Part shown: positions 1 through 64,000 of the stretch, piece by piece | Numbering within the stretch: position 1 is the first letter of the stretch | Layout of the letters: each line of letters opens with the position of its first letter | IMG/VR virus record: IMGVR_UViG_3300003316_000080 | Span: 1 to 64,000 of that record | DNA from: a virus | Strand: one strand, 5' to 3' | DNA length: 64,000 bases | The notes under the pieces: model-generated | Told to the model about the DNA's origin: nothing | Databases searched by the model: none | Seen by the model: the letters and a program-made list of their open reading frames with translations, nothing else | Made by a program: the position numbers and the translations under genes

Positions 1-127
1 AGCCGGAGCCGTCGCCGTCGCCGTAGCCGGAGCCGTAGCCGGAGCCGTAGCCGTCGCCGTCGCCGTCGCCGTAGCCGGAGCCGGAGCCGGAGCCGTAGCC
101 GGAGCGGAAGACCTTACTTGCAGGCAT
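1..127 (-). CDS. Gly/Tyr/Ser/Asp-rich low-complexity repeat protein, N-terminal part only (continues past left edge)
   Basis: minus-strand ATG at 125-127 with AAGGAG 7 nt upstream; reads MPASKVFRSGYGSGSGSGYGDGDGDGYGSGYGSG...; no stop before coordinate 1. Confidence 0.5.
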   Translation of the reverse strand, partial: MPASKVFRSGYGSGSGSGYGDGDGDGYGSGYGSGYGDGDGSG

Positions 128-413
128 CGATTTGCTCCTTCACGCCTTCGGCGGTCGGGATCAGCTCGCAGACGCCGGTCAAGTACAGCTCAGGATTCAT
201 GACATCGACCTTGCTGGCCTTGGCGTTGATGCCGTGCTGTGCCAGGCCAGACAGCGCGACACCATCCGCAGCGCGCCACGACCACAGACGGCGCGAGTTC
301 TTCAGTACGACGTTTTCGCCGTCGACAGCGACCACCTCGCCGGCGTGGACGCCTGCGGAGTAGCAACGCGCGATGACATAGCGGCCGATGAGAGATTGGG
401 CAATTTGGCTCAT
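114..413 (-). CDS. hypothetical protein (99 aa)
   Basis: ORF track 114..461; internal ATG at 411-413 with AAAGGA SD; protein-like sequence MSQIAQSLIGRYVIARCYSAG... Confidence 0.5.
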   Translation of the reverse strand: MSQIAQSLIGRYVIARCYSAGVHAGEVVAVDGENVVLKNSRRLWSWRAADGVALSGLAQHGINAKASKVDVMNPELYLTGVCELIPTAEGVKEQIDACK

Positions 414-484
414 GTTTTCCTTTCGTTGCGTGTCGTCGTTTGACTCCACTCGCAAGCCCACGAGGGTGGGCTTAGCGGCTGGGG

Positions 485-880
485 TCAGGCGGCCCGCGCT
501 GCCTTGAACTCAGCCCACTGGCGCGCCCCCAAGAGGCGCGCAAACTGGGCTTCCGGGATTTGCGTCGCCTTGGCCATGGCGCGCTGCGCCATCGCGACGA
601 CGGCCATGGTGGATGCCTCTTCCTTGCCGAAGCGCTCCTGGTAGTCGCCGACGATCTCCTGAAGAGCAAACAGCAGGTTCGGGGCGGCGGACATGGCGAG
701 GCCGATGGCCACGTTGTCGTGATCGGGGCCGCAGAAAGGGAGGGATGCGATGCAGCCAATGCCGTCCTCGACAATGACGGAGGGAAGCATGTGGACGAGG
801 CCGGTTGCCTCGTCACGGTGTTCCATGGCCGGCACGAAAGACCATTCGCGGCGCTCGCGGATTGGGGTGAAGCTGCTCAT
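485..880 (-). CDS. hypothetical protein (131 aa)
   Basis: ORF track 485..1120; ATG at 878-880 (MSSFTPIRE...) with GGAG upstream; lies just downstream of leftward promoter. Confidence 0.5.
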   Translation of the reverse strand: MSSFTPIRERREWSFVPAMEHRDEATGLVHMLPSVIVEDGIGCIASLPFCGPDHDNVAIGLAMSAAPNLLFALQEIVGDYQERFGKEEASTMAVVAMAQRAMAKATQIPEAQFARLLGARQWAEFKAARAA

Positions 881-905
881 GTCGTCTGCTCCGTCTGAAG
901 TTGAT

Positions 906-941
906 GGAGAGATTGTATATAAACTTCTTACTGGTCCGCAA
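906..941 (-). promoter_or_regulatory. sigma70-like leftward promoter (TTGCGG-N18-TACAAT) with embedded CCAGTAAGAAGTTT motif
   Basis: -10 TACAAT = revcomp of 912-917, -35 = revcomp of 936-941; same TATATACAATCTC element recurs at 28783 and 62654. Confidence 0.35.
921..934. repeat. CAGTAAA-palindrome motif copy (CCAGTAAGAAGTTT, minus orientation)
   Basis: inside leftward promoter spacer. Confidence 0.5.
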
Positions 942-1132
942 GCACTTTTCGCGGTGTCTTCAGCACGTGGCGCGGTGTGTTGCGTAGCTGATGGCGGGGA
1001 CGCGTCTGTGCGCCACCGAACACAAGAGGCTCTGTACCCGTCTTGCTGGGTGTGTTCACAGCCAGCCCCTTCCCAGGAACCACGCTGTACTTGAACGGCC
1101 ACGGTGTGGCACGTAGCCACACGCCGTTCTTC

Positions 1133-1840
1133 TTAGCCACGACGCCCGCCCAGTTGACGCGCCACCATGACAGCAAGGCCAGAGCGCAGATAGCCGGGGA
1201 ATGCAGCATCGAACAGTGATGCCACATTAGCCTGACACGTCGACAACAGCTTTGCTCCCAGTGGCACTTCCATGCGACGGCTGATGCGCCGCGCATGTGC
1301 AACCACCAGTTCAGCCAACAGGTGATATACGGACACTCGTGTTGTGACTGGTTGCTCCAGCAACTTGCTTTGCTTCATGAAGTCGAGCACTGGAGTGAAG
1401 ACCGCACCAGAGGCCGCAGTACGCTTCATCGTGTGCACCGAGCCACCCGCCCCCACCGAGCCTCCGAGAGTGTCGTGTAGGGCCTTGTGTAGCGCCACAG
1501 CCCACATGTCCGAATCACGAGCCGGTGCAGCTTCGTTGACTTCGAGACTTAGCTGAGCAAGCAGCTGCTTTTTCTGGTCGAGGCTCAGACGATTTATGTT
1601 GGTCGAGTCTTCATCATCTTCAACAACCAAAACATGTCGAGCAGTTTTGTGTTGTGTTGATTTATGTAGACCCTGTCCGGGGTAATCACCACACCCACCC
1701 CCCTCCCCTAAAGGGAGGGGTGGGGTGGTGTGTGTTGTTCCCTGGCGCTTTTTTTGAGAAGTGCCAGACGACACTGAAGCACTCGCCACTGGTGGATAGT
1801 GGCGAACTGGCCTTGTCAGAGAAACCTTGCTACGCGCCAT
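1133..1840 (-). CDS. hypothetical protein; start uncertain
   Basis: ORF track; ATG at 1838-1840 with GAGG upstream, but ORF contains GC-rich palindrome 1687-1734; C-terminal two thirds protein-like. Confidence 0.35.
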   Translation of the reverse strand: MARSKVSLTRPVRHYPPVASASVSSGTSQKKRQGTTHTTPPLPLGEGGGCGDYPGQGLHKSTQHKTARHVLVVEDDEDSTNINRLSLDQKKQLLAQLSLEVNEAAPARDSDMWAVALHKALHDTLGGSVGAGGSVHTMKRTAASGAVFTPVLDFMKQSKLLEQPVTTRVSVYHLLAELVVAHARRISRRMEVPLGAKLLSTCQANVASLFDAAFPGYLRSGLAVMVARQLGGRRG

Positions 1841-1867
1841 AAGTGCCTCAGTATCGATTTGTGGGCG

Positions 1868-2371
1868 TCAGGTGGCCCGGGAGTGCACCTTGCCTTGTTT
1901 CGCGGGCTTGTGCGGCTTCTGTGCGGTTTTGCTCTTGCTGGCGGCAGAGACAGCCTTGCCGCGCGCAGCTTTCGCGTACAGACCTTCTTGCTTGTCTTGC
2001 TGCGGCGCAGACTGTTCACGCTTGGTCGGCGTCTTGATGGGCGGCTTGGGGTCACTGGACTCGCTGCCGTCGTCAGTTGCGCGCACAGCGCCCTTCTTGT
2101 TCTTCACCGGCTTCGTCTTCGCGACGGGCCCGGGTTGCTTGTTGGGCTCAGACGCGGCGGGCGGATTGAACTTCACGCCGTGATCCTTGGCCCACTTGGC
2201 AACTTCGCTCAGCTGGTACACCAGCTTGCCGTCGTCGCCGGTCGTGTAGGGCAGCGGCGCCTTGGTCGGCGTCCCGTTGCGCCAGTTATAGACGGTCATG
2301 TTTGCGACGCCGAACGCCTTCAGGATGTCCTTGTGCGTCAGCGTCTTCACGCCGTTCTTTTGCTTTGCCAT
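1868..2371 (-). CDS. HTH DNA-binding protein with Lys/Pro-rich basic tail
   Basis: ATG at 2369-2371 with AAGGAG 8 nt upstream; N-terminus MAKQKNGVKTLTHKDILKAFGVANMTVYNWRNG looks like a helix-turn-helix; tail KPVKNKKG...KPHKPAKQGK. Confidence 0.55.
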   Translation of the reverse strand: MAKQKNGVKTLTHKDILKAFGVANMTVYNWRNGTPTKAPLPYTTGDDGKLVYQLSEVAKWAKDHGVKFNPPAASEPNKQPGPVAKTKPVKNKKGAVRATDDGSESSDPKPPIKTPTKREQSAPQQDKQEGLYAKAARGKAVSAASKSKTAQKPHKPAKQGKVHSRAT

Positions 2372-2481
2372 GGGGTGCTCCTTCTTCATAGATGAAATGG
2401 CACGAGGATTATATATGAACTCGTTTGCGCTCTGTATATAGGCGCACGGCTACACTGCCGCCTTCCCACAGGAGAACTCAC
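2372..2481. promoter_or_regulatory. divergent intergenic region with AT-rich boxes (ATTATATATGAA, TGTATATAGG)
   Basis: 110-bp gap between leftward gene ending 2371 and rightward gene starting 2482; TATAAT readable on minus strand. Confidence 0.3.
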
Positions 2482-3132
2482 ATGAAGAACGCCAGATACG
2501 AGTTGGCCGGCCTGACGCTGCCTGTTCTGGGCATCGGCCGAGGCCAAGTGCTGCACGTAGGACCCAATGCCGGGTTCATGTGCATCAACCTTTTACTGGG
2601 ATCCTTGCCGAAAGCAGACGGGACCTTGAAGGAGATCACGACGGAAGCAGACCAGGTGTTGCACGAACTGATCGCCGCCTTCAACAAGTACCAGCACATC
2701 AACATCCTGCGTGTCCACTCGTCCGGCGATGCGATCGATCCGCTGCAGTGTGGCACCTTGTACGACCTGCATAAAGCGCTGCTCGCGTGGAGCCGTGAGC
2801 AGGGGCGTTCCTTCCAGATGCAGATCGAGACGAATGGGAAGCACGAGCACCCGAAGTTCCACGGCGCTGTGTCGATGATCCACGCACGGGCTGAGTCCCT
2901 GCTGTTCCTTGTCTTCGTGCACGGAAAGCCAGTGACTCAGATGCAGAACCTGTGCAAGCACTGGGTCTACACGTGTCAGGAACTGCTGGGCGAGCACTGG
3001 TCACATCTGTCACTGCCCTGGAAGACTTCGGCCTATGTCACGTACACACTCGATGACATCGTGTCGGACAAGGCCGCTCTCTTCACTGCCGCGAACAGGG
3101 AGGGCGTTCGTCTCCAGAAGGTGGTGGGCTGA
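2482..3132 (+). CDS. hypothetical protein
   Basis: ATG 2482 with AGGAG upstream; ORF track frame. Confidence 0.5.
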   Translation: MKNARYELAGLTLPVLGIGRGQVLHVGPNAGFMCINLLLGSLPKADGTLKEITTEADQVLHELIAAFNKYQHINILRVHSSGDAIDPLQCGTLYDLHKALLAWSREQGRSFQMQIETNGKHEHPKFHGAVSMIHARAESLLFLVFVHGKPVTQMQNLCKHWVYTCQELLGEHWSHLSLPWKTSAYVTYTLDDIVSDKAALFTAANREGVRLQKVVG

Positions 3133-3134
3133 TC

Positions 3135-3419
3135 ATGACGCTTTCGCTAACAGCAATGTCAGGGTGTGTGCCGCCTTGGGACATCTCCATCGTGGCGGCA
3201 CACCAGATCAGTGTGATTCGCGGCATGACCAAGCCCGGCGTGTGGACTGGTGCACAAATCATCCGTCCCCACCTGTACAGACAGGTGGACACGTGGTTTT
3301 GCCAGGACGGCGTACAACTGGGCATCGGGCGCTCACCACAAGAAGCGTGGGAGGACCTGGATTACCACCGGTTGTTTTCTGGTCGCGATTCTCTCCACCT
3401 TTACTTCTATCAACGCTGA
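3135..3419 (+). CDS. hypothetical protein (94 aa)
   Basis: ORF track; start and stop overlap neighbours (translational coupling). Confidence 0.4.
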   Translation: MTLSLTAMSGCVPPWDISIVAAHQISVIRGMTKPGVWTGAQIIRPHLYRQVDTWFCQDGVQLGIGRSPQEAWEDLDYHRLFSGRDSLHLYFYQR

Positions 3420-4276
3420 TGCAAGGCACTATTCACCTTCCCCGCCCGCGCGTCCTGCTGCTCGCGGACATGAGCTATGCCCTGCACCGCGCTGCAGCAA
3501 TCCACAAAGACCTTCAGTACGAGGGCACGTACACAGGTGGCCTGTTCGGACTCATGGGCACACTCGCTAAGCAGATACGCGAGATCAACGCGACGCACGT
3601 GGTCATGTGCACGGATCAGCCGCCGTATGAGCGCTCGCGCGAGTACCCGCAGTACAAGATGGTTCGCAAGAAGGCGGCCGATCCTGAACTGAAGGAACGC
3701 GTGAGGCTGTCTAAGCCATTGGCTGAGGAGTTCTGCCGGACGGTGGGGATTCCCATCGTGGGTGTGCAGGGCTTTGAAGCTGACGACTGCTCGGGGATGA
3801 TCGTCAAGATGCACCGGGCCCGCTTCGACGAAATTTACCTGGGTGCCAAGGACTCTGATCTGTACCAACTGCTTGTGCACTCGAATGTTCGAGTGATGAA
3901 GGGTTCTGAGCGTGAAGACATCGTCACGCGTGAAAGCCTCGCTGTGGGCAAGTTGGGCATGACGCCTGATGAATACGTGTTGTCGCAATGCCTTCAGGGC
4001 ACGCACAACGACGTGGAAGGCATTGATGGTGTTGGACCGGTGTCGGCCTACAAGGCTGTGAAACAGCCGGGCTACATGGCAGCACTACGCGCCAAGCATG
4101 CTGACCTGATCGACAGGAACTTGGCTCTGTCAAAGCTGCCACACACCAAGATGCCGTATCTGCCACTCCCTGAGCGCGGCCACTTCGATGCACGGGCTCT
4201 GTATAGATTCGCGGGAGCGCTGGGCATCGAGGTCACGATCTCCGTGCTGGACGCGCTCAAGCAGATCTCGAAATAA
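3419..4276 (+). CDS. 5'-3' exonuclease / flap endonuclease (FEN, PIN-like + H3TH)
   Basis: ATG 3419 overlapping upstream stop; motifs GFEADD, IDGVGPVSAYKAV typical of T5/T4 RNase H-type 5' nucleases. Confidence 0.8.
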   Translation: MQGTIHLPRPRVLLLADMSYALHRAAAIHKDLQYEGTYTGGLFGLMGTLAKQIREINATHVVMCTDQPPYERSREYPQYKMVRKKAADPELKERVRLSKPLAEEFCRTVGIPIVGVQGFEADDCSGMIVKMHRARFDEIYLGAKDSDLYQLLVHSNVRVMKGSEREDIVTRESLAVGKLGMTPDEYVLSQCLQGTHNDVEGIDGVGPVSAYKAVKQPGYMAALRAKHADLIDRNLALSKLPHTKMPYLPLPERGHFDARALYRFAGALGIEVTISVLDALKQISK

Positions 4277-4285
4277 GGACACGTT

Positions 4286-5737
4286 GTGGAGATTCAAACC
4301 ACGCTAGACGCAAGTCTGGCTGAGAACCTGTTGACGCTTCTGTGCTTTGACGACGAGCACTGCAAGCTGATCCGGTATGGGCTGACGCCGCAGATGTTTG
4401 AATCGGCGGTGCTCAAGCAGATTGCCGGCGTCGCAATCGACTTCATCGATCAGTTTGGTGTCGCGGTCAAGGAGCACTTGCCCGACCACCTAGAAGACAT
4501 CCTGAACGGTGAAGACCAGCGCAAGGCGAAGTCGTATCGGATGGTGCTGGAAAAGCTGTATGACTCGAAGGACGCGGTGAATGCCGAGTTCGTCATGTCG
4601 CAGTTGCATGCATTCGTTCGCGCAGCCACGCTGAAGAGCGGACTGATGGACGCCGTTGCTCACATGGAGTCGGGCCGGATCGCGGAGTGCGAAACAGCCA
4701 TGACGACAGCCTTGAGCCGTCAGGTGATTTCGTTCGAAGTGGGCACGCGACTGGACAATGCAGACAGCTTGTCGGAAGCGCTGACCAATCTGGAAGAACC
4801 GGGCTTCAACCTCGACATTGACGCTTTCGATCGCGTTGGTGCGATTCCACGCCGCAAGCAGCTGTCTGTGTTCTTGGCAGCACGTGGCCGTGGTAAGTCA
4901 TGGTGGTCGATCTACATGGGCAAGCAGGCGCTGCTGCAGCGCTGGTCCGTGCTGATTGTCACGTTGGAGTTGTCTGAGGCGTACTACACGAAGCGCTTTC
5001 TGCAGTCGTTCTTCTCAATCTCGGACCGACAAGCCAAGGTGCTGGTGTCGGAGTTCAAGCGCGGACGTGATGGCTCGATCGTGGACGTCGTTCAGTCGGA
5101 ACTGCACCGACGCACACTGCGTGACGATGACTCCTTGGAGTACATCGCAGCGCGAGCACGGCGCGAGTTCAAGCAACGCCCCCCGCTGATCATCAAGAAC
5201 TTTCCTACAGCGACACTGACAGCTGAGACGCTGGAAGCGTATCTGGACGGTCTGCAGCGCCATCAGAACTTCACACCGGACCTGATCCTTGTCGACTATC
5301 CAGGCTTGATGAAGCTCGATCCCAAGAACAAGCGCATTGAGCTGGGATCGGCGGTGGAGCGTCTACGCGGCATTGCCGTAGCCCGCAACGCCCACATGGG
5401 GATCATGGCTCAGGGCAATCGTGAGTCGGAGACGGCACACACGGTCACGGCGGACATGACCGCCGAGGACATCTCGCTGTTGGCTACGGCTGACTTGTTC
5501 TTCACCTACAGCCAGACCAAGCTGGAGGAAAAGCTTAACCTCGCCCGCATCTTGTGTGAGAAGAACCGTAATGGTGTGGACGGCTTCGGGGCTCTGATCA
5601 CACAAAGCTATGAGATCGGCCAGTTCTGCCTGGACTCCAGTCCGCTAGAAACTTCTTACTGGGAACTGGACGTGCACGAGCAGGAAGACGAGGACCGGCC
5701 GCGCCGCAAGAAGCGTCGCAACGAGGACGAAGAATGA
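4286..5737 (+). CDS. dnaB: DnaB-like replicative DNA helicase
   Basis: GTG start; Walker A AARGRGKSW, Walker B LILVDYPG, C-terminal EKNRNG as in DnaB family. Confidence 0.75.
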   Translation: MEIQTTLDASLAENLLTLLCFDDEHCKLIRYGLTPQMFESAVLKQIAGVAIDFIDQFGVAVKEHLPDHLEDILNGEDQRKAKSYRMVLEKLYDSKDAVNAEFVMSQLHAFVRAATLKSGLMDAVAHMESGRIAECETAMTTALSRQVISFEVGTRLDNADSLSEALTNLEEPGFNLDIDAFDRVGAIPRRKQLSVFLAARGRGKSWWSIYMGKQALLQRWSVLIVTLELSEAYYTKRFLQSFFSISDRQAKVLVSEFKRGRDGSIVDVVQSELHRRTLRDDDSLEYIAARARREFKQRPPLIIKNFPTATLTAETLEAYLDGLQRHQNFTPDLILVDYPGLMKLDPKNKRIELGSAVERLRGIAVARNAHMGIMAQGNRESETAHTVTADMTAEDISLLATADLFFTYSQTKLEEKLNLARILCEKNRNGVDGFGALITQSYEIGQFCLDSSPLETSYWELDVHEQEDEDRPRRKKRRNEDEE

Positions 5738-7314
5738 TTCTGGTGTCGCGCCATGCCATCACACGCTACCTTGACCGAGAGCTAGAAACACACAAGTGGG
5801 TCAAGAAGCTGACAGAGCGTCAGCTGTGGCAGGAACTGAAGCAGCTGCGCACTGTCCCTCAGTTCAAGACTGACCCATGGCTGCACCAACTGGCGTGCTT
5901 CTATCTGGGCCTGCACTACCTGCGCTTCCTGTTCATCCTAGACATGGGGCTGGGCAAGTCGAAGTTGGTGATTGACCTGATCGAGCACCGTTTTCGGCAG
6001 AAGCGTCTCAGCATGCGCCGCGACGGACGCACAGCGCTGGTGATCGTTCCAGGCGTGCTGAATACGGTTGGATGGGGTGAGGACATCGAGCGCCATTCAC
6101 TCATGGAACCGCACCTGATCACGTGCGAGAACATTGAGCAGAAGCGCTATGAACTGCTGCACCCACAAGGTGAAGTGACCGTGATCGACATGCCGTCGCT
6201 TGCCCTAGCACTGTCCACCAAGAAGAAAGGCAAGGGTCGTGGCAAGTTGCTGGCAGACAAGCAGGCGATTGCACGCGCTCAGCAGTTGTACGGTTTCATT
6301 GGCGTTGATGAGACGCACAAGTACAAGAACCACGAAACCCTGTGGTACGACGTGCTCGATCCTCTGTGTGCAGCAGCCGACGAGGTGAAGGGGCTGACTG
6401 GAACCATCTTCAGTGCAAGTCCGATCGAGATGTGGCCGCAGTTTAATCTCGTCGACCGAGGTGAGACGTTCGAGAACCGTGGACTCTTCCAGGCGGCCTT
6501 CTTCGACTCGAAGTCAGATCATGTGAAGGGGACTGTGTACACCTTCAGGCCTGAGAGGACACGTACTCTCAACAGGATGATGCAGCACCGCTCGATTCAG
6601 TATGACGAATCGGAGGTGCACGAACTTCCAGAGCGCGTCTATCGTCCGATCAGGATGGAACTGGCAGGCGAAGCGGACGAGCATTACCGTCGCGCTCTGG
6701 AAGGTGTCATTAATGTTGGCGCCGCCGAGAGTAGCAAGCTAGATGGAGGCTGGGTGCGCATGCGCCAGATCTGCGGTGGCTACCTGAAGTGGTCTGATGC
6801 ACACGGAGCGCACAAGCTCATCTTTGCACAGAACCCGAAGTTGGACATGCTGATGCGCCTGCTGGAGGACATCGGAAGTAAGAAGGCTGTTGTGTGCCAT
6901 GACTACACCGACAGCGCGGAACTGATCGAAGCGCGGTTTAAGAAGGAGGGCATCAAGTACGCCACGTGCTCAGGGCGGACGAAGGACAAACCGGCAGAAC
7001 GCGCTCGCTTTCTCGATGATCCAACCTGCCGCGTCTTCTTGATGCAGAACGCGGCTGGGGGAACAGGCACTGACGGCCTGCAGAAGGTGTCCAACTACAT
7101 GATCTTCTTTGAGTCGCCAGCCTCCCCGGGTCTGCGCAAGCAAGTAGAAAAGCGCATACATCGTCCAGGTCAGACACAGAGGGCGTTCTACTACGATTTG
7201 ACATATGGGCGCACCGTCGATAGCGGCATCCGTGAAGCACACAAGCAGGGTTTTGACCTATACGAAGCCGTGATGTCTGGACGCTCTTCGACCTTGAGAG
7301 GGCTCATGAGTTGA
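5734..7314 (+). CDS. SNF2/SF2-family DNA helicase
   Basis: motif I LDMGLGKS, motif II VDETHK, motif VI HRPGQTQ. Confidence 0.75.
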   Translation: MILVSRHAITRYLDRELETHKWVKKLTERQLWQELKQLRTVPQFKTDPWLHQLACFYLGLHYLRFLFILDMGLGKSKLVIDLIEHRFRQKRLSMRRDGRTALVIVPGVLNTVGWGEDIERHSLMEPHLITCENIEQKRYELLHPQGEVTVIDMPSLALALSTKKKGKGRGKLLADKQAIARAQQLYGFIGVDETHKYKNHETLWYDVLDPLCAAADEVKGLTGTIFSASPIEMWPQFNLVDRGETFENRGLFQAAFFDSKSDHVKGTVYTFRPERTRTLNRMMQHRSIQYDESEVHELPERVYRPIRMELAGEADEHYRRALEGVINVGAAESSKLDGGWVRMRQICGGYLKWSDAHGAHKLIFAQNPKLDMLMRLLEDIGSKKAVVCHDYTDSAELIEARFKKEGIKYATCSGRTKDKPAERARFLDDPTCRVFLMQNAAGGTGTDGLQKVSNYMIFFESPASPGLRKQVEKRIHRPGQTQRAFYYDLTYGRTVDSGIREAHKQGFDLYEAVMSGRSSTLRGLMS

Positions 7315-7322
7315 TATACAAT
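7294..7322 (+). promoter_or_regulatory. sigma70-like promoter TTGAGA-N17-TACAAT
   Basis: -35 7294-7299, -10 7317-7322 within TATACAATCT element shared with leftward promoters; 32 nt upstream of primase start. Confidence 0.4.
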
Positions 7323-7353
7323 CTGCTGCAAGATAAACAAGAAGGCGGCAAAC

Positions 7354-8424
7354 ATGACTGGGCGGGTCTTTCGTTGGCGTGAACTATTTGACGAACATCA
7401 CGTTCGTTACATAGAGCGCGGCGCCAACGTGAAGCGCGGGGAGATCAACATCAAGTGTCCGTTCTGTGGCGCAGCTGATCCCAGCTACCACATGGGCGTC
7501 AACCTTGAATCAGGCTTTTGGGCCTGTTGGCGTAATGAGAACCACCGGGGCAAGTCGCCGCTGCGTCTCATCGTCACGCTGCTCAAGGTGTCGTACTACA
7601 GGGCCCGCGAGATCGCTGGCTTTGGTGACGACTACATCGATCCCGAGGGCTTCTCTGCTATGGCTGCACGCGTGCTGGGCCGCGACGGCCTGCTCGCTGG
7701 TGGCCGCACGGTTGACGAGGACCGGCAGCACCTGAAGTTCCCGCGTGACTTCGACACGCCACGCCGTCAGCGTGGATCGCGCGTGTGGAATTACCTCGCA
7801 CGTGAACGCGGTTTCGGTGTCTTCACAGATGAGTTGATCGACTACTACAGCATCAAGTGGACTCAAGGCGCTGAAGTCAACGAGAAAGATCCCGACGCGT
7901 GGAAGAAGAAATACGCCTGGACGGATCGCGCCATCATTCCGTATTACCTCGACCACAAGCTGATGACCTGGACAGGCCGCACGGTAAACGGTCATGCGAT
8001 CCGCTACAAGGATCTCTCAGTGGACGAGTCCATCAAGCCCCCCAAACAGACGCTGTTCAACTTTGATCGCACGATCAAGGGCGGTCGGGTGCTGCTGGCT
8101 GTCGAAGGTCCCATTGATGCACTGAAGGTCGATTTCTTCGGTGCAGAGGTCAAAGTGCGCGCTGTGGCGATGAGCACCAACAGCATGACGGATGAGCAGG
8201 TATATATGCTGGCCGACGCTGCCGAACGCTTTGACCGCCTGTTGTTCATGCTCGACAACAAAACGCAATTCGGCATCGTCGATTCGATGAAGATCAAAGC
8301 CAAGCTGAGCCACATCCCGAACGCGGGTGTGATCAGTGTTCCCTACGGCTTGGGGGATGCTGGGGCGCTCAGTCCCAAACAAGCAACGGAATGGACGGAC
8401 AAACTTTCTTCGGGGGAGCTATGA
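7354..8424 (+). CDS. dnaG: DNA primase (zinc-ribbon + TOPRIM)
   Basis: CPFCG...H zinc finger near N-terminus; TOPRIM-like LLAVEGPIDALK. Confidence 0.75.
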   Translation: MTGRVFRWRELFDEHHVRYIERGANVKRGEINIKCPFCGAADPSYHMGVNLESGFWACWRNENHRGKSPLRLIVTLLKVSYYRAREIAGFGDDYIDPEGFSAMAARVLGRDGLLAGGRTVDEDRQHLKFPRDFDTPRRQRGSRVWNYLARERGFGVFTDELIDYYSIKWTQGAEVNEKDPDAWKKKYAWTDRAIIPYYLDHKLMTWTGRTVNGHAIRYKDLSVDESIKPPKQTLFNFDRTIKGGRVLLAVEGPIDALKVDFFGAEVKVRAVAMSTNSMTDEQVYMLADAAERFDRLLFMLDNKTQFGIVDSMKIKAKLSHIPNAGVISVPYGLGDAGALSPKQATEWTDKLSSGEL

Positions 8425-8741
8425 GGTTCAATCACGAGATGAACACGCATTTCCGCGACTGCACGTTGATCGCGGAAGCCTACGACAGTCACCGCGATCG
8501 CCACGTGACGCTGCACATCCTGCCGGGCACTGAAGATTGCGTGGGTGTCACGGACGGCACAGACGCGTGGCTGTGCCCGATCAGCGTGGATGCGTTCGGC
8601 ATCAACATCGCCAAGGCGCGCTCAGACGTGCGCGACGGCAAAGACCCCATCCGACGACAGAAACCGGCCGCGCGCCGCAAGCTGTTGCTGGAGGATCAAC
8701 CCACCAGCAAGACCCGTCGTGCTTTGCTGGTGGAGGTGTGA
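8421..8741 (+). CDS. hypothetical protein
   Basis: ATGA overlap with primase stop; ORF track frame. Confidence 0.4.
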   Translation: MRFNHEMNTHFRDCTLIAEAYDSHRDRHVTLHILPGTEDCVGVTDGTDAWLCPISVDAFGINIAKARSDVRDGKDPIRRQKPAARRKLLLEDQPTSKTRRALLVEV

Positions 8742-8742
8742 A

Positions 8743-9330
8743 ATGCGCAAGCAACTCGTTGCACACAAGGTGGCTCCGTTGCCGTTCGAGGGCAAGATAG
8801 CCGGCTACGTCGTGAACAACCTGGAGATGTGGAAGTACGAACCGCTCTTCACGTACAACGACATGATCCAAGAAGCCACGCTGGTGTGGCTGAAGTGCGG
8901 ACAGGAATACCCGCACGTCGTCAGTAAACACTTTATGGCCCTGTTCAAGACGGCGTGGTATCGGCGCTGTGTCGATCTCGCCTATGAAGCATCGGAGTGC
9001 CGCGCACAGATCGCGATCACTTTCGGCGATACATACGGTTCGGATGACGAAACCATTGCGCTGGCTAAAGAACCGATGGGCGATGAAGAGAACGCGGGCT
9101 ACATGCGCACCCTGATCCGTCAGATCACGGAGCAGGCACCGGAAGAAGTCGTCAGCGTGTTCACGCTGATGCTCAATGCGCCGGTTGAACTGCTTGAACT
9201 GGCGTCGAACGCACTGGGACGTCGCAACAAGAACAACTCCAACATGATGGTTGCTCGTTGTCTGGGCCTGCCCGATGACAGCAAGCCTGTAGACGCAGCA
9301 AAAAGTTATGTACGCAGCGCACTGAAATAA
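8743..9330 (+). CDS. hypothetical protein; weak resemblance to ECF-type sigma factor
   Basis: ATG 8743 with GGAGGTG SD; DMIQEATLVWLKC (region-2-like) and MMVARCLGL (region-4-like); similarity weak. Confidence 0.45.
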   Translation: MRKQLVAHKVAPLPFEGKIAGYVVNNLEMWKYEPLFTYNDMIQEATLVWLKCGQEYPHVVSKHFMALFKTAWYRRCVDLAYEASECRAQIAITFGDTYGSDDETIALAKEPMGDEENAGYMRTLIRQITEQAPEEVVSVFTLMLNAPVELLELASNALGRRNKNNSNMMVARCLGLPDDSKPVDAAKSYVRSALK

Positions 9331-9403
9331 GCAAAGCGCTACGTATACTTGTCCAGCTGCACAGAGCAGCAATTTCCAACCCCCTCCAAAACAAGGAGTT
9401 CCC

Positions 9404-10387
9404 GTGAGCAAGATCCAGAAAGAACTGCAGGACGTGACCGGCGTGAATCCGGCCGAGGACCAGTCGATCATCGACCCGGCCTACATGAAGAAGGTCGTCA
9501 AGGCCGCTTCGAAGGACATTCCCGAGAAGGACTGGGACAAGCTGTCCGAGGAAGCCAAGGACTGGGTCAACGCGGCTGTGGACGCGATGAACGAGCGCGA
9601 AGACATCAAGCCGTATCCCGACTACAAGGAACCGGCAAAGGAAGAGAAGAAGTCGACCCGCCGCCGCACCGATGATGACGAAGGCGACAAGCCGGCCGCT
9701 GCCGCCTACGCCGTCGGCGACGAGGTCGAAGTGACCAAGACCAACGGCAAGACCGTGGCCGGCGTCGTCAAGAACCTCGATGATGACGGCGACCTCGTCC
9801 TCGAAGACGAAGAAGGTGAACTGGCCGTGCAGCTGAGCAAGATCGAGGCGGTCGTCGTGACCAAGGCCGCGAAGCCGGCCAAGGAGGAGAGCAAGCGTCG
9901 CCGCAACGATGACGACGAGGACGATGCGAAGGATGCGGGCCCCGGCGTCGGCGACGAGGTCAAGATCGTCAAGACCAACGACCGCACCAACGAGGGTGTG
10001 ATCACCTCGATCGACGAAGACGACATCGTCATCAAGGACGAAGACGGCGACGAGATCACGATCGCCCGCAGCAAGGTCAAGACCGTCGAGATCATCAAGA
10101 AGGCGAAGAAGGCGTCTGCCAGCAAGTCCGACGTGAAGGACGACGCCAAGGACGACGAAGGCGACGGCAAGCGCAAGCGCGCCGGCAAGGGCGAGGATGG
10201 CGTGTCCGCCGCGCAGCGCGTCTTCGAGATCATGTGCGAAGACCCGCTGGACCCGCCCTCGCTGGAAGAACTGACCAAGCAGATCCAGAAGGAAGGCCGC
10301 GACTGCAACGCCAACACGCTGAAGATCAACCACACGACCGCGTCGAAGATCTTCACGCTGCTGAAGGCCGGCAAGCACCTGAAGTGA
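9404..10387 (+). CDS. highly acidic protein with two internal repeats
   Basis: GTG start with AAGGAG 5 nt upstream; repeats VGDEVEVTKTNGKTVAGVV... and VGDEVKIVKTNDRTNEGVI...; D/E-rich. Confidence 0.55.
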   Translation: MSKIQKELQDVTGVNPAEDQSIIDPAYMKKVVKAASKDIPEKDWDKLSEEAKDWVNAAVDAMNEREDIKPYPDYKEPAKEEKKSTRRRTDDDEGDKPAAAAYAVGDEVEVTKTNGKTVAGVVKNLDDDGDLVLEDEEGELAVQLSKIEAVVVTKAAKPAKEESKRRRNDDDEDDAKDAGPGVGDEVKIVKTNDRTNEGVITSIDEDDIVIKDEDGDEITIARSKVKTVEIIKKAKKASASKSDVKDDAKDDEGDGKRKRAGKGEDGVSAAQRVFEIMCEDPLDPPSLEELTKQIQKEGRDCNANTLKINHTTASKIFTLLKAGKHLK

Positions 10388-10422
10388 TCGCCACACGGCA
10401 GCGCCCGCAAGGGCGTTGAACA

Positions 10423-10459
10423 GAGGGGCCCTGTATATTGCGGGGCCCCTTTTCTTTTG
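10423..10459 (+). terminator. rho-independent terminator
   Basis: stem 10424-10431 / 10443-10450 (GGGGCCC), loop TGTATATTGCG, T-tract 10450-10459; followed by GGAGAA and ATG 10471. Confidence 0.6.
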
Positions 10460-10470
10460 TCGGAGAACCC

Positions 10471-11637
10471 ATGACCACAATCGACAGAAGCTCGATCATG
10501 CGAGCGTGCGCCCAGGTGCGCCCCGCAGTGAGCAAACAGCCGTTCATTCCCGCGTTCACGCACTTCTGCTTCAACGAGGGTGCCGTGTTCGCATACAACG
10601 ACACGCTGCTGCTCATGATGTCGTTGCCTGACGACGCGGCCGAGATGCCATCTTGCTGCGCGCCTGCCGACGTACTGACAGAAGCCCTGCGCAGCATGGG
10701 CGGCGACACAATGGAGGTGCAGCACGACACTGACTCTCGCGAACTGCACATCAAGGCCGGCCGCTCGAAGTTCAACCTCAAGACGCTGCCGACGGAAGAC
10801 TTCCAGATGCACCTGGAGCTACCCACGGCCGAAGAGAAGAAGCGCGGCTGGAAGTTTGATGCGTCTGCCGACTTCATCGAAGGCTTGCGGGCCTGCCGTA
10901 TGGCCGTAGGCAACAACCCCAACCATCCGGCCTCCATGGGCATCACGCTGGGTAGTGTGAGCGGCAATGCGGTGCTGTACGCAACGGACAACGTGACCAT
11001 CACGCGCTATGCCGTCGACATGGAACACGATGGAGAAGATGACGCGATCCTGCCCACACCATTCTGCGATGCCCTGCTCAGCTTCGCAAAGGCCATGCCC
11101 AACGACAGGATCGAGATCTCTGTGCTGCGCGGCGTGGTGAGCGCCACATTCCACGATAAGCGGGACAAGCACGGGATCGGCGGCGTCATCGTCACGAAGA
11201 CACTGACAGACTTGGCCGCCCTCGACTATGAGCAGATCATGCGCAAGCACGTGGACATGAAGCGCGTGGCGGACATTCTGTCACCGCTGCCGGCAGACAT
11301 GGGTGCTGTGTTCGAGCGTGCCGCCGCAGTCGGCGTGGATGAGCCGCGCACCACACTGCGCCTTGTGTCGGGCTCCGATAACGAGGTCAGCGTCAGCGCA
11401 TCGGGCGTGGGTGCTCAAGCGTCAGACGTGCTCGTGTTCGATGGCAAGCGCTCAGACGAAGCTTTGGCCGCGCTCGACGAAGAAGCGGAAGACGTCAATG
11501 CTGCGCATGTGCTGCGCGCGGTCAAACACACTGACCGACTGGCTTTCGTCAAGAACGCGCTGCTGTTCGGAGACGCTAAAGCGAAGCTCCTTCACCTCGT
11601 GGGGTATATGGCACCCATCAAGAAGTCCAAGAGGTAA
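10471..11637 (+). CDS. dnaN: beta-clamp-like DNA polymerase sliding clamp
   Basis: IKAGRSKFNLKTLPTEDF matches DnaN VRSGRSRFSLSTLPAADFP; ~388 aa. Confidence 0.65.
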   Translation: MTTIDRSSIMRACAQVRPAVSKQPFIPAFTHFCFNEGAVFAYNDTLLLMMSLPDDAAEMPSCCAPADVLTEALRSMGGDTMEVQHDTDSRELHIKAGRSKFNLKTLPTEDFQMHLELPTAEEKKRGWKFDASADFIEGLRACRMAVGNNPNHPASMGITLGSVSGNAVLYATDNVTITRYAVDMEHDGEDDAILPTPFCDALLSFAKAMPNDRIEISVLRGVVSATFHDKRDKHGIGGVIVTKTLTDLAALDYEQIMRKHVDMKRVADILSPLPADMGAVFERAAAVGVDEPRTTLRLVSGSDNEVSVSASGVGAQASDVLVFDGKRSDEALAALDEEAEDVNAAHVLRAVKHTDRLAFVKNALLFGDAKAKLLHLVGYMAPIKKSKR

Positions 11638-11640
11638 GGC

Positions 11641-14274
11641 ATGTCGTTTTTCTTCGCAGAGACAAAGCGCGCCAAGAAGACAGGCGCTCCGTCGAAGAAG
11701 GCCGTGATCCCCATCGCAAGCCTGCAGCGTGCCGGCTGCACTGTATGTCCGCGCAAGGCAGACTGGGACGACGGCATCAAGACGCCACAGATGAAACCGG
11801 CCGGCCATCAGTCGCCGACGGTGTATCTGCTAGGCACGGCCCCGTCTGAGAAGGAAGACCGACTGGACGAGCCCTTTGTGTCCACAGCCTATGAAGAGGT
11901 GCTGTCGAAGTTGCCGGCGTCTCTGAGGCGGTATAGCCGCGTCGGCTATCTGACGCAGTGCAAGGCCGCCAGTAAAAACTTGATGCTGGAGATGTCGCCG
12001 GACCACGCGGAGATCGAGTGCTGCCGTCCTCGCGTGATCGCAGACATCGAAGAGACGAAGCCGATTGTCGTGATCGGCATCGGCGACAAAGCGCTTAATT
12101 GGGCCCTCCCCTTCTCATCGGGCGTCACCTCGATCACGCATCGAGGCACCTTGTTTCCGGTGAAGTTCGGGACGCACACGTGCTGGTTTTACAGCGTCAT
12201 GTTCCCGGCATATGTGCACCGAGAAAAGCGCAAGTATCCGACTGAGTACGAGATCGCGCTGACGCACGACCTACGCAATCTCGCTAAGTTGATCAACAAC
12301 GAAGAGATTGGTGTTCCGAAGATCTACGCAGACAAGTGGGAAGAGGGTATCGAGATCGTGACAGGTCACGATGCCGGAGACTTCCAGCGTGTGGAGCGCG
12401 CACTTGCAGACATGGCAGCGCTGCCCGATGTCGCACTCGACATCGAAACCAATGGCCTGCGGCCCTGGCACTTGAACAAGCCCAGGTTGTGGACTGCCGC
12501 AGTAGGCACATTCGAGCGTGTGATCGCCTTCCCGATTGATCATCCTGACGGCTGGGGCGCTGACGCGCGCATCCGCAAGATGCACGGTCTGTTCGCTGAG
12601 TGGCTGTGGCAATCGCGCCGGAAGTGGGCACATAACCTTGCAATGGAACTGGAGTGGTTTAACTGGTTCTACAGTCCGCACGCGATCATGGGCAATGAGT
12701 GGGGCGACACGATGGCCCTTGCCCATGTACTCGACGAGCGCAAGGGCACGAAGTCATTGGAGGTGCAGACGATCATTGGCGCCGGCTTCAACCTGAAGTC
12801 CATGAGTCCAGTTGATCCGTCGTTGCCTGACTGGATCAGTAAGTACCCGATTAAGACGGTGCTGAAGTACAACGGTGGAGACTCGAAATGGACGGACTTC
12901 CGTCGCCGCCAGCTGCAGCCGATCGTGGAGGCCGACGAAAAGCTCCATGACGTCTATCAGCACAAGATTCGAATGGCGCCGGCTTTGATCCTCACAGAGG
13001 CCAAGGGCCTACCGGTGTCTGTGCCGCGTGCTGAGAAGATGAATCGCGCACTGACGGAGCAACTGCACAAGATTGAAGACAAGCTGCGGGCTGATGTGGC
13101 TGTGCGCCGCCATACAACGCAGTTCGGCCAGTTCAGCCCGACGAACTCCGATCATGTGCTCGCGCTGATGGAAAAGACCCTCAAGCGCGATGAGATCTAC
13201 ATCATTGAGAAAGACGGGTCTGAGTCGAAGTCAGTCGCTGAAGAAGTGCTGGCGCTGATGCCTGAAGATGAGGTGCCATCAGCGAAGTTGATCCTGGAGC
13301 ACCGGGGCATCTCCAAGCTGAAGTCGACGTATCTGGAGCCAGTGATCAAGGGCACGATGATCAGCGTCGATGGCTATGTGCACTCGAAGTACAGCAGTCT
13401 GTTCGCCGCGACCCACCGCCTGAACTCTGAAGATCCCAACGCGCAGAACTGGCCTAAGCGCAAGCACAAGGAAGTTCGCTCGATCTTCTACGCGGAAGAT
13501 GATGAAGAGATTCTGGCGTGCGACTACGGCCAGATCGAGTTCCGCGTCGTGGGCATGTGCTCGGAGGACGACAACCTGTGCCGGGCCGTGTGGACCGGGT
13601 ACGACGTGCACTTGCACTGGGCAGAGCGGATCGTCGCCCTGTATCCCAAGATCAAGGACTGGATCAGATCAGAGTTCGAGGTGGACTGGGATGAGAAGGG
13701 CATCAAGACGCTGCGCCAGGAGGCCAAGAACAAGTGGGTGTTTCCGCAGTTCTTCGGTGCCTCGATCAAGTCGTGTGCAGCCTCTCTGCACTTGCCTGAA
13801 GAGGTCGCGCAGGATCTGGCTGATGAACTATGGGATGAGTTCCGAGGCGTCAAGCGCTGGCAAGACAAGTTGATGGAGTCGTTTGCGCGCAAGCTCTACG
13901 TGGAGACGCTGGACGGTGCGCGCCGTCGTGGGCCCATGACCAAAAACGAGATCATCAACATGCCGATCCAGGGCACAGCGGCCCGCATCGTGCAGACCGC
14001 GCATGCAGCTTTGGCTGAACGCGGCTTCATCATGGATCGCGGCGTGTATATCCCATCGCTGAACGTACATGATGACCTCTCAACCTGGAGCAAGAAGGCA
14101 GAGCGGGAGGCCAACGTGAAGATCATCGTCGAAGAGATGTGCAAGCACCGATTTGACTGGATCAACGTGCCGCTGCTGGTGGAAGTGTCGGCCGGGCCTG
14201 ACTGGTCCGACCTGACCGAGATCGGCAAGTACAGCAGCCATGAGCTGTTCAACATCAGGAACCCTTACCAATGA
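11641..14274 (+). CDS. polA: family-A DNA polymerase with N-terminal UDG-like (family 4) domain and 3'-5' exonuclease domain
   Basis: Exo I LDIETNGL; motif A DYGQIEFRV; motif C VHDDL; N-terminus YLLGTAPSEKEDRLDEPFV with Cys cluster resembles Fe-S UDG. Confidence 0.85.
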   Translation: MSFFFAETKRAKKTGAPSKKAVIPIASLQRAGCTVCPRKADWDDGIKTPQMKPAGHQSPTVYLLGTAPSEKEDRLDEPFVSTAYEEVLSKLPASLRRYSRVGYLTQCKAASKNLMLEMSPDHAEIECCRPRVIADIEETKPIVVIGIGDKALNWALPFSSGVTSITHRGTLFPVKFGTHTCWFYSVMFPAYVHREKRKYPTEYEIALTHDLRNLAKLINNEEIGVPKIYADKWEEGIEIVTGHDAGDFQRVERALADMAALPDVALDIETNGLRPWHLNKPRLWTAAVGTFERVIAFPIDHPDGWGADARIRKMHGLFAEWLWQSRRKWAHNLAMELEWFNWFYSPHAIMGNEWGDTMALAHVLDERKGTKSLEVQTIIGAGFNLKSMSPVDPSLPDWISKYPIKTVLKYNGGDSKWTDFRRRQLQPIVEADEKLHDVYQHKIRMAPALILTEAKGLPVSVPRAEKMNRALTEQLHKIEDKLRADVAVRRHTTQFGQFSPTNSDHVLALMEKTLKRDEIYIIEKDGSESKSVAEEVLALMPEDEVPSAKLILEHRGISKLKSTYLEPVIKGTMISVDGYVHSKYSSLFAATHRLNSEDPNAQNWPKRKHKEVRSIFYAEDDEEILACDYGQIEFRVVGMCSEDDNLCRAVWTGYDVHLHWAERIVALYPKIKDWIRSEFEVDWDEKGIKTLRQEAKNKWVFPQFFGASIKSCAASLHLPEEVAQDLADELWDEFRGVKRWQDKLMESFARKLYVETLDGARRRGPMTKNEIINMPIQGTAARIVQTAHAALAERGFIMDRGVYIPSLNVHDDLSTWSKKAEREANVKIIVEEMCKHRFDWINVPLLVEVSAGPDWSDLTEIGKYSSHELFNIRNPYQ

Positions 14275-15236
14275 CACGACGCAAACTGGCCGATGAAGTC
14301 ACGCACGGTAAAGACCTCGCGCAGCGCTGGCGACCTCGCAATCTGGGTGAGGTGGTCGGACAAAGCGCAGTGGTTCGCTCGCTCGAAGCGATGCTGAAGC
14401 GCGAGACGCGTCCGCACTGCTTCATCTTCACTGGACCCTCGGGCGTGGGCAAGACCACACTGGCGCGGATCGTCGCTCAGGAGTTGGGGGCACAGCACAA
14501 CATTGTGGAGATCGACGCTGCGACCAACACGGGCGTTGACGCAATGCGTGATGTGCTGGCAGGCACGATCTACAGCGGCTTTGGCAGCAACTCCAAGTTC
14601 TATCTGATCGACGAGGCACACATGCTCTCGAAGGCAGCGTGGAACTCGATGTTGAAGACGCTGGAGGAACCACCCGACCACGTTTACTTCGCGATCTGCA
14701 CGACGGAGCCAGAGAAGCTGCCGGCAACGATCAGCACACGCGGTCCTGTCTATGCACTGAAGTCTGTGCCGCGCAAGGACATCAGCAACCACCTGATCCT
14801 GATTGCTGAAGAAGAGAGCCTGGAAGTCACAGATGAGGGGCTGGATAGGATCGCAGAGGCTGCTGGCGGCTCGCTGCGCGCTGCGATCAACATGATGGTT
14901 GCAGCAGACGGTGTGAGGGGTGATGACCTGGATGACATCATCGAACGTGCAGATGCGGGCGGCAACAAGCAGGTCATTGATCTGGCCCGCGCATTGGTCA
15001 ACGACCAACTGACGTGGACGAAGCTGACGGGCATCCTGAAGGATCTGGAGGGCCAGAGCGCGGAGGGCGTCCGCATTGTTGTGGTCAACTTCACAGCTGC
15101 GTGCTTGATGAAGGCCACATCAGACAAGCAGATCGCACGGCTGTTGAACGTGCTGCACGCCTTCTCCACCCCATACACCACAGCCGACAAGATGGCACCC
15201 TTGCTCCTCTCGTTCGGCAACCTTCTGTATAAGTGA
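14271..15236 (+). CDS. dnaX: clamp-loader AAA+ ATPase (DNA pol III gamma/tau-like)
   Basis: Walker A GPSGVGKTT, Walker B LIDEAHML, KTLEEPP, SRC-like SLRAAIN. Confidence 0.8.
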   Translation: MTRRKLADEVTHGKDLAQRWRPRNLGEVVGQSAVVRSLEAMLKRETRPHCFIFTGPSGVGKTTLARIVAQELGAQHNIVEIDAATNTGVDAMRDVLAGTIYSGFGSNSKFYLIDEAHMLSKAAWNSMLKTLEEPPDHVYFAICTTEPEKLPATISTRGPVYALKSVPRKDISNHLILIAEEESLEVTDEGLDRIAEAAGGSLRAAINMMVAADGVRGDDLDDIIERADAGGNKQVIDLARALVNDQLTWTKLTGILKDLEGQSAEGVRIVVVNFTAACLMKATSDKQIARLLNVLHAFSTPYTTADKMAPLLLSFGNLLYK

Positions 15237-15238
15237 TC

Positions 15239-15739
15239 ATGGACATCGCCTATTTCCGCTCGCGCATCAAGGTCAGCCAGCACACGCTGGCGGAAGATCT
15301 GGAGATCCATGCTGACCATATGGAGAAGATCGGCCGTAAGTCAGCAGCAGCAGCCCGGGCAGAGGCCAAGGCCAAGCAGGCGCGCGACGAGACAGAGGCG
15401 AGGTTGATAAAAGATTTACTGGAGGACAACGAGCGCATGGCGCTCAACAAGGCGCAGGCGACTGCCAAGGCGTCGCGCGAGTATCAGCAGGCCCAGTCCG
15501 TATATCTCGACGCACAGAACGAACTTGCCGAATGGCAAGAGGTGGAGAAGGCGTGGTATCAGCGTGGCTTCGATCTGCGGGCGCTCGTCGAGTTGTTCTC
15601 GGCCCAGTACTTCCAGATCGATCCCACTGCCGGCGCAGGCCGGGCTGAATCGCGCCGCTCCGTGTCTGAATACATGAGCAATCGAGACAAGGGCGAAGAG
15701 AAGCGCAACCGCCAACGACGGAGCTTGAACGATGAGTGA
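15239..15739 (+). CDS. hypothetical coiled-coil protein
   Basis: ORF track; Ala/Glu/Lys-rich helical sequence. Confidence 0.45.
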   Translation: MDIAYFRSRIKVSQHTLAEDLEIHADHMEKIGRKSAAAARAEAKAKQARDETEARLIKDLLEDNERMALNKAQATAKASREYQQAQSVYLDAQNELAEWQEVEKAWYQRGFDLRALVELFSAQYFQIDPTAGAGRAESRRSVSEYMSNRDKGEEKRNRQRRSLNDE

Positions 15740-15857
15740 ATTTTTGGCATTGGTAGTGGGCGCAGTCGGCGGCGTGCTGGCGGTCTACATCTGTGTGCGG
15801 GTCGCCTCAGCCGCATATTTCAAGTCACTGAGGCAACACAATGAGGAAACCAAATGA
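15732..15857 (+). CDS. small membrane protein (41 aa)
   Basis: ATG 15732 and stop 15855-15857 both overlap neighbours; single hydrophobic helix FLALVVGAVGGVLAVYICV. Confidence 0.35.
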   Translation: MSEFLALVVGAVGGVLAVYICVRVASAAYFKSLRQHNEETK

Positions 15858-17083
15858 GAAACCGTGACGATGATGACCGTGGTTCGCGCCGTGGTCGCGA
15901 TGATGACGATGACCGCCGCAGCAGCCGTGGCCGTGACAGCGGTTCGAGCCGTGGCGGTTTCGTCTACAAGCAGCGCAGCGCCGAAGAGAACCGCAAGCGC
16001 GCCGAGAACACCGGACGAGACTTCGAGTCGATTTACAAGGACGGTGTCAACCTATACAAGGTCAAGGACGGCGACAACAGCGTCCGTGTGCTGCCGCCGA
16101 CGTTCAAGGGCGCCCAGCACTACGGACTCGACATCCAGGTCCACTTCGGCATCGGGCCCGACCGCGCGACGTACCTGTGCCTCAACAAGATGCTGGACAA
16201 GCCGTGCCCGATCTGCGAGGCACGCCAAGAAGCGCAGCGTGACGGGGACGACGAACTGGCGAAGGAACTGGCACCCAAGCAGCGTGTTCTCGTCGCCCTG
16301 ATCGATCGTGATGATGAGAAGGCCGGTGTGCAGATCTGGGGCATGCCCTGGACCGTCGACCGTGACCTGGCCCAGGTTGCCGTCGATCGCAAGACCAAGG
16401 AAGTGCTGCCGATCGACCATCCTGAAGAAGGGTATGACGTCTTCTTCACGAAGACGGGCAAAGAGCGCAACACGAAGTACGGCGGCATCTCTGTGGACCG
16501 GCAGCCGTCAGAACTCGGCCGGCGCGGCGACGAGTGGCTGGACTGGATTCAGGAACACCCGCTGGACACGCTGCTGAACTACGCCAGTTACGATGACATC
16601 GCCAAGGCGTTCAACGGCGGCGGCTCTGGTGGCGGTTCGCGTCGTCGCGATCGCAGCGATGACGACGATGACCGCTCTTCGCGTCGTGGCCGTGATCGTG
16701 ACGATGACCGCAAGAAGGACGATGTCCTGTCGTGGGATGACGTTCACGGCATGAAGCCGCGCGAACTCGAAGACCTCGCAGCTGAGCACGGCATTAAGTC
16801 GTCCAAGTACGACGATGACGAAGAACTGGCTGACGCGATCTGTGAAAAGCTGGACATCAGCAAGCCCAAGCCGCGACGCTCGCCTGGACGTGATGGCGAT
16901 GACGACGATGACCGCTCTTCGCGTCGTGGCCGTGATCGTGATGACGATTCCAATGAGAAGACGGCGCGTCGTCGGTCCAATGATGACGACGAGGACGACA
17001 CCCCGCGCACCCGTCGCCGTGAGGCCAATGACGACGATGACGCGGAAGAAGGTCTGCGCAAGATGCGCCGCCGCGCGGAGTGA
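15854..17083 (+). CDS. ssDNA-binding protein, T4 gp32-like Zn site, with Arg/Asp-rich repeat tails
   Basis: H-x12-C-x8-C-x2-C (HFGIGPDRATYLCLNKMLDKPCPIC) resembles gp32 Zn ligands; three DDDDDRSSRRGRDRDDD repeats. Confidence 0.55.
   Translation: MRNRDDDDRGSRRGRDDDDDRRSSRGRDSGSSRGGFVYKQRSAEENRKRAENTGRDFESIYKDGVNLYKVKDGDNSVRVLPPTFKGAQHYGLDIQVHFGIGPDRATYLCLNKMLDKPCPICEARQEAQRDGDDELAKELAPKQRVLVALIDRDDEKAGVQIWGMPWTVDRDLAQVAVDRKTKEVLPIDHPEEGYDVFFTKTGKERNTKYGGISVDRQPSELGRRGDEWLDWIQEHPLDTLLNYASYDDIAKAFNGGGSGGGSRRRDRSDDDDDRSSRRGRDRDDDRKKDDVLSWDDVHGMKPRELEDLAAEHGIKSSKYDDDEELADAICEKLDISKPKPRRSPGRDGDDDDDRSSRRGRDRDDDSNEKTARRRSNDDDEDDTPRTRRREANDDDDAEEGLRKMRRRAE
16658..16940 (+). repeat. two identical 43-bp direct repeats 240 bp apart inside SSB gene
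   Basis: GATGACGACGATGACCGCTCTTCGCGTCGTGGCCGTGATCGTG at 16658-16700 and 16898-16940; degenerate third copy near 15890-15940. Confidence 0.7.
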
Positions 17084-17085
17084 TC

Positions 17086-18189
17086 ATGGCAGCACGCAAA
17101 ACGACCAAGCCTGCGGTGAAGCAGGCAGCGCCCAAGTCGGTCGCGGCTCGCAAGCGTGCTGTTCTCCGTGATGTGGATGAGGGCTCTGACGAGTTCGTCG
17201 AGCCCTCCTACTTCTCTGCGGGGGACAGCAAAACCAACATCGAGTTCATCTCAACTGGATGCACGATCCTGGACGAGGCGCTGGGTGGGGGTGTCGCTGA
17301 AGGACGTGTGCTGAATGTCGTCGGTGACTCGTCCACGGGCAAGACACTGCTGGCAATGGAGATCGCGGCCAACTTCGCGCTGAAGCATGCGGAAGGACTC
17401 GTCCGTTACGCTGAAGCAGAACTGGCCTTCGACGATGATTATGCGGAAGCGATGGGCATGGACCTGTCGCGTGTCGAGCGCAACAGCGGCTCGCGCCTCG
17501 TGGGCACCGTCGAGCAGTGGCACGATGATCTCGTCGACTTCATGAAGAGGCTGAAGGGTCGTCCTGGCCTGTACATCCTCGACAGCCTCGACGCGATCTC
17601 CGATGACGATGAGGTGAAGGCCGAGTTCGGTGAAGCCAGCTACGGCGGCAAGAAGCCCAAGCTGATCTCCCAGCTGTTCAGGCGCACGATCAATGATCTG
17701 CATGCGGCCAACGTGACGCTGATGATCGTCTCGCAGACGCGAGACAAGATCGGTGTGACCTTCGGGCCGACGAAGACGCGATCAGGCGGCAAGGCGCTGG
17801 AGTTCTATTCGTCACAGATCGTTTGGCTGGCGCATGTCGGCAAGATGGACAAGACGATCGATGGCATCAAGCGCGTGATCGGTCATGAGGTCCGCGCCAA
17901 GGTCAGCAAGAACAAGTGCGGACTGGCGCACCGGACTGTCGACTATCCCGTGCTGTATGGCTACGGAATCGACGACATGATGGCGGGCGTGACGTGGCTG
18001 ATCGAGAACAAGTGCGATGAAGCTCTGGAAGAACTCGAACTGACCAAGGCCGGTGCGAAGACTTCAGTGGCGGCCATGCGCAACAAGCCGGAGCGCGCTC
18101 GCGAGTTTCGTCCGAAGATGCGCAAGATCGTGCGTAGGGAATGGGCGCGCATCGAAAACCTGTTCTTGCCTAAGGCCCGTAAATACTGA
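17086..18189 (+). CDS. recA: RecA-like recombinase
   Basis: TGCTILDEALGGGVAEGRVLNVVGDSSTGKTLLA matches RecA core and Walker A. Confidence 0.75.
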   Translation: MAARKTTKPAVKQAAPKSVAARKRAVLRDVDEGSDEFVEPSYFSAGDSKTNIEFISTGCTILDEALGGGVAEGRVLNVVGDSSTGKTLLAMEIAANFALKHAEGLVRYAEAELAFDDDYAEAMGMDLSRVERNSGSRLVGTVEQWHDDLVDFMKRLKGRPGLYILDSLDAISDDDEVKAEFGEASYGGKKPKLISQLFRRTINDLHAANVTLMIVSQTRDKIGVTFGPTKTRSGGKALEFYSSQIVWLAHVGKMDKTIDGIKRVIGHEVRAKVSKNKCGLAHRTVDYPVLYGYGIDDMMAGVTWLIENKCDEALEELELTKAGAKTSVAAMRNKPERAREFRPKMRKIVRREWARIENLFLPKARKY

Positions 18190-18193
18190 CGAT

Positions 18194-18239
18194 GTGAAAC
18201 GCCATGCGGTCTTGACCTACAAGACAACGTGGCGTTCAC
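18194..18239. promoter_or_regulatory. 46-bp nested imperfect palindrome
   Basis: GTGAAACGCCA...GTCTTG-ACCTA-CAAGAC...TGGCGTTCAC directly after RecA stop; no T-tract. Confidence 0.3.
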
Positions 18240-18299
18240 CTACTGTCTGTTACCGCAGGTCGTGGCAAAAGGTCTATACCGTCGGACAAAGGAGTCTCT

Positions 18300-18470
18300 A
18301 TGCAAACCCGTCACGCACACACAAGCCTGTCTCTGAAGGAACTGATTACCAAGCACACCCAGCCTTGCTGGAAGTTTTGGCACCCAGGCTCCGGCCTCGT
18401 CGGTGGCCTGATCACCTCAGTCCTTCTGCTGGTGATCGTGCCTGCACTGTGGCAAACCTTCTTCAAGTGA
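18300..18470 (+). CDS. small membrane protein (56 aa)
   Basis: ATG 18300 with AAAGGAG 5 nt upstream; C-terminal helix GLVGGLITSVLLLVIVPALW. Confidence 0.4.
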   Translation: MQTRHAHTSLSLKELITKHTQPCWKFWHPGSGLVGGLITSVLLLVIVPALWQTFFK

Positions 18471-18471
18471 C

Positions 18472-19071
18472 ATGACCAGTAAAAAGTTACTGTGTGGAAT
18501 CGATCCGGGCGCCAAGGGCGCCTTGGTCGTTTTGGATGAAGACGGCACGGTGATCGCGTGGTTGCTGATGCCCATGATCAAGCAGGGAACTCAGGAGCGT
18601 GTGAACGCTGCGGCTGTGGCGGCATTCCTGAAGCCCTATGCCGCCAACATCACAGCGAATCTCGAACTGGTCGGAGCAATGCCGGGTCAGGGCGTCGCCA
18701 GCATGTTCAGCTTTGGTCACTCGGCCGGCGTAGTTACTGGGGTACTGGGCGCACTGGAGATCCCTGTCACGCTGATCACGCCTCAGAAGTGGACGAAGCA
18801 CTTCAACCTGGGTTCGAAGACAAAGAGCCCAGACCAAGCACGCGGCCTCGCAGCACGCTTCTGGCCCGCGTGGCGTGAACTTGACTTCAAGGGCAAAGGC
18901 GGTGCACTGGCAGACGCGGCGTTGATCGCGCGCTACAGCCTCGGACTCAATCGGGAAGCCATCGCGTATAACTCGGCACCGCGCAAGACGCGTCATGTGC
19001 TGAAAGAACTCGATGAAACTCCCCGCACTGCTGGTCGCCGACCTGCACCTGACGGCAAGCCCAGCCGATGA
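18472..19071 (+). CDS. ruvC: RuvC-like Holliday junction resolvase
   Basis: N-terminal LCGIDPGAKGALVVL and C-terminal ADAALIA catalytic-type motifs. Confidence 0.7.
   Translation: MTSKKLLCGIDPGAKGALVVLDEDGTVIAWLLMPMIKQGTQERVNAAAVAAFLKPYAANITANLELVGAMPGQGVASMFSFGHSAGVVTGVLGALEIPVTLITPQKWTKHFNLGSKTKSPDQARGLAARFWPAWRELDFKGKGGALADAALIARYSLGLNREAIAYNSAPRKTRHVLKELDETPRTAGRRPAPDGKPSR
18476..18492. repeat. CAGTAAA-palindrome motif copy (CCAGTAAAAAGTTACTG)
   Basis: overlaps first codons of ruvC-like gene, just after upstream stop. Confidence 0.5.
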
Positions 19072-20008
19072 GTACCGGTGGGATCTTTTCCCCTGGCTGC
19101 TTCACACGCTGCAGCAAGAGCGTGTAGCAACACTGAACATCCTTGGCGACATCACTGACGCCAAGGACTACCACCCGGCCAAGTTGGCAAACAGGCTGGT
19201 GGGTGAAGTCCAAAAGTTGTCCCAGGTGGTGCCCGATGTGCGCATCCTGATGGGCAATCACGATTACCTGAAGCGCCAGGAGGCGTACTTTTCTTTCCTG
19301 TCCTATCTGCCCGGCGTGCGCTACATCGATACGGCCTGGGAGGACACACTAGACGACGGCCCGTCTGTCTACTACCAGCCCCACACGAAAGACCCTGTGA
19401 AGGATCTGGCTGGCGACTTCACTCATTACGACTACCTGTTTATGCATCAGACAGTGAAAGGGTCTGTTGCATCGAACGGTCAGGAGATGCCGGGCTACGG
19501 AGACAGTCGCATCAAGGCGCTGAAGATCTACAGTGGTGACATCCACGTGCCCCAGATCATCAATGGCGTCGAGTACGTCGGCTCGCCCTACCACGTTCAC
19601 TTCGGCGATGACTTCAAGCCACGTGCAGTGCTGCTCGACAAGAAAGGTCGCGCCCATGATCTGCACTTTGACTCACCACGGCGCGTGATGCTTAAGGTGG
19701 GATCGCTGAAGCAGTTGCGTGCTCTCCAACTGGACAAGGGTGATCACGTCAAGGTCACGTTCAACCTGGAACCGTCTGATGCGGCGGATTGGTCGCAGAT
19801 TCGCCGTGCTGCTGCACGCGTGCTGGGCGACAGAGGTGTGATCACGCATGAACTCAAGATGTCCATGAACAAATCGGATCGCCGTATATCGAGCCAGCAG
19901 GCCACGCAGATGGCGCTGCTGCGGCCGGAGGACATCATGACGCGCTGGGTTGAGCGCGAAGAACTGGGCGGCGAGGCCCTTGAGATCGGATTGGAGCTAC
20001 TGAAATGA
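19013..20008 (+). CDS. sbcD: SbcD/Mre11-type metallophosphoesterase nuclease
   Basis: LVADLHL, GDITD, GNHD phosphoesterase motifs. Confidence 0.8.
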   Translation: MKLPALLVADLHLTASPADEYRWDLFPWLLHTLQQERVATLNILGDITDAKDYHPAKLANRLVGEVQKLSQVVPDVRILMGNHDYLKRQEAYFSFLSYLPGVRYIDTAWEDTLDDGPSVYYQPHTKDPVKDLAGDFTHYDYLFMHQTVKGSVASNGQEMPGYGDSRIKALKIYSGDIHVPQIINGVEYVGSPYHVHFGDDFKPRAVLLDKKGRAHDLHFDSPRRVMLKVGSLKQLRALQLDKGDHVKVTFNLEPSDAADWSQIRRAAARVLGDRGVITHELKMSMNKSDRRISSQQATQMALLRPEDIMTRWVEREELGGEALEIGLELLK

Positions 20009-20322
20009 GGCAACCGCCGAAGCGCTTCCAGAAGATGGGAGGGGGTCACACGCGCAAGTACGTGGTGCAAGGCGTGTGCGCCAACGGTGAAACGCACGCT
20101 GTAGCTGTCTTCACCTATGCCATCGACGCAGAGGCGTTCTCACTCGTCTGCTATGCCGCCCAGATTGAGGCGCCAGTGCCCAGTGACAAGCTGCCGGCGA
20201 ACAGTGATGCATACCGGCGTGCTGTGCAGACGTGGCGAGGAAAGCACCCTCTCGGCCGCACCGCCAACCCTCGACATGACCACTTCGAGGTGCATCCAGC
20301 GCCTCTGATGATTGGGTACTGA
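20005..20322 (+). CDS. hypothetical protein
   Basis: ATGA overlap with sbcD stop. Confidence 0.4.
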   Translation: MRQPPKRFQKMGGGHTRKYVVQGVCANGETHAVAVFTYAIDAEAFSLVCYAAQIEAPVPSDKLPANSDAYRRAVQTWRGKHPLGRTANPRHDHFEVHPAPLMIGY

Positions 20323-20323
20323 T

Positions 20324-20515
20324 ATGCAAGACTCTCGGCGCCGAATGCCCTCATACATCAAGCCTCACATCTTCCTTCACCACAACGGCTTTTGGTACGT
20401 GACGAAGTGCCGCACGCCATTTCGGAGGCGCACGGATTCACAAGTGAAGATGTGGGACGCTGCTTATCGTGCCGTGATGGCTTTGAACGCCGGCAGAAAG
20501 ATCCCACGAGAATGA
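20324..20515 (+). CDS. hypothetical protein (63 aa)
   Basis: ATG 20324; stop overlaps sbcC start. Confidence 0.3.
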   Translation: MQDSRRRMPSYIKPHIFLHHNGFWYVTKCRTPFRRRTDSQVKMWDAAYRAVMALNAGRKIPRE

Positions 20516-22479
20516 TCCCGCTGTCCATCACCATCAAGGATTGGGGCCCGTTCGTGGGCTCCCACACCTTCAAGTTCTCTGAGGCACCGGGCCTCTATTT
20601 CCTGTGGGGAGAGAACCGCGCAGAACCGCGCCTAGGCTCCAACGGCGCCGGCAAATCTCGCCTGTGGCAGGCGCTCACGTGGGTCTTTCATGGCAAGGAT
20701 CTCGACGGCAAGAAGGCTGGTGACGTCGCGAACTGGAAGGTGGGTAAAGGCGCCTCCGTCGAGTTCTGCTACAGCATGGGTGGTGAGCAGTGGGTGATCG
20801 TCCGCCGCTGGTCGCCGAACGCATGGGAACTGCTGAGCGAGCACGGAGAGGTGTTTGACCTAGCAAAGGACAACACCAATTTGGCGCTGGTTCACGTCAA
20901 GTTGTCCTTTACGGCTTGGAAGCAGACCGTCATGCTCGGACAGGACCAAGACCTGTTCCTGGATCTCGGCGCTGAGCAGAAGGCAGCACTCTTCGCCGAG
21001 TTGATGAACCTCGATCATTGGCTGGATCTGGCCGCCAAGGCGTCGAAGAAGTCGACGGAAGAGGATGGACGGGCCCGCACGCTAGAAGCGCACATGGGTC
21101 GCTTGGAAGGGCAGTTGCAGCAACTGGATAACGACACGGGCGCGGAAGCCTCGCGTATCTGGGAGGAAGACCGCCAGAAGCGCCTGGGCGTCTACACACA
21201 CGAGTTCGAGGCTGGAGCAACACGCCAAGCAAAGATGAAGGACGGTCTGAAGGCTGTGGAGGCCCAGGCAAATGAAATGCGCGAGCGGGCACGCAAGGCG
21301 CGTGAGCAGGAAGACAGCATTAGGCTCATGTACACGGAGTTGGACAAGACAGAGCCTGATGCGCGAGCAGAGGTGACTTTGCTTCAGTCACAGCTGGATG
21401 CGCTGATCAAGCACGAAGCAATGCTGGATGAGATGGACGACTGCCCAACGTGTGGTCAGACGATCGACACCAAGCACAAGCGCAAGGAACAAGAGGCCGT
21501 GTCCAAACAGGTCTTCGCCCTTGATCGTGATTTGGCAGCGGCCAAGCGCCACCACTCTGACGTCAAGGCCAAGGCGCGCGAATGGGAAGACGCCTTTAAC
21601 AAGGCAGTAGAGGAAACAGAGAAGCTAACTCAGCGCGTGCGTGAGCTTGAGCAGGACATCAAGGACCGCACACGCTCGATCACACTGATGGATCGGGACC
21701 TGGACGATATCGAGATGCGCGTAGAGCGTCTGGAAGCACAGACGAACCCTCACGCTGCCGCAGACACCAAGCGTGCTGAAGAGCGTGAGCGTTTGACAGA
21801 AGCTGTACGAGCGACAAGGCGCCACCTCGACCAAGCCTCGAACCGCGCTGCGTACTTCAGCTACTGGGCACGCTGGTGCAAAGACATCCGCCTGATGTTG
21901 ATCTCTGAGGCGCTGGCCCAGCTGGAGATCGAGGTCAATAACGAGTTGCACGCGGCCGGCCTCGATGAGGGGTGGGCCCTGCAGTTTGCTGTGGATCGCG
22001 AGACGAACGCCGGCACGGTGAAGCGCGGGTTCAACGTGCTTGTGCTATCGCCACACAACGATCGTGCAGTGCCCTGGGAGATGTGGTCAGGTGGAGAGGC
22101 TCAGCGACTGCGTGTTGCAACTCAATGCGGCCTTGCCAACCTCGCCCGGGCACAGACAGGGGCATCCATCAACCTAGAGGTGTGGGATGAACCCACCAAC
22201 GGGCTGTCGGAACAGGGCATCAACGATTTACTGACGATGCTCGCGCGTCGGGCAGAAGACGAGCAACGTGCGATCTGGGTTATCGACCATCGATCGCACA
22301 GCTTCGGCGGTTTCGCCGGATCGTCTGGCGTGATCAAGACAGACGCCAGTTCTTCGTTTGACCAGACCGGTCTGTATAACGGAGGGGGCAATGTCGAAGT
22401 ACATGAACAGCCCGTATCTGAGGCAAGCAATCGTGCGGCACATGATGTCCGCCGAATCGGACGCAAGGAACTCACATGA
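20512..22479 (+). CDS. sbcC: SbcC/Rad50-type ATPase
   Basis: Walker A GSNGAGKS, long coiled coil with CPTCGQ zinc hook, signature SGGEAQRL, Walker B LEVWDEPTNGL. Confidence 0.8.
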   Translation: MIPLSITIKDWGPFVGSHTFKFSEAPGLYFLWGENRAEPRLGSNGAGKSRLWQALTWVFHGKDLDGKKAGDVANWKVGKGASVEFCYSMGGEQWVIVRRWSPNAWELLSEHGEVFDLAKDNTNLALVHVKLSFTAWKQTVMLGQDQDLFLDLGAEQKAALFAELMNLDHWLDLAAKASKKSTEEDGRARTLEAHMGRLEGQLQQLDNDTGAEASRIWEEDRQKRLGVYTHEFEAGATRQAKMKDGLKAVEAQANEMRERARKAREQEDSIRLMYTELDKTEPDARAEVTLLQSQLDALIKHEAMLDEMDDCPTCGQTIDTKHKRKEQEAVSKQVFALDRDLAAAKRHHSDVKAKAREWEDAFNKAVEETEKLTQRVRELEQDIKDRTRSITLMDRDLDDIEMRVERLEAQTNPHAAADTKRAEERERLTEAVRATRRHLDQASNRAAYFSYWARWCKDIRLMLISEALAQLEIEVNNELHAAGLDEGWALQFAVDRETNAGTVKRGFNVLVLSPHNDRAVPWEMWSGGEAQRLRVATQCGLANLARAQTGASINLEVWDEPTNGLSEQGINDLLTMLARRAEDEQRAIWVIDHRSHSFGGFAGSSGVIKTDASSSFDQTGLYNGGGNVEVHEQPVSEASNRAAHDVRRIGRKELT

Positions 22480-22829
22480 AAGACCAGAAGCAAGAGCCGA
22501 TGTTTCCGGAGATCGACTTGGAGAACATCGACGCGGGGGATCTGATCGGCGTGACCGATTGGCAGTTTCCACGAGGTGGGGAGATCCCGACGCAGAACGG
22601 TTGGTATGAGGTCAATGACTTCAACAGCGCTGTGGGATCACCTGAAGAGGTGGAGCGGCGCCAACTTGCACAGCGTGCTTTCTGGTCCGACGGAACCTGG
22701 ATGTTTCCCAGTGAGAAGTATGCGGTCACCGGTTTTCAACTGCTCCAGGCCGGCCAGCCCTACGGCCACATCACTGTGGCGAACATCGTCTGGCGTGGCC
22801 TGAAGGCACCGTGGCCGACGCAGGAATGA
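22476..22829 (+). CDS. hypothetical protein (GWYEV motif)
   Basis: ATGA overlap with sbcC; shares GWYEV with next gene. Confidence 0.4.
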   Translation: MKDQKQEPMFPEIDLENIDAGDLIGVTDWQFPRGGEIPTQNGWYEVNDFNSAVGSPEEVERRQLAQRAFWSDGTWMFPSEKYAVTGFQLLQAGQPYGHITVANIVWRGLKAPWPTQE

Positions 22830-23179
22830 AGCCGCTGCCGGAGGGGATGTCAGACTGGTTCCCCTTCCCTCCTACGCTGCCCGGTTGGTACGAGGTGCTG
22901 CCACTCTTGTCTGTGGGATGGACGCCGGCACACGGCGCTCGCTGGAAGAAGCTCTACGGCTACACGCCAAGGCTGCAGACGATCGCACAGCGCCACTGGG
23001 ATGGGTCAAGCTGGTCAGACCCTGTCGAGCCTGATGCAACGCACCAGCAGCGCGTCCAGGCGTGCCAGCGTCGACGTCTGCCAAGACAACTGAACACCAG
23101 CACGCTATGGCGCGGTCGGTTGCAAGATGGCTGGCCTCCGCGTCCCCTGATCATTAGGGAGGTTCTACGCGATGCGTAG
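22826..23179 (+). CDS. hypothetical protein (GWYEV motif paralog)
   Basis: ATGA overlap; TLPGWYEVLPL. Confidence 0.4.
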   Translation: MKPLPEGMSDWFPFPPTLPGWYEVLPLLSVGWTPAHGARWKKLYGYTPRLQTIAQRHWDGSSWSDPVEPDATHQQRVQACQRRRLPRQLNTSTLWRGRLQDGWPPRPLIIREVLRDA

Positions 23180-23191
23180 ACAATCCACGTC

Positions 23192-24133
23192 ATGACTGTC
23201 TATTACAACGAGTTCAATCTGCACGCAGCCAAGTGGATTAGCAATCTGATCAAGGCAGGTTTGATAGCACCCGGGATTGTCGACACAAGGAGCATTGAGG
23301 ATGTCAGACCGCGAGACTTGCGAGGGTTCAAGCAGTGTCATTTCTTCGCCGGAGTGGGCGTGTGGAGCTATGCACTCCGACAAGCGGGATGGGCAGATGA
23401 CAGAGAGGTCTGGACAGGTAGTTGCCCCTGCCAACCTTTCAGCTCGGCAGGCGCAAAAGCTGGGTTTGATGACGAGCGGCACTTGTGGCCCCACTTCCAC
23501 TGGCTCATCGGCGAGTGCCGACCTACAGTCATTTATGGAGAGCAGGTTGCAAGCAAGAACGCGGACCCTTGGATCGACCTTGTATGTTCTGACCTGGAAG
23601 CCTTGGGTTACGCCTTCGGGGCGGTCCCGTTTGCGTCAGCGGGCGTCGGCGCCCCGCACGCGCGAGAGCGTACGTACTGGATGGCCCACACCAACAACAA
23701 GGGACTGGAAGGACGGCAAGGGTTGCGACAACGTACCGGCGAACGCGCTGCTGGGGCGTGTGGTGTGGCTGGCCGGTTGGGCAACGCCGACTACGTTGCA
23801 CAACAAGCGGACGGAGGCTTTCGCGGCGGGCCGCACTCCGACGCCTTCGGAAGTGCTGCCGACCTGCCAGCCGGCCCGACTAACGGCTACTGGAAAACTG
23901 CTGACTGGCTCTTCTGCCGGGATGAGCAGTGGAGGCCCGTTGAACCCGGCACATTCCCGTTGGCTGATGGCGCTGTTGCCAGAATGGGACGCGTGCGCGC
24001 CTATGGAAACGCTATCAATGCTGAGCAAGCCCGAATCTTTATTGAAGTGGGCATGGAAGCCTTGCACGCCCAGACACAAGCTGAGAACACCTCGGCATCA
24101 ACTGCGCGGAAGCAACTGAGAGGCCCTACGTGA
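23192..24133 (+). CDS. DNA (cytosine-5) methyltransferase
   Basis: motif I FFAGVGVWS, motif IV GSCPCQPFSSAG, motif X AYGNAINAEQARI. Confidence 0.7.
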   Translation: MTVYYNEFNLHAAKWISNLIKAGLIAPGIVDTRSIEDVRPRDLRGFKQCHFFAGVGVWSYALRQAGWADDREVWTGSCPCQPFSSAGAKAGFDDERHLWPHFHWLIGECRPTVIYGEQVASKNADPWIDLVCSDLEALGYAFGAVPFASAGVGAPHARERTYWMAHTNNKGLEGRQGLRQRTGERAAGACGVAGRLGNADYVAQQADGGFRGGPHSDAFGSAADLPAGPTNGYWKTADWLFCRDEQWRPVEPGTFPLADGAVARMGRVRAYGNAINAEQARIFIEVGMEALHAQTQAENTSASTARKQLRGPT

Positions 24134-24363
24134 AGATCACTGACGTGTCCAACAAGAAGACAGTGGTGTGTGGCTTCACATGCTGGCATTGCCGCCGCGT
24201 GGTGTTATCTGGTGGCGCCGCTGAAGTCGTCGAGATCTCGATCAAGTTGCGGCCGGGCGCTGACAGACGTGAGCGTGCAAACCGCCTGAGAATGGCCCGT
24301 GCTGAACTGCGCCATGCCCTTGCTATATTCCGCGCCAACAAAGAACTTGAGGACCTCGCATGA
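24130..24363 (+). CDS. hypothetical small Cys-containing protein
   Basis: GTG start overlapping upstream stop; VVCGFTCWHC. Confidence 0.35.
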   Translation: MKITDVSNKKTVVCGFTCWHCRRVVLSGGAAEVVEISIKLRPGADRRERANRLRMARAELRHALAIFRANKELEDLA

Positions 24364-26852
24364 GTGTGCGTTGTGTTGACTGCCTTGTGGGCCTGCGCCA
24401 GCTTCCAGATGCATCCGTTGATGCCATCGTCACGGATCCGCCCTACGGCCTGAGCGAGCAGAAGCCAGCGGAACTCGCTGCTTGCATCGCTGCATGGCTG
24501 GCCGGCGAGGTCTACCAGCCGAAGGGCAAGGGCTTCATGGGCAAGTCCTGGGACGCCTGGGTGCCTGGGCCCGAAGTCTGGCGCGAGTGCTTCCGCGTTC
24601 TCAAGCCGGGCGGACACATCCTGGCCTTCGCCGGCACGCGCACGCAGCACTTGATGGCGCTGTCGATGGCCCTGGCTGGATTCGAAATCAGGGACATGAT
24701 CGCCTGGGTGTATGGCTCCGGGTTTCCGAAGTCGCTGGACGTGTCGAAGGCGGTCGACAAGGCAGGCGGAGCCTCGCCCGTCGAGCAGGCTGAACTGCTG
24801 CGCCGCAAGCGCGTGGCGGCCGGCCTGACGCGAGAGCAGGTCGCGGAACACTGCGGGTGCACTCCATCGAGCGTTCGAGACTGGGAAGAAGGCCGAGCGC
24901 GCGCCGTCGGTGCCGCCGTTGAGTTCATCGTCCCGAGCGACGAGTACCGCACCAAGCTGGCCGACTTGCTCGGTTACAGCGTGGACGAGCGCAAGCTGAT
25001 TGGAACCTCGGCTGACCGGCGCGGCGATGGCACCGTCTACGGGGTGGGCCACAGCGGAGAGTTGCGCGCTGGCGGCAACACCGACGCTGCCCGCCAGTGG
25101 GAAGGCTGGGGCACCGCCCTGAAGCCGGCCCTTGAAACGGTTACTTTCGCTTCAAAGCCGTATACCGAAGAGCAGGAACGGAGTATAATTCAATCGAACC
25201 TAATTCGATTGGAGGCCCGTTTATGGTTGCTGTCGTCTGCGAGTGCTGCGGAAAAGAGTTCAACGTCAAGCCAAAGCGAGTACGGCGCGGCGTGCGCTAT
25301 TGCTCAATGGAGTGCCGACGAAATCACCAGTACACGGGCCGCTTTGTGCGGTCAGATGGATACGTCGCTGTTCGAGTGGGCAGCGACTACCAGCTTGAGC
25401 ATCGTGTCGTCATGGAGGCGCACATTGGTCGAAAGCTGGAGCGATGGGAGCACGTCCACCACCGAAACGAAGTCAAACACGACAACCGACTCGAGAACCT
25501 TGAAATTCTCACTGTCGCAGATCACGCCGAGCACCATCATCAAGGCCTGCAGCCTTCCCGGTGGGTTCAATGCGAATGCCTCCACTGCGGAAAGCCACTT
25601 CAACGCCTCGCTGTTGTTGTTGCAAAGCATCCGCACACTTTCTGCGACCGAGCCTGCTATATCGCAGGCGCAGCACGAACACCTGGGCGCGGGCGTAAAG
25701 CCGAACCTTGATCCATGCATCATGGCGCGCAAGCCGCTGGTCGGAACGGTCGCGGCCAACGTTCTGGAGCACGGGACGGGGGCGCTGAATATCGACGGGT
25801 GCCGCGTGGGCGATGAGGAGCGGGTGAACGGCGCCGGATCTGTGACCTCGCTTCAGCGTCAATCACGGGTCGCGGCGGGATACCGCGATGATGCTGGCGT
25901 TGGCCCAGGCTCTGACGCGAAGACCGTTGTTGGCCGTTGGCCCGCCAACCTGATCCACGACGGCAGCGACGAGGTGCTGGCGGCGTTCCCGAACGCGCCT
26001 GGTCAACTCGCGACGGCGAGCACCAGCGACACGCAGCGCTCCGGACAGAACACCTACGGTGCGATGACCCGTGGCAGCACGGGACAAGAACCGCGCGACG
26101 AGCTCGACAAGAGCGCCGCCCGATTTTTCAAGGAGTGTGCATGGGACGAACCTCGATCTGTTGCGAGCACTGCCGCGCAGCCTTTGTGCCTGCAAAACCA
26201 AGTCGCCGATTCTGTTCAGAGCGCTGCAGCAACTTGGGCCAGCCTCGCGGGAATACTCTCAAACGATTCGAAGGAACGTTCTATGAACGTAACTCCGATC
26301 GAGTCAAGAGCGATCGCAGAAACCGTTATCACTGCGACGACGAGTATCGCAAGCGGGTTCTCGCTCGAGTCGCAGCACGAAAGGCTCACCCCGTGCCGCA
26401 GCCTTGTGAAGACTGTGGTGCGCCGAACGCCGATCGGCATCACGACGATTACGACAAGCCTCTCTCGATCCGATGGAAGTGCCGGAGCTGCCACGTTCAC
26501 CATCACGCCGACGAGCTTGGATCGTGGGGATCTGGGCTCGCGGTTTGAGTACTGCGCCAAGGCTAGCAAGAAGGATCGCGGCGAGGGTAACAACCACCCT
26601 ACTGTCAAGCCGACCGCGCTGATGCGGTATCTCGTCCGCCTTGTTACCCCTCCGGGTGGCACTGTACTTGATCCTTACACGGGCTCTGGTTCAACAGGAG
26701 TGGCCGCGCAAGCGGAAGGCTTCAAGTTCATCGGATTTGAGAATGACCCTGCTTCTTGTGCGATTGCAAACAGGCGAATGGGACTCACGGGCCTGCTTGC
26801 TGTGAACAAAGAGCGCCGCCAGCTGCGTCTTCGCAAGCAGTTGATTGAGTGA
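24360..26852 (+). CDS. N6-adenine/N4-cytosine DNA methyltransferase (DPPY...FxGxG order), interrupted by two HNH cassettes; 830-aa open frame
   Basis: N-terminal AIVTDPPYG, VLKPGG; C-terminal HPTVKPTALMRYLVRLVTPPGGTVLDPYTGSGSTG; intervening frame is S/T-rich. Confidence 0.65.
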   Translation: MSVRCVDCLVGLRQLPDASVDAIVTDPPYGLSEQKPAELAACIAAWLAGEVYQPKGKGFMGKSWDAWVPGPEVWRECFRVLKPGGHILAFAGTRTQHLMALSMALAGFEIRDMIAWVYGSGFPKSLDVSKAVDKAGGASPVEQAELLRRKRVAAGLTREQVAEHCGCTPSSVRDWEEGRARAVGAAVEFIVPSDEYRTKLADLLGYSVDERKLIGTSADRRGDGTVYGVGHSGELRAGGNTDAARQWEGWGTALKPALETVTFASKPYTEEQERSIIQSNLIRLEARLWLLSSASAAEKSSTSSQSEYGAACAIAQWSADEITSTRAALCGQMDTSLFEWAATTSLSIVSSWRRTLVESWSDGSTSTTETKSNTTTDSRTLKFSLSQITPSTIIKACSLPGGFNANASTAESHFNASLLLLQSIRTLSATEPAISQAQHEHLGAGVKPNLDPCIMARKPLVGTVAANVLEHGTGALNIDGCRVGDEERVNGAGSVTSLQRQSRVAAGYRDDAGVGPGSDAKTVVGRWPANLIHDGSDEVLAAFPNAPGQLATASTSDTQRSGQNTYGAMTRGSTGQEPRDELDKSAARFFKECAWDEPRSVASTAAQPLCLQNQVADSVQSAAATWASLAGILSNDSKERSMNVTPIESRAIAETVITATTSIASGFSLESQHERLTPCRSLVKTVVRRTPIGITTITTSLSRSDGSAGAATFTITPTSLDRGDLGSRFEYCAKASKKDRGEGNNHPTVKPTALMRYLVRLVTPPGGTVLDPYTGSGSTGVAAQAEGFKFIGFENDPASCAIANRRMGLTGLLAVNKERRQLRLRKQLIE
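25137..25712 (+). mobile_element. 576-bp HNH endonuclease cassette inserted in MTase, flanked by ~42-bp imperfect direct repeats
   Basis: flanks 25119-25160 and 25695-25736 (AAGCCGGCCCTTGAA vs AAGCCGAACCTTGAT); AT-rich leader with TATAAT 25184-25189 and hairpin 25191-25211. Confidence 0.6.
25223..25711 (+). CDS. HNH homing endonuclease (HNH_3-like)
   Basis: ATG 25223 with GGAGG SD; DGYVAVRVG...YQLEHRVVMEAH...HHRNEVKHDNRLENLEILT; different frame from MTase. Confidence 0.8.
   Translation: MVAVVCECCGKEFNVKPKRVRRGVRYCSMECRRNHQYTGRFVRSDGYVAVRVGSDYQLEHRVVMEAHIGRKLERWEHVHHRNEVKHDNRLENLEILTVADHAEHHHQGLQPSRWVQCECLHCGKPLQRLAVVVAKHPHTFCDRACYIAGAARTPGRGRKAEP
26130..26548 (+). mobile_element. second HNH endonuclease cassette inserted in MTase
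   Basis: flanked by degenerate copies of MTase RFF(Y)CAKAS segment (SAARFFKECAW upstream, GSRFEYCAKAS downstream). Confidence 0.5.
26141..26548 (+). CDS. HNH endonuclease (small, zinc-ribbon N-terminus)
   Basis: ATG 26141 with AAGGAG 5 nt upstream; CEDCGAPNADRHHDDYDKPLSIRWKCRSCHVHHH. Confidence 0.7.
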   Translation: MGRTSICCEHCRAAFVPAKPSRRFCSERCSNLGQPRGNTLKRFEGTFYERNSDRVKSDRRNRYHCDDEYRKRVLARVAARKAHPVPQPCEDCGAPNADRHHDDYDKPLSIRWKCRSCHVHHHADELGSWGSGLAV

Positions 26853-26964
26853 CACAATGAACACTCTTTCGTGACCTCTCGATGGAACAGATCAACCGAC
26901 CGGAAAGGATGGGTAGGCGCATGCGTTGAAGCGAACAGGACACGCCCACGTGGGCATTTAGGCA

Positions 26965-26995
26965 AAAGGCCCCTGACTCAACATCAGGGGCCTTT
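26965..26995. terminator. bidirectional rho-independent terminator between convergent genes
   Basis: 12-bp stem AAAGGCCCCTGA / TCAGGGGCCTTT, 7-nt loop, A-run before and T-run after. Confidence 0.6.
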
Positions 26996-27020
26996 ATGCT
27001 TTCGAGCGGAGGGGAGGGTG

Positions 27021-27443
27021 TCAGAACGTGACACCCATGCGCTTCAATTTCACCTTGATCTCATCCACCGTGTGGATCACCTCGGGTCGAGAGAACAAAC
27101 CCCAGCGATCTTTGTGCACCATGCACGACACGTCGTCGACGATCAGTGACGCATTGGCAACGAGGGCAAACGGCAGGTCCATCACCTTGGTGTTGGTTGC
27201 GAAGGCTGCTGTCTGTCCGTTGAGGCAGAACAGCAACCGTGTGAGTTGTGGTTGCTCAGAGCGACGCTTGCGCTCGTCCACATCACGCTTGACCGCGCGC
27301 AGCAGATGGTGGACGACGGCCACAGCACGGCGCTGATCAGGTGTGCTCTGGCGAGCCACCATACAGTCAAGCTCATGCACCCACCACTGGCCCTCTTGGA
27401 AGTCCTCCAGTGGACTTGTCCCGTCACACTTGTCATTGCTCAT
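27021..27443 (-). CDS. hypothetical protein (140 aa)
   Basis: ATG 27441-27443 with AAGGAG upstream; ends at terminator. Confidence 0.5.
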   Translation of the reverse strand: MSNDKCDGTSPLEDFQEGQWWVHELDCMVARQSTPDQRRAVAVVHHLLRAVKRDVDERKRRSEQPQLTRLLFCLNGQTAAFATNTKVMDLPFALVANASLIVDDVSCMVHKDRWGLFSRPEVIHTVDEIKVKLKRMGVTF

Positions 27444-27633
27444 CGCTTTTCTCCTTTGATGCTGCGAAGCTCTTGGTGTCCGCAGGAATGTCGTCCATGA
27501 GTGGACCCAGACCGAATGCGTCTGCTATCACCCGAGTGAATGGCTGAACCGGGCAGTGCACGTACCAGTGACCGCGCTGGCCGCAAGTGACGCACTCGCG
27601 CTCCGGGTTGAGTTGTTGTGGATCAGCTGGCAT
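27433..27633 (-). CDS. small CCHC zinc-knuckle protein (66 aa)
   Basis: ATG 27631-27633 with GGAGG 6 nt upstream; CVTCGQRGHWYVHC = C-x2-C-x4-H-x4-C. Confidence 0.45.
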   Translation of the reverse strand: MPADPQQLNPERECVTCGQRGHWYVHCPVQPFTRVIADAFGLGPLMDDIPADTKSFAASKEKSDEQ

Positions 27634-27772
27634 TGGTGCCTCCGATGAAGTCCGCTGGATCAGGCCGGCGCTCGTCGAACTCACGGCCGTCGCGGGCGGC
27701 TGCGAACATGCGCGCGTACCATGACTCCAGCGCTGCTCGATAGCGCATCAGCGCGCGGAACTCGGCGCTCAC
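27623..27772 (-). CDS. small hypothetical protein (49 aa)
   Basis: GTG start with GGGAGG SD; overlaps both neighbours. Confidence 0.3.
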   Translation of the reverse strand: MSAEFRALMRYRAALESWYARMFAAARDGREFDERRPDPADFIGGTNAS

Positions 27773-27891
27773 GATCCGCCTCCCTGGGACAGCGCGGCAC
27801 TATCGGTTTCAGCCATGTAGCGATGCGCTGCGGATTGCGCTTTCAAGCGTTCGATCAGCGCTTCCAGCGCCTGGGTGCGTGAGGTGGTCAT
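27769..27891 (-). CDS. small hypothetical protein (40 aa)
   Basis: ATG 27889-27891 with AAGGA SD; overlaps downstream GTG. Confidence 0.3.
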   Translation of the reverse strand: MTTSRTQALEALIERLKAQSAAHRYMAETDSAALSQGGGS

Positions 27892-27940
27892 GGGTGTCCT
27901 TGGTGCGGGAATGTGGAATGTGGATAGGACTTAAGCCGTG

Positions 27941-28228
27941 TCAGGCGGGTCGAACAGCGTCAGGTGACACCGTGGCGAAGCGGCTCCGAGGGCTTTTGTA
28001 GTAGTCCATTTCAACGCGAAGTTGAATGCTGGCAGTCGTGCCGCTGCCAAAGTTCCAAGTGTGTACGGTGCAGCCCCAGATAGTGGCCGGTGACGGATTG
28101 ACTTGGCGGCTGCTGAGTAGCACCCCGACACGTGTTCCAACTGGATAGAGGTCTGCGGCCAGGGCGAGTGCGTCGTCATGGGCTTTACCAACGGCGCCCA
28201 GTAGTTGGTTCAGGGCCTTTTCGTTCAT
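27941..28228 (-). CDS. hypothetical protein (95 aa)
   Basis: ORF track; ATG 28226-28228 with AAGGAG SD. Confidence 0.5.
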   Translation of the reverse strand: MNEKALNQLLGAVGKAHDDALALAADLYPVGTRVGVLLSSRQVNPSPATIWGCTVHTWNFGSGTTASIQLRVEMDYYKSPRSRFATVSPDAVRPA

Positions 28229-28425
28229 GTCAGTTCTCCTTCACGATAGATTGCTTCAGTTGGGGATACTTTTCCTCCAAGTCGTCCAGCTGCTCGCGGG
28301 CGTGTTCACGTGTTTTCTCAAACACGGAGGTGAGCATGCTGGTCCATAGTGCATGACGCCGGCACGCCGACTCCCACATGCGCTGGTCGAAGGATTGGGC
28401 GAAGTCTTTGGGCACGGTGGTCCTG

Positions 28426-28752
28426 TCAGCGCGCTCTGATGCGCACCAGTATTCCCAAGCCACTGCCGCAGTACGTTGCGTGCACGCGGCATGCCTCTTC
28501 CAACGAGGCGCATTGCTGCAGGCGCGACCACGGGTGAAACCTGGACACACGCACTTGGACCTCCCAAGGAAACTGAAAGATGTGTTGCCGCTTGCGTTCA
28601 GCTTCACGATGCAATCGCTCCACAGCCTCAGTGGAGGATGGAAACCAGTCCTCCCACGAGGTGGGCTTGTGTGACGTGCCCCATGCACCAGAGATCAGTG
28701 TCTGGATGTCCGCCAGGATTTGGTCACGCGATTTTTCGTCCCAGGTGGTCAT
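28426..28752 (-). CDS. hypothetical protein (109 aa), first gene of leftward operon
   Basis: ATG 28750-28752 about 30 nt downstream of leftward -10. Confidence 0.45.
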   Translation of the reverse strand: MTTWDEKSRDQILADIQTLISGAWGTSHKPTSWEDWFPSSTEAVERLHREAERKRQHIFQFPWEVQVRVSRFHPWSRLQQCASLEEACRVHATYCGSGLGILVRIRAR

Positions 28753-28776
28753 GTCTTGTTTCAGTGCGCTGTAGAT

Positions 28777-28848
28777 GTGGAGATTGTATATAAACTTCAA
28801 GCCAGAACGCAAGCACTTTCTTAGAAACTTTTTACTGCCCTCTACAAT
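28777..28848. promoter_or_regulatory. divergent promoter/operator region
   Basis: leftward TTGCGT-N18-TACAAT (-10 revcomp of 28783-28788, -35 revcomp of 28807-28812); CAGTAAA motif 28824-28838; rightward TACAAT 28843-28848. Confidence 0.4.
28824..28838. repeat. CAGTAAA-palindrome motif copy (GCAGTAAAAAGTTTC, minus orientation)
   Basis: between divergent promoters. Confidence 0.5.
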
Positions 28849-29008
28849 GAGCCACCTGACCTGCTGCGCGTGGCGGTCTGGGGTGGAAGGTGATCCAGCA
28901 TCAGGCTGGTGACTACAGGGGCGCCAGCTTCTAACGAACTTCCACGCTCACGTGTGCCCGGCGGTGGGTTGCCGTCGGGCTCTTTTACACAGAATCGTTG
29001 GGGGTTGT

Positions 29009-29422
29009 ATGCACCACATCAAGGGGAACTTGTACGCGGCGCGTCTCAACGAACGAGGCGACGTCCGCTTGGTCAAACTGACCAGTCAGGCGGGTACGCG
29101 GGAGGTGGACTTTGACAAGCCCCTGCCTCCGCAGATCGTCGCGGTAGACACCATCCTAGACGCTGGCACATTCGCGGCCTTGGTAGTTGCTGTCAGCGCC
29201 CGTGGTGATGATTACAAACATACGCACTACCATCAGGTTCTTGCGAACCACCAGAAGCCGCAGTCAGCCGCTAGGCGCTACCTTGATGCCATCGTGTCGG
29301 CGTATAACGTAGCGGGTGAGTACGCTAAGGCGCGCGCAGTGGAGAGCATGGGAGAAGGTGATCTGCACCGTGCGATCGACATGCTGCTTGCTGACTATGT
29401 GAACCGCCAGGAGTCAACATGA
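29009..29422 (+). CDS. hypothetical protein
   Basis: ORF track; ATG 29009. Confidence 0.45.
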   Translation: MHHIKGNLYAARLNERGDVRLVKLTSQAGTREVDFDKPLPPQIVAVDTILDAGTFAALVVAVSARGDDYKHTHYHQVLANHQKPQSAARRYLDAIVSAYNVAGEYAKARAVESMGEGDLHRAIDMLLADYVNRQEST

Positions 29423-29631
29423 ACGAATACAACGCACTGGAGCGCCGGTGCCGCGAGGTGAACCAGTTGCCGGCATCGCCGGAGCGGGACAGGCTGGCGC
29501 GCGAACTCCAGATTGATCTGGGCGCAGCTTACTGCGAGATGGAAGCGCGACGCATCCGCACGACGAATCGAGTGCTCGTTCTGATCATCGCTGCTGTGAT
29601 GGCAGCGGTGTACATCCTCCTGGAGGGCTGA
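29419..29631 (+). CDS. small protein with C-terminal TM helix
   Basis: ATGA overlap; C-terminal VLVLIIAAVMAAVYILL. Confidence 0.45.
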   Translation: MNEYNALERRCREVNQLPASPERDRLARELQIDLGAAYCEMEARRIRTTNRVLVLIIAAVMAAVYILLEG

Positions 29632-29632
29632 C

Positions 29633-29779
29633 ATGCTTCTACGCCACTACACCAAGGTGTCTGACAACCCGGAGCGCTGGGAATACCAGTGGATCACGCT
29701 GGAGGAATTCCAGCAGCGTGTGCAGCAACGAGTGGAGCAATCTGTACAGGAGGTGCCAAATGATCAAGTGGATCGGTGA
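29633..29779 (+). CDS. small hypothetical protein (48 aa)
   Basis: ATG 29633 two nt after upstream stop; below ORF-track size cutoff. Confidence 0.3.
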   Translation: MLLRHYTKVSDNPERWEYQWITLEEFQQRVQQRVEQSVQEVPNDQVDR

Positions 29780-29867
29780 CGTGTTCGAACTCGTGTGCAC
29801 CTTCCTGATGGCAGTCGTCACTGTCTGCATCGGTGGAGACGAATATGACGACGAAGAGGATCTGTGA
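29760..29867 (+). CDS. small membrane protein (35 aa)
   Basis: ATG 29760 with CAGGAGGTG SD; hydrophobic core plus acidic tail. Confidence 0.3.
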   Translation: MIKWIGDVFELVCTFLMAVVTVCIGGDEYDDEEDL

Positions 29868-30045
29868 GTGCGCGGTGTGCATTGCAGTGGACCTGCAGTA
29901 CCAGCGCGAATGTGCACGCAACGAAGCGCGCCCGGCCGCCGTGCTGACTGATGCTGAGCGTGAACACGTCAGCTTCGAGGGCATGGACGACATGGCTGAG
30001 TACCAGCGTCTGGAACTGCAGATCAAGAAAGAACTGGGGTGGTGA
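29845..30045 (+). CDS. small Cys-rich hypothetical protein
   Basis: ATG 29845 with GGAG upstream; RICECAVC. Confidence 0.35.
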   Translation: MTTKRICECAVCIAVDLQYQRECARNEARPAAVLTDAEREHVSFEGMDDMAEYQRLELQIKKELGW

Positions 30046-30199
30046 CCAGAACCAAGAGAACACCAAAGTCACCTCACACAGGGTGGCCGCCTGGACTTCT
30101 GCAAGACGATTGCCGCGAACTCTCGATCTGGTTCGCAAGCAAACCTGAAGCCCGCTACCTAGTTAGACAGGTCGCAGCAGAGATCAAACGGAGCAAACA

Positions 30200-30442
30200 A
30201 TGAGCAAGAAGGCAAAGAAGTTCAAGGCCAAAGAGTCGAAGTTGACACCTTGGTTTTCCGCACACGAATTCCCCAGCCGTCCTGGGTACTACCAGCGTGA
30301 GTACGAAAGCGGGCGGCACACGGAAGAGGCACCAGACTACTGGGACGGTCAGTGCTGGATCCTGTGCGACTTCTTTGGAAACTTCTTGCATGAGTCTAGT
30401 GTCTGGCGCCGTTGGCGCGGCTACACCACACGTCAGGAGTGA
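30200..30442 (+). CDS. hypothetical protein
   Basis: ORF track; GGAG upstream. Confidence 0.45.
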   Translation: MSKKAKKFKAKESKLTPWFSAHEFPSRPGYYQREYESGRHTEEAPDYWDGQCWILCDFFGNFLHESSVWRRWRGYTTRQE

Positions 30443-30444
30443 AC

Positions 30445-30663
30445 ATGATCGACAGACGCACGCTGAGGCAAAGTGACCCCAACAGTCTGGCGTCGCGTAT
30501 CTGTGCCTTCTTCTCCAACAATCCCGACGAGATGCTCACGTACAGCGACATTGCTGTGAAGTTTGACTGTACGGTTGAACAAGCTCGCAATGCTGTGAAT
30601 GATCTACGCAAGAGGAAGAAGGGCGTAGACACCAGTCACATCGTACACAGAGCGGGTCAGTAA
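30445..30663 (+). CDS. small putative DNA-binding (winged-helix-like) protein
   Basis: ATG 30445 with AGGAG SD; LTYSDIAVKFDCTVEQARNAVNDLRKRKKG. Confidence 0.4.
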   Translation: MIDRRTLRQSDPNSLASRICAFFSNNPDEMLTYSDIAVKFDCTVEQARNAVNDLRKRKKGVDTSHIVHRAGQ

Positions 30664-30674
30664 AAACTTTCTGG
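30658..30674. repeat. CAGTAAA-palindrome motif copy (CAGTAAAAACTTTCTGG)
   Basis: contains stop codon TAA of upstream gene and GGAG of next gene. Confidence 0.5.
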
Positions 30675-30681
30675 AGCAGAC

Positions 30682-30891
30682 ATGGCAGAACAACTCACAC
30701 ACGAGCAGTTGGAGCAACTGGCAGACAAGATCACAGCACTGAGCGAGCAGCGTCTAGTTGCAGTCCGTGAACGTAACTGGAAGGCAGCACGCGATATGAC
30801 AGAGCAGATGAAGGACTTGCACAAGCAGTATCTGGAGCAGTTTGACATGCTGTCTGCACAGGCACGTGTACTGCGTGTACTGAACAAGTAG
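30682..30891 (+). CDS. hypothetical protein
   Basis: ORF track; immediately follows CAGTAAA motif and GGAG. Confidence 0.45.
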   Translation: MAEQLTHEQLEQLADKITALSEQRLVAVRERNWKAARDMTEQMKDLHKQYLEQFDMLSAQARVLRVLNK

Positions 30892-30983
30892 CAAGACACT
30901 CGCACTGAACAACAAGTAAAAACCCAACAGACAAACACCACACTGATCAGGAGGCCCCTAGCAAACCTACATGAGATTTTGAT

Positions 30984-31403
30984 ATGGACGAAAAACGCAA
31001 ACGTGGTCGGCCGGCTGGAGCAATGAACAAGCTCAGTCAGGAGGCTGTCAACCTCGCAAAGCAGACAGGTAAGTTGCCCCATGAGATCTTGCTAGAGATC
31101 GCACGGGGCAATCCCATTTGTGTGCTGAGTATGGAAGAAGGCGTTCTGAAGCCTGTCTATGTCATGACAGATCCTGCACAGGTGCTTGATGCAGCAAAGG
31201 CAGCAGCACCGTACTTCGCGCCGAAGATTTCTACAGTTGAAGTGATTGCAGGGGTATCTGACCATGAACTTGATCGCATCATTGCGCTCGCTGCCGCCGA
31301 AGCAGGCATTAGCCTTGGCGCTAGCGGAGAAGGCGAAGAGACAGAGGAAGAGGAACCAACTGAGCGAAGCAGCCGAAAGGGCCGTAGACAGCTACGCGAG
31401 TGA
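30984..31403 (+). CDS. putative terminase small subunit
   Basis: position directly upstream of terL; N-terminal basic KRKRGRPAG; 3' end overlaps terL by ~158 nt, so true end uncertain. Confidence 0.4.
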   Translation: MDEKRKRGRPAGAMNKLSQEAVNLAKQTGKLPHEILLEIARGNPICVLSMEEGVLKPVYVMTDPAQVLDAAKAAAPYFAPKISTVEVIAGVSDHELDRIIALAAAEAGISLGASGEGEETEEEEPTERSSRKGRRQLRE

Positions 31404-33111
31404 AGCAGAGGGGCCTCCTGTCCCTCTGCAGGTTTCCTCAGTCGTACTAGACGACACGCACGTAATCAGCCAACTGCTTACAACAGGCAAGTTGTGTGCG
31501 GGTCCGTCTGCACAGCACATCCGCTACAAGATCTACTGGGGCGGTCGTGGTGCTGTGAAGTCGTGGGGCATGGCAGAAGCACTAGTACGTCTGGCAGCTG
31601 CCAAGCCTCTACGCATACTGTGCTGCCGTGAGTTTCAGAACTCGATCAAGGACAGTGCACACAAACTGCTGAAAGACACGATCGAGAGACTTGGTCTGTC
31701 TACGTGGTTCACTGTCACTGCCGACAGCATCAAGTCTCGTGTCGGTGCAGAGTTCATGTTCAAAGGCCTGCACAACAACGAGAACGGCATCAGGTCGACT
31801 GAAGGCGTAGATATCTGCTGGGTGGAAGAAGCACACAGCGTTACTGCACTTAGCTGGCAGAGCCTACTGCCCACGATCCGTGGTGACGAGTCAGAGATCT
31901 GGATCTCGTTCAACATGGTCGAAGAGAGTGATGCTACGTACCAGATGTTCGTAGCAAATGAACGCCCTCACTCGATCGTTCACCACATCAATTACGACAG
32001 CAATCCGTTCCTACCGAAAGTGCTCCGTGATGAAATGGAGCACGACAAGAAGACGGACTACGCGCTGTACGAGCACATCTGGCTGGGCAAGCCTCGCAAG
32101 CGTAGTAACGCAATCGTCCTCAACGGCAAGTACCGCATTGAGGAATTCCCAGATGATCTGTACGAACACGCAGATAGGTTGTTCTTCGGTGCTGACTGGG
32201 GCTATGCAGAAGATCCGTCCACGCTGGTGCGTTGCTTCATCCTGAACAACAAGCTGTACATCGAGTACGAGGCATACGGCAAGCACATCGAACTGAACGA
32301 CTACGCTGCGTTCTATGACCAAGTGCCCGGGTCACGTGACTGGCCTATCTATGCCGACAGCGCGTTGCCAGCAACGATCTCGCATGTGCGCGGTCTGGGC
32401 TTTGCGATCGATGCGGCAGAGAAGTGGCCGGGCAGTGTCGAAGACGGCATCAAGCATCTGCGGGGGTACGACGAGATCATCATTCACCCGCGCTGCAAGA
32501 TGGCGGCCGACGAGGCTTACAAGTGGCGGTACAAGGTCGACAAGAAGGTGCTGGATGCCAACATGCAGCCACTCGTACTGCCCACGCTGGTAGACGCACA
32601 CAATCACTGCATTCCGGCTGGCGTGCTTGTGTCTACTGCGTGTGGCGATGTGCCTATTGAGCAAGTACAAGTAGGCGACCTCGTGTGGACGCGTGTTGGT
32701 CTGCGTCCTGTGTTGTGGGCAGGTGCCACAGACACGAACCGTGAAGTGCTGGAGATCACGTTGTCATCTGGTCATGTAGTGCGCTGCACTCCTGACCACG
32801 AAGTCTTCGTGAATGGTGAGTTCATTCGTGCAGACGCTGCTCAGGTGTCTGACAACATGAACACACTCGACAGCACGGCACATGGCAGGCGAATTGGCAC
32901 TGCGTCTGTAGTCTCTATCACTCGCATCGCGGAAAAGGCTGATGTTGTCTATGACGTAACGGTCGATGGACAACACGAGTTCTTCGCGAATGGTGTGCTG
33001 GTTCACAACTGCTGGGACGCGGTCCGGTACGCCCTACATGGCTACATCCCCAGATCGGGTGAGATGGGCGTGTGGAACAGACTAGGCGCCCAAGCTCTGG
33101 GACAATCCTGA
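31246..33111 (+). CDS. terL: terminase large subunit carrying a 134-aa mini-intein
   Basis: Walker A GGRGAVKSWG, Walker B DICWVEEAH; intein between DAHNH and CWDAV; exact start uncertain. Confidence 0.8.
   Translation: MQGYLTMNLIASLRSLPPKQALALALAEKAKRQRKRNQLSEAAERAVDSYASEAEGPPVPLQVSSVVLDDTHVISQLLTTGKLCAGPSAQHIRYKIYWGGRGAVKSWGMAEALVRLAAAKPLRILCCREFQNSIKDSAHKLLKDTIERLGLSTWFTVTADSIKSRVGAEFMFKGLHNNENGIRSTEGVDICWVEEAHSVTALSWQSLLPTIRGDESEIWISFNMVEESDATYQMFVANERPHSIVHHINYDSNPFLPKVLRDEMEHDKKTDYALYEHIWLGKPRKRSNAIVLNGKYRIEEFPDDLYEHADRLFFGADWGYAEDPSTLVRCFILNNKLYIEYEAYGKHIELNDYAAFYDQVPGSRDWPIYADSALPATISHVRGLGFAIDAAEKWPGSVEDGIKHLRGYDEIIIHPRCKMAADEAYKWRYKVDKKVLDANMQPLVLPTLVDAHNHCIPAGVLVSTACGDVPIEQVQVGDLVWTRVGLRPVLWAGATDTNREVLEITLSSGHVVRCTPDHEVFVNGEFIRADAAQVSDNMNTLDSTAHGRRIGTASVVSITRIAEKADVVYDVTVDGQHEFFANGVLVHNCWDAVRYALHGYIPRSGEMGVWNRLGAQALGQS
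32608..33009 (+). mobile_element. mini-intein (Hint domain, no endonuclease domain) within terL
   Basis: starts with Cys (CIPAGVLV), block B TPDH, ends VYDVTVDGQHEFFANGVLVHN followed by +1 Cys; 402 nt in frame. Confidence 0.8.
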
Positions 33112-33136
33112 ATGTTTTCAACGAAGGGGAACTGAA

Positions 33137-35374
33137 ATGCCACGTGTCTTGACACCATCGCCTCTCACCGCCGAACTGCGTGCGGCAGGGTTTCCATGGG
33201 CAGATGATTCCGGTGTACTGCGCGCTGCCGATGGCACTGTCATCAGTAGCGGTGGGGGTGCGTCGACCTTCACTGCGCTGACGGATAGTGCGAGTGCAGA
33301 CATTCCTGCCACCAATGCACCGACAGCAGCAGCACTCGCTCTGAAGGCTAGTCTGGTGAATGGCGGTGTACCGACATCGCAACTGCCGCGATCCACTGCA
33401 GCCGTGACGCTCTCTGCAACGACGAGTGCAACTCCCACAGACGGCACCTTTGCTGCGCTGCCGGCGCAGGCGTGTACGGAACTGGAGGTATTCAACGACA
33501 GCCAAGTGCCCGTCGAGTACCGCCGTAATGGCGCCGGCAACGTCGTCACACTCCTGGCGAATCAGCGTCGCCGCATCCTCGGCATCACCGACGCCAGCCA
33601 GATCGCATTCCGGCGCTCTGACTACGCAGTGGCCGGCCGGACGCAGCCGACGACGATCTCTGTCCGTGCTCGCACGAACACGGACACGTACACGCTTGCC
33701 GGCACGCTGTCGATGGTGCTCAGTGGTGGTTCGTACACGGCGTTTAGCAGCCTCGCGTGTACGTCCATGGAGATCTTCAACAACTGCAACCACGACATCC
33801 TCTTCACGATCGACAGCGGCACGGCGTACAAGCTGCGTCACGGTGAGTCGGCTGTGATTCTGGGCATCGCCAACGCCAACCAAGTGCGTGTCAAGACCTA
33901 TGATTCGATCGCTCGTCAATCTCGCAATCTCGAGGCCGAGTGCTGGACGGTAGGTCTGGGTCGGGAGACGCTGAGTCCGTACCGTGCAGACGCCATCACG
34001 GCTGAAGCCGACATTCTCAACGGCGAGCCCAACTATCCGAACCTTCAGCCAATCGGCGCGGTCCTGACGCTGGGCAACCTGCGTCCTGTGCCGCGTCTGC
34101 GCAAGAAGCCGGTGGAGTTGGCGAAGTGGGATCTGGCGGCCAATGTGGTCACCAACCGTGCGGCTGACTTCGCTGACATCACACCGGCCGCTGTGGGCAA
34201 GGACGAGATTACCTTCGGCACCACGATCGTCGAGTACACGCAGTCTCAGACGGCGGAAGTACTGATCGCTCCTGCTGGTGTGCAGTCCACACCGGTCGAC
34301 GTCTCCAATGGCTCGATCCACTTCACGCATGTGTGGCCGGACAACGCCGGCAACAACTACGGCGTGAACGGGCCTTCCAGCTTCATCATCGAACTGCACA
34401 GCGCGGGCTCGCCGTCAGCGCCCACGGCCAACTACCACACCAGTGGCGTACTGAACTCGCTGAATGCGGGCTTCATGGGCGCGTCCACGCTGGGCTATAA
34501 CCTGCAGCGCTGCTTCTCTCTGCCGATCAACGCATTCACTGCGGCTGGCACGGGTGCTACGCTGACGGCGATCACCTGGGCCCGCATTCGCATCACGGGC
34601 CCGTCGGCGTCCAACGGCTGCAAGTTGCGCCCTGTCCGCCTCGACTTCGTGCCCAACGCGTTGACGAAGGGGACGGTGATCTTCACCTTCGACGACCTGC
34701 ACGCGGGCGCCTGGACCAACGCGCTGCCGATCATGTCGAAGTACTCGTACCCGGGCGTCCTGTGCATGGACACCACGGTCAAGATGGGCCAGTCAGGCTT
34801 CCTGACACCCGAGCAGATCATTCAGATGCACCAGACGTACGGCTGGGAGGTCGGCTATCAGGTCTATCAGAACGAAACGGGGTTCAACCTCAACTCCGAA
34901 TCCTGGATGCGCCAGGTCGGCAAGTGGGTGCTGGAGATGAACCGTCTGGGCATCCACGAGACGTACAACGGCTCGTACGGCTCGGGCACTGTGACGAACG
35001 TCGACGAAGAACGGCTGATGGCTGCTCGCCGTGCACTGTCGACGATGCGTCGCTTCACCAGTGGCACGAACACGTCCCCGCCCTTCAAGAACCCGGAGAC
35101 GGTGCCCTACGGCGACCCGTACAACCTGCGGTGCCTCAACATGAGCAGTGGCTTCACGGCCGGCACGATCTACGATCGCTGGAAGGATCACGTCGATCAG
35201 GCCGTTGCTGCAAAGGGCGTGGCGATCTTCGCGTGTCACAGTGAATTCAACGGCGCCGGTGAAGCGCTGACGGCACTCGGTACGCTCTGCGCGTACATCC
35301 GCACGCTGGAACTGGCCGGCAACTGCCAAGTGACCACCTTCGCCGGTCTGAACAAGCAGGCTTACGGGGTCTGA
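33137..35374 (+). CDS. large (745 aa) putative virion/host-interaction protein with beta-rich repeats and C-terminal polysaccharide-deacetylase-like region
   Basis: AAGGGGA SD; two internal repeats (ACTELEVFND..., ACTSMEIFNN...); C-terminal TFDDLHAG...PYG resembles NodB/CE4 motifs weakly. Confidence 0.5.
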   Translation: MPRVLTPSPLTAELRAAGFPWADDSGVLRAADGTVISSGGGASTFTALTDSASADIPATNAPTAAALALKASLVNGGVPTSQLPRSTAAVTLSATTSATPTDGTFAALPAQACTELEVFNDSQVPVEYRRNGAGNVVTLLANQRRRILGITDASQIAFRRSDYAVAGRTQPTTISVRARTNTDTYTLAGTLSMVLSGGSYTAFSSLACTSMEIFNNCNHDILFTIDSGTAYKLRHGESAVILGIANANQVRVKTYDSIARQSRNLEAECWTVGLGRETLSPYRADAITAEADILNGEPNYPNLQPIGAVLTLGNLRPVPRLRKKPVELAKWDLAANVVTNRAADFADITPAAVGKDEITFGTTIVEYTQSQTAEVLIAPAGVQSTPVDVSNGSIHFTHVWPDNAGNNYGVNGPSSFIIELHSAGSPSAPTANYHTSGVLNSLNAGFMGASTLGYNLQRCFSLPINAFTAAGTGATLTAITWARIRITGPSASNGCKLRPVRLDFVPNALTKGTVIFTFDDLHAGAWTNALPIMSKYSYPGVLCMDTTVKMGQSGFLTPEQIIQMHQTYGWEVGYQVYQNETGFNLNSESWMRQVGKWVLEMNRLGIHETYNGSYGSGTVTNVDEERLMAARRALSTMRRFTSGTNTSPPFKNPETVPYGDPYNLRCLNMSSGFTAGTIYDRWKDHVDQAVAAKGVAIFACHSEFNGAGEALTALGTLCAYIRTLELAGNCQVTTFAGLNKQAYGV

Positions 35375-35379
35375 TCGCC

Positions 35380-35721
35380 ATGGCAACAACACCCACTCCA
35401 GCAGCACGCACTCTTGTGGTGGGCCCGAGTGCTTTCCGCGTCATCGACTTCGGCAAGCAGGCTCAACTCGATCTGTGCTTTGACTGGTCGCAGACGACGT
35501 GGCTGACTGCGATCACGTCGTACACGCTGTCAGTTCCTTCTGGGCTCACCATCGAAGCAGAGAGCTTTGCCGACAAGAAGGTGACGGTCACACTGAAGTT
35601 CACTGATCCCACTGCGCTGTACGAAGGGCAGCTGTTCGATGTGGAGTGCGAGGTGATCACGAACGACACCCCTCCCCTGTCTGACACACGCAGCATCACC
35701 GTGCGTGCAGTCAGTCGCTAG
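35380..35721 (+). CDS. hypothetical protein
   Basis: ORF track. Confidence 0.45.
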   Translation: MATTPTPAARTLVVGPSAFRVIDFGKQAQLDLCFDWSQTTWLTAITSYTLSVPSGLTIEAESFADKKVTVTLKFTDPTALYEGQLFDVECEVITNDTPPLSDTRSITVRAVSR

Positions 35722-35943
35722 CGTGCGTATACTGGGAGCGGGCGGACCGGAACGCCGCCCCTCCTAGTCTTGTCTCCTCCTGCGATATAGAGCAAAGGGC
35801 TCCTCCTCACGGTGGGGCCCTTTCAATTTGTGCGTCTGACAGTTCGCCACTCCCCCAAAAGGGGGATGTAATGTCTTACAGGTTGACGCCGGACAATTCT
35901 CACGTTCCTTCAACGAACGTGCTCTATGAACAGGAGAACTGCC

Positions 35944-36054
35944 ATGAAATGGATGTACCGCTTCGGCCTCGCGGCCGTGCTCGCCTTCGTCTCTTCCCTC
36001 GGGCATGTCCAGGCCACGGACGCACACCCACAAGCACAGACAGCGCGGCAGTAA
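35944..36054 (+). CDS. small signal-peptide-like ORF (36 aa)
   Basis: ATG 35944 with AGGAG 7 nt upstream; MKWMYRFGLAAVLAFVSSLGHVQA; stop shared with CAGTAAA motif. Confidence 0.3.
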   Translation: MKWMYRFGLAAVLAFVSSLGHVQATDAHPQAQTARQ

Positions 36055-36065
36055 ACAGTTTCTGC
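36048..36065. repeat. CAGTAAA-palindrome motif copy (GCAGTAAACAGTTTCTGC)
   Basis: contains stop codon of small ORF; precedes terminator. Confidence 0.5.
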
Positions 36066-36073
36066 CGTATATA

Positions 36074-36108
36074 GGGCGCGGGAGCGATCTTGCGCCCTTT
36101 CCTTTTGG
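36074..36108 (+). terminator. rho-independent terminator
   Basis: stem GGGCGC 36074-36079 / GCGCCC 36092-36097, T-tract TTTCCTTTT; followed by GGAGAA and ATG 36116. Confidence 0.55.
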
Positions 36109-36115
36109 AGAACTC

Positions 36116-36721
36116 ATGAGCTACTCATTCACCAAGCGTGCTGCGACACGCTCAGCCTTGCTGGCGCTGGTCTGCCGTGAACTCGATGTGATCGCGAAGC
36201 AGCAACCCCTGCATGAACACGATTTCGACCAGATCCTGAGCAACTTCGCCAATGCCGCGTCACTGGTGGCGCCGGACAAGGATCGTCCCTACTCCGGCCA
36301 CATGCTGCAAGCCGCGCTGAACGGATATGTGTCGTGGCGCAGCCGCAAGCATGAAGGTATCGAAGAGCCCGAGATCGTCGGCGTCAACATCTCGTGCAGC
36401 GTGTCGTGGTGCCAGATGACGCAAGCCGAACTGGCGGACGAGGCTGCGACGCGTGTGAGCGACCCCAGCGTGTACGGCTCCGGCGAGGGTGCGAATCCCC
36501 AAGTGGGCAATCCGCCTTACGGACAGGAAGAAGGCAGCGCTTACACGCCGCCGATCAACACGCAGATGTCGGCCATGGAAGCTGCCATCACCCGTTCTGG
36601 CCCGGCGCACCAGCCCCGTGATGAAGGCCCCTGCGGCATCACGAACTGCGATGCTTCGTGTGACAACCACAAGGGCTGCAGTGGCCTGACTGACACCGGC
36701 ACCGGCCTGGGCACGGACTGA
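36116..36721 (+). CDS. hypothetical protein
   Basis: ORF track; ATG 36116 after terminator-RBS module. Confidence 0.5.
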   Translation: MSYSFTKRAATRSALLALVCRELDVIAKQQPLHEHDFDQILSNFANAASLVAPDKDRPYSGHMLQAALNGYVSWRSRKHEGIEEPEIVGVNISCSVSWCQMTQAELADEAATRVSDPSVYGSGEGANPQVGNPPYGQEEGSAYTPPINTQMSAMEAAITRSGPAHQPRDEGPCGITNCDASCDNHKGCSGLTDTGTGLGTD

Positions 36722-36723
36722 CC

Positions 36724-37107
36724 ATGGTCACTGGTGAGTACCCAGTGCCTGGGACGGGCACCAAGGCGGCTGGTGTGGACGTCGGCGCCATCGTGCAGTC
36801 GCGTGACGCTCAGTACGGCGGCTTCGCGAACGTGGCGCGTGTCACGCAGACGATCAAGCACATCATTCGCGAGGAAGCGGAAGGCAGTCGTTTCCGTGCG
36901 ATGACTGCCGACCAGCAAGAAGCCCTCGATATGATCGCTCACAAGATGGCGCGGATCATCTGTGGTGACGCTAACTGCATCGACTCGTGGGCTGACATCG
37001 CCGGCTATGCGAAGCTGGTGGCTGATCGTCTGCAGTCAAGCGACAAGCCGGCCTGCGGCAGCGCAAGGCCGATGACGCGTCCTCACGACATCGGCACCGA
37101 CCACTGA
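36724..37107 (+). CDS. hypothetical protein
   Basis: ORF track. Confidence 0.5.
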   Translation: MVTGEYPVPGTGTKAAGVDVGAIVQSRDAQYGGFANVARVTQTIKHIIREEAEGSRFRAMTADQQEALDMIAHKMARIICGDANCIDSWADIAGYAKLVADRLQSSDKPACGSARPMTRPHDIGTDH

Positions 37108-37124
37108 TCGACACTTGACCACCG

Positions 37125-37157
37125 AGGGCCCGTATACCTGCGGGCCCTTTTCATTTG
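37125..37157 (+). terminator. rho-independent terminator
   Basis: stem AGGGCCCG 37125-37132 / CGGGCCCT 37141-37148, loop TATACCTG, T-tract TTTTCATTT; followed by GGAGAAA and ATG 37168. Confidence 0.55.
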
Positions 37158-37167
37158 GAGAAACAAG

Positions 37168-37371
37168 ATGAACGAGAGGCTCACGGGACGGATACGACAT
37201 CGACTCGGGTATGAAAGTGCCGGAGGGTTTCGGCCGCCACGCGCTGTGTTGGTCCTGCAAGTTGAAGTGTCACGTGAGGACGGGCCGCCCGATGGACAGG
37301 GCATGCCTGCATATCTGGCTGCTGTCTATTGGCGTGATGCCCGTGTCGAAGACATGCACCTGATCACATGA
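37168..37371 (+). CDS. hypothetical protein
   Basis: ORF track. Confidence 0.45.
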   Translation: MNERLTGRIRHRLGYESAGGFRPPRAVLVLQVEVSREDGPPDGQGMPAYLAAVYWRDARVEDMHLIT

Positions 37372-37659
37372 ACATGCCAACCTGGGCTGACGTGGCGACC
37401 CTCGTCGCCTTCATCATTGCGGTTGCTGTCGTGGACCGCTTACTAGACTGGATGGACGAATGAACACACATGCTGCGGAAGGGCGCGCTCTTCAGTTGCG
37501 CTGCGCGTGTGAAGGCTGCGCAGAGGTTGCTGCCACACGGCGCCAACTGACTGCATATCATAACGACGATAGCAACTGGAACTAGTTGTGCTTGTGGCAC
37601 CAAGCTGAAGCCGATGCGTACTGGCAGGAACGCTGGGCTGACTACTATGGAGGTCTGCT

Positions 37660-37854
37660 ATGACTGAACTGACACGTGTCCGCAACGAAGAACGATGCAA
37701 GGCTGTGCCGGGCGCGTACATCACTGATGACGGACACGTGCTTGTGGACAGCACCAACGCAACGTCACCACTTGAAGTGCTGTGCGCGATCGCAGTGCTG
37801 GTGACTGCAAGGACAATGCGTCGGATGAAACACCCGCCCGTGCCGACACGATGA
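37660..37854 (+). CDS. hypothetical protein
   Basis: ATGGAGG SD; stop overlaps HNH start. Confidence 0.4.
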   Translation: MTELTRVRNEERCKAVPGAYITDDGHVLVDSTNATSPLEVLCAIAVLVTARTMRRMKHPPVPTR

Positions 37855-38306
37855 AGCTCACCAAGAAACAACGTGAAGCCCTTAAACAGAAGTTCGGGGG
37901 CTTTTGTGCATATTGCGGCTGCAAACTTGGTGAGCGCTGGCAGGCGGATCACATACAGGCCGTTCAGCGCAGTGTGCAGGGACATTGGGTGCGCCAAGAC
38001 CCTAGCAAGCGCTGGTCGCCGATGGTGTTCAAGCGCACCGGCGTCACTGTGGGTCGGCCGGAACTGGACATCCTTGACAATCTTGCACCAGCGTGCGGAC
38101 CTTGCAACGGCGATAAGTCCGATATGGACCTAGAGACGTGGCGCCATCGCCTCTCTCAAACATTGACCGTGCTGGGCAACAACTACGGTCGGTACAAAGA
38201 CGCCCTGCGCTTCGGGTTGATCGTCGAAACCCCCAAGCCCATAGAATTCCACTTCGAGCGGTGGCAACGGACCCCGCGCCGCCAACTGAAAGAGGACACC
38301 CTATGA
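37851..38306 (+). CDS. HNH endonuclease (packaging-associated position upstream of portal)
   Basis: CAYCGC...WQADHIQAV...NLAPACGPCNGDKSD. Confidence 0.8.
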   Translation: MKLTKKQREALKQKFGGFCAYCGCKLGERWQADHIQAVQRSVQGHWVRQDPSKRWSPMVFKRTGVTVGRPELDILDNLAPACGPCNGDKSDMDLETWRHRLSQTLTVLGNNYGRYKDALRFGLIVETPKPIEFHFERWQRTPRRQLKEDTL

Positions 38307-39865
38307 GCAACAAGGTATCCGTGCGCGCTGCCAAGCAAGCTGCCGTCCGGGAGGACACGCGGGCCCGTAAACAACTTACTGGTGATGCTCAGCCACAGCT
38401 AGGTGCAGTCACCACGATCGACAGCTTCCAGAACCTCGCTCATCGTCTGGGCGTCGGTGCGGATAACGTGCTGTCCTACGGCTCATATGCCTTCAACCCC
38501 CTCACACGCAACCGCGTGCTGCTGGAGTGGATCCACCGGGGCTCGTGGATCGGCGGGCAGGCGATCGACATCATCCCGGAGGACATGACGAAGAACGGGA
38601 TTGAGATCGAAGGCGAGATGGACCCGGCTGATGTGCAGCACATCGAGCGCATCGCCACTGCAACTGATGTGTGGGGGCAGATCAACGAAACGCTGCAGTG
38701 GGGACGCCTGTACGGTGGCGCTATCTGTGTGGCGCTGATCGACGGACAGGATCTGCGCACGCCCCTCAATCTCGATACCGTCGGCACTGGGCAGTTCAAG
38801 GGCCTGCTGACGCTGGACCGGTGGATGGTGGAACCTACACTGGAAGACCTCGTGACGGAGATGGGCCCTCATCTGGGTCTGCCGAAGTACTACCGCGTCA
38901 ACGACAGTGCCCCGGCCCTGCGTGGCCGTGTCGTGCACTACACGCGTGTGATGGTGCGGCATACGGGCATCAAGTTGCCGTACCAGCAGCGCCTGCAAGA
39001 GAACCTGTGGGGCATCTCGGAACTGGAGCGCCTGTATGACCGCATGCTGGCCTTCGACACAGCCACCATGGGCGCAGCACAACTCGTGTCCAAGGCGTTC
39101 TTGCGCACGCTGTCGGTGGAGAACCTGCGCGATGTGGTCGCTGCTGGTGGCAAGCCTCAAGCAGGTCTGTACAGCTACGTCGAGATGATGAGGCGCTTCC
39201 AGGGCGTAGAAGGCATCACGCTGATCGACGCCAAAGACAAGTTCGAGGCACAGGCAGGCGCCCTCACCGGCATGACGGGCATCAAGGAAGTGCTGCTGAG
39301 CCTTGCTGAGCAACTCGGCGGCGCGCTGCAGATGCCACTGACGCGATTGCTGGGCCAGTCGCCTGGTGGCCTGAACAGTGACGGCGACGGCGAGATGCAG
39401 ACGTACTACAGCGGCATCAAGCGGCGCCAGGAAAGAGATCTGCGCTTCGGCGTCAACACGATTTATCACCTGATCGCACGCTCGATCGGCATCAAGATTT
39501 CTGACGACGTCAACATCAGTTTCTGCGATCTGTTCGAGCAGTCTGACGACAAGAAGTCGGATATCGCCACGAAGACGGCGACGGCAGTCACGGAAGCCTA
39601 TGACGCCGGCTTGATCAATCAGCAGGTCGCTATGAAGGAACTGCGTCAGTCCTCGCGCCGTACTGGTCTCTTCTCCAATATCACCGCCGAGATGATCGAG
39701 AACGCAGACGAAGAGATCCAGGCGCCCGGCATCGAGGAACTGCAAGCGGCCATGAAGGCTGGAGGTACGGAAGATGGCAACAACACCCCGCCGAATGGGC
39801 AGCAGCAAGAGAAGCCGGTGGGAGCCGAAAAGACACCTCGCAAACAGCTACTACAAGCAACTTGA
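38303..39865 (+). CDS. portal protein
   Basis: ~520 aa, ATGA coupling to HNH, followed by MuF-like gene; assignment mainly by size and synteny. Confidence 0.65.
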   Translation: MSNKVSVRAAKQAAVREDTRARKQLTGDAQPQLGAVTTIDSFQNLAHRLGVGADNVLSYGSYAFNPLTRNRVLLEWIHRGSWIGGQAIDIIPEDMTKNGIEIEGEMDPADVQHIERIATATDVWGQINETLQWGRLYGGAICVALIDGQDLRTPLNLDTVGTGQFKGLLTLDRWMVEPTLEDLVTEMGPHLGLPKYYRVNDSAPALRGRVVHYTRVMVRHTGIKLPYQQRLQENLWGISELERLYDRMLAFDTATMGAAQLVSKAFLRTLSVENLRDVVAAGGKPQAGLYSYVEMMRRFQGVEGITLIDAKDKFEAQAGALTGMTGIKEVLLSLAEQLGGALQMPLTRLLGQSPGGLNSDGDGEMQTYYSGIKRRQERDLRFGVNTIYHLIARSIGIKISDDVNISFCDLFEQSDDKKSDIATKTATAVTEAYDAGLINQQVAMKELRQSSRRTGLFSNITAEMIENADEEIQAPGIEELQAAMKAGGTEDGNNTPPNGQQQEKPVGAEKTPRKQLLQAT

Positions 39866-40547
39866 GCAGATCGTCAGGGTCGTGCGCCAGTTGATCACTG
39901 GCATCGATCCTGACGGCGATCTGAGGCTTGCTGGTGAGGTGTCGCGGGCGCTGACCACCTACGCTCAGGTGCTCACGCCCTGGGCAGAGGCTGTGGCCGG
40001 CCAGATGATTGCTCAGGTCGCACAGTCCAACTGGAACCAATGGGACCAGTGGATGAACCACAGTCGTGACATCAGCCGGGCCCTGAAGCACGAAATCGAG
40101 TTCGCTCCTACGGGTGTCACGCTGCGTGCGCTGCAGGCTGAGCAGGTCAAACTGATCAAGTCCCTGCCCCTCGATGCAGCAGAGCGTGTACAGGATCTCG
40201 CACTGGGCAATCTGTACTCTGGTGAGCGCGCAGACGTGCTGCGTAAGCATTTACTGGAGACATCAGAGATCACAGAGAACCGGGCCAAGTTGATCGCTCG
40301 CACGGAGACATCTCGTGTGCACACCAATCTGATCAAGGCACGTGCTGAATACGCGGGGTCAGTGGGCTTTATCTGGCGCACCAGTCGTGACGGCGATGTG
40401 AGGCACTCTCACAAGGAGCAAGAAGGCAAGTTCTTCCAGTGGGATAACCCGCCCAAAACCGATGCTGGATTGGCCCCATACGTTGCAGGCGCAGGTCCGA
40501 ACTGCAGATGCTGGCCTCAGCCAGTGTGGCCTGACGACGATGACTGA
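39774..40547 (+). CDS. head morphogenesis protein (Mu F / SPP1 gp7 family)
   Basis: RTETSRVHTNLIKARAEY...WRTSRDGDVRHSHKEQEGKFF...GPNCRCW. Confidence 0.75.
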   Translation: MATTPRRMGSSKRSRWEPKRHLANSYYKQLEQIVRVVRQLITGIDPDGDLRLAGEVSRALTTYAQVLTPWAEAVAGQMIAQVAQSNWNQWDQWMNHSRDISRALKHEIEFAPTGVTLRALQAEQVKLIKSLPLDAAERVQDLALGNLYSGERADVLRKHLLETSEITENRAKLIARTETSRVHTNLIKARAEYAGSVGFIWRTSRDGDVRHSHKEQEGKFFQWDNPPKTDAGLAPYVAGAGPNCRCWPQPVWPDDDD

Positions 40548-40621
40548 TACACTGGCGGCGCCTGCGGTGGTCTGAACAGCGCCGCAGGCTGTTTGTCTCC
40601 AATGTGGCTAATCACCACTTC

Positions 40622-40652
40622 AGCCCGGTGCAACACACCGGGCTTTTTCTTT
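40622..40652 (+). terminator. rho-independent terminator
   Basis: stem AGCCCGGTG / CACCGGGCT, loop CAACA, T-tract TTTTTCTTT; weaker hairpins at 40560-40589 and 40741-40764. Confidence 0.65.
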
Positions 40653-40806
40653 GCTACGATGCTTACGCTTTCACGAGCAGACTCCGAGAGAAGGGGAATA
40701 GACGTGAACCGGGGCCGATACCGGTGATCGTCGGCTAGGGCCGGTTGACACGTGGGGTCACCGGCCCTTGTTTTATGTTCTCGCGGGATATCTATAATCC
40801 CTGCCA

Positions 40807-40824
40807 CCAGTAAAAAGATTCAGG
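40807..40824. repeat. CAGTAAA-palindrome motif copy (CCAGTAAAAAGATTCAGG)
   Basis: between TATAAT (40793-40798) and scaffold-gene RBS. Confidence 0.45.
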
Positions 40825-40835
40825 AAGCTCCCTAC

Positions 40836-42335
40836 ATGAAGCTCTTGGTCAAATCCTCTTGGTGGAGGTCACTTGTGACACGAAAACGAGTTCGCACCAT
40901 TGACCGCGCTGCCGGGGATTTCCACACTCCCCTGCAACTAGGCCCGAAGCGCCGTATGACGCCGGAAGGCTTCCTACTCTGTGAAGACGTCCCCATTGGA
41001 CGCACAGGTGAACTGCTCTATGCAGCTGGTGAAGTTCCGGTGGAACCTGACCGGCGCGGTCTCATCACCATCACCCGGGATGCCGCCGCCCTCTTCCACC
41101 CCGACACGATCGCCAGTTTCAACGGCAAGCCGGTTACCGACAATCACCCGCCCGGTATGGAGGTAAGCCCGGACAACTACCTGATGTACGGCAAAGGCTT
41201 CACGGTGAATGCCCGCCGTGGTGAAGGTGAGTACAGCGACTGCATCGTGGCAGACCTACTCATCATGGATAAGCACACCATCGCGAAGATCATCGCGGGG
41301 AAGGTCGAAGTCTCGTCGGGATACAAGGCAGACTACGAAGACAACGGCGGCGGCTTCGGCCGTCAAATCGCCATCCTGGGCAATCATGTAGCGCTGGTCG
41401 ATAAAGGTCGCTGTGGCCCGCGCTGTGCTATCGGCGACCATGACACCACTGAAGGAGAAGAGGAAATGCCAACACCGAACGCCAAACCGGCGAACAAGGG
41501 TCAGCGTGCGCAACTGCTCGCACACGCGCTCAAGGCTGCTCTGACCGCCGACGAGGCGGGCGAGTTGGCCGATCAACTGGCCGGCGACAACGCGGGTGAT
41601 CCCGTCGACGGCGCCACCCACATCCATTTCCACAGCAGCGGCGCCACGCTGAGCCCCACGGGCGCTGACGGCGGCGCTGCCTCGAAGACCGGCACCACGA
41701 CCGGCGACGAGCGCATGGACAAGCTGGAGAAGATCGTCGGCGACATGGGCACCACGCTCAAGACTGTCGGCGATTCCGTCGCTGAACTCATGAAGAAGTT
41801 CGGCGGCCCCGGTGGCGACAGCGCCGCGACGACCGAAGAAGACGGCAAGAAGACGGGCGACGAAGGCTCCGGCGAGGATGACAAGTCCAAGACGGGCGAT
41901 TCCGCCGCTCTGGCGACCAGCTATGCCAAGCTGGCCCAGGACTGCGAGATTCTCGTGCCGGGCTTCAAGCCGCCGACGCTGGACACCAAGGCCAAGCGCA
42001 GCGCTACCGTGGACAGCATGTGCGCGATCCGTCGCAACGCGCTGGGCCACTTCGCGATGGCTCCCGGTGCCGCCCAGGTGATCCAGGCCGCGTCGGGTGA
42101 TGCCCAGTTCAACGTGGCAACCGCCGACTGCGCCACCGTCGCTGAGGTGTTCAGCGCCTCGGTGATGGCGAAGCGGATGGCGAACAACCAAGCCGCCACC
42201 GGTGACGCTGCCAAGATCCCGGCGCTGCTCAAGCCTGTCGGTGTCTCGTCGTCTGGCGCTCCGGCGTCCCTGAGCCCTGCTGACCTCAACAAGCAGTACT
42301 CGGACTTCTGGGCCAAGCAGAACCGCATGAACTGA
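40836..42335 (+). CDS. putative scaffolding / prohead protein
   Basis: position between MuF-like and capsid genes; Ala-rich acidic C-terminal half. Confidence 0.5.
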   Translation: MKLLVKSSWWRSLVTRKRVRTIDRAAGDFHTPLQLGPKRRMTPEGFLLCEDVPIGRTGELLYAAGEVPVEPDRRGLITITRDAAALFHPDTIASFNGKPVTDNHPPGMEVSPDNYLMYGKGFTVNARRGEGEYSDCIVADLLIMDKHTIAKIIAGKVEVSSGYKADYEDNGGGFGRQIAILGNHVALVDKGRCGPRCAIGDHDTTEGEEEMPTPNAKPANKGQRAQLLAHALKAALTADEAGELADQLAGDNAGDPVDGATHIHFHSSGATLSPTGADGGAASKTGTTTGDERMDKLEKIVGDMGTTLKTVGDSVAELMKKFGGPGGDSAATTEEDGKKTGDEGSGEDDKSKTGDSAALATSYAKLAQDCEILVPGFKPPTLDTKAKRSATVDSMCAIRRNALGHFAMAPGAAQVIQAASGDAQFNVATADCATVAEVFSASVMAKRMANNQAATGDAAKIPALLKPVGVSSSGAPASLSPADLNKQYSDFWAKQNRMN

Positions 42336-42336
42336 A

Positions 42337-42354
42337 GCAGTAAACAGTTACTGC
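42337..42354. repeat. CAGTAAA-palindrome motif copy (GCAGTAAACAGTTACTGC, perfect 7+7 inverted repeat)
   Basis: 2 nt after stop of scaffold gene. Confidence 0.55.
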
Positions 42355-42380
42355 AACACCTTCAACTCCAAGGAACCGAA

Positions 42381-43076
42381 ATGAAAAACGTGCTCAAGCG
42401 CTTCGACGCGATCCTGCTGGTGGGTCTGGCCGCCGTCGTTGCGACCATTTCCACCGTTGTGCAGACGGTGGCCGGCTTCGCTGCCTACGTCGTCCACACC
42501 CTGAAGGAAACCGGCCTGCGCATCGTGTGCGGCCCGCAAGTCTCCCTGACCCCGACTGGCGATGTCGCCATCACCTACCGCATGGGTGGCGGCACCCCCG
42601 GTGACGTGAACCGCACTCATCCGTTCTCTGTGCTGCCCTGCCTGATGGACGCGGCCAACCCGGTGCTGTTCTACGGTGATGCTGTCTTCGTCGGCACTGC
42701 CTCGAACGTGCGTCGTGTGGCGACCACCGACGGTTCTGCGACGGCTGGTCCGCTGTACGGTGTGGCGGCCCGTCCGTACCCGATCCAGCAGACCAGCGGC
42801 GGCATGTCGTCGTCGTTTGGCGTGGCCCCTGTGTCGTCCAATCAACCGCTCGACGTGGTGCGCCAAGGCTTCGTGATCGTGAAGCTGCCTGCTGGCGCTG
42901 TCGTCAAGAAGGGTGATCCGGTGCAAGTGTGGGCGGCTGCTTCGGCGGGTGCCAACGTGCAAGGTCAGTTCGTCGCTGCGGCGTCGGGCACCAACACTTT
43001 CACCGCGACCAACGCGAAGTACAACGGCCCGGCCGATGCCGACGGCAACGTCGAAATCGAAATCTGGGCCGCCTGA
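42381..43076 (+). CDS. capsid-associated structural protein
   Basis: AAGGAA SD; position between scaffold and major capsid. Confidence 0.45.
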   Translation: MKNVLKRFDAILLVGLAAVVATISTVVQTVAGFAAYVVHTLKETGLRIVCGPQVSLTPTGDVAITYRMGGGTPGDVNRTHPFSVLPCLMDAANPVLFYGDAVFVGTASNVRRVATTDGSATAGPLYGVAARPYPIQQTSGGMSSSFGVAPVSSNQPLDVVRQGFVIVKLPAGAVVKKGDPVQVWAAASAGANVQGQFVAAASGTNTFTATNAKYNGPADADGNVEIEIWAA

Positions 43077-43117
43077 TCCGCCTCGGCGTCACCTCAGCAA
43101 CTACCAAGGAATCCATC

Positions 43118-44338
43118 ATGAAATTCCCGAAGATCTTCACGCCGAAGCGCTCCATCGTGCGCGTGGTGCGTGGTCACATGACTGGCGACAACGGCAGCGC
43201 CCTTGCGGCACTGCTGGCCGGCGCCGGTCACAACACCTTCGACGCCAACGCGGTCGGCGCGCTGCTGGCCGCTCCGACGGCCTCGATCGATCTGTACGGC
43301 AACCAGCGCGGCCACACCCTGCAACACCCGGTGCAGATCAAGACCGCTGACGGCCAGATGCGCACGGTCGACTCGACCGGCGCCTTCATGGTCGGTGAGC
43401 TGGAGCGCCTCGACCCGACCATGAACATGCCGCTGGTCGACGTGTCATGGTCGCGTGACATCGACCTGCGCGAAGACGTGTCGCTGGCCGACGAACTGTC
43501 GTCGTACACGCTGAGCCAGATCGCGGCGGCTGGTGGCCTCGCTGCCGGCGCCGGCATCCGCAACGGTAAGGCGTGGATCGGTAAGGTGTCCAACCAGATC
43601 GGCGGCGTGTCCGTCGACATCTCGAAGATCACCAACCCGCTGACGCTCTGGGGCATGGAAGTCAAGTACTCCATCCCGGAACTGGAGAGCGCCGCGCGCG
43701 CCGGTCGTCCGATCGATGAACAGAAGCTGGAGGGCCTGCGCCTGAAGCAGCAGATGGACGTCGACGAGCAGGTCTACGTGGGTGACGCCCAGATCAACGT
43801 GGGCGGCCTGTGCAACCACTCGCTGGTCACCAACGTCGCCAACCTGCCCAACGGTGCGGGCGGCTCGCCGCGCTGGTCCCTGAAGACGGCCGATGAGATC
43901 CTGACGGACGTCAACGCGATCCTGACCTCCGCGTGGCGCGCGTCAGGCTACGCGCAGATCCCCAACCGCCTGCTGCTGCCGCCCACCGTGTTCGGCATGC
44001 TGACGACCCGGATCGTGTCGTCTGCCGGCTCCGTCTCGATCCTGCGGTACCTGCTGGAGAACAACATTCTTACCAAGCAGGGCAAGGGTGATCTGGAGAT
44101 CTTCCCGGTCAAGTGGCTGGTCGGCTGCGGCGTCGGCGGCACCATCGGCACGGAAGGCGGTGTCGACCGCATGGTGGCGTACCGCAAGGACAAGCGTCTG
44201 GTGCGCTTCCCCATGACCGGCCTGCAGCGCACCCCGGTGCAGTTCTCGTCGATCTACCACAGCACGACGTACTTCAACCGCCTCGGCGTCGTCGAGTTCG
44301 TCTACCCGGAGACGGCGGCCTACAGAGACGGTCTCTAA
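43118..44338 (+). CDS. major capsid protein
   Basis: 406 aa, position after scaffold; ATG 43118. Confidence 0.6.
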   Translation: MKFPKIFTPKRSIVRVVRGHMTGDNGSALAALLAGAGHNTFDANAVGALLAAPTASIDLYGNQRGHTLQHPVQIKTADGQMRTVDSTGAFMVGELERLDPTMNMPLVDVSWSRDIDLREDVSLADELSSYTLSQIAAAGGLAAGAGIRNGKAWIGKVSNQIGGVSVDISKITNPLTLWGMEVKYSIPELESAARAGRPIDEQKLEGLRLKQQMDVDEQVYVGDAQINVGGLCNHSLVTNVANLPNGAGGSPRWSLKTADEILTDVNAILTSAWRASGYAQIPNRLLLPPTVFGMLTTRIVSSAGSVSILRYLLENNILTKQGKGDLEIFPVKWLVGCGVGGTIGTEGGVDRMVAYRKDKRLVRFPMTGLQRTPVQFSSIYHSTTYFNRLGVVEFVYPETAAYRDGL

Positions 44339-44355
44339 TGTGAATTCATAGTGTA

Positions 44356-44389
44356 CCATGGGGACCTTTTCACAAGGAGGTCCCCATGG
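44356..44389 (+). promoter_or_regulatory. RNA hairpin sequestering RBS and start codon of GIY-YIG gene
   Basis: perfect 11-bp inverted repeat CCATGGGGACC (44356-44366) / GGTCCCCATGG (44379-44389); loop holds AAGGA; ATG 44386 inside right arm. Confidence 0.5.
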
Positions 44390-45051
44390 ACACAAGAGTT
44401 CGCAAGGTTTACGCGTTGATGGACCCACGTGGGGCTGTAACCAGCGTCCGATATGTCGGGTGCACGCTTCAGAAGATTCTGAACAGGTTGCAGTCCCACA
44501 TTTACGAAGCAGAGACGAGTCCTGATGTCACACCAAAGCTTGTGTGGTTGCGAGCGCTGGCCGACGCGGGTTTAAAGCCTCTGATCGTGCACTTGGAAAC
44601 AGTGGCACCTGAAGACGACTGGCAAGAGCGTGAGAAGTACTGGATCGCGAAATACAGCGGACCTGAATTGCTCAACACAACGACAGGTGGTATCGGGGCA
44701 CAGGGTTTAGCCCAAGATGTTCGTGATCGAATTTCGGAAGCGCTGCGCGGTCGTAGCCTGAGTGAAGAGCACAAAGCAAAGCTACGGAAGAACGCAGCAG
44801 AGAACCCATACAAGCACACAGAAGAAGCGAAGCGCGCTATCTCGGAGTCCAAGAAAGGTCTGAAGTTAGGACCCTTGTCCAACGAAGCCAAGCAGAAACT
44901 GCGTGATGCCATGGGCTCTCTGGTGTGGATCACCAACGGGCGGGAAAACCGACGTGTGAAAGCAGATGCCATTCCGGCTGGGTGGCAGAAGGGGCGAGCC
45001 CCAAAGGACCAGCCAAAGCAATCACGCCGCGTACTTCGCGACGACCTTTAA
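44386..45051 (+). CDS. GIY-YIG homing endonuclease with NUMOD3-like repeats
   Basis: KVYALMDPRG...VRYVGCT, conserved Glu in QEREKYWIAKY, repeated S-E-E-H-K-A-K-L motifs; free-standing between capsid and tail genes. Confidence 0.8.
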   Translation: MDTRVRKVYALMDPRGAVTSVRYVGCTLQKILNRLQSHIYEAETSPDVTPKLVWLRALADAGLKPLIVHLETVAPEDDWQEREKYWIAKYSGPELLNTTTGGIGAQGLAQDVRDRISEALRGRSLSEEHKAKLRKNAAENPYKHTEEAKRAISESKKGLKLGPLSNEAKQKLRDAMGSLVWITNGRENRRVKADAIPAGWQKGRAPKDQPKQSRRVLRDDL

Positions 45052-45067
45052 CCCAAGGAGAGCCGAA

Positions 45068-45355
45068 ATGGCAAAAGCCCCGACGAACACCAACAAGTCG
45101 ACGAAGTCCACGGCGCGCAACACGCTGCTGACCACGGACAAGTCGCCGATTCCGCAGCCGGAAGGCCATGGCCCGACGGAGACGGAGAAGCTGGCCGCTG
45201 AAGACAAGGTGCGTGTCTTCGTGCCCAAGGCGTTCAAGATCACGCTGGACGATGGCGACATGGTCGACATCGCGGCCGGTGAACAGAAGATGCCCAAGTC
45301 GCTCGCCGAGCACTGGTACTCCAAGGTCAACGGCGTCGAGATCGCTGAAGACTGA
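45068..45355 (+). CDS. hypothetical structural protein
   Basis: ORF track; GGAGAG SD. Confidence 0.45.
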   Translation: MAKAPTNTNKSTKSTARNTLLTTDKSPIPQPEGHGPTETEKLAAEDKVRVFVPKAFKITLDDGDMVDIAAGEQKMPKSLAEHWYSKVNGVEIAED

Positions 45356-45384
45356 GGACACGTCGCACTGCTGCAGGAGATCGT

Positions 45385-45855
45385 ATGGACTGCTCTACCT
45401 CGGATGTGGTTGTCACGGTGACGGGCTTTCGGGAGACGTTTCCCGAGTTCGTCAACGACGTGGCGTACCCGGCGTACATGATCGAGCCGCTGCTGACACT
45501 GAACAAGCAGCTGGTGAACCAAGCGCGCTTCGGGGATCTGACGGCCTACATGATCTACCTGCGCACTGCGCACATGCTGGTGATCCAGAAGCAAAGCATG
45601 AACGCGGCGGCACGCGGGGGTGTGCCGGGGATGTCGGTCGGACCCATGAGCAGCAAAGGCGCTGAAGGCATGTCGGCTTCGTATGAGGTCGGTGCCGTCA
45701 TGGAAGACGGTGCGGGATGGTGGAATGGCACCGTCTACGGCCGTATGTGGTGGTCGTACAAGAACCTGTTTGGCGCAGGTCCCATGCAGGTCGGTGGCCC
45801 CGGTCCTGCTGTGCTGACGGCGTGGCCGGGCCCAGGTGGTTTCTTCCCTGTGTGA
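45385..45855 (+). CDS. hypothetical structural protein
   Basis: ORF track. Confidence 0.45.
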   Translation: MDCSTSDVVVTVTGFRETFPEFVNDVAYPAYMIEPLLTLNKQLVNQARFGDLTAYMIYLRTAHMLVIQKQSMNAAARGGVPGMSVGPMSSKGAEGMSASYEVGAVMEDGAGWWNGTVYGRMWWSYKNLFGAGPMQVGGPGPAVLTAWPGPGGFFPV

Positions 45856-45861
45856 GGCCAC

Positions 45862-46461
45862 ATGGCAAACAGCAAACGCGATGTGCCCAAGGAGTTACCC
45901 TCGTCCCTGAGTGTCACCAAAGACAACATGGCGGCGCTCTTCAGTGGACTCTCGCGTCTGGTGAGCCGTGAGGTGCTGGTGGGCTTTCCCGAGGGGGAAG
46001 ACAACGAGCGCAAGCCTGAGCCTGGTGAGCCCGAAGGTCTGACCAACGCGGCACTGGGCTACATCCACGACAACGGATCTGAAGACGCACATATCCCTGC
46101 GCGTCCGTTCATGGTGCCCGGTCTGGAGTCTGTGAAGGAAGAGACTTCCAGCGCACTGGGCGGCGCTGCACGTGTAGCTCTGTCGGCGCGCGGGGGTGAT
46201 GCTGTCGAGCAGCGTCTGCACCGTGCCGGCAGCATCGCAGCCAACGGTATCAAGGCCAAGGTCAATGAAGGTGTGCCCCCTCCACTTGCAGACGCCACCG
46301 TGCGTGCACGTGCTCGTCGCGGCCGCAAGGGCGCCAAGGAGGAATTGGAGCGCCGCAGTCAAGGTGAAGCCCCCGGCACTGATCTCGCGAAGCCCTTGGT
46401 CGACACAGCCCAGATGCGCAACGCGATCACCTACGCAATCCGCAACAGGGAGGCCGAATAA
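45862..46461 (+). CDS. head-tail joining protein (HK97 gp10-like)
   Basis: ARPFMVPG ... KPLVDTAQMRNAITYAI resembles gp10 family. Confidence 0.5.
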   Translation: MANSKRDVPKELPSSLSVTKDNMAALFSGLSRLVSREVLVGFPEGEDNERKPEPGEPEGLTNAALGYIHDNGSEDAHIPARPFMVPGLESVKEETSSALGGAARVALSARGGDAVEQRLHRAGSIAANGIKAKVNEGVPPPLADATVRARARRGRKGAKEELERRSQGEAPGTDLAKPLVDTAQMRNAITYAIRNREAE

Positions 46462-46871
46462 TGGGCACCTTGGACATGACCGACGTGTTTATGTCGGAAG
46501 AGTTCTGCGATGACGCGGGCTTCTACGTCATTCAGCGCTTCGAGACGATCAACGACAAGGGACGCAGTGTCGTCAACGAAGTGCGCACGGGGCCTCACTT
46601 CGGAACGTGTGTCTACGGCAAGATGCCAACCAGCCGGGCTGAAGATCACCAATCGACGTGGGCACCTCTGATCATCATCACGCAGTTCCAGCTGAATGGC
46701 GCGTCTGAGGGCCGCCAGCCTGATCAAGTCGAATACAACGGGCGTCTGCACACGCTGATCGAGGTCAAGCCCTACGACCGCTTCGGGCAGGGCTTCTGCC
46801 GCGCAATCTTGGTGGTGCAGCAGTCCAACACACCGCCCACACAACAGCCAGGGGAAGATGATGGCGAGTGA
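46461..46871 (+). CDS. hypothetical structural protein
   Basis: ORF track; ATGA-type coupling. Confidence 0.45.
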   Translation: MGTLDMTDVFMSEEFCDDAGFYVIQRFETINDKGRSVVNEVRTGPHFGTCVYGKMPTSRAEDHQSTWAPLIIITQFQLNGASEGRQPDQVEYNGRLHTLIEVKPYDRFGQGFCRAILVVQQSNTPPTQQPGEDDGE

Positions 46872-47448
46872 TTCGTCAGTGGCCGGCTACCTGCCGTTTA
46901 CGACCGACAACGGTCTGTATGACGACGCGCTGGAGGACTTCTATCACGACGTGCTGGTGGGGCTAACTGGTCTGCCCAACAACCTCGTGCGTCCGAAGTT
47001 CATTCAGGAGCCCTCGCAGCAACCTGGGTTCGAGGTCAACTGGATGACGTTCTCCTTGCTGCAGACGTCCGCAGACTCGCAGCATTACGAGGGTCATGAT
47101 CCTGAAGACGAGGGCACCACCACGATCGAGCGCGATCGCATCATCACGGCGCGGCACACCTTCTACGGGCCCAACATGACGCAGTACGCAGAGCGCCTGC
47201 GCACGATGCTCAGCCTGAGCCAAAATCGCGACCAACTGATTGGCGCGGGCTTCGGCTGGATCTCGACAGGTGACCTGATCCCACTGCCGGCGCTGATCAA
47301 GGAACGCTGGGTACACAAGTGCGAGATCCTTGTGCGCTACCGGTTCCGTGCCGCTACTCTCTTCCGTGTTCTCAACCTTCTGTCGGCACAAGCGACAATC
47401 AACACAGACGAGCCGCCGCGCTCAGTCAGCATCGAAGTCAACCCGTAA
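46858..47448 (+). CDS. hypothetical structural protein
   Basis: ORF track. Confidence 0.45.
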   Translation: MMASDSSVAGYLPFTTDNGLYDDALEDFYHDVLVGLTGLPNNLVRPKFIQEPSQQPGFEVNWMTFSLLQTSADSQHYEGHDPEDEGTTTIERDRIITARHTFYGPNMTQYAERLRTMLSLSQNRDQLIGAGFGWISTGDLIPLPALIKERWVHKCEILVRYRFRAATLFRVLNLLSAQATINTDEPPRSVSIEVNP

Positions 47449-47457
47449 GGAGCCAAC

Positions 47458-48963
47458 ATGGCAACCACGCCCGTTCAATTACCGCTGTCTCGTCTGATCA
47501 ACGTCGCTGTTGTTCTGACCGCAGCAGCTGCTCAAGCGCAGAACCTGTCGACCCTGCTCATCCTGGGCACGTCATCTGTGATCGACACCGTGACGCGCCA
47601 GCGCGATTACGAATCCCTCACCGATGTCGGCGCCGATTTCGGCAGCAGCGCACCTGAATATCTGGCCGCCCAGATCTACTTCGCGCAGTCGCCTCAGCCC
47701 ACCACGCTGAAGATCGGCCGCTGGTTCCTGACGGCCGCTGCGGGCTCGCTGGTGGGTAAGACACTGAGCGCGGCTGAACAGACACTGGCGAACTTCACTG
47801 CCGTGACCTCGGGTGGTTTCACCTACACCAAGAACGGCGGCGCTCCGACCAACGTGACGGGCATCAATCTGTCCACGGCAACCAACCTCAACGCGGTTGC
47901 CTCGCTGATCACGGCGGCGCTCACGGGTGCCACGATGGTCTGGAATGCGCAGTACCAGCGCTTCGAACTGACTTCGGCCGCCACCGGCGCGACTTCAGCG
48001 ATCAGCTTTCTGACGGCGCCGGGCTCTGGCACCGACATCAGTGCACTGCTGGGCATGACGGCCGCATCGTCGGGTGCCTACCAAGCGCCCGGTGCTGACG
48101 CAGAAACGCCGATCGCCGCAGTAACGTTGTTCGAGCAGAACTGGGGCCAGACGTGGTACGGCCTGCAGATGCTGGGTATCAGCGGTGGCGGCGCAACTGC
48201 TGACCATCTCGCTGTCGCTCAGTTCATCGAAGGCACGAACACGAAGCACGTGTACGGCATCACGACTCAGGATGCAGCGGCCCTCGTGCAGGGCAACACC
48301 ACCAACGTCGGTGCGGTCATGAAGGCCAACGGCCTAGACAAGACGATGGTGCGCTATTCGTCGAAGTCGCCGTATGCGGTCGCAACTGACTTCGGCCGCA
48401 TGCTGACGGTGAATTACAACGGCGAAAACACCGTCATCACGATGATGTACAAGCAGACGCCGGGGCTGGAGGCTGAGGCCATCAACAGCACGCAGGCGAA
48501 CGCGCTGCAGTCCAACAACATCAACGTGTCGGCGGGCTACTCGAACGGCACCGCAATCACGCAGTACGGCGTCATGTCGTCGGGTGAATACATCGACACG
48601 ATCTTTGGCATCGACTGGCTCGCGGTGACCGTGCAGACGAATCTGTACAACGCCCTGTACACGACGACCACGAAGATCCCCCAGACCGACGCCGGTCAGA
48701 ACCTCCTGAACACCAAGGTGGAAGAGGTCTGCCAACAGGGTGTGACCAACGGTCTGCTGGCACCGGGCGTGTGGAACGCAACAGGCTTCGGCACGCTGAA
48801 GCAAGGCGACTACATGGAGAAGGGCTACTACGTGTACAGCGCTCCGATGCGCACGCAGAACCAGTCCGATAGGCAAGCACGCAAGTCGATGCCGATCCAG
48901 GCCGCTGCCAAGCTCGCTGGTGCGATCCACACGGTGCAACTGACCGTTACCGTCAACCAGTAA
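47458..48963 (+). CDS. contractile tail sheath protein
   Basis: 501 aa immediately upstream of tube and frameshifted chaperone genes. Confidence 0.6.
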   Translation: MATTPVQLPLSRLINVAVVLTAAAAQAQNLSTLLILGTSSVIDTVTRQRDYESLTDVGADFGSSAPEYLAAQIYFAQSPQPTTLKIGRWFLTAAAGSLVGKTLSAAEQTLANFTAVTSGGFTYTKNGGAPTNVTGINLSTATNLNAVASLITAALTGATMVWNAQYQRFELTSAATGATSAISFLTAPGSGTDISALLGMTAASSGAYQAPGADAETPIAAVTLFEQNWGQTWYGLQMLGISGGGATADHLAVAQFIEGTNTKHVYGITTQDAAALVQGNTTNVGAVMKANGLDKTMVRYSSKSPYAVATDFGRMLTVNYNGENTVITMMYKQTPGLEAEAINSTQANALQSNNINVSAGYSNGTAITQYGVMSSGEYIDTIFGIDWLAVTVQTNLYNALYTTTTKIPQTDAGQNLLNTKVEEVCQQGVTNGLLAPGVWNATGFGTLKQGDYMEKGYYVYSAPMRTQNQSDRQARKSMPIQAAAKLAGAIHTVQLTVTVNQ

Positions 48964-48989
48964 GAACTTTCATCTGAAGGAGAGCCACC

Positions 48990-49433
48990 ATGGCTGCAAA
49001 AACCTACTCGTTCGCGGATGTGGTTGCCGCGCTGTCGGGCCCCGGTGGCTTGATCAACGTCGGCGCCGGCGCGGGCCCGTCGAAGGAAGGTGTGACCGTC
49101 ACCCCGGGCGCGGACGCCAACATCATGCAGATCGGCGCTGACGGCGGCGGCCAGCACAGCATGACGTCCGATTTCTCCGGCACGATCACGATCCGTCTTC
49201 TGAAGACGTCGCCTACTAACGCACTGCTGGCGGCGATGCTGAGCTTCCAGCGCGCGTCGGCGGCCAACTGGGGTCAGAACACCTTCAGCCTCGCGGACAA
49301 GAACCGCAACGACATCGTGACGGCCTCGCAAGTCGCTTTCAAGAAGTGGCCTGACCTGACCTTCGCGGAAGAAGCCGGCGTCAACGAATGGGTGTTCGAC
49401 GCCGTGCGTATCTCGATGGCACTCGGCGCCTGA
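48990..49433 (+). CDS. tail tube protein
   Basis: 147 aa between sheath and chaperone genes. Confidence 0.55.
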   Translation: MAAKTYSFADVVAALSGPGGLINVGAGAGPSKEGVTVTPGADANIMQIGADGGGQHSMTSDFSGTITIRLLKTSPTNALLAAMLSFQRASAANWGQNTFSLADKNRNDIVTASQVAFKKWPDLTFAEEAGVNEWVFDAVRISMALGA

Positions 49434-49468
49434 TCCACCTCCCCTTCTCTCCCTGTCAAAGCAAAATC

Positions 49469-49954
49469 ATGAGCAACATCGTAGAAGTCCAAGGTCAGAG
49501 GTACTCCATCGGAAGACTCGACGTGTTTGTGCAGATGCACATTGCACGTCGAGTCGGTACCGTCATCAACGAGATCGAAGCGGCCAAGTACGAGATGTAC
49601 CAAGACGGCACGCTGGCAGAACTGATCGAAGGCGAAGATCCGGTGCTGAGGGCCTCGCGAATCATGCATGGCATGGTAAAGGCAGGCTGGCGCGCAATGG
49701 GCGCCATGGCACAAGATGACGCCGACTACGTGATGTTCGAGTGCCTGAAGGTCGTCCAGCGCGAGCAGCAAGGTGGCGACTGGGCCAAGGTCGTCACGGG
49801 CAAGCAAGCACTTTTCGCGGACATGACGGGACAGGTGCTGATGCGTCTGGTCGTCGAAGTCTGCAAGGAGAATCTGGCCGATTTTTTTCCTTTGCTGAGC
49901 GGCATGCAAGATTCCTCGGAGAGTGCCGACACATCGTCGGCGACGGGGGCGTGA
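49469..49954 (+). CDS. tail assembly chaperone (short product)
   Basis: position upstream of tape measure; slippery run near 3' end. Confidence 0.6.
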   Translation: MSNIVEVQGQRYSIGRLDVFVQMHIARRVGTVINEIEAAKYEMYQDGTLAELIEGEDPVLRASRIMHGMVKAGWRAMGAMAQDDADYVMFECLKVVQREQQGGDWAKVVTGKQALFADMTGQVLMRLVVEVCKENLADFFPLLSGMQDSSESADTSSATGA

Positions 49955-50139
49955 CGCTCATAGGGCTGGAAGGAGGTGAGCAGTTCCTTCTCCAGCCCGT
50001 GCACGCAGGGATGTGCACATATCTGGATCTGAAGAACGGTTCTCTGTCCCTCTATGACGTGGCTCTGCTCAATGAGTACCTGGAAATGGAGGCAGAGAAC
50101 AGAGCCCGCCTAGAAGCGGCACGACCAACAAGGAGTTGA
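49469..50139 (+). CDS. tail assembly chaperone, -1 frameshift-extended product
   Basis: -1 shift at T7 run 49882-49888 joins frame of ORF 49741..50139, which ends 2 nt before tape-measure ATG. Confidence 0.5.
49882..49888 (+). promoter_or_regulatory. programmed -1 ribosomal frameshift slippery heptamer T-TTT-TTT
   Basis: GAT TTT TTT CCT in zero frame; -1 frame open for 83 codons with protein-like sequence. Confidence 0.5.
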
Positions 50140-50140
50140 C

Positions 50141-51586
50141 ATGGCAGCTGGTTCCTCTGAAGTCCTGCGCGAGTATCTGATTCGTCTGGGCTTCCAGATC
50201 GACCAGCGCGGCCAACGCAACTTCGACACGGCAACGGTCAACATCCAGAAACGCGTGATGGGAATCGCGCAGGCTGTGACCGCCGTGACGGGTGCTGCAA
50301 CCGCAATGGTTGTCTCGTACACCCGCGACATGGAGAAGATGTATTACGCCTCCCGTAAAGCGGAGGCGCCTGTCGCAGCGCTGAACAACCTCGCATACGG
50401 ATACCGTCAGATCGGACTGGATGGTAAACAGGCGATTGCCACAGTCGAAGGCATTGCACGCAGCATGCGCAGCAACCCGGGCTTGACGGCATTGCTGAAG
50501 GACCTGGGAGTGCCCGTGCAGGGCCGCACCAAAGATCAGGTACTGCTGGACCTCGTCGGTGCCTTGCGCAAGATGCCTGAGCACATCGCCATCCAGTACG
50601 GCAACCTGTTTGGGATCGACCCTGATCAGCTGAAACTTCTTACTGAAGGCTATGACAAGTTGCTGGCTGCTGAGAAGCAGCGCCAGATGATGACGCAGGG
50701 TCTGAACATCGATACAGAGGCAGCGGCAAAGGCTGCTGTCGAATATGCGAATGCACTCGACAAGGTGACGGAGCGCGCCAAGATCCTGTTTAGCGTCATT
50801 TCCGTTGGCATGCTGCCTTACTTCAAGCAGATGACGTCCAATCTGGACGAGATGCTGAAGAGCATGACACGCGTCGCTGCTTTTGCTCAAAAGGCCACGC
50901 CTGCTGAATTCTGGGCAGAGACGAAGAATCAGGCCCGGCTGCTGTGGGAGACGCTGTCGGGCAGTCGCGGCAGTGTGACGCTGAGCCCGCGAGCCCAGGC
51001 GCAGAAGGACACAGCAGGCTTGTCGGGCCTCCCCGCCCTCCCACCAGGGCCGCCAGCGCCAGCTGGCAATTTGCCCCTAGGCCTGCGGAACAACAATCCT
51101 GGCAACTTGCGCGCCGGCTTGGGTCAGACGGGCATGAACCGGGGGTTCGCAACTTTCGACACGCCGGAGCAGGGCCTTGCTGCAATGGCGCGGCAGCTAC
51201 TGCTGTACCAGAACCGCGACGGCCTCAAGAACATCTCGCAGATCATCAAGAAGTACGCACCGGCCAGCGAGAACAACACACAGGCATACATCGACGCAGT
51301 AACGAAGGCGACAGGCTTCAACTCTCAGGAGTACATTGACCTCAACGCGACAGGCAATCTGGCCGCGATCATGGAGGCCATGGTCAAGCACGAGAATGGG
51401 CGCAATCCGTTCTCGTCTGCCCAGTTTGAGACAGCGGCACGTCAGGGTGCCGCCTTCCAGCAGCAGACCAATATCACCGTCTATGGCGCCACAGACCCCA
51501 CAGCAACGGCAAATGCCATCGGCGGTCAGCAGCGCTCTGTCAACTCCGATCTGATGCGTCAGATGGGCACACGCAAGGTGGAATAA
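50141..51586 (+). CDS. tail tape measure protein (short) with C-terminal conserved LRNNNPGNLR region
   Basis: position after chaperone; helical N-terminus. Confidence 0.5.
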   Translation: MAAGSSEVLREYLIRLGFQIDQRGQRNFDTATVNIQKRVMGIAQAVTAVTGAATAMVVSYTRDMEKMYYASRKAEAPVAALNNLAYGYRQIGLDGKQAIATVEGIARSMRSNPGLTALLKDLGVPVQGRTKDQVLLDLVGALRKMPEHIAIQYGNLFGIDPDQLKLLTEGYDKLLAAEKQRQMMTQGLNIDTEAAAKAAVEYANALDKVTERAKILFSVISVGMLPYFKQMTSNLDEMLKSMTRVAAFAQKATPAEFWAETKNQARLLWETLSGSRGSVTLSPRAQAQKDTAGLSGLPALPPGPPAPAGNLPLGLRNNNPGNLRAGLGQTGMNRGFATFDTPEQGLAAMARQLLLYQNRDGLKNISQIIKKYAPASENNTQAYIDAVTKATGFNSQEYIDLNATGNLAAIMEAMVKHENGRNPFSSAQFETAARQGAAFQQQTNITVYGATDPTATANAIGGQQRSVNSDLMRQMGTRKVE

Positions 51587-52222
51587 ATGTCAGGTGTCGG
51601 CATCATCGCAGCGGGGGCCCAACTGGGCCTCCAGTCCATTGTGGTTAAGCCCCGCCGCTCCATCGGCACACTAAGTCCACAGGTGACGATCTCTGAACTG
51701 CACACGGATGAACTCGACATCACGGACCATCCTGTCGAGCGTGGTTCTGTGATCACCGATCATTCGTACAAGCGACCGGCCGAGGTGGTCATTGAGTGCG
51801 GGTGGAGCAACTCGCCGTCGGAAACGGGCTACTTCAATGGGCTGCTCTCGGGCCTTGCCGGCACTGTGACTGGCGTTCAGTCACTGCTGTCAGGCAACTC
51901 GGCGAGTCAGGTGCGCGAGTGGTACACGAAGTTGCTCAAACTGCAGGCCGATCGCGAGCCCTTCGATGTGTACACGGGCAAGCGCGTGTACAAGAACATG
52001 CTGATTCGTCAGATCATCACCCGCACCGATAAGAACACAGAAAACGTGTTGATGGTCACGGTGACTCTGCGTGAGGTGCTGCTGGTCAGCACCAAGGTGG
52101 TCACGCTGGCTGCTGACAAGAGCGCACAGAAGACACCGGACAAGACGCAGCCCACATCTGATCGCGGCACACAGGCCCTGGGTCCCGGATCGAGCTACAC
52201 GACCCCAGGCCCGTCTAACTGA
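51587..52222 (+). CDS. tail/baseplate protein (Mu DNA-circularisation-protein-like position)
   Basis: synteny with Mu-like tail module. Confidence 0.4.
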   Translation: MSGVGIIAAGAQLGLQSIVVKPRRSIGTLSPQVTISELHTDELDITDHPVERGSVITDHSYKRPAEVVIECGWSNSPSETGYFNGLLSGLAGTVTGVQSLLSGNSASQVREWYTKLLKLQADREPFDVYTGKRVYKNMLIRQIITRTDKNTENVLMVTVTLREVLLVSTKVVTLAADKSAQKTPDKTQPTSDRGTQALGPGSSYTTPGPSN

Positions 52223-52229
52223 GGTGGCT

Positions 52230-52538
52230 ATGACTCCCTACGAAATTCCGTTGGTCAACGATCCGCAGACGCTGCAGATCCCGCTGGGCGGCGTCGTGTA
52301 CACGCTCACGGTGCAATTCAACAGCATTGCCGGTTCGTGGACCCTCGACATCGCTGATGCGCAGCGCGTTCCTATCGTGTCTGGAATTCCACTGGTCACA
52401 GGTGTGGATCTGCTGGAACAGTACGAGTACCTGGGCATCGGCGGCCGGCTGGAGGTGCAGTCGGACGGTGATGTGACGGCTGTGCCCCAGTTCAACGACC
52501 TGGGAGTCACCGGTCGCCTCTTCTTCGTGGTGGAGTGA
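52230..52538 (+). CDS. hypothetical tail protein
   Basis: GAGGTGG SD; synteny. Confidence 0.4.
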   Translation: MTPYEIPLVNDPQTLQIPLGGVVYTLTVQFNSIAGSWTLDIADAQRVPIVSGIPLVTGVDLLEQYEYLGIGGRLEVQSDGDVTAVPQFNDLGVTGRLFFVVE

Positions 52539-53479
52539 TGGCGAACTCTGATCTTCAGTACAAGCGCAAGTGCACCTTGGTCGTGACCGAGGGTGAGAAA
52601 GGTCTGGACCTTTCTGAACTGCGCATTACCTTCGCCACGCAGCAGCAGGACGTGGAAAGCCCTTCCAATGTGCTGATCCGCGTGTACAACCTCGCAGACG
52701 ACACGGAGAAGCGCATCCGGGGCGAGTTCTCACGTGTGACGCTACAAGCTGGCTATGACGCTGCGTTTGGCGTCATCTTCCAAGGCCAGATCAAGCAATT
52801 TGGCATGGGCCGTGTCGATGCCAAGAACAAGTATCTGGACCTGCTTTGCGCGGATGGCGATGAGGCATACAACTTCGCTTACGTCAACAAGACGTTGGCG
52901 GCAGGATCGAATGCGCGCGATGAGGTCAACGCGGCAGGTGCTGCCATGAAGCCCCACGGCATTGATATGGGCTACATCGCTGATGCGACGGGCGGTGTGC
53001 TGCCGCGCGGCAAAGTGCTGTTCGGCCTCGCACGTGCGTCCATGCGCCGGGCAGCGCGCAACATGGGCACAAGCTGGACGATCAATAACGGTCAGGTGAA
53101 CGTGGTGCCGCTTGACGGCTACCTGCCTGGGGAAGCTGTCGCACTGAACTCGCAGACCGGCATGATCGGTGTGCCCCAGCAGACGGAAAACGGACTGATC
53201 GTCACGTGCCTACTGAACCCAAAGATTGTGGTGGGTGGCCTCATCCAGATCAACGAGCGGGACATCAATCGCGTGATTGGTGCTCCTGGCAACACGGCTA
53301 ACGTCGCTTACAACACGTACACAGGCGTGCAGCGCTTTGCGACCACGACCTTCGACGGCTTCTATCGTGTGATCGTTGCGGAACACCGAGGCGACACGCG
53401 CGGCCAAGAGTGGTACACGACAATGACCTGCCTCGCAGTCAACCGTGACACGCTGAAGATTGCACCGGAGACGACATGA
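52535..53479 (+). CDS. baseplate hub protein (P2 gpD / Mu gp44-like)
   Basis: size and position upstream of gpV-like spike. Confidence 0.45.
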   Translation: MMANSDLQYKRKCTLVVTEGEKGLDLSELRITFATQQQDVESPSNVLIRVYNLADDTEKRIRGEFSRVTLQAGYDAAFGVIFQGQIKQFGMGRVDAKNKYLDLLCADGDEAYNFAYVNKTLAAGSNARDEVNAAGAAMKPHGIDMGYIADATGGVLPRGKVLFGLARASMRRAARNMGTSWTINNGQVNVVPLDGYLPGEAVALNSQTGMIGVPQQTENGLIVTCLLNPKIVVGGLIQINERDINRVIGAPGNTANVAYNTYTGVQRFATTTFDGFYRVIVAEHRGDTRGQEWYTTMTCLAVNRDTLKIAPETT

Positions 53480-54216
53480 GCGACCGCCGCGAACGCATTG
53501 ACGATCTGCCCACTGTCATGCAGGGCATGCTGGAGCAGTTCCAGTCCACCCTGTGGACGGCCATGCCGGCGCGGATCGTCAGCATCACCTCGATGCGAGA
53601 CAAGATCATCGTGGATTGCCAGCCAACCCTGCGCTGCAAGTTCAACAACAAGGATGGTGGCTTTGAGTGGGTCGACATGCCAGTGCTCGCAGACGTGCCA
53701 GTTGTCTTTCCGTCAGGTGGTGGCTTCATGCTGGCCTTTCCACTGAAGATCGACGATGAGGTGCTGGTTGTCTTCGCCAATCGATGCATTGATGCTTGGT
53801 GGCAGAGCGGTGGTGTTCAGAACCAGATCGAGTTCCGTACCCACGACCTTTCTGATGGCTTCGCACTGCCGGGTCCTTTCTCACAGCCACGTGTGCCCCC
53901 TCAACCACTGAACAGCAACAATGTGCAGTTGAGGAACATGGAAGGTGACACTTTCGTGGAGATCACACCAAGCGGAACGGTGCGCATCAAGGCGACAGAG
54001 AGCTTGGAAGTACAGACACCGGTGGTGACTATCGCTGCTACTGACCATATCCTTCTGAGCGCGCCGACGATCCAGATCAGCGGCGACGTCCAACAACTTG
54101 GCGGTGATGTGTCCTTCGCTGGCGGCACCCTCACCCACCAAGGTGTCAATGTGGGCAGTACCCACAAGCACAGTGGTGTGGCGCCGGGCAGCAGCAACAC
54201 AGGAAACCCAGTATGA
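53476..54216 (+). CDS. baseplate assembly protein V / central spike
   Basis: C-terminal THQGVNVGSTHKHSGV motif typical of gpV. Confidence 0.55.
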   Translation: MSDRRERIDDLPTVMQGMLEQFQSTLWTAMPARIVSITSMRDKIIVDCQPTLRCKFNNKDGGFEWVDMPVLADVPVVFPSGGGFMLAFPLKIDDEVLVVFANRCIDAWWQSGGVQNQIEFRTHDLSDGFALPGPFSQPRVPPQPLNSNNVQLRNMEGDTFVEITPSGTVRIKATESLEVQTPVVTIAATDHILLSAPTIQISGDVQQLGGDVSFAGGTLTHQGVNVGSTHKHSGVAPGSSNTGNPV

Positions 54217-54569
54217 AGTACCGCAAACAAGATGCTGACGGCGACTACATCTTTGGGCGTGGTGACGCCCAGTTGTTTGTCGATTCACCTGAAGGCGTTG
54301 CCCAGGCCATCAAGACGCGGCTACTGCTCGCCACTGGTGAGTGGTTCTTGGACGTCGACGCTGGCACGCCCTACAAGGAAAGCATTCTGGGCTACGGCAC
54401 GCAGGGTTCGCGGGATCTCGCCGTCAAGGCGCGCATCCTCGAAACACCCGGAGTGTCTGAGATCCTAGAATACTCATCGGACGTGACGAACCGTCAATTC
54501 ACTGTGTCTGCCCGGGTGCAGACGATCTACAGCACCACGGTTCTGCCCACGATCAACGTGACCTTTTAA
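54213..54569 (+). CDS. baseplate protein W (gp25-like)
   Basis: 118 aa; FGRGDAQLFVDSPEGVAQAIKTRLLLATGEW matches GPW/gp25 pattern. Confidence 0.6.
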   Translation: MKYRKQDADGDYIFGRGDAQLFVDSPEGVAQAIKTRLLLATGEWFLDVDAGTPYKESILGYGTQGSRDLAVKARILETPGVSEILEYSSDVTNRQFTVSARVQTIYSTTVLPTINVTF

Positions 54570-54578
54570 GAGGGCCGC

Positions 54579-55769
54579 ATGGCAACCTACCCGCTTTCCA
54601 CGCTCGCCGCACAGGTCACAGCGACCGGCATCTCCGCTCCGTCCTATGCCGACATCTTCGAGTCGCTGAAGGCGTCGGCGCGCAACATCTTCGGACCGGA
54701 TCTGTATCTCGAAGAGGACAGCCAGGACGGCCAACTGCTGGCTGTGTTTGCCTTGGCGATTCACGATGCCAACCAGACGGCGATCAAGGTGTACAACGGC
54801 TTTAGTCCGCAGACGGCCCAGGGTGTGGGCCTGTCCAACGTGGTCAAGATCAATCACATCAAGCGAGCCCCTGCCTCAAATTCACAAGTTCTGCTAGAAC
54901 TGACAGGCGTCGCCGGCACGACTATCAACACTGGTGTGGTGTCGGATGTCTTCGGCAATAAGTGGAACCTGCCAGGGGTTGTGGTGATTCCACCAGCCGG
55001 CACTATCACCGTGACGGCCGCGGCACAAGAGGTCGGCGCACTCAGTACCGGAATCGGCACGATTACTCAGATCGTCACTCCCGTCGCTGGCTGGCAGACA
55101 GTGACGAACCCAGCAGTACCCTCGCCGGGTCAGGCTGTCGAGTCTGATGCCGAGTTGCGCGCCCGTCAAGAGATCGCACCGGCACTGAACTCGTACACAG
55201 TATTGGATGGCCTTACCTCCAACCTGGAGGCGCTCACTGGTGTTGACTACGTGCGTGTGTACGAGAACGACACCAACGCGACCGATTCCATGGGACTGCC
55301 AGCACACTCGATCGCTGCCGTGGTGCGCGGTGGTGACCTGCAAGACATTGTGGAGACGATCTACAAGTTGAAGGGACCCGGCGTCTATACGCATGGCACT
55401 ACCAGTGGCACCGTGACTGACGTGAGCGGCACCGTCCACACGATCAGATACTTCGAGCCCACTGAAGAACCAATCAAGGCGGTGATCAACATCACGGCAC
55501 TGACCAACTACACCAGTGTGACGGGCGACCGCATCAAGCAGGCGTTGGTTGACTATGTGAACGGCATGGACGTGGGTGAAGACCTCGTGGTTAACCGCCT
55601 GTACACGCCAGCACTCCTGAATGGCGACCAGATCAACGAGACGTACAAGATCACGTCTCTGACAGCCTCGTTGTCTTCTGGAACGCCTGGTACTGCCGAC
55701 GTGCCCATCGCCTTCAATGAAAAGGCCATCTCTGATCTGTCTCAGATCACCCTTAACGTGACGGTCTGA
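54579..55769 (+). CDS. baseplate protein J
   Basis: 396 aa following gpW-like; synteny V-W-J-I. Confidence 0.6.
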   Translation: MATYPLSTLAAQVTATGISAPSYADIFESLKASARNIFGPDLYLEEDSQDGQLLAVFALAIHDANQTAIKVYNGFSPQTAQGVGLSNVVKINHIKRAPASNSQVLLELTGVAGTTINTGVVSDVFGNKWNLPGVVVIPPAGTITVTAAAQEVGALSTGIGTITQIVTPVAGWQTVTNPAVPSPGQAVESDAELRARQEIAPALNSYTVLDGLTSNLEALTGVDYVRVYENDTNATDSMGLPAHSIAAVVRGGDLQDIVETIYKLKGPGVYTHGTTSGTVTDVSGTVHTIRYFEPTEEPIKAVINITALTNYTSVTGDRIKQALVDYVNGMDVGEDLVVNRLYTPALLNGDQINETYKITSLTASLSSGTPGTADVPIAFNEKAISDLSQITLNVTV

Positions 55770-55771
55770 TC

Positions 55772-56413
55772 ATGTTCAATTACACGAGTCTGATCACGAG
55801 CGAGCACCAGAAGCCGAAATTTACGGCGTGGGTGGAGGCGCTGACACAGCCATTCAACGACATCAACACCACGCAGGAAAAGATTCAGGCCGGCTTTGAC
55901 GTTGACGTGGCTGTGGGCGAACAACTGGACATGGTCGGCCTCTGGGTGGGCCTCAGCCGCGTTCAACAGGTGCCAATCGACGGCGTCTTCTTCACCTGGG
56001 ACGATGCAGACCTGGGCTGGAACTTTGCTGTGTGGAAAGGCCCATTTGAGCCGACTCAAGGTGTTGTGTCGCTCGATGATGAGTCCTACCGCGCCGCAAT
56101 TCTGGGCAAGATCGCCAGTAACTATTTTCTGGGCACCATCCAATCTGCAAACGAAATCGCGATGAACAGCTTCACGCTTTTTGGCGTGAATTACTTTTTC
56201 ATCGATCACCAAGACATGAGCATTGACATCTACATCGCTGGTGGTGCATCGGCGGTGTTGATTGAAATGATCAGGCGTGGTGACATCATCCCTAAGACGG
56301 CTGGTGTGCGCATCAATAGCATCACAGTTGCTCCGGGCCCGTTCTTTGCCCTCGATGCGCCCACAACACCTTTCAGCGCTGGCCTCGACGTTGGCGTCTT
56401 CAGCACCACCTAA
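55772..56413 (+). CDS. baseplate/tail protein I-like
   Basis: position after J-like gene. Confidence 0.45.
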   Translation: MFNYTSLITSEHQKPKFTAWVEALTQPFNDINTTQEKIQAGFDVDVAVGEQLDMVGLWVGLSRVQQVPIDGVFFTWDDADLGWNFAVWKGPFEPTQGVVSLDDESYRAAILGKIASNYFLGTIQSANEIAMNSFTLFGVNYFFIDHQDMSIDIYIAGGASAVLIEMIRRGDIIPKTAGVRINSITVAPGPFFALDAPTTPFSAGLDVGVFSTT

Positions 56414-56422
56414 GAGGAAACT

Positions 56423-57133
56423 ATGGCTACCACTGAGTATGTACCTTTCGCTAATGATCCGGCCGCGAATACACAGACGCCGGCTACATACACCGCAGAC
56501 AGTCAGCGCACGATCGGCAACCAGCCCGGTATTGCTCGCAGTGAGTTCGTCAATACATCCTTGCGACAAGCATGCACAGGTGTGGCTGGCGTGGCTCAGT
56601 TTGCCGTCACAGAAGGCACGTTGGATCTGCCAGATGACGGTGATCCTGCCACTTTTGCGGCGGCGCTGAAGAATGCTATTCAGGCCCTCATCACCGGTGC
56701 GCAGTTCTGGAAGCCCGGTGATGTGAAAGCCACGATGGATTCAGGTGCGCAAACTGGTTGGCTCGAACTGAACGGCCAATTCATCTTGCAAACGTCCTAT
56801 CCAGCGCTGTATGCCATTGGTGTTGCGAATGGTTGGGCCACTACCGGCACTGGCCCGACAGCTGCTGTGCAGCTTCCTGATGGCCGCGCTGAATTCCTGC
56901 GTGGTGCTGATCTAGGTCGTAATGTGGATCCTGGGAGAACGTTGGGCAGTGCTCAAGGCTTTGCTATCCAGTCGCATACCCACCAGATCATCGGTCTGCG
57001 TGATGCTGGGTCGGGTGGCCTTGACATCAACGGAGGCACTGGCCCTGTTGACGCTACTGGCAACACACAGGCCACTGGTGGCAGCGAAACGCGCCCCCGC
57101 AACATCACCGTCCGTTATCTGATCAAGACTTAA
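56423..57133 (+). CDS. tail fibre protein with tail-collar domain
   Basis: GWLELNGQFILQTSYPALYAIG collar motif; QSHTHQ. Confidence 0.6.
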   Translation: MATTEYVPFANDPAANTQTPATYTADSQRTIGNQPGIARSEFVNTSLRQACTGVAGVAQFAVTEGTLDLPDDGDPATFAAALKNAIQALITGAQFWKPGDVKATMDSGAQTGWLELNGQFILQTSYPALYAIGVANGWATTGTGPTAAVQLPDGRAEFLRGADLGRNVDPGRTLGSAQGFAIQSHTHQIIGLRDAGSGGLDINGGTGPVDATGNTQATGGSETRPRNITVRYLIKT

Positions 57134-57142
57134 GGAGCCGTT

Positions 57143-59227
57143 ATGGCGACCAATGAATTTCTGCCCTTTGCCACAGACGCTGGCGCCGAGGTTGATACTC
57201 AGGCTGTGTGGGCTTCTCCTAGTGGTTACCGCCCGGTAGGTTATGGACCTGGGATTCTGACGAAAGAAAAGCTGAACAAGGCTCTTCGTCAGAGCACCTC
57301 TATCGCCTCTGCCGTCGCTCAATTGATGGCAGAGAACCTGCCCAGTGAAGACATCCTGGATAACGGTGACATCAACACGTTGGTGGACCAACTCTCGCGG
57401 GCTGTGATCACCGGTACATTCCTGAGTGGCACTGCCAGCACGCAGGGCTCGAACGCCGTTGGCACGCGTCAGAACTTGGCAGGGGCTGTCGATCGCACAC
57501 AACATGAAAAGAACGCCGACTTCATCAGCGTGAAGGATTTCGGTGCTGTTGGTGACGGTGTGCACGATGACACGACGGCTTGCGTGGCCGCAGCCACGGC
57601 CGCTCTTGCAGTTGGAGCGGGTCTGTATTTTCCAGACGGCCGCTATTACATCAACGGACTTTTCAGTGTCCCGAACAAAGTATCTTTGTATGGGTCTGGT
57701 AAGACTACCAGCGAGATCCAGTTCGGTTCCTCTGGAAGCCTTCGTGTGGTCGGCACATCACCCAGCTACGTGGGGCGTTTGTCTATCAGTCGACTAGGCT
57801 TGACCAATCAGGGCGCGGGTTCCCCCTTCGGCATTCAGTTCACGTATGCGACTCGCATCACGATGTACGACTGTGTCGTCTATAACACCAGCATTCAACT
57901 GTCTGCGTTCTCGTACATCACCTTTGAAAACTGTGACCTGTTTGGTGGCAGCATTCAAGGCGACCACCCCACAGTCAACGAGATCAGTGAAGCACTGAAG
58001 ATCATCGGCTGCAACGGCAGCAACTTTGCGATTAACGTGAAGGACACTGCCGACGTTCTCGTGTCACGTACACATCTGCTTGGGCCCACCTCACAGATCA
58101 TGATCCAGCGTGGCGAGCAAAACAGCGCGTTTTACCCACCTGTACAGATTGCCAATTGCATTGTGGATTCTGGTGATGATGAAGGCATTTATCTGATTGG
58201 CGTTGCGCCAAGAATTTCGGATACCTTCGTCAGCAGTGGTCGCACCAACCTGAAGTCAGGTGTGCGCTTGAATGATTGCATTGAAGGCAGCTTGATCGGT
58301 GTTACGGCGCGCTTTTGCGGCAATCATGGTCTGCATGTTGGCTTCAGCAAGCAGATCAAGGTTTTGGGGGGCCATTTTGACGACAACAAGGTGTCGGGTG
58401 TGCGTATCGGTGATTCGTCAGATCTGACTTTCATCGGCAATACGATGATGAACCAGCCATCGTGGTTCGGTGGTAGCTACCCACAGGTAAACGGCATCAC
58501 GGATGAGCCCTCGAACTGCACGAACATCACATGCATCGGAAATCAGACGGTGGGCAACACGAGTGCTCAGGTGTACCTGCCGTCTGCTACCAACATCATC
58601 CACAGCAACGTCGGATACAACGAAGGTCGCCTGACCTGTGATAGCTGGCGCAACAACACGGACAATGCGGCGTCTCTTGGGACTGCCGGCGCTAGATACA
58701 CCGTGGTGCATGCGGTCAGTGGCACCATCAACACGTCAGATGCCAATGAAAAGCAGGATATCGAAGATATTCCTGTGGAGTGGTTAGAGGCATGGTCCTC
58801 CGTAAGGCGTGTGCGCTTCAAATGGAAGGACGCTGTGCAGAAGAAAGGCACCGGTGCCCGTTGGCACATCGGTCTGATTGCACAAGAGATCTGGGAGGCT
58901 TTCGCCGCTCGCGGTATCGACGCGTTCGAGATTGGTCTTCTGTGTTATGACGCGTTCGAAGAAGTACCAGAGCGCACGGTGGAAGTGCCTGAAATCCCGG
59001 CACTCGTCATCGAGCACCCAGAAGTTCCTGAAGTGCTGGATGAAGACGGCCGTGTCATACAAGAATACAAGCCAGGATGGCACGAAGTGGTCGAAGAAGC
59101 GCAGCCAAGCCGTGTAGTAGTCGTCCAGGAGTACAAGCCTGCTGGTGGTCGCTATGGTGTGCGTTACGAAGAGGCTGAGGCACTAGAGGCCGCTTGGGTT
59201 CGCTGGAAATTGGAATCTCTTCAGTAA
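57143..59227 (+). CDS. tailspike, right-handed beta-helix (pectate-lyase-like) with C-terminal intramolecular chaperone domain
   Basis: ISVKDFGAVGDGVHDDTTAC; C-terminal SDANEKQDIEDIP (S74-like); N-terminal ~50 aa similar to preceding fibre. Confidence 0.65.
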   Translation: MATNEFLPFATDAGAEVDTQAVWASPSGYRPVGYGPGILTKEKLNKALRQSTSIASAVAQLMAENLPSEDILDNGDINTLVDQLSRAVITGTFLSGTASTQGSNAVGTRQNLAGAVDRTQHEKNADFISVKDFGAVGDGVHDDTTACVAAATAALAVGAGLYFPDGRYYINGLFSVPNKVSLYGSGKTTSEIQFGSSGSLRVVGTSPSYVGRLSISRLGLTNQGAGSPFGIQFTYATRITMYDCVVYNTSIQLSAFSYITFENCDLFGGSIQGDHPTVNEISEALKIIGCNGSNFAINVKDTADVLVSRTHLLGPTSQIMIQRGEQNSAFYPPVQIANCIVDSGDDEGIYLIGVAPRISDTFVSSGRTNLKSGVRLNDCIEGSLIGVTARFCGNHGLHVGFSKQIKVLGGHFDDNKVSGVRIGDSSDLTFIGNTMMNQPSWFGGSYPQVNGITDEPSNCTNITCIGNQTVGNTSAQVYLPSATNIIHSNVGYNEGRLTCDSWRNNTDNAASLGTAGARYTVVHAVSGTINTSDANEKQDIEDIPVEWLEAWSSVRRVRFKWKDAVQKKGTGARWHIGLIAQEIWEAFAARGIDAFEIGLLCYDAFEEVPERTVEVPEIPALVIEHPEVPEVLDEDGRVIQEYKPGWHEVVEEAQPSRVVVVQEYKPAGGRYGVRYEEAEALEAAWVRWKLESLQ

Positions 59228-59238
59228 ACTTCTTACTG
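59222..59238. repeat. CAGTAAA-palindrome motif copy (CAGTAAACTTCTTACTG)
   Basis: contains stop codon of tailspike gene; followed by hairpin 59239-59257. Confidence 0.5.
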
Positions 59239-59275
59239 GGCCGCTGAAGTGGCGGCCTTTACACAAAGGGCGGAC

Positions 59276-59635
59276 ATGAGCCATAACAGCTTGGAGGAGC
59301 CTTTCCGTTTGGGCAATGTGCCTGACGGACTGGCTTCTGGGGAGGCCAAGATCCTTGCGCAGATGATCATTGCCGTTGATCGTCGGTGCGAGCAGACGCA
59401 CGAGGATCTGCCCGACATGATCTCAACCGCAGTGGCACGGCACCTGGAGGAGCGTGCATTGACGCCGGAGCAGCGGCAGTTCCTGCTGATGCTGATCAAG
59501 CGTGAAGAGCGACGCGATGCCCTGCGCAAGGCAGTGATCGAAAAGACGGTGACGGGTCTAATGTGGTCCCTCGTCGTGGCTGCAGGCGTCATCCTGCGGG
59601 AGTGGTTTCAATCTCACATGGGGAAGACGCCGTGA
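59276..59635 (+). CDS. membrane protein, holin candidate
   Basis: single C-terminal TM (VTGLMWSLVVAAGVIL); immediately upstream of endolysin. Confidence 0.35.
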   Translation: MSHNSLEEPFRLGNVPDGLASGEAKILAQMIIAVDRRCEQTHEDLPDMISTAVARHLEERALTPEQRQFLLMLIKREERRDALRKAVIEKTVTGLMWSLVVAAGVILREWFQSHMGKTP

Positions 59636-60420
59636 GCAAACTCGACGATGCCATCGCGCGACTGAATGCGCGGAACTTCAACTGGCCCATTCCCTGGGAG
59701 GTCGTCGAGACGATGGCCCGCAAGGAGAACTGCTTTCTGGTCGCGTATCTGTGCCCTGCCGGCGTGTGGACGTGCGGCTGGGGCGAGACAGAAGGTGTGA
59801 CGGCTTCGACGCGCTGGACGGCTGATCAAGCTGACCAGCGCTTCTTCGATTCCGTCAGCAAGTTCGCGGCCAAGGTGGAAGCGCTGTGTGCCGACGCACC
59901 TACCACACCGAACCAGCTGGGCGCCATGACCTCACTAGCGTACAACATTGGACTGGCCGGCTTCAGCACCTCGTCTGTGCTGAAGGCCCACAAGCGTGGA
60001 GAGAGTGCTGCTGCGGCCCGCGCCTTCTCCCTGTGGAACAAGATGCGTGTGGGCGGCAAGGGTCCGCTGGTGGAAGCTCGGGGCCTGACGGCCCGGCGCG
60101 CCATGGAAGCGGCGTTGTACCTCAAGCCCGAAGATGAAGCACCGGCCGAACTGACCAGTCAAGCCGTTGCTGACGAGAGCAAGCTGACAGCCTCGCCGAT
60201 CAGCCAAGCCGGTGCTGCCACGGCGGCCACAGGTGTCGCGGCGACGCTGGCCTCCGTGAACGATCAGGCATCGACGGTGCAGACGCTGACGTCGACGGTT
60301 GCCGGTATCGCGACGTCGATCGGTGTCCAGCCTGGGGTGCTGCTGGGCGCGGTGCTGGTGGGTGCCGGCGCTGTCACGTTGTACTGGCGCTACCAGCAGC
60401 GCAAGGGTGGCTGGGCGTGA
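59632..60420 (+). CDS. endolysin, GH24 (T4-lysozyme-like) with C-terminal hydrophobic helix
   Basis: ENCFLVAYLCPAGVWTCGWGET; C-terminal GVLLGAVLVGAGAVTLYW; GTG start overlapping upstream stop. Confidence 0.7.
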   Translation: MSKLDDAIARLNARNFNWPIPWEVVETMARKENCFLVAYLCPAGVWTCGWGETEGVTASTRWTADQADQRFFDSVSKFAAKVEALCADAPTTPNQLGAMTSLAYNIGLAGFSTSSVLKAHKRGESAAAARAFSLWNKMRVGGKGPLVEARGLTARRAMEAALYLKPEDEAPAELTSQAVADESKLTASPISQAGAATAATGVAATLASVNDQASTVQTLTSTVAGIATSIGVQPGVLLGAVLVGAGAVTLYWRYQQRKGGWA

Positions 60421-60932
60421 TCTCAGCGCTTCTTTGGCTTGGCGGCCGTGCACTGAAGGTGTTGGGAAGCATCCCTGTGTGGGCGTACGCTGCGGCGGCA
60501 CTCTTTGCCTGGGGTGCTTACGGCCACCACAAGGCTACGAGCGCCAAGCTGGAGGCCGTTCAGCAGGAAGCGCGGGCCGAAGCCAAGTTGCGTGAGCAGC
60601 AGGAGAGCAACAGAAATGACGAGTGGACACGGAACGAATCGAATCGACTCATCGCTGCCAGTCTGGCAAAAGCAAGGGAGCATAGTCGGGCTGTTGAGCG
60701 TGATGCTGCTGGCCGGATGCGGGCACTTGCCGCAGCCTGGGCAGCAAGTGCAGCCAGTGCGGGTGCCGCCTCCTGCGCCGCAGCTGATGGAACCCCCGCC
60801 GTCGCAGTCCTTCGTGACGACGTTAGAGAAGTGCTTGTCAGCAACGCGGCCGTCGCGGACGGATTGCGAGATCAAGTGAAGGGTCTGCAGGACTACGTCA
60901 CCAACGTATGCCGGCCCGCCAGCGCTCCTTAG
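60417..60932 (+). CDS. i-spanin (Rz-like)
   Basis: N-terminal TM IPVWAYAAAALFAWGAY followed by coiled coil; hosts embedded o-spanin. Confidence 0.6.
   Translation: MISALLWLGGRALKVLGSIPVWAYAAAALFAWGAYGHHKATSAKLEAVQQEARAEAKLREQQESNRNDEWTRNESNRLIAASLAKAREHSRAVERDAAGRMRALAAAWAASAASAGAASCAAADGTPAVAVLRDDVREVLVSNAAVADGLRDQVKGLQDYVTNVCRPASAP
60616..60879 (+). CDS. o-spanin (Rz1-like lipoprotein) embedded in +1 frame of i-spanin
   Basis: ATG 60616 with AGGAGAG SD; lipobox LLAGC; Pro-rich mature part. Confidence 0.6.
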   Translation: MTSGHGTNRIDSSLPVWQKQGSIVGLLSVMLLAGCGHLPQPGQQVQPVRVPPPAPQLMEPPPSQSFVTTLEKCLSATRPSRTDCEIK

Positions 60933-61543
60933 TACCAGCCCTCCAGGCCGAGTCGAGTTCGCTGCTCACTCGGTAGACGCGCCTGCCCATCGGTGTAGTC
61001 GCGCAGCAGCTCCCGGGCCCGCGACAGATCGACCAGATCCTTTTCCGTGCTCAGGATCTCAGTCTGCTTGCCTTCAATCTTCTGTTGTATCAGGCCGCCG
61101 ATCACGTTCTCGCCTGTCTCCTTGAGAAACCGCACAGACGACGCCTTGCGTGTCAGAAACGCGAGATCTTGTTGCAGATGCCTGATGGCTCGCTGGACCT
61201 GCGTGATGCGGTCAGCGATCACGATGTCCGTTGACTCGATCACGTCCATCAGGCCGGGCGCGTTCATGTTGGCCGTCAGCACAGCACTGACAGCGTTCAG
61301 CATCACCTCGCGAGCATCAGTGTCCTTGTCGACCTGCTCGATGCGCTTTTCTTCATCCCATAGTCGGCGCTTCTCCGCGTCGAGCAGGATGCGCGCTGCC
61401 TCGTTGATCTGAACCATCACGGCCGGGTCGCCGCCGCGATCCGGGTGATTGTCCCAAGCGAACTTGCGCCGGGCCTTCTTGATGTCGTCCAGGCTGCAAT
61501 TCTTGTCGAGTTGCAGGATGCGATAAGGGTCGAAGTTGTCCAT
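60929..61543 (-). CDS. J-domain (DnaJ-like) protein
   Basis: DPYRILQLDKNCSLDDIKKARRKFAWDNHPDRGGD with HPD motif. Confidence 0.75.
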   Translation of the reverse strand: MDNFDPYRILQLDKNCSLDDIKKARRKFAWDNHPDRGGDPAVMVQINEAARILLDAEKRRLWDEEKRIEQVDKDTDAREVMLNAVSAVLTANMNAPGLMDVIESTDIVIADRITQVQRAIRHLQQDLAFLTRKASSVRFLKETGENVIGGLIQQKIEGKQTEILSTEKDLVDLSRARELLRDYTDGQARLPSEQRTRLGLEGWY

Positions 61544-61545
61544 GT

Positions 61546-61962
61546 TCAGCTTCCGTAGTTCTTGATCAGATAGTCACGCAGCGCTTCATAGCCGGCCATC
61601 CACTGGCCGTCCGCGCATGCATCCCGATTGCTCTTCAGGAATTCTTGTGCCGTGGGGATGTGTGCTGGGATCGTCATGGTGCGCGGCATGTTCTGGGAAT
61701 AGCCCGTGCCGGACACAGACCCTAGGCCAACTACGGCCTTGCGCATAGGCACGCCCTTGGAGTCTTTGCTGGAGGACCCGTCTTCGATCATCCAGTGTCC
61801 CGTTGCTTTGGGCACGTTGTCGCGGGCCCATTTCCAGCCGTTAAGCCAGGATTGGCGTTGCCCGTCAAAGAAACGATCAAATCTTGACGGTGGTGCCTCA
61901 TGAATGCCCTTGCCAGCCCGATAGGCGTCCACGCCCTGCTGCCACAAACTGATGCTGTTCAT
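61546..61962 (-). CDS. protein with N-terminal ribosome-modulation-factor (RMF)-like domain
   Basis: GVDAYRAGKG ... QRQSWLNGWKWA aligns with E. coli RMF GYQAGIAG ... QRSQWLGGWREA. Confidence 0.45.
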   Translation of the reverse strand: MNSISLWQQGVDAYRAGKGIHEAPPSRFDRFFDGQRQSWLNGWKWARDNVPKATGHWMIEDGSSSKDSKGVPMRKAVVGLGSVSGTGYSQNMPRTMTIPAHIPTAQEFLKSNRDACADGQWMAGYEALRDYLIKNYGS

Positions 61963-62159
61963 GTCTCTTCCCTCAGTTGCCGCCGCTCACGCAGTTGATG
62001 CCGGCGCTTGCGTGCTTGTTGTGATTCCGCCCACAGCCAGCCGTTGGTCCACGACCAGCTAGGTCGTCCGTCTTGCTCCCGTGGGGCATCACCACGCCCT
62101 TCCCCACGCCGGAAGGCATCACAGCCCTCCTGCCAACGAGAGACGAAACGATTCACCAT
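61959..62159 (-). CDS. small RMF-like protein (paralog)
   Basis: GCDAFRRGEG ... RPSWSWTNGWLWA; tandem with previous gene. Confidence 0.4.
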   Translation of the reverse strand: MVNRFVSRWQEGCDAFRRGEGRGDAPREQDGRPSWSWTNGWLWAESQQARKRRHQLRERRQLREET

Positions 62160-62623
62160 GACTTCGGCGGCGGGATAGGGGTGTCGTCGTCCAAGGGCAC
62201 AAAGAACCTGACCGCCGCTGGATTCGTTGCTTTGTGGAAAGCTGCTGACATTTCTTTCTGAAGTTGATGCTCGAAGTTCTTGACCTCGTCATTCGCTTCC
62301 CGCGCCACGCTCTCAGGATCGAGCAGCATGCGAAGTTGTTGGTAGTGGCTGGAGTGGCGGATCACAGACGAGTCGTACATCAGGTCACGGGCACGGTTCA
62401 GGCGCGCTTGCAGTTCCACGTTGGCGTGGCGCAGCTTGCCTGATTCATGTGCTTCCGCCAGCCGCAGAGAGCGGCACTCAGCGTGGTGCGTGCGCTCCGT
62501 GTCCAGATCCGCCTGCACGATCGCGACTTGATCCTTCGCACACATCCAGCCTATGAACAGACCCACGATTGCCCCGAAAAGCATGAGGGTCACCATCGCT
62601 CCACCGATCATCCAGTCCGACAT
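62153..62623 (-). CDS. membrane protein with N-terminal TM and coiled coil
   Basis: ATG 62621-62623 about 30 nt downstream of promoter -10; MSDWMIGGAMVTLMLFGAIVGLFIGWM. Confidence 0.45.
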   Translation of the reverse strand: MSDWMIGGAMVTLMLFGAIVGLFIGWMCAKDQVAIVQADLDTERTHHAECRSLRLAEAHESGKLRHANVELQARLNRARDLMYDSSVIRHSSHYQQLRMLLDPESVAREANDEVKNFEHQLQKEMSAAFHKATNPAAVRFFVPLDDDTPIPPPKSW

Positions 62624-62647
62624 GTTGTTGCTCCAATGAGAAAGGGT

Positions 62648-62683
62648 GCAGAGATTATATACAAACCTCTGCACCCTCTACAA
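62648..62683 (-). promoter_or_regulatory. leftward sigma70-like promoter (TTGTAG-N18-TATAAT) with -10 inside 10-bp inverted repeat
   Basis: -10 = revcomp of 62654-62659; inverted repeat GGGTGCAGAG 62644-62653 / CTCTGCACCC 62667-62676; CAGTAAA motif 62684-62698 adjacent. Confidence 0.35.
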
Positions 62684-62698
62684 GAAACTTTTTACTGG
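62684..62698. repeat. CAGTAAA-palindrome motif copy (CCAGTAAAAAGTTTC, minus orientation)
   Basis: abuts stop codon of leftward gene and -35 of leftward promoter. Confidence 0.5.
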
Positions 62699-63148
62699 TC
62701 AGCGCAGGAACAGCACATCTCGTAGATACCTCATGACGTGTTCCTGTATCACATCGTTGTAGCAGTCCAGCACCACGTGTGAAAAGCGCAGGCCACGCAG
62801 CATGGCGAGATCTTCCAGGCGATCGAAGGCGAAGGCCATCATGACGTTGGTCAGGTCGCTCTTCCGAGTCACGATGATCGGGTTGCTGTTGCGGTTGAAG
62901 CTAAAGCCCTCCCCGGCCAGTAGTCCCGTCGCGACCATACGACGCAGGTGCTGCTTGCCTTGGATCAGGAGCAGCATTTGCTCAGGCTCCGCGTGCCTCT
63001 TGGTCTGTTGCTCCAGAGCCTTCGCCGCCCTTTCCAGCGCCTGGGCGGCTGCTTCCTTGTTGCCGACGGCGAGGTCATCGGAAAGGATGCCGACGGCCAG
63101 TGCTCGAACGAGTTCCGCGTCGGTCACTTGGTTCTTCGCTTCAGTCAT
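62699..63148 (-). CDS. hypothetical protein
   Basis: ORF track; stop directly abuts CAGTAAA motif. Confidence 0.45.
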   Translation of the reverse strand: MTEAKNQVTDAELVRALAVGILSDDLAVGNKEAAAQALERAAKALEQQTKRHAEPEQMLLLIQGKQHLRRMVATGLLAGEGFSFNRNSNPIIVTRKSDLTNVMMAFAFDRLEDLAMLRGLRFSHVVLDCYNDVIQEHVMRYLRDVLFLR

Positions 63149-63375
63149 GTCTTGATCTCCATATGATGCAGTTGGTTGTTGATGTCCTGAAGCTCTTGCT
63201 TGATGCGAGCGATCTTCTCTCTGGTGCGCGTGGCTTCATCAGTAGACCACCCGAGGGTGCGCATGCGATCACACGCCTTCTGCAGGGCCTGGAGATCCAA
63301 GGCCCGGTGAATGTCCGATCGGATGGACGCGTGGCGCTGTAGTTCAAGCGCACTCAGTTGCTGGATCTTGCTCAT
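63145..63375 (-). CDS. hypothetical protein (76 aa)
   Basis: ATG 63373-63375 with GGAAGGA SD; a 23-aa hydrophobic micro-ORF (63372-63443) lies immediately upstream. Confidence 0.4.
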   Translation of the reverse strand: MSKIQQLSALELQRHASIRSDIHRALDLQALQKACDRMRTLGWSTDEATRTREKIARIKQELQDINNQLHHMEIKT

Positions 63376-63493
63376 TGCTTTCCTTCCGATTTGATGATGA
63401 CCCACAGCACAACGATGCTGCCCAACAGAATCACCCACGACATATAGCTCTCCAGGCGTATGCGAAAGGAGGCGCACAGACCTCCTTGATGCA

Positions 63494-63982
63494 TCAGCCC
63501 ATGAACGGCTCCGGCTGCGACATCACCTCCCGATGACGACGCACGTGCTCTTCCAGGACCGCCAGCATGTTGGGAGCGATGTAGTTCACACCCTTGATCC
63601 ACTTGCCGTCAGGTGTCTTGTCGATCTTGCCGGTCGCCGGGTTCGCCTTGGAGGCGTTTCCGCGATTGGCTTCGACGAAGGCTTCGCGCCCAGGCACACC
63701 GGCCGCGAGAGAGAAGCCAGCTGTGACCACGGCAACGTCAGCGGCGCCGTCGATGATCTCTTTGAACATGGACAGAGGCGGGACCGTACTCCAATGGTCG
63801 GACACGCTTTCCAGCAGTTTGCGGATCTTCTTGGATTGATAGCCCATGTTCGATCGAACTTGCTCAATCGAGATCACTGCATCTCGCAGGGCCGGTGCTT
63901 CGTTTCCACACCTCGACGCCAGGATTGCCACCAGCGCTTCACCCAGTTCACTGGCTTCTTCCAGGATCAGTGCGTAGTACAT
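63494..63982 (-). CDS. mazG: MazG-like nucleotide pyrophosphohydrolase (may extend past right edge)
   Basis: LILEEASELGEALVA resembles MazG/HisE EExxE motif; frame stays open upstream of ATG 63982 to window end. Confidence 0.45.
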   Translation of the reverse strand: MYYALILEEASELGEALVAILASRCGNEAPALRDAVISIEQVRSNMGYQSKKIRKLLESVSDHWSTVPPLSMFKEIIDGAADVAVVTAGFSLAAGVPGREAFVEANRGNASKANPATGKIDKTPDGKWIKGVNYIAPNMLAVLEEHVRRHREVMSQPEPFMG

Positions 63983-64000
63983 CAGCGCACCCTTGTTGAT

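What the first reader, a model, noticed from the sequence alone, without database searches (positions are those of the whole stretch)
49882..49888. Programmed -1 frameshift site (T7 run) in the tail assembly chaperone gene
GAT TTT TTT CCT lies near the 3' end of the chaperone ORF. The -1 frame stays open from there to 50139, two nt before the tape-measure start, and encodes protein-like sequence. This matches the conserved G/GT-type frameshift of tailed phages.
Basis: partly seen in the sequence, partly recalled or inferred. Interest (0 to 1): 0.45.

Follow-up and report, generated by a model that had tools for sequence, protein, structure and literature searches.

The report
Tail chaperone frameshift site, confirmed
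A run of seven T's near the end of a phage tail-assembly chaperone gene is very probably a real programmed -1 ribosomal frameshift site that makes a longer second protein, a well-known feature of tailed phages and therefore ordinary.

Summary
The T7 run lies at 49882-49888 in frame as GAT TTT TTT CCT, 66 nt before the stop of a 161-aa tail assembly chaperone gene (49469..49954, Pfam Phage_TAC_15). The gene sits between the tail tube gene and the tape-measure gene. The -1 frame is open to TGA 50137-50139, next to the tape-measure ATG at 50141.

- **Coding extension.** The -1 extension matches Pfam DUF6889 (E=1e-15).
- **Frame geometry.** In 81 of 83 distinct related loci this domain lies in the -1 frame of the chaperone gene.
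- **Slip site.** 74 of those 81 loci have a canonical X_XXY_YYZ heptamer at the homologous G-x-F codons, and 22 of them have T7 itself. All 81 have a shift-prone tetramer there.
- **No separate start.** 56 of 81 loci have no start codon from which the domain could be translated on its own.
- **Close relative.** An 83%-identical relative keeps GATTTTTTTCCTTTGCTGA unchanged.
- **Precedent.** The same frameshift is already annotated in Burkholderia phage Magia.

The predicted products are 161 aa (frame 0) and 223 aa (fusion). No product was measured here. A GTG overlapping the chaperone stop leaves open a separately made 62-aa protein in this clade. This is a new member of a known kind, of low interest. 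One useful by-product is that DUF6889 and phrog_4364, both labelled "unknown function", are the frameshift-encoded chaperone extension.

The parts
49469..49954 (+). Tail assembly chaperone gene, frame 0, 161 aa (the 'G-like' product)
   Evidence: PF21822 Phage_TAC_15 at E=1.4e-14 and phrog_1688 at E=1.4e-20. The N-terminus aligns with relatives from ATG 49469. The longer 188-aa call from ATG 49388 overlaps the tube gene and looks like a gene-caller artefact.
49882..49888 (+). Slippery heptamer T_TTT_TTT (Phe139 in the P site, Phe140 in the A site)
   Evidence: The run is invariant in relatives L011 (99% aa) and L010 (83% aa), while the sequence just upstream has diverged. The same position carries TTTTTTT, CCCTTTT, AAATTTT, GGGAAAT or TTTTTTG in 74 of 81 relatives.
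49888..50139 (+). -1 frame extension of 83 codons plus TGA. The predicted fusion is 140 + 83 = 223 aa
   Evidence: Differences from L010 past the frame-0 stop fall 6/4/15 on codon positions 1/2/3 of the -1 frame. The extension is 82% identical to L010 at the protein level, about the same as the chaperone part.
49966..50001 (+). Conserved motif LEGGEQFLLQPV (family consensus LPGGEDWLLxPV) at the start of the conserved part of the extension
   Evidence: The motif lies upstream of ATG 50011, whose Met is M, I or L in relatives. ATG 50011 is therefore not the start of the conserved domain.
50014..50124 (+). DUF6889 domain (fusion residues 183-219), the 'T-like' domain
   Evidence: PF21829 at E=1.1e-15 and phrog_4364 at E=3.6e-16. 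All 32 diverse -1 peptides from relatives match PF21829.
49951..49954 (+). GTGA: a GTG in the -1 frame overlapping the frame-0 TGA stop. This is a possible coupled restart for a free 62-aa DUF6889 protein (the rival reading)
   Evidence: It is present in the window, L011 and L010. The gene caller used it in L011. 56 of 81 relatives have no start codon in this position range.
49865..49870 (+). Shine-Dalgarno-like AAGGAG, 11 nt 5' of the heptamer. It is a possible stimulator, weakly supported
   Evidence: Read directly from the sequence. It is not conserved in L010, which has AAGGCC. The spacing rule is recalled from dnaX and was not tested here.
50141..51586 (+). Tape measure protein gene (481 aa), the presumed client of the chaperone
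   Evidence: phrog_2276 at E=2.1e-61, with further tape-measure PHROGs matching the N-terminal part.
48990..49433 (+). Tail tube protein gene, the presumed partner of the T-like domain (by analogy)
   Evidence: PF11681 at E=1.7e-42. The same family is named Phage_Tube_PhiTE.
47458..48963 (+). Tail sheath gene, which shows that the tail is contractile
   Evidence: PF11863 at E=1.7e-134 and phrog_205 'tail sheath'.

Best explanation
This is a programmed -1 ribosomal frameshift in the tail assembly chaperone gene of a contractile-tailed phage. Most ribosomes read 49469..49954 and make a 161-aa chaperone. A minority slip when the two tRNA-Phe occupy UUU(139) in the P site and UUU(140) in the A site. 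Both slip back one base on U_UUU_UUU, where they re-pair with UUU UUU exactly as before. Translation continues at UCC 49888 in the -1 frame to UGA 50139, giving a 223-aa fusion of the chaperone domain, a 26-residue linker and a DUF6889 domain. By analogy with lambda gpG/gpGT and P2 gpE/gpE+E', both products bind the tape measure protein through the shared chaperone part. The extra C-terminal domain of the rarer fusion recruits the tube protein so that the tail polymerises around the tape measure at a fixed chaperone-to-fusion ratio. What is shown here: the site, the frames, the coding nature of the extension, and family-wide conservation of the site, the frame and the -1 domain. What is inferred: that ribosomes actually shift here, how efficiently, and what the extension binds.
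For: The T7 run is in frame, and the -1 frame is open to 2 nt before the tape-measure ATG. The chaperone matches PF21822 and the extension matches PF21829 at E=1e-15. The tblastn search with the predicted fusion hit 16 phage genomes in two pieces, that is, in two frames. In 10 of 10 first loci the -1 frame is open across the chaperone stop and ends -8 to +10 nt from the tape-measure start. In the wider survey, 81 of 83 distinct loci have the domain in the -1 frame. The -1 frame is open from the site in 81 of 81, and in eight loci a -1-frame stop lies only 12-21 nt upstream, which pins the shift to this spot. 74 of 81 have canonical heptamers within 6 nt of the end of the chaperone-domain match, against 0.0019 per codon elsewhere in the gene, and 81 of 81 have a U_UUN or A_AAN tetramer there. 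The linker is 18-26 codons long throughout. 56 of 81 loci have no ATG, GTG or TTG from which the domain could start on its own. The 83%-identical relative keeps GATTTTTTTCCTTTGCTGA despite 18% divergence in the upstream gene. The rare codons GAT TTT TTT have P about 0.018. Two natural loci encode the predicted junction peptide in a single frame. U_UUU_UUU, C_CCU_UUU and A_AAU_UUU belong to the H_HH.U_UU.Y class, which is among the most efficient -1 motifs in E. coli, and UUUUUUU is otherwise avoided in genes (PMC4066793). Phage Magia is annotated with the frameshift, and its 752-nt join fits a -1 shift. The lambda and P2 mechanism is taken from PMC5009743.
Against: There are no protein or ribosome data for this phage or, as far as I found, for any member of this chaperone family. 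No downstream stimulatory RNA structure was found: z=-0.14 in the window, +0.09 in L010, and a family mean of -0.71. That is also true of lambda G-T. The upstream SD-like AAGGAG is not conserved in L010. In this clade a GTG overlaps the chaperone stop, so the domain could also be translated separately. GC3 in the post-stop region does not by itself favour the -1 frame (0.60 against 0.68 in frame 0). The frame call rests on the Pfam match and the substitution pattern.
Confidence: 0.88

Rival explanations
1. The DUF6889 domain is made as a separate small protein (62 aa, GTG 49951 to 50139) by termination-reinitiation at the GTGA overlap with the chaperone stop. On this reading the T7 run has no recoding role.
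For: GTG 49951 overlaps TGA 49952-49954 in the window, L011 and L010. A gene caller annotated exactly this 62-aa ORF in L011, and similar small ORFs are annotated in BgManors32, vB_EpM_ZHS and yong1. phrog_4364 is built from such small ORFs.
Against: 56 of 81 relatives have no ATG, GTG or TTG upstream of the conserved domain in that frame, so the family as a whole cannot rely on separate initiation. There is no usable Shine-Dalgarno: GGGGG sits 1 nt from the GTG. This reading does not explain why the avoided T7 run with rare codons is conserved, why slippery heptamers sit at the homologous codons in 74 of 81 loci, or why the -1 frame is open from the site in 81 of 81. The GTG may be conserved simply because it overlaps the stop codon.
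Confidence: 0.07
2. The fusion protein is produced by transcriptional slippage. RNA polymerase adds one extra U at the T7 run, and the U8 mRNA is then read normally into the -1 frame.
For: The site is a homopolymer. UUUUUUU is under-represented in all three frames of E. coli genes, possibly because of transcriptional slippage (PMC4066793). L012 shows that a T8 allele gives the in-frame fusion. The protein would be identical to the ribosomal-shift product.
Against: Most relatives use heteropolymeric heptamers at the same position (AAATTTT 25, GGGAAAT 24, CCCTTTT 20), on which polymerase slippage is not expected. From my own recollection, which I did not test here, efficient bacterial slippage needs runs of about 9 or more. 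The in-frame X_XXY_YYZ register is conserved, and a polymerase mechanism would not require that.
Confidence: 0.04
3. The T7 run is a chance feature or a sequencing artefact, and the region 49955-50139 is non-coding spacer.
For: No experimental data exist. Homopolymers are error-prone in some sequencing chemistries.
Against: T7 is present in three independent assemblies. The spacer matches a curated Pfam family at E=1e-15 and shows third-position substitution bias in the -1 frame. The architecture recurs in 81 other loci.
Confidence: 0.01

Closest known systems
Bacteriophage lambda gpG / gpGT (-1 frameshift at G_GGA_AAG; Levin, Hendrix and Casjens 1993; Xu, Hendrix and Duda 2004, 2013, 2014, as summarised in PMC5009743)
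   Same: Two overlapping ORFs lie directly upstream of the tape-measure gene, and the second ORF is in the -1 frame. [quoted passage not shown] No strong RNA stimulator is present. The -1 ORF ends at the tape-measure start. The G_GGA_AAT used by many relatives nearly matches the lambda site.
   Different: There is no detectable sequence relationship: no lambda G or T Pfam family scored at E<=0.1. This phage has a contractile tail, whereas lambda's is non-contractile. The site here is T_TTT_TTT. The partner of the extension (tube protein) is assumed, not shown.
Bacteriophage P2 gpE / gpE+E' (myovirus tail chaperone frameshift; the site T_TTT_TTG is recalled from Christie et al. 2002; efficiency is 2-3 times that of lambda per PMC5009743)
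   Same: It is a contractile-tail phage, the genes lie after sheath and tube and before the tape measure, and the slip site is a T run. T_TTT_TTG itself occurs in 18 relatives.
   Different: The protein families differ: no P2 GpE family match was found. The sheath is the DUF3383/E217_gp31 type and the tube is the KPP10_Orf10/PhiTE type, not P2 FI/FII.
Burkholderia phage Magia CPT_Magia_015/016, 'tape measure chaperone' and its annotated frameshift product (MT701587; PMC7883833)
   Same: It has the same protein families (about 34-35% identity to the fusion in two frames), the same synteny, a slip site at the homologous G-x-F codons (C_CCT_TTT), and a -1 extension with the LPGGEDWLL/DUF6889 domain.
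   Different: The heptamer differs, the chaperone has a longer insertion, and the phage is temperate and 45 kb, against about 64-66 kb here. The Magia frameshift is itself a bioinformatic annotation, not an experiment.

Membership tests
Conserved tail-assembly-chaperone -1 frameshift (lambda G/GT type, Xu et al. 2004) | Two ORFs between the major tail (tube) gene and the tape-measure gene | tested here: met
   Tube 48990..49433, chaperone 49469..49954, -1 ORF to 50139, tape measure 50141..51586.
Conserved tail-assembly-chaperone -1 frameshift (lambda G/GT type, Xu et al. 2004) | The second ORF overlaps the 3' end of the first in the -1 frame, and relatives keep this arrangement | tested here: met
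   Met in the window and in 81 of 83 distinct relatives.
Conserved tail-assembly-chaperone -1 frameshift (lambda G/GT type, Xu et al. 2004) | An in-frame X_XXY_YYZ slippery heptamer in the overlap, conserved in position | tested here: met
   T_TTT_TTT at 49882-49888. 74 of 81 relatives have a heptamer at the homologous codons, and 81 of 81 have a Z_ZZN tetramer.
Conserved tail-assembly-chaperone -1 frameshift (lambda G/GT type, Xu et al. 2004) | The second ORF lacks its own translation start | tested here: inconclusive
   56 of 81 relatives have no start codon. The window clade has a GTG overlapping the stop, without a usable SD.
Conserved tail-assembly-chaperone -1 frameshift (lambda G/GT type, Xu et al. 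2004) | Two protein products at a fixed ratio, both needed for tail assembly and both absent from virions | not testable with these tools
   This needs western blot or mass spectrometry, plus genetics.
Pfam PF21822 Phage_TAC_15 | Score above the curated gathering threshold | tested here: met
   55.2 bits against a cut-off of 22.
Pfam PF21829 DUF6889 | Score above the curated gathering threshold in the -1 frame translation | tested here: met
   57.5 bits against a cut-off of 23.9. All 32 relatives' -1 peptides also match.
Lambda gpG / gpT or P2 gpE protein families (sequence membership) | A significant match to those Pfam, NCBIfam or PDB sequences | tested here: not met
   Only PF21822 and PF21829 matched at E<=0.1. 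NCBIfam gave no match. The PDB profile search gave nothing meaningful. The site works like G/GT but is not a sequence member of those families.
Stimulated -1 PRF (dnaX / IS911 type) | A conserved downstream hairpin or pseudoknot, or an upstream SD at 10-14 nt | tested here: not met
   Fold z-scores were -1.5, -0.14 and +0.09, with a family mean of -0.71. AAGGAG lies 11 nt upstream in the window only and is not in L010.

The most novel reading that the evidence does not exclude
In this clade the T7 site and the GTGA stop-start overlap might both be used. The locus would then make three products: the 161-aa chaperone, the 223-aa fusion and a free 62-aa DUF6889 protein. Alternatively, part of the fusion might arise from RNA polymerase slippage on the T7 run, with T-run length (T7 or T8, as in L012) acting as a mutational switch between the two-product and fusion-only states.
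Probability: 0.1. Interest if true: 0.4.

Novelty: new member of a known kind. Interest (0 to 1): 0.15.

Why it matters
The main value is for correct annotation. The locus should be annotated as one chaperone gene with a -1 frameshift product of 223 aa, not as a chaperone plus an unrelated 62-aa hypothetical protein, which is how automatic gene callers split it. The survey also gives a function to two database families labelled "unknown function". Pfam DUF6889 and phrog_4364 are the frameshift-encoded C-terminal extension of Phage_TAC_15 chaperones, in a lineage with at least 534 viral contigs. Nothing here challenges current understanding of tail assembly or recoding.

Tried and rejected
- **DNA search against phage genomes.** The distant-mode search with 49400-50200 found nothing.
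- **Exact-peptide scans.** Scans of genome contigs and viral contigs with the single protein found no close relatives. The big protein database held only two close homologues.
- **Downstream stimulatory structure.** The 109-nt fold looked plausible, with a stem starting 7 nt after the heptamer (z=-1.5). Its outer stem is broken without compensation in L010. Shorter folds have z near 0, and the family mean z is -0.71. I rejected it as a conserved element.
- **ATG 50011 as the start of a stand-alone DUF6889 ORF.** Rejected, because conservation (LEGGEQFLLQPV) extends upstream and the Met is M, I or L in relatives.
- **+1 frame.** Closed after 27 codons.
- **GC3 by frame.** It does not discriminate the frames in the 185-nt post-stop region.
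- **Other databases.** Rfam, tRNA, NCBIfam and PDB-sequence searches returned nothing relevant. A literature search for DUF6889 found no papers. The Bordetella phage paper calls the chaperone but does not mention a frameshift.
- **Not attempted.** I did not run structure prediction or a fold search. Only window sequences and two near-identical homologues could have been submitted, and the result would not change the verdict.

Full report
**1. Observation**

The sequence reads gatttttttc at 49880-49889, so the seven T's occupy 49882-49888.

The upstream ORF is best read from ATG 49469. The N-terminus MSNIVEVQGQRYSIG aligns with the N-termini of relatives. The longer reading from ATG 49388 overlaps the tube gene. 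In this frame the codons are GAT(138) TTT(139) TTT(140) CCT(141), and the ORF stops at TGA 49952-49954, giving 161 aa. The T run is therefore an in-frame X_XXY_YYZ heptamer, T_TTT_TTT, ending 66 nt before the end of the ORF.

The -1 frame is open from 49720 to TGA 50137-50139, and the next gene starts at ATG 50141. The +1 frame closes after 27 codons.

**2. Is it more than chance?**

- The window is 59% GC. It has two T7 runs and no A run of six or more.
- The other T7 (1749-1755) is non-coding and follows a GC-rich palindrome.
- In 27 confident genes, TTT is 22% of Phe codons and GAT is 35.5% of Asp codons. P(GAT TTT TTT | D-F-F) is therefore about 0.018. None of the 15 other Phe-Phe pairs is TTT-TTT.
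- Sharma et al. report that UUUUUUU is notably under-represented in all frames of E. coli genes (PMC4066793).

**3. What the genes are**

| Coordinates | Identity | Evidence |
|---|---|---|
| 47458..48963 | Tail sheath | PF11863 (DUF3383), E=1.7e-134; phrog_205 |
| 48990..49433 | Tail tube | PF11681 |
| 49469..49954 | Tail assembly chaperone | PF21822 Phage_TAC_15, 55 bits vs cut-off 22; phrog_1688 |
| 50141..51586 | Tape measure | phrog_2276, E=2e-61 |
| downstream | Dit-like, hub and spike genes | |

The window as a whole looks like a nearly complete phage genome. It has a family A DNA polymerase, a methylase, a large terminase, a portal, a capsid protein, a contractile tail and a tailspike. 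It has no tRNA genes and no Rfam matches. There is no promoter-like site and no + strand terminator between the chaperone and tape-measure genes.

**4. The -1 text is coding**

Translated as a fusion (140 aa of frame 0 plus 83 aa of frame -1, 223 aa in total), residues 183-219 match Pfam PF21829 DUF6889 at E=1.1e-15, and residues 172-219 match phrog_4364.

I compared the window with a relative whose chaperone is 83% identical (L010). The 185 nt after the frame-0 stop differ at 25 positions, distributed 6/4/15 over codon positions 1/2/3 of the -1 frame. The extension is 82% identical at the protein level, the same as the chaperone part.

**5. Conservation of the site at close range**

In the three-way alignment of the window, L011 (99% aa) and L010, GATTTTTTTCCTTTGCTGA is invariant. 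The 15 nt just upstream differ at six positions in L010.

**6. Conservation across the family**

A tblastn search with the fusion hit 16 phage genomes in two pieces, that is, in two frames. In the window and nine phage loci, the -1 frame is open across the chaperone stop in all ten. It ends -8 to +10 nt from the tape-measure start.

At the homologous codons (motif N-L-G-x-F) the DNA reads as follows:

| Phage(s) | Site |
|---|---|
| Magia, BgManors32 | C_CCT_TTT |
| Bordetella IFTN9 | G_GGA_AAT |
| Ralstonia phage | G_GGT_TTT_TTC |
| Acinetobacter, Hafnia and E. coli phages | G_GGA_AAT_TTT(_TTG) |

An alignment-based scan of IMG/VR found 534 relatives, of which I fetched 80. I searched HMMs of the chaperone part and of the extension against stop-to-stop translations. 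This placed the extension in the -1 frame in 90 of 92 loci, or 81 of 83 distinct loci. Among the 81:

- **Heptamers.** 74 have a canonical heptamer in the shift window: AAATTTT 25, GGGAAAT 24, TTTTTTT 22, CCCTTTT 20, TTTTTTG 18.
- **Position.** These heptamers cluster 0-6 nt from the end of the chaperone-domain match. The background rate in the rest of the same genes is 18 in 9353 codons.
- **The other seven.** They read (C/A/C)T TTT A. That is the U_UUU tetramer, one of the three most shift-prone tetramers in E. coli.
- **Frame openness.** All 81 keep the -1 frame open from the site. In eight loci a -1-frame stop lies only 12-21 nt upstream, which pins the shift to this spot.
- **Linker.** The linker from the site to the conserved LPGGEDWLLxPV motif is 18-26 codons long (26 in the window), while the frame-0 tail varies from 6 to 21 codons.
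- **ORF end.** The -1 ORF ends -25 to +9 nt from the start of the next long ORF in 75 of 78 loci.
- **Domain identity.** All 32 diverse -1 peptides match PF21829.

**7. Independent initiation?**

56 of 81 loci have no ATG, GTG or TTG in the -1 frame between the site and the conserved domain. Among the named phages this group includes Magia, vB_PL1, the Ralstonia phage, Ab105-1phi and EcoM-683R1. In those phages the domain can only be made as a fusion.

The window's clade does have a GTG (49951) overlapping the TGA stop (GTGA). Its only SD-like feature is a G run 1 nt from the GTG. A coupled restart therefore cannot be excluded here by sequence alone. It does not explain the conserved T7 run, and it is not the family's general solution.

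ATG 50011 lies inside the conserved region, and its Met is M, I or L in relatives.

**8. Natural fusions**

Two loci encode both domains in one frame.

- **L012** has T8 at the site. It reads ...SLGNFFSRTPRK..., the junction predicted for a -1 shift. The homologue of the short tail is then in another frame. This may be a real indel or a homopolymer sequencing error.
- **L042** has no T run and is a true in-frame fusion.

Either way, the fused polypeptide is a viable gene product in this family.

**9. Mechanism**

Both Phe codons are UUU, so after a one-base backward slip both tRNA-Phe re-pair with UUU as before.

U_UUU_UUU, C_CCU_UUU and A_AAU_UUU belong to the H_HH.U_UU.Y class, which Sharma et al. 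list among the most efficient -1 motifs in E. coli. U_UU.U_UU.U gave more than 0.1% shifting without any stimulator.

I found no conserved stimulator:

- Downstream folds have z=-1.5 (109 nt), -0.14 (window) and +0.09 (L010). The window and L010 fold differently, and the family mean z is -0.71.
- An SD-like AAGGAG sits 11 nt upstream in the window but is absent from L010.

Transcriptional slippage on T7 would give the same protein. Most relatives, however, use heteropolymeric heptamers in a conserved codon register, which points to the ribosome.

**10. Comparison with known systems**

The arrangement works like lambda gpG/gpGT and P2 gpE/gpE+E'. In those systems the chaperone part binds the tape measure and the frameshift-encoded part recruits the tube subunit. 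The ratio of the two products is critical, and neither is present in virions (PMC5009743).

By sequence it is not a member of those protein families. Only PF21822 and PF21829 matched. NCBIfam and the PDB sequences gave nothing.

Within its own family the frameshift has been recognised before. Burkholderia phage Magia carries an annotated "tape measure chaperone frameshift product", whose 752-nt join fits a -1 shift and my 250-aa prediction. Its genome paper states that a programmed translational frameshift was identified (PMC7883833). Most other relatives are annotated as a chaperone plus a small hypothetical protein, or with an apparent gap.

**11. Verdict**

It is a new member of a known kind and of low interest (0.15).

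The residual uncertainty is experimental. No product has been seen, the efficiency is unknown, and the binding partners are inferred.

The useful by-product is that DUF6889 and phrog_4364 can be re-labelled as the frameshift extension of Phage_TAC_15 chaperones.

Noticed in passing
window 31246-33111 (+): The large terminase carries an intein. Pfam Terminase_3 matches residues 93-282, and Intein_splicing/Hint/PT-HINT match residues 455-588. The next ORF, 33137..35374 (745 aa), has no Pfam match.
   Followed up: partly
window 11641-14274 (+): The family A DNA polymerase (877 aa) has an N-terminal uracil-DNA-glycosylase-superfamily domain at residues 57-202.
   Followed up: no
window 1692-1755: The only other T7 run in the window (1749-1755) is non-coding. 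It lies about 20 nt after a long GC-rich palindrome (cacccacccccctcccctaaagggaggggtggggtggtg). It may be a terminator between divergent genes, but the simple terminator scan did not call it.
   Followed up: partly
L012:1820-1900 and L042:1750-1850: These are two natural in-frame chaperone-DUF6889 fusions. L012 has T8 at the slip site, with the homologue of the short tail now out of frame; this may be a real indel or a homopolymer error. L042 has no T run at all, so it may make only the fusion.
   Followed up: partly
window 49388-49954 and 49951-50139; L011:3001-3752: Automatic gene calls split the locus. They give a 188-aa chaperone from an upstream ATG that overlaps the tube gene, plus a separate 62-aa DUF6889 ORF. 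Pfam DUF6889 and phrog_4364 are labelled 'unknown function' but correspond to the frameshift extension: all 32 -1 peptides tested match.
   Followed up: yes
window 50141-51586 (+): The tape measure protein is short (481 aa). Its C-terminal third (residues 309-456) matches lysozyme/endolysin-type PHROGs (phrog_873, E=3.5e-43), which suggests a cell-wall-degrading domain delivered by the tape measure.
   Followed up: no
window 49865-49870 (+): A Shine-Dalgarno-like AAGGAG lies 11 nt upstream of the heptamer. From memory, that is the spacing that stimulates -1 shifting in dnaX. It is present in L011 but replaced by AAGGCC in L010.
   Followed up: partly
window 24360-26852 (+): An 830-aa protein combines helix-turn-helix domains (residues 144-211) with an N6/N4 DNA methylase domain.
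   Followed up: no

Follow-up and report, generated by a model that had tools for sequence, protein, structure and literature searches.

Layout of the leftward gene cluster

We analyzed a window of 64,000 nucleotides of viral DNA (the whole stretch examined, positions 1 to 64,000 of IMG/VR record IMGVR_UViG_3300003316_000080). The genome that hosts the two small genes at the center of this study, B and C66, is that of a novel ~67-kb myovirus, and in relatives of this phage Pfam marks for tail and baseplate are named after the Pseudomonas phages E217 and Pam3. Every ORF named in a preliminary description of this DNA was found on the minus strand at the coordinates given there, and its report of two adjacent small genes with an RMF-type signature was borne out by the presence of both the ORFs and the motifs. 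The features of the cluster are as follows.

60929..61543, minus strand: J, a 204-aa J-domain protein (Pfam DnaJ)
61546..61962, minus strand: B, a 138-aa two-domain protein (ORF, weak NF041886 and Pfam RMF scores, orthologues P0002 and P0004, AF2)
61555..61650, minus strand: C-terminal helical hairpin of B, residues 105-136 (AF2, motif common to P0002 and P0004)
61807..61962, minus strand: N-terminal domain of B, residues 1-52, assigned to the Rmf/CrpP fold (AF2, L001 identity)
61959..62159, minus strand: C66, a 66-aa protein assigned to the Rmf/CrpP fold (ORF, paralogy to B, A7 profile, pN/pS, AF2)
61962..62021, minus strand: arginine-rich C-terminal tail of C66, residues 47-66, QQARKRRHQLRERRQLREET
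62153..62623, minus strand: D, a 156-aa protein with an N-terminal hydrophobic helix (start set at an internal ATG, MSDWMIGG, as in L001)
62699..63148, minus strand: E, a 149-aa protein (82% identity to L001)
63145..63375, minus strand: F, a 76-aa protein, probably helical (start at ATG, MSKIQQ, agreeing with the L001 gene call)
63494..64000, minus strand: G, a putative MazG-like protein, C-terminal ~168 codons (PHROG 671; frame open at the window end)

C66 overlaps both of its neighbors: its start is merged with the stop of D in ATGGTGA, its stop shares ATGA with the start of B, and the last codons of its tail also hold the ribosome-binding site of B. The stop of B lies 2 nt upstream of the start codon of J, which is the final gene of the leftward cluster and whose own stop overlaps that of a convergent Rz-like gene. 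B and C66 are translationally coupled tandem paralogues in a leftward non-structural operon. The gene order C66, B, J was kept in all three relatives, with a NinX insertion between C66 and B tolerated in L001, and amino acid identity in these relatives was 41-59% for B and, in L004, 56% for C66. In three phages, B and J are tightly coupled in translation and could thus act jointly, a point against the explanation that we prefer below. D was 89% identical to its L001 counterpart, and family searches of the profile libraries returned no match for it.

The J-domain and MazG-like proteins

J matched Pfam DnaJ (PF00226) over residues 5-63 (E 3.2e-12; 46.8 bits against a cut-off of 27.8), and its translation places the HPD motif at H33-P34-D35, confirming the J-domain protein with HPD of the preliminary description; judged from its sequence, the J-domain assignment is solid. 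The C-terminal region of about 140 aa is helical. J was 95-97% identical at the amino acid level in L001 and L004, with dN/dS of 0.05-0.07. Other phages encode full-length J homologues, distant ones of which sit in recombination and replication modules, and none of the full-length homologues in four other phages had an Rmf-like neighbor.

A MazG-like identity, also proposed previously, is plausible for G, with a match to PHROG 671 'nucleotide pyrophosphohydrolase' (E 8.7e-14) as its sole support. The Pfam PRA-PH model gave 12.5 bits for the fragment in the window and 13.6 bits for the full-length L001 orthologue, against a cut-off of 21.3, and a search of PDB sequences gave no match for G. The translation contains E8-E9-x-x-E12 and E75-x-x-D78, which we take to be the putative ExxE...ExxD metal-binding motifs of the MazG-like family. 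Two details of the earlier proposal did not hold. The frame of G is open through base 64000, and the ORF leaves the window and does not start at 63982 (the L001 orthologue has 267 aa and a hydrophobic N-terminus). Moreover, G does not flank the RMF-like pair but lies ~1.3 kb from it, with the unrelated ORFs D, E and F between.

Homology of B and C66 to the Rmf/CrpP superfamily

Although gene callers overlook it, C66 is a genuine gene. Relative to its L001 orthologue (L001:3808-4002), 11 of 14 substitutions fell at codon position 3, and pN/pS was 0.08 in the C66 frame as compared to 2.06 in the frame picked by the gene caller; the ORF was intact both there and in the L004 orthologue, P0003. In the AF2 model of C66 (pLDDT 90.5; helices 8-17 and 35-65), a helix-loop-helix core spans residues 8-48, and the arginine-rich C-terminal helix comes after it. 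The core domain has a net charge of 0 and the whole positive charge sits in the tail, which is also the best-kept segment relative to P0003 (56% identical). DNA similarity to L004 in the C66/B region was confined to 61921-62045.

In B, the N-terminal domain is followed by a disordered Ser/Gly-rich linker and the C-terminal helical hairpin. AF2 modeled the N-domain with pLDDT 83-96 and helices at 6-15 and 33-49, and residues 1-52 were 98% identical to the L001 orthologue. Both B and C66 yielded confident two-helix hairpins. The top Foldseek PDB match of this domain was RMF 2jrm, at a non-significant E of 1.8. The C-terminal hairpin closes with the motif G[YW].AL..YL, common to P0002 and P0004. 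The stretch between the N-domain and this motif varies among relatives, and 61546-61803, encoding the C-terminal part, gave no DNA alignment to L001.

The two proteins are paralogues (BLASTP: 40% identity over 58 aa, E 7e-10) and share the signature W-Q-x-G-x-D-A-[YF]-R-x-G ... A-P ... S-W-x-N-G-W-x-W-A. The second half of the motif as first described, [QR]-x-SW..., is present, except that its first position is Ser in C66. Matches to Pfam RMF (PF04957), suggested in the preliminary description as a check on both proteins, were not obtained: B scored 11.2 bits against a cut-off of 27.9, and C66 gave no match at E<=1. The absence of a significant direct match to this model is an outcome that the description had itself listed among its grounds for refutation. 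Similarly, B scored 11.0 bits against a cut-off of 40 with NF011162 (RMF), with no C66 match at E<=1, and 15.2 bits against a cut-off of 28 with NF041886 (Rmf_CrpP_fam; E 0.012, profile match 4-39 of 39), with none for C66; neither protein matched NF041887 (Rmf_like_phage) or NF033696 (CrpP_fam) at E<=1. That no direct curated-model score of B or C66 reaches threshold counts against the explanation preferred below.

Indirect profile searches connected the pair to the superfamily. The A7 profile, built solely from unrelated phage family members, matched C66 (37.8 bits, E 1.6e-10) and B (27.6 bits, E 2.4e-7) and nothing else among the 1,444 six-frame ORFs of the window, a signal far stronger than chance would give. 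In an exhaustive search, a joint profile of B and C66 had only 10 matches among 1.84 billion proteins, including P0003, P0004 and small phage proteins, with E values between 2e-5 and 3e-4 for P0005, P0006 and P0010. These retrieved proteins pass curated cut-offs themselves: the Pfam RMF cut-off of 27.9 bits is exceeded by P0005 (31.0) and P0010 (30.3), and the NF041886 cut-off of 28 bits by P0006 (31) and P0010 (29.7). In hhalign comparisons, the B/C66 clade matched the phage Rmf/CrpP-positive clade at 98.3% (E 1.6e-14) and E. coli RMF at 56% (P 1.1e-4). When a B/C-only profile was compared to the 177,635 sequences of the PDB, RMF chains alone matched (2jrm, E 0.035; 4v8g, E 0.18). Because of this profile link to phage proteins that pass the cut-offs, and because RMF chains are the sole PDB sequence matches, we assign B and C66, by sequence comparison, to a divergent and rare clade of the Rmf/CrpP-fold superfamily, found in just three related contigs.

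It is highly improbable that the likeness to RMF comes from a short motif that arose by chance or convergence, or that C66 is no gene (being a decayed duplicate, or the overlapping 49-aa called frame being the real one). C66 is without a direct significant match in any library, the best fold-search match of the B N-domain is the non-significant one noted above, GC3 favors the 49-aa frame (0.76 versus 0.58 in the C66 frame), and GGAGGG lies directly upstream of the GTG of that frame. However, the contrast in pN/pS and the intact orthologous ORFs in L001 and L004 argue against a non-gene, and a chance motif is opposed by the score of C66 with the independent A7 profile, by the hhalign match to Pfam-RMF-positive proteins, and by the restriction of PDB matches to RMF chains. 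Together, pN/pS, hhalign and the A7 profile have already largely refuted this reading.

The claim that these small proteins are RMF homologues holds at the superfamily level only. Residues Arg3, Lys5, Arg8, Arg11 and Arg15 of RMF bind the 16S rRNA backbone, and Arg37 contacts S1 (10.1101/382572). In our alignments, at least four of these five rRNA-binding basic residues are gone from B and C66: Arg3 and Lys5 fall ahead of the N-terminus of both proteins, Arg11 aligns with Ser, and Arg15 aligns with Gln (B) or Glu (C66), leaving Arg4 of C66 as the sole possible counterpart of Arg8. The Cys and Tyr of the RMF CPY motif are also absent. An Arg equivalent to Arg37 is retained in B, P0003 and P0004. 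B and C66 are distant true relatives of RMF and not RMF orthologues.

Proposed roles and comparison with known systems

We consider it probable that B and C66 are tandem divergent Rmf/CrpP-fold paralogues combining a scaffold with effector extensions, and that J and the MazG-like protein are separate from them. Most likely, the shared Trp/Gly/Ala/Pro signature would form the structural core of the hairpin, and the hairpin would provide a compact scaffold for lineage-specific effector extensions. Speculatively, the arginine-rich C-terminal helix of C66 might bind nucleic acid, with RNA as our best guess, while the flexible linker and C-terminal hairpin of B might bind a protein partner; both proteins may act as small host-takeover or accessory factors. 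J would be a separate, much more conserved co-chaperone, presumably recruiting host DnaK as Rki of RB43 does. Its adjacency to B would reflect operon packing in this lineage and no conserved functional module, and the MazG-like protein would be encoded in this operon too but be otherwise unlinked. The earlier suggestion of a module manipulating translation or the stringent response was not upheld: the grouping of J, Rmf-like and MazG genes was not kept beyond three closely related contigs, the Rmf/CrpP family members of L005 and L006 had no J neighbor, and nothing ties these genes functionally to translation or (p)ppGpp.

One alternative to this scaffold-and-effector reading, which we regard as unlikely, is that C66, B or both are functional RMF analogues that bind the 30S subunit at or near the RMF pocket (the anti-Shine-Dalgarno region), silencing or re-programming host ribosomes during infection, with the basic element now at the C-terminus of helix 2, as in C66, and no longer at the helix 1 N-terminus, where RMF has it. 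The superfamily homology, the equivalent of the S1-contacting Arg37 in B, P0003 and P0004, and the conserved Arg-rich helix of C66 (pI 11.2, versus 10.9 for RMF) are consistent with this, as is the inferred geometry of the hairpin, in which the helix 1 N-terminus and helix 2 C-terminus would emerge on the same side. However, the loss of at least four of five rRNA-backbone residues together with the S7-intertwining N-terminal extension, the loss of the Cys and Tyr of CPY, and scores below every RMF model threshold all weigh against it; furthermore, the closest relatives of B and C66 are acidic phage proteins (pI 4.4-5.8) in replication-type neighborhoods, and family searches found no HPF or other translation gene in the cluster. 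Joint action of B and J could instead take the form of B being a targeting adaptor that docks on J, at its helical C-terminal domain, through the C-terminal hairpin of B and uses the Rmf-like domain to select the client or site for host DnaK, so that B and J would be one unit. We hold this to be rather unlikely: in all three relatives the start of J either overlaps the stop of B or lies 2 nt from it, and the G[YW].AL..YL motif is kept despite the divergent middle, but relatives with 95-97% identity in J cannot be aligned at the DNA level over the C-terminal half of B, and full-length J homologues in four other phages occur without an Rmf-like neighbor.

It is distinctly unlikely that C66 (possibly with B) is a phage-evolved RMF-fold derivative that targets the small subunit or structured RNA by means of the relocated basic helix, with the co-translated J bringing host DnaK there. 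If true, C66, B and J would constitute a phage ribosome-associated chaperone and translation-control unit without described bacterial-virus precedent.

Our preferred reading places B and C66 on a new branch of a phage and mobile-element family that is itself poorly understood, and not in a demonstrated translation-control module. RMF itself (PF04957, NF011162; PDB 2JRM, 4V8G, 6H4N) has, like B and C66, a G-x-x-A-x-x-G helix 1, a linker Pro and a W-x-x-G-W helix 2. It differs in its basic N-terminal helix extension, in being a chromosomal stationary-phase gene and not phage-encoded, and in lacking the second domain of the 138-aa B. The phage and mobile-element Rmf/CrpP-fold proteins (NF041886, NF041887; P0005, P0006, P0010-P0016) share with B and C66 a W-Q-[EQ]-G-x-[DN]-A-x-R-x-G ... 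P ... W-x-N-G-W core, a two-helix hairpin, a similarly small size, and a location amid small non-structural phage genes. In contrast, B and C66 have Ala-Pro-Pro or Ala-Pro-Arg in place of Cys-Pro-Tyr; these relatives are acidic, and many of them end in an acidic C-terminal tail (EDDEL, DDDLFGDDNSDLF), whereas the tail of C66 is Arg-rich; B carries a linker and an extra helical domain; and tandem duplication was seen only in the B/C66 lineage. The preliminary description considered phage RMF homologues to be rarely annotated, and GenBank phage records indeed label such genes 'hypothetical', but NCBIfam already models a phage 'Rmf/CrpP fold protein' (NF041887). We know of no Rmf/CrpP family member outside RMF with a settled function.

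CrpP (pUM505/ICE-associated; NF033696) likewise belongs to this superfamily and is a small protein of mobile elements; the first report on it described phosphorylation of ciprofloxacin, an activity later disputed, according to the citation of Zubyk & Wright 2021 in PMC9495688. CrpP models give no match to B or C66, which lie in a lytic-type phage operon and not in an ICE. For J, phage precedent is provided by Rki of the T4-like phage RB43 (PMC3486835), which is also phage-encoded, with an N-terminal J-domain bearing HPD and an unrelated C-terminal region, a likeness that is known for the J-domain and that would lead both proteins to be expected to engage host DnaK.

Gene organisation and phage setting

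The small phage genes B and C66 stand in a tightly packed run of minus-strand ORFs (60929-64000), which also contains a J-domain protein gene (J), a MazG-like ORF (G) and three ORFs without a family (D, E and F).

ORFs of the leftward cluster
63494 to beyond 64000, minus strand: G, MazG-like, leaves the window
63145-63375, minus strand: F, 76 aa
62699-63148, minus strand: E, 149 aa
62153-62623, minus strand: D, 156 aa, hydrophobic N-terminus
61959-62159, minus strand: C66, 66 aa, Rmf/CrpP-fold protein (well supported)
61546-61962, minus strand: B, 138 aa, Rmf/CrpP-fold protein (well supported) with an extra domain
60929-61543, minus strand: J, 204 aa, J-domain protein

The D stop overlaps the C66 start, the B start overlaps the C66 stop (ATGA), and J starts 2 nt past the end of B. 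A preliminary description of this DNA had started G at 63982 and had placed it beside the B/C66 pair; both points were mistaken, as the G frame continues uninterrupted up to the window's final base, and D, E and F stand between G and the pair. When all seven cluster proteins were scanned against Pfam, NCBIfam, PHROGs and PADLOC, the only significant matches were the J-domain and PHROG 671, and D, E and F had no match in any of the four.

The cluster is convergent with a rightward lysis cassette (endolysin, Rz-like spanin and embedded lipobox ORF), which comes after the tailspike and baseplate genes. This cassette (59249-60932, plus strand) contains a small ORF (59249-59635), an endolysin (PF00959) whose C-terminal segment is hydrophobic, an Rz-like i-spanin (60417-60932, plus strand; PF03245, E 1.2e-4), and an out-of-frame embedded ORF at roughly 60616-60879 with the lipobox LLAGC, which looks like an Rz1-type o-spanin. 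The stops of J and Rz overlap convergently (60929-60932), with no space for a terminator, and a promoter and terminator scan of 59000-64000 gave no informative signal. The tailspike (57143-59227, plus strand), whose region is strongly divergent among the window and the related contigs L001 and L004, combines a right-handed beta-helix of the pectate-lyase-like type with a Peptidase_S74 intramolecular chaperone domain at its C-terminus, suggesting that it is a polysaccharide-degrading receptor-binding protein.

Among 50,697 phage records none was closely related to the window, and only its major capsid gene matched any of them (74%, Edwardsiella phage vB_EpM_ZHS); megablast of the cluster against the phage database found no match, and the window held no tRNA genes. 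As this lack of a near phage relative was accompanied in related contigs by Pfam tail and baseplate marks that take their names from Pseudomonas phages E217 and Pam3, we conclude that the window is from a novel myovirus of roughly 67 kb (67,482-base contig).

Coding status and homology of C66 and B

The reading frame of C66 was itself in question. In L003, an identical contig, an overlapping 49-aa frame had been called in place of C66 (L003:63-209), and in L001 the gene caller had called nothing at this position. The 49-aa frame is favoured over C66 by GC3 and by a GGAGGG shortly upstream of its GTG. However, of the 14 substitutions that separate the window from L001, 11 are at third positions of codons in the C66 frame, pN/pS in this comparison is 0.08 for the C66 frame versus 2.06 for the alternative frame, and intact orthologues occur in L001 (64 aa, L001:3808-4002) and L004 (P0003, 63 aa). 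This comparative evidence settles the question, indicating that C66 is a genuine gene under strong purifying selection, and it carries a practical warning that gene callers mis-frame or skip such a gene on two contigs. A word-indexed homologue search with C66 found no match because its frame had never been called as a gene, and the exact protein is missing from a 5.8-billion-cluster protein collection because it was mis-framed (L003) or uncalled (L001). We also considered whether a NinX gene replaced C66 in L001, and ruled this out, since L001 does have C66, left uncalled, and its NinX gene is an insertion that separates the C66 and B orthologues (L001:4005-4442; NinX family, Pfam PF10765, E 1.1e-10); the paralogues therefore need not adjoin.

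The preliminary description had recognised an RMF-like motif in both small ORFs, an observation that held when we compared them with each other (40% identity over 58 residues, E 7e-10) and with A7, a profile made from unrelated phage family members, which among 1,444 six-frame ORFs of the window selected C66 (37.8 bits, E 1.6e-10) and B (27.6 bits, E 2.4e-7) and no other. In direct scans both proteins stayed below every threshold: B scored 11.2 bits against Pfam RMF (cut-off 27.9) and 15.2 bits against NCBIfam NF041886 Rmf_CrpP_fam (cut-off 28; E 0.012, full-length profile match), while C66 had no match in direct Pfam, NCBIfam, PHROGs or PADLOC scans. A single-sequence phmmer search of the PDB with B found no match, its word-indexed homologue search returned only itself and the orthologue P0002, and an IMG/VR scan with the B/C alignment found no relatives. 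In tblastn against the phage database, B, the phage relative P0011 and E. coli RMF were each without a match; another relative, P0006, gave only weak matches there, to "hypothetical" genes of Streptomyces, Brevundimonas and Delftia phages, and none against plasmids.

When 1.84 billion representative proteins were searched exhaustively by HMMER with a B/C N-domain profile, only ten matches reached E<=1e-3, and these included the orthologues P0002, P0003 and P0004 and small proteins with WQEGxDAARAG...CPY...WxNGW. Among the phage relatives, P0005 and P0010 passed the Pfam RMF cut-off and P0006 and P0010 that of NF041886, with P0006 just short of NF041887 ("Rmf_like_phage, Rmf/CrpP fold protein"). 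Profile-profile comparison joined the B/C clade to this phage clade (98.3%, E 1.6e-14), and E. coli RMF alone matched the B/C clade at 56% (P 1.1e-4) and the phage clade at 81% (P 1.2e-5). Among 177,635 PDB sequences, two RMFs were the sole matches of the B/C-only profile (2jrm, E 0.035; 4v8g, E 0.18), and a wider profile matched three RMF entries (E 1e-4 to 1.4e-3). Membership of B and C66 in the Rmf/CrpP-fold superfamily is thus well supported by these profile comparisons. In AlphaFold2 models the B N-domain (pLDDT 83-96, helices 6-15 and 33-49) and C66 (pLDDT 90.5, helices 8-17 and 35-65) are two-helix hairpins predicted with confidence, and RMF 2jrm was the best Foldseek match of B, though at a non-significant E of 1.8; the predicted hairpins are consistent with the Rmf/CrpP fold but are no proof of it.

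The representative-protein search also matched P0009 (377 aa), a low-complexity, eukaryote-like protein with three repeats of SSW[LM]Q[HY]GCDAFEEGE[RK]GGGPPP, each similar to C66 over its helix 1 and loop (E 1.5e-4).

The J-domain protein, the MazG-like ORF and their grouping with B and C66

The J-domain assignment of the preliminary description was confirmed by Pfam DnaJ (46.8 bits versus a cut-off of 27.8, E 3.2e-12), with HPD at residues 33-35. Its MazG-like assignment of G stood in part, as G matched PHROG 671 "nucleotide pyrophosphohydrolase" (E 8.7e-14) and has EExxE and ExxD motifs, but fell below the Pfam PRA-PH cut-off and had no match in a PDB sequence search. The G orthologue (L001:1413-2216) encodes 267 aa with a hydrophobic N-terminus; this region of about 55 residues is probably membrane-spanning, which is unusual for MazG-type pyrophosphohydrolases.

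The gene order C, B, J is kept in the window, L001 and L004. Outside this lineage, scans of IMG/VR, JGI metagenomes and GTDB genomes found no relatives of J, and full-length homologues occur in Edwardsiella phage ZHS, Alteromonas phage R7M, Rhizobium phage RHph_N65 and Tetrasphaera phage TJE1, none with an Rmf-like ORF near J. The homologues in the unrelated phages ZHS (L007, 31488-32138), R7M (L009) and RHph_N65 (L008) have 23-30% identity over 86-88% of the J length; that of RHph_N65 carries the annotation "putative protease/scaffold protein", seemingly in error. The J genes of ZHS and R7M lie inside RecA/exonuclease/helicase modules, and an annotated MazG-like gene within 2 kb was found only in RHph_N65. 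Conversely, the Rmf/CrpP-like genes of L005 and L006, contigs with other family members, have no J neighbour. A conserved pair of J and Rmf-like genes is therefore ruled out and, as the wider grouping is likewise not kept outside the lineage, the association of J, Rmf-like and MazG-like genes reflects operon packing particular to this lineage, and nothing independent points to their acting jointly. A precedent for a phage J-domain protein engaging DnaK is Rki of RB43 (PMC3486835).

Anatomy of B and C66 and comparison with RMF

The positive charge of C66 lies entirely in its C-terminal helix RKRRHQLRERRQLREET, which is the best-conserved part relative to the 56%-identical P0003; the core domain has a net charge of 0. 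Arginine-rich helices are typical nucleic-acid binders, of RNA in particular. B was modelled by AlphaFold2 as the hairpin followed by a disordered linker rich in Ser and Gly and then a helical hairpin at the C-terminus, with a terminal motif G[YW].AL..YL common to P0002 and P0004. Its N-domain has 98% identity with L001, and its middle region does not align between relatives even at the DNA level. A sharp mosaic boundary lies inside the B gene: its C-terminal two-thirds (61546-61803, minus strand; compared with L001:4612-4812) are replaced or diverged beyond DNA alignment, and the window and L001 are 89-95% identical on either side. Across three phages J is 95-97% identical (dN/dS 0.05-0.07), whereas identity among relatives is 41-59% for B and, in L004, 56% for C, a pattern that fits accessory, fast-evolving host-interaction genes beside a conserved co-chaperone.

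We infer that the hairpin may be a compact scaffold for differing extensions, in which the C66 tail would bind RNA and the B tail would bind protein. We regard it as improbable that these proteins are a derivative with a relocated helix that targets the ribosome or RNA and works with the J protein, although this would be of much interest if true.

The nearest relatives of B and C66 are acidic (pI 4.4-5.8), and stand among small early genes with an adjoining primase-type protein, thymidylate synthase or RdgC. Many relatives have acidic C-termini (P0010, P0012, P0013, P0016, P0005, P0006, P0011 and P0014) of the form ...DDDLFG[DE]DNSDLF or ...EDDEL, which we take to resemble the SSB C-terminal tip or the QL[SD]LF clamp-binding motif, and P0010 and P0016 have a CPEC...C..GHG zinc-ribbon-like insert. 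This acidic-tailed phage clade could have a replication- or repair-related role. RMF is the sole Rmf/CrpP-fold member with a settled function, the phage members being unstudied; for CrpP, an ICE/plasmid protein, the enzymatic activity once claimed is disputed (Zubyk & Wright 2021, as cited in PMC9495688), and our literature search found no report of a phage-encoded RMF, nor of CrpP linked to RMF function.

The lineage offers a divergent sub-clade missed by all curated models, and one operon provides a natural comparison of the same hairpin joined to an Arg-rich helix (C66) or to a linker and helical domain (B), a pairing that could help show the use of the Rmf/CrpP fold on mobile elements. We consider its value moderate, a well-characterised lead rather than a discovery.

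As described with the 100S structure, conserved Arg3, Lys5, Arg8, Arg11 and Arg15 of RMF bind the backbone of 16S rRNA, these residues lying in helix 1 and in an N-terminal extension intertwined with S7, and RMF contacts S1 through Arg37, Glu10 and Gln39 (10.1101/382572). In alignments with B and C66, Arg11 is replaced by Ser and Arg15 by Gln or Glu, Arg3 and Lys5 fall before the first residue of either protein, and Arg4 of C66 may match Arg8; otherwise, among the RMF contacts, only Arg37 has an equivalent, which B, P0003 and P0004 alone possess. Where RMF and the phage clade have Cys-Pro-Tyr, B and C66 have Ala-Pro-Pro or Ala-Pro-Arg. The proposed RMF homology holds at the level of the superfamily, but with these differences B and C66 are not RMF orthologues. 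The missing contact residues contradict canonical RMF-type binding, and the suggestion that the cluster manipulates ribosome hibernation or the stringent response was not supported for this phage. B and C66 are best described as a rare and divergent sub-clade of phage Rmf/CrpP-fold proteins, duplicated in tandem and differing in their C-terminal extensions.
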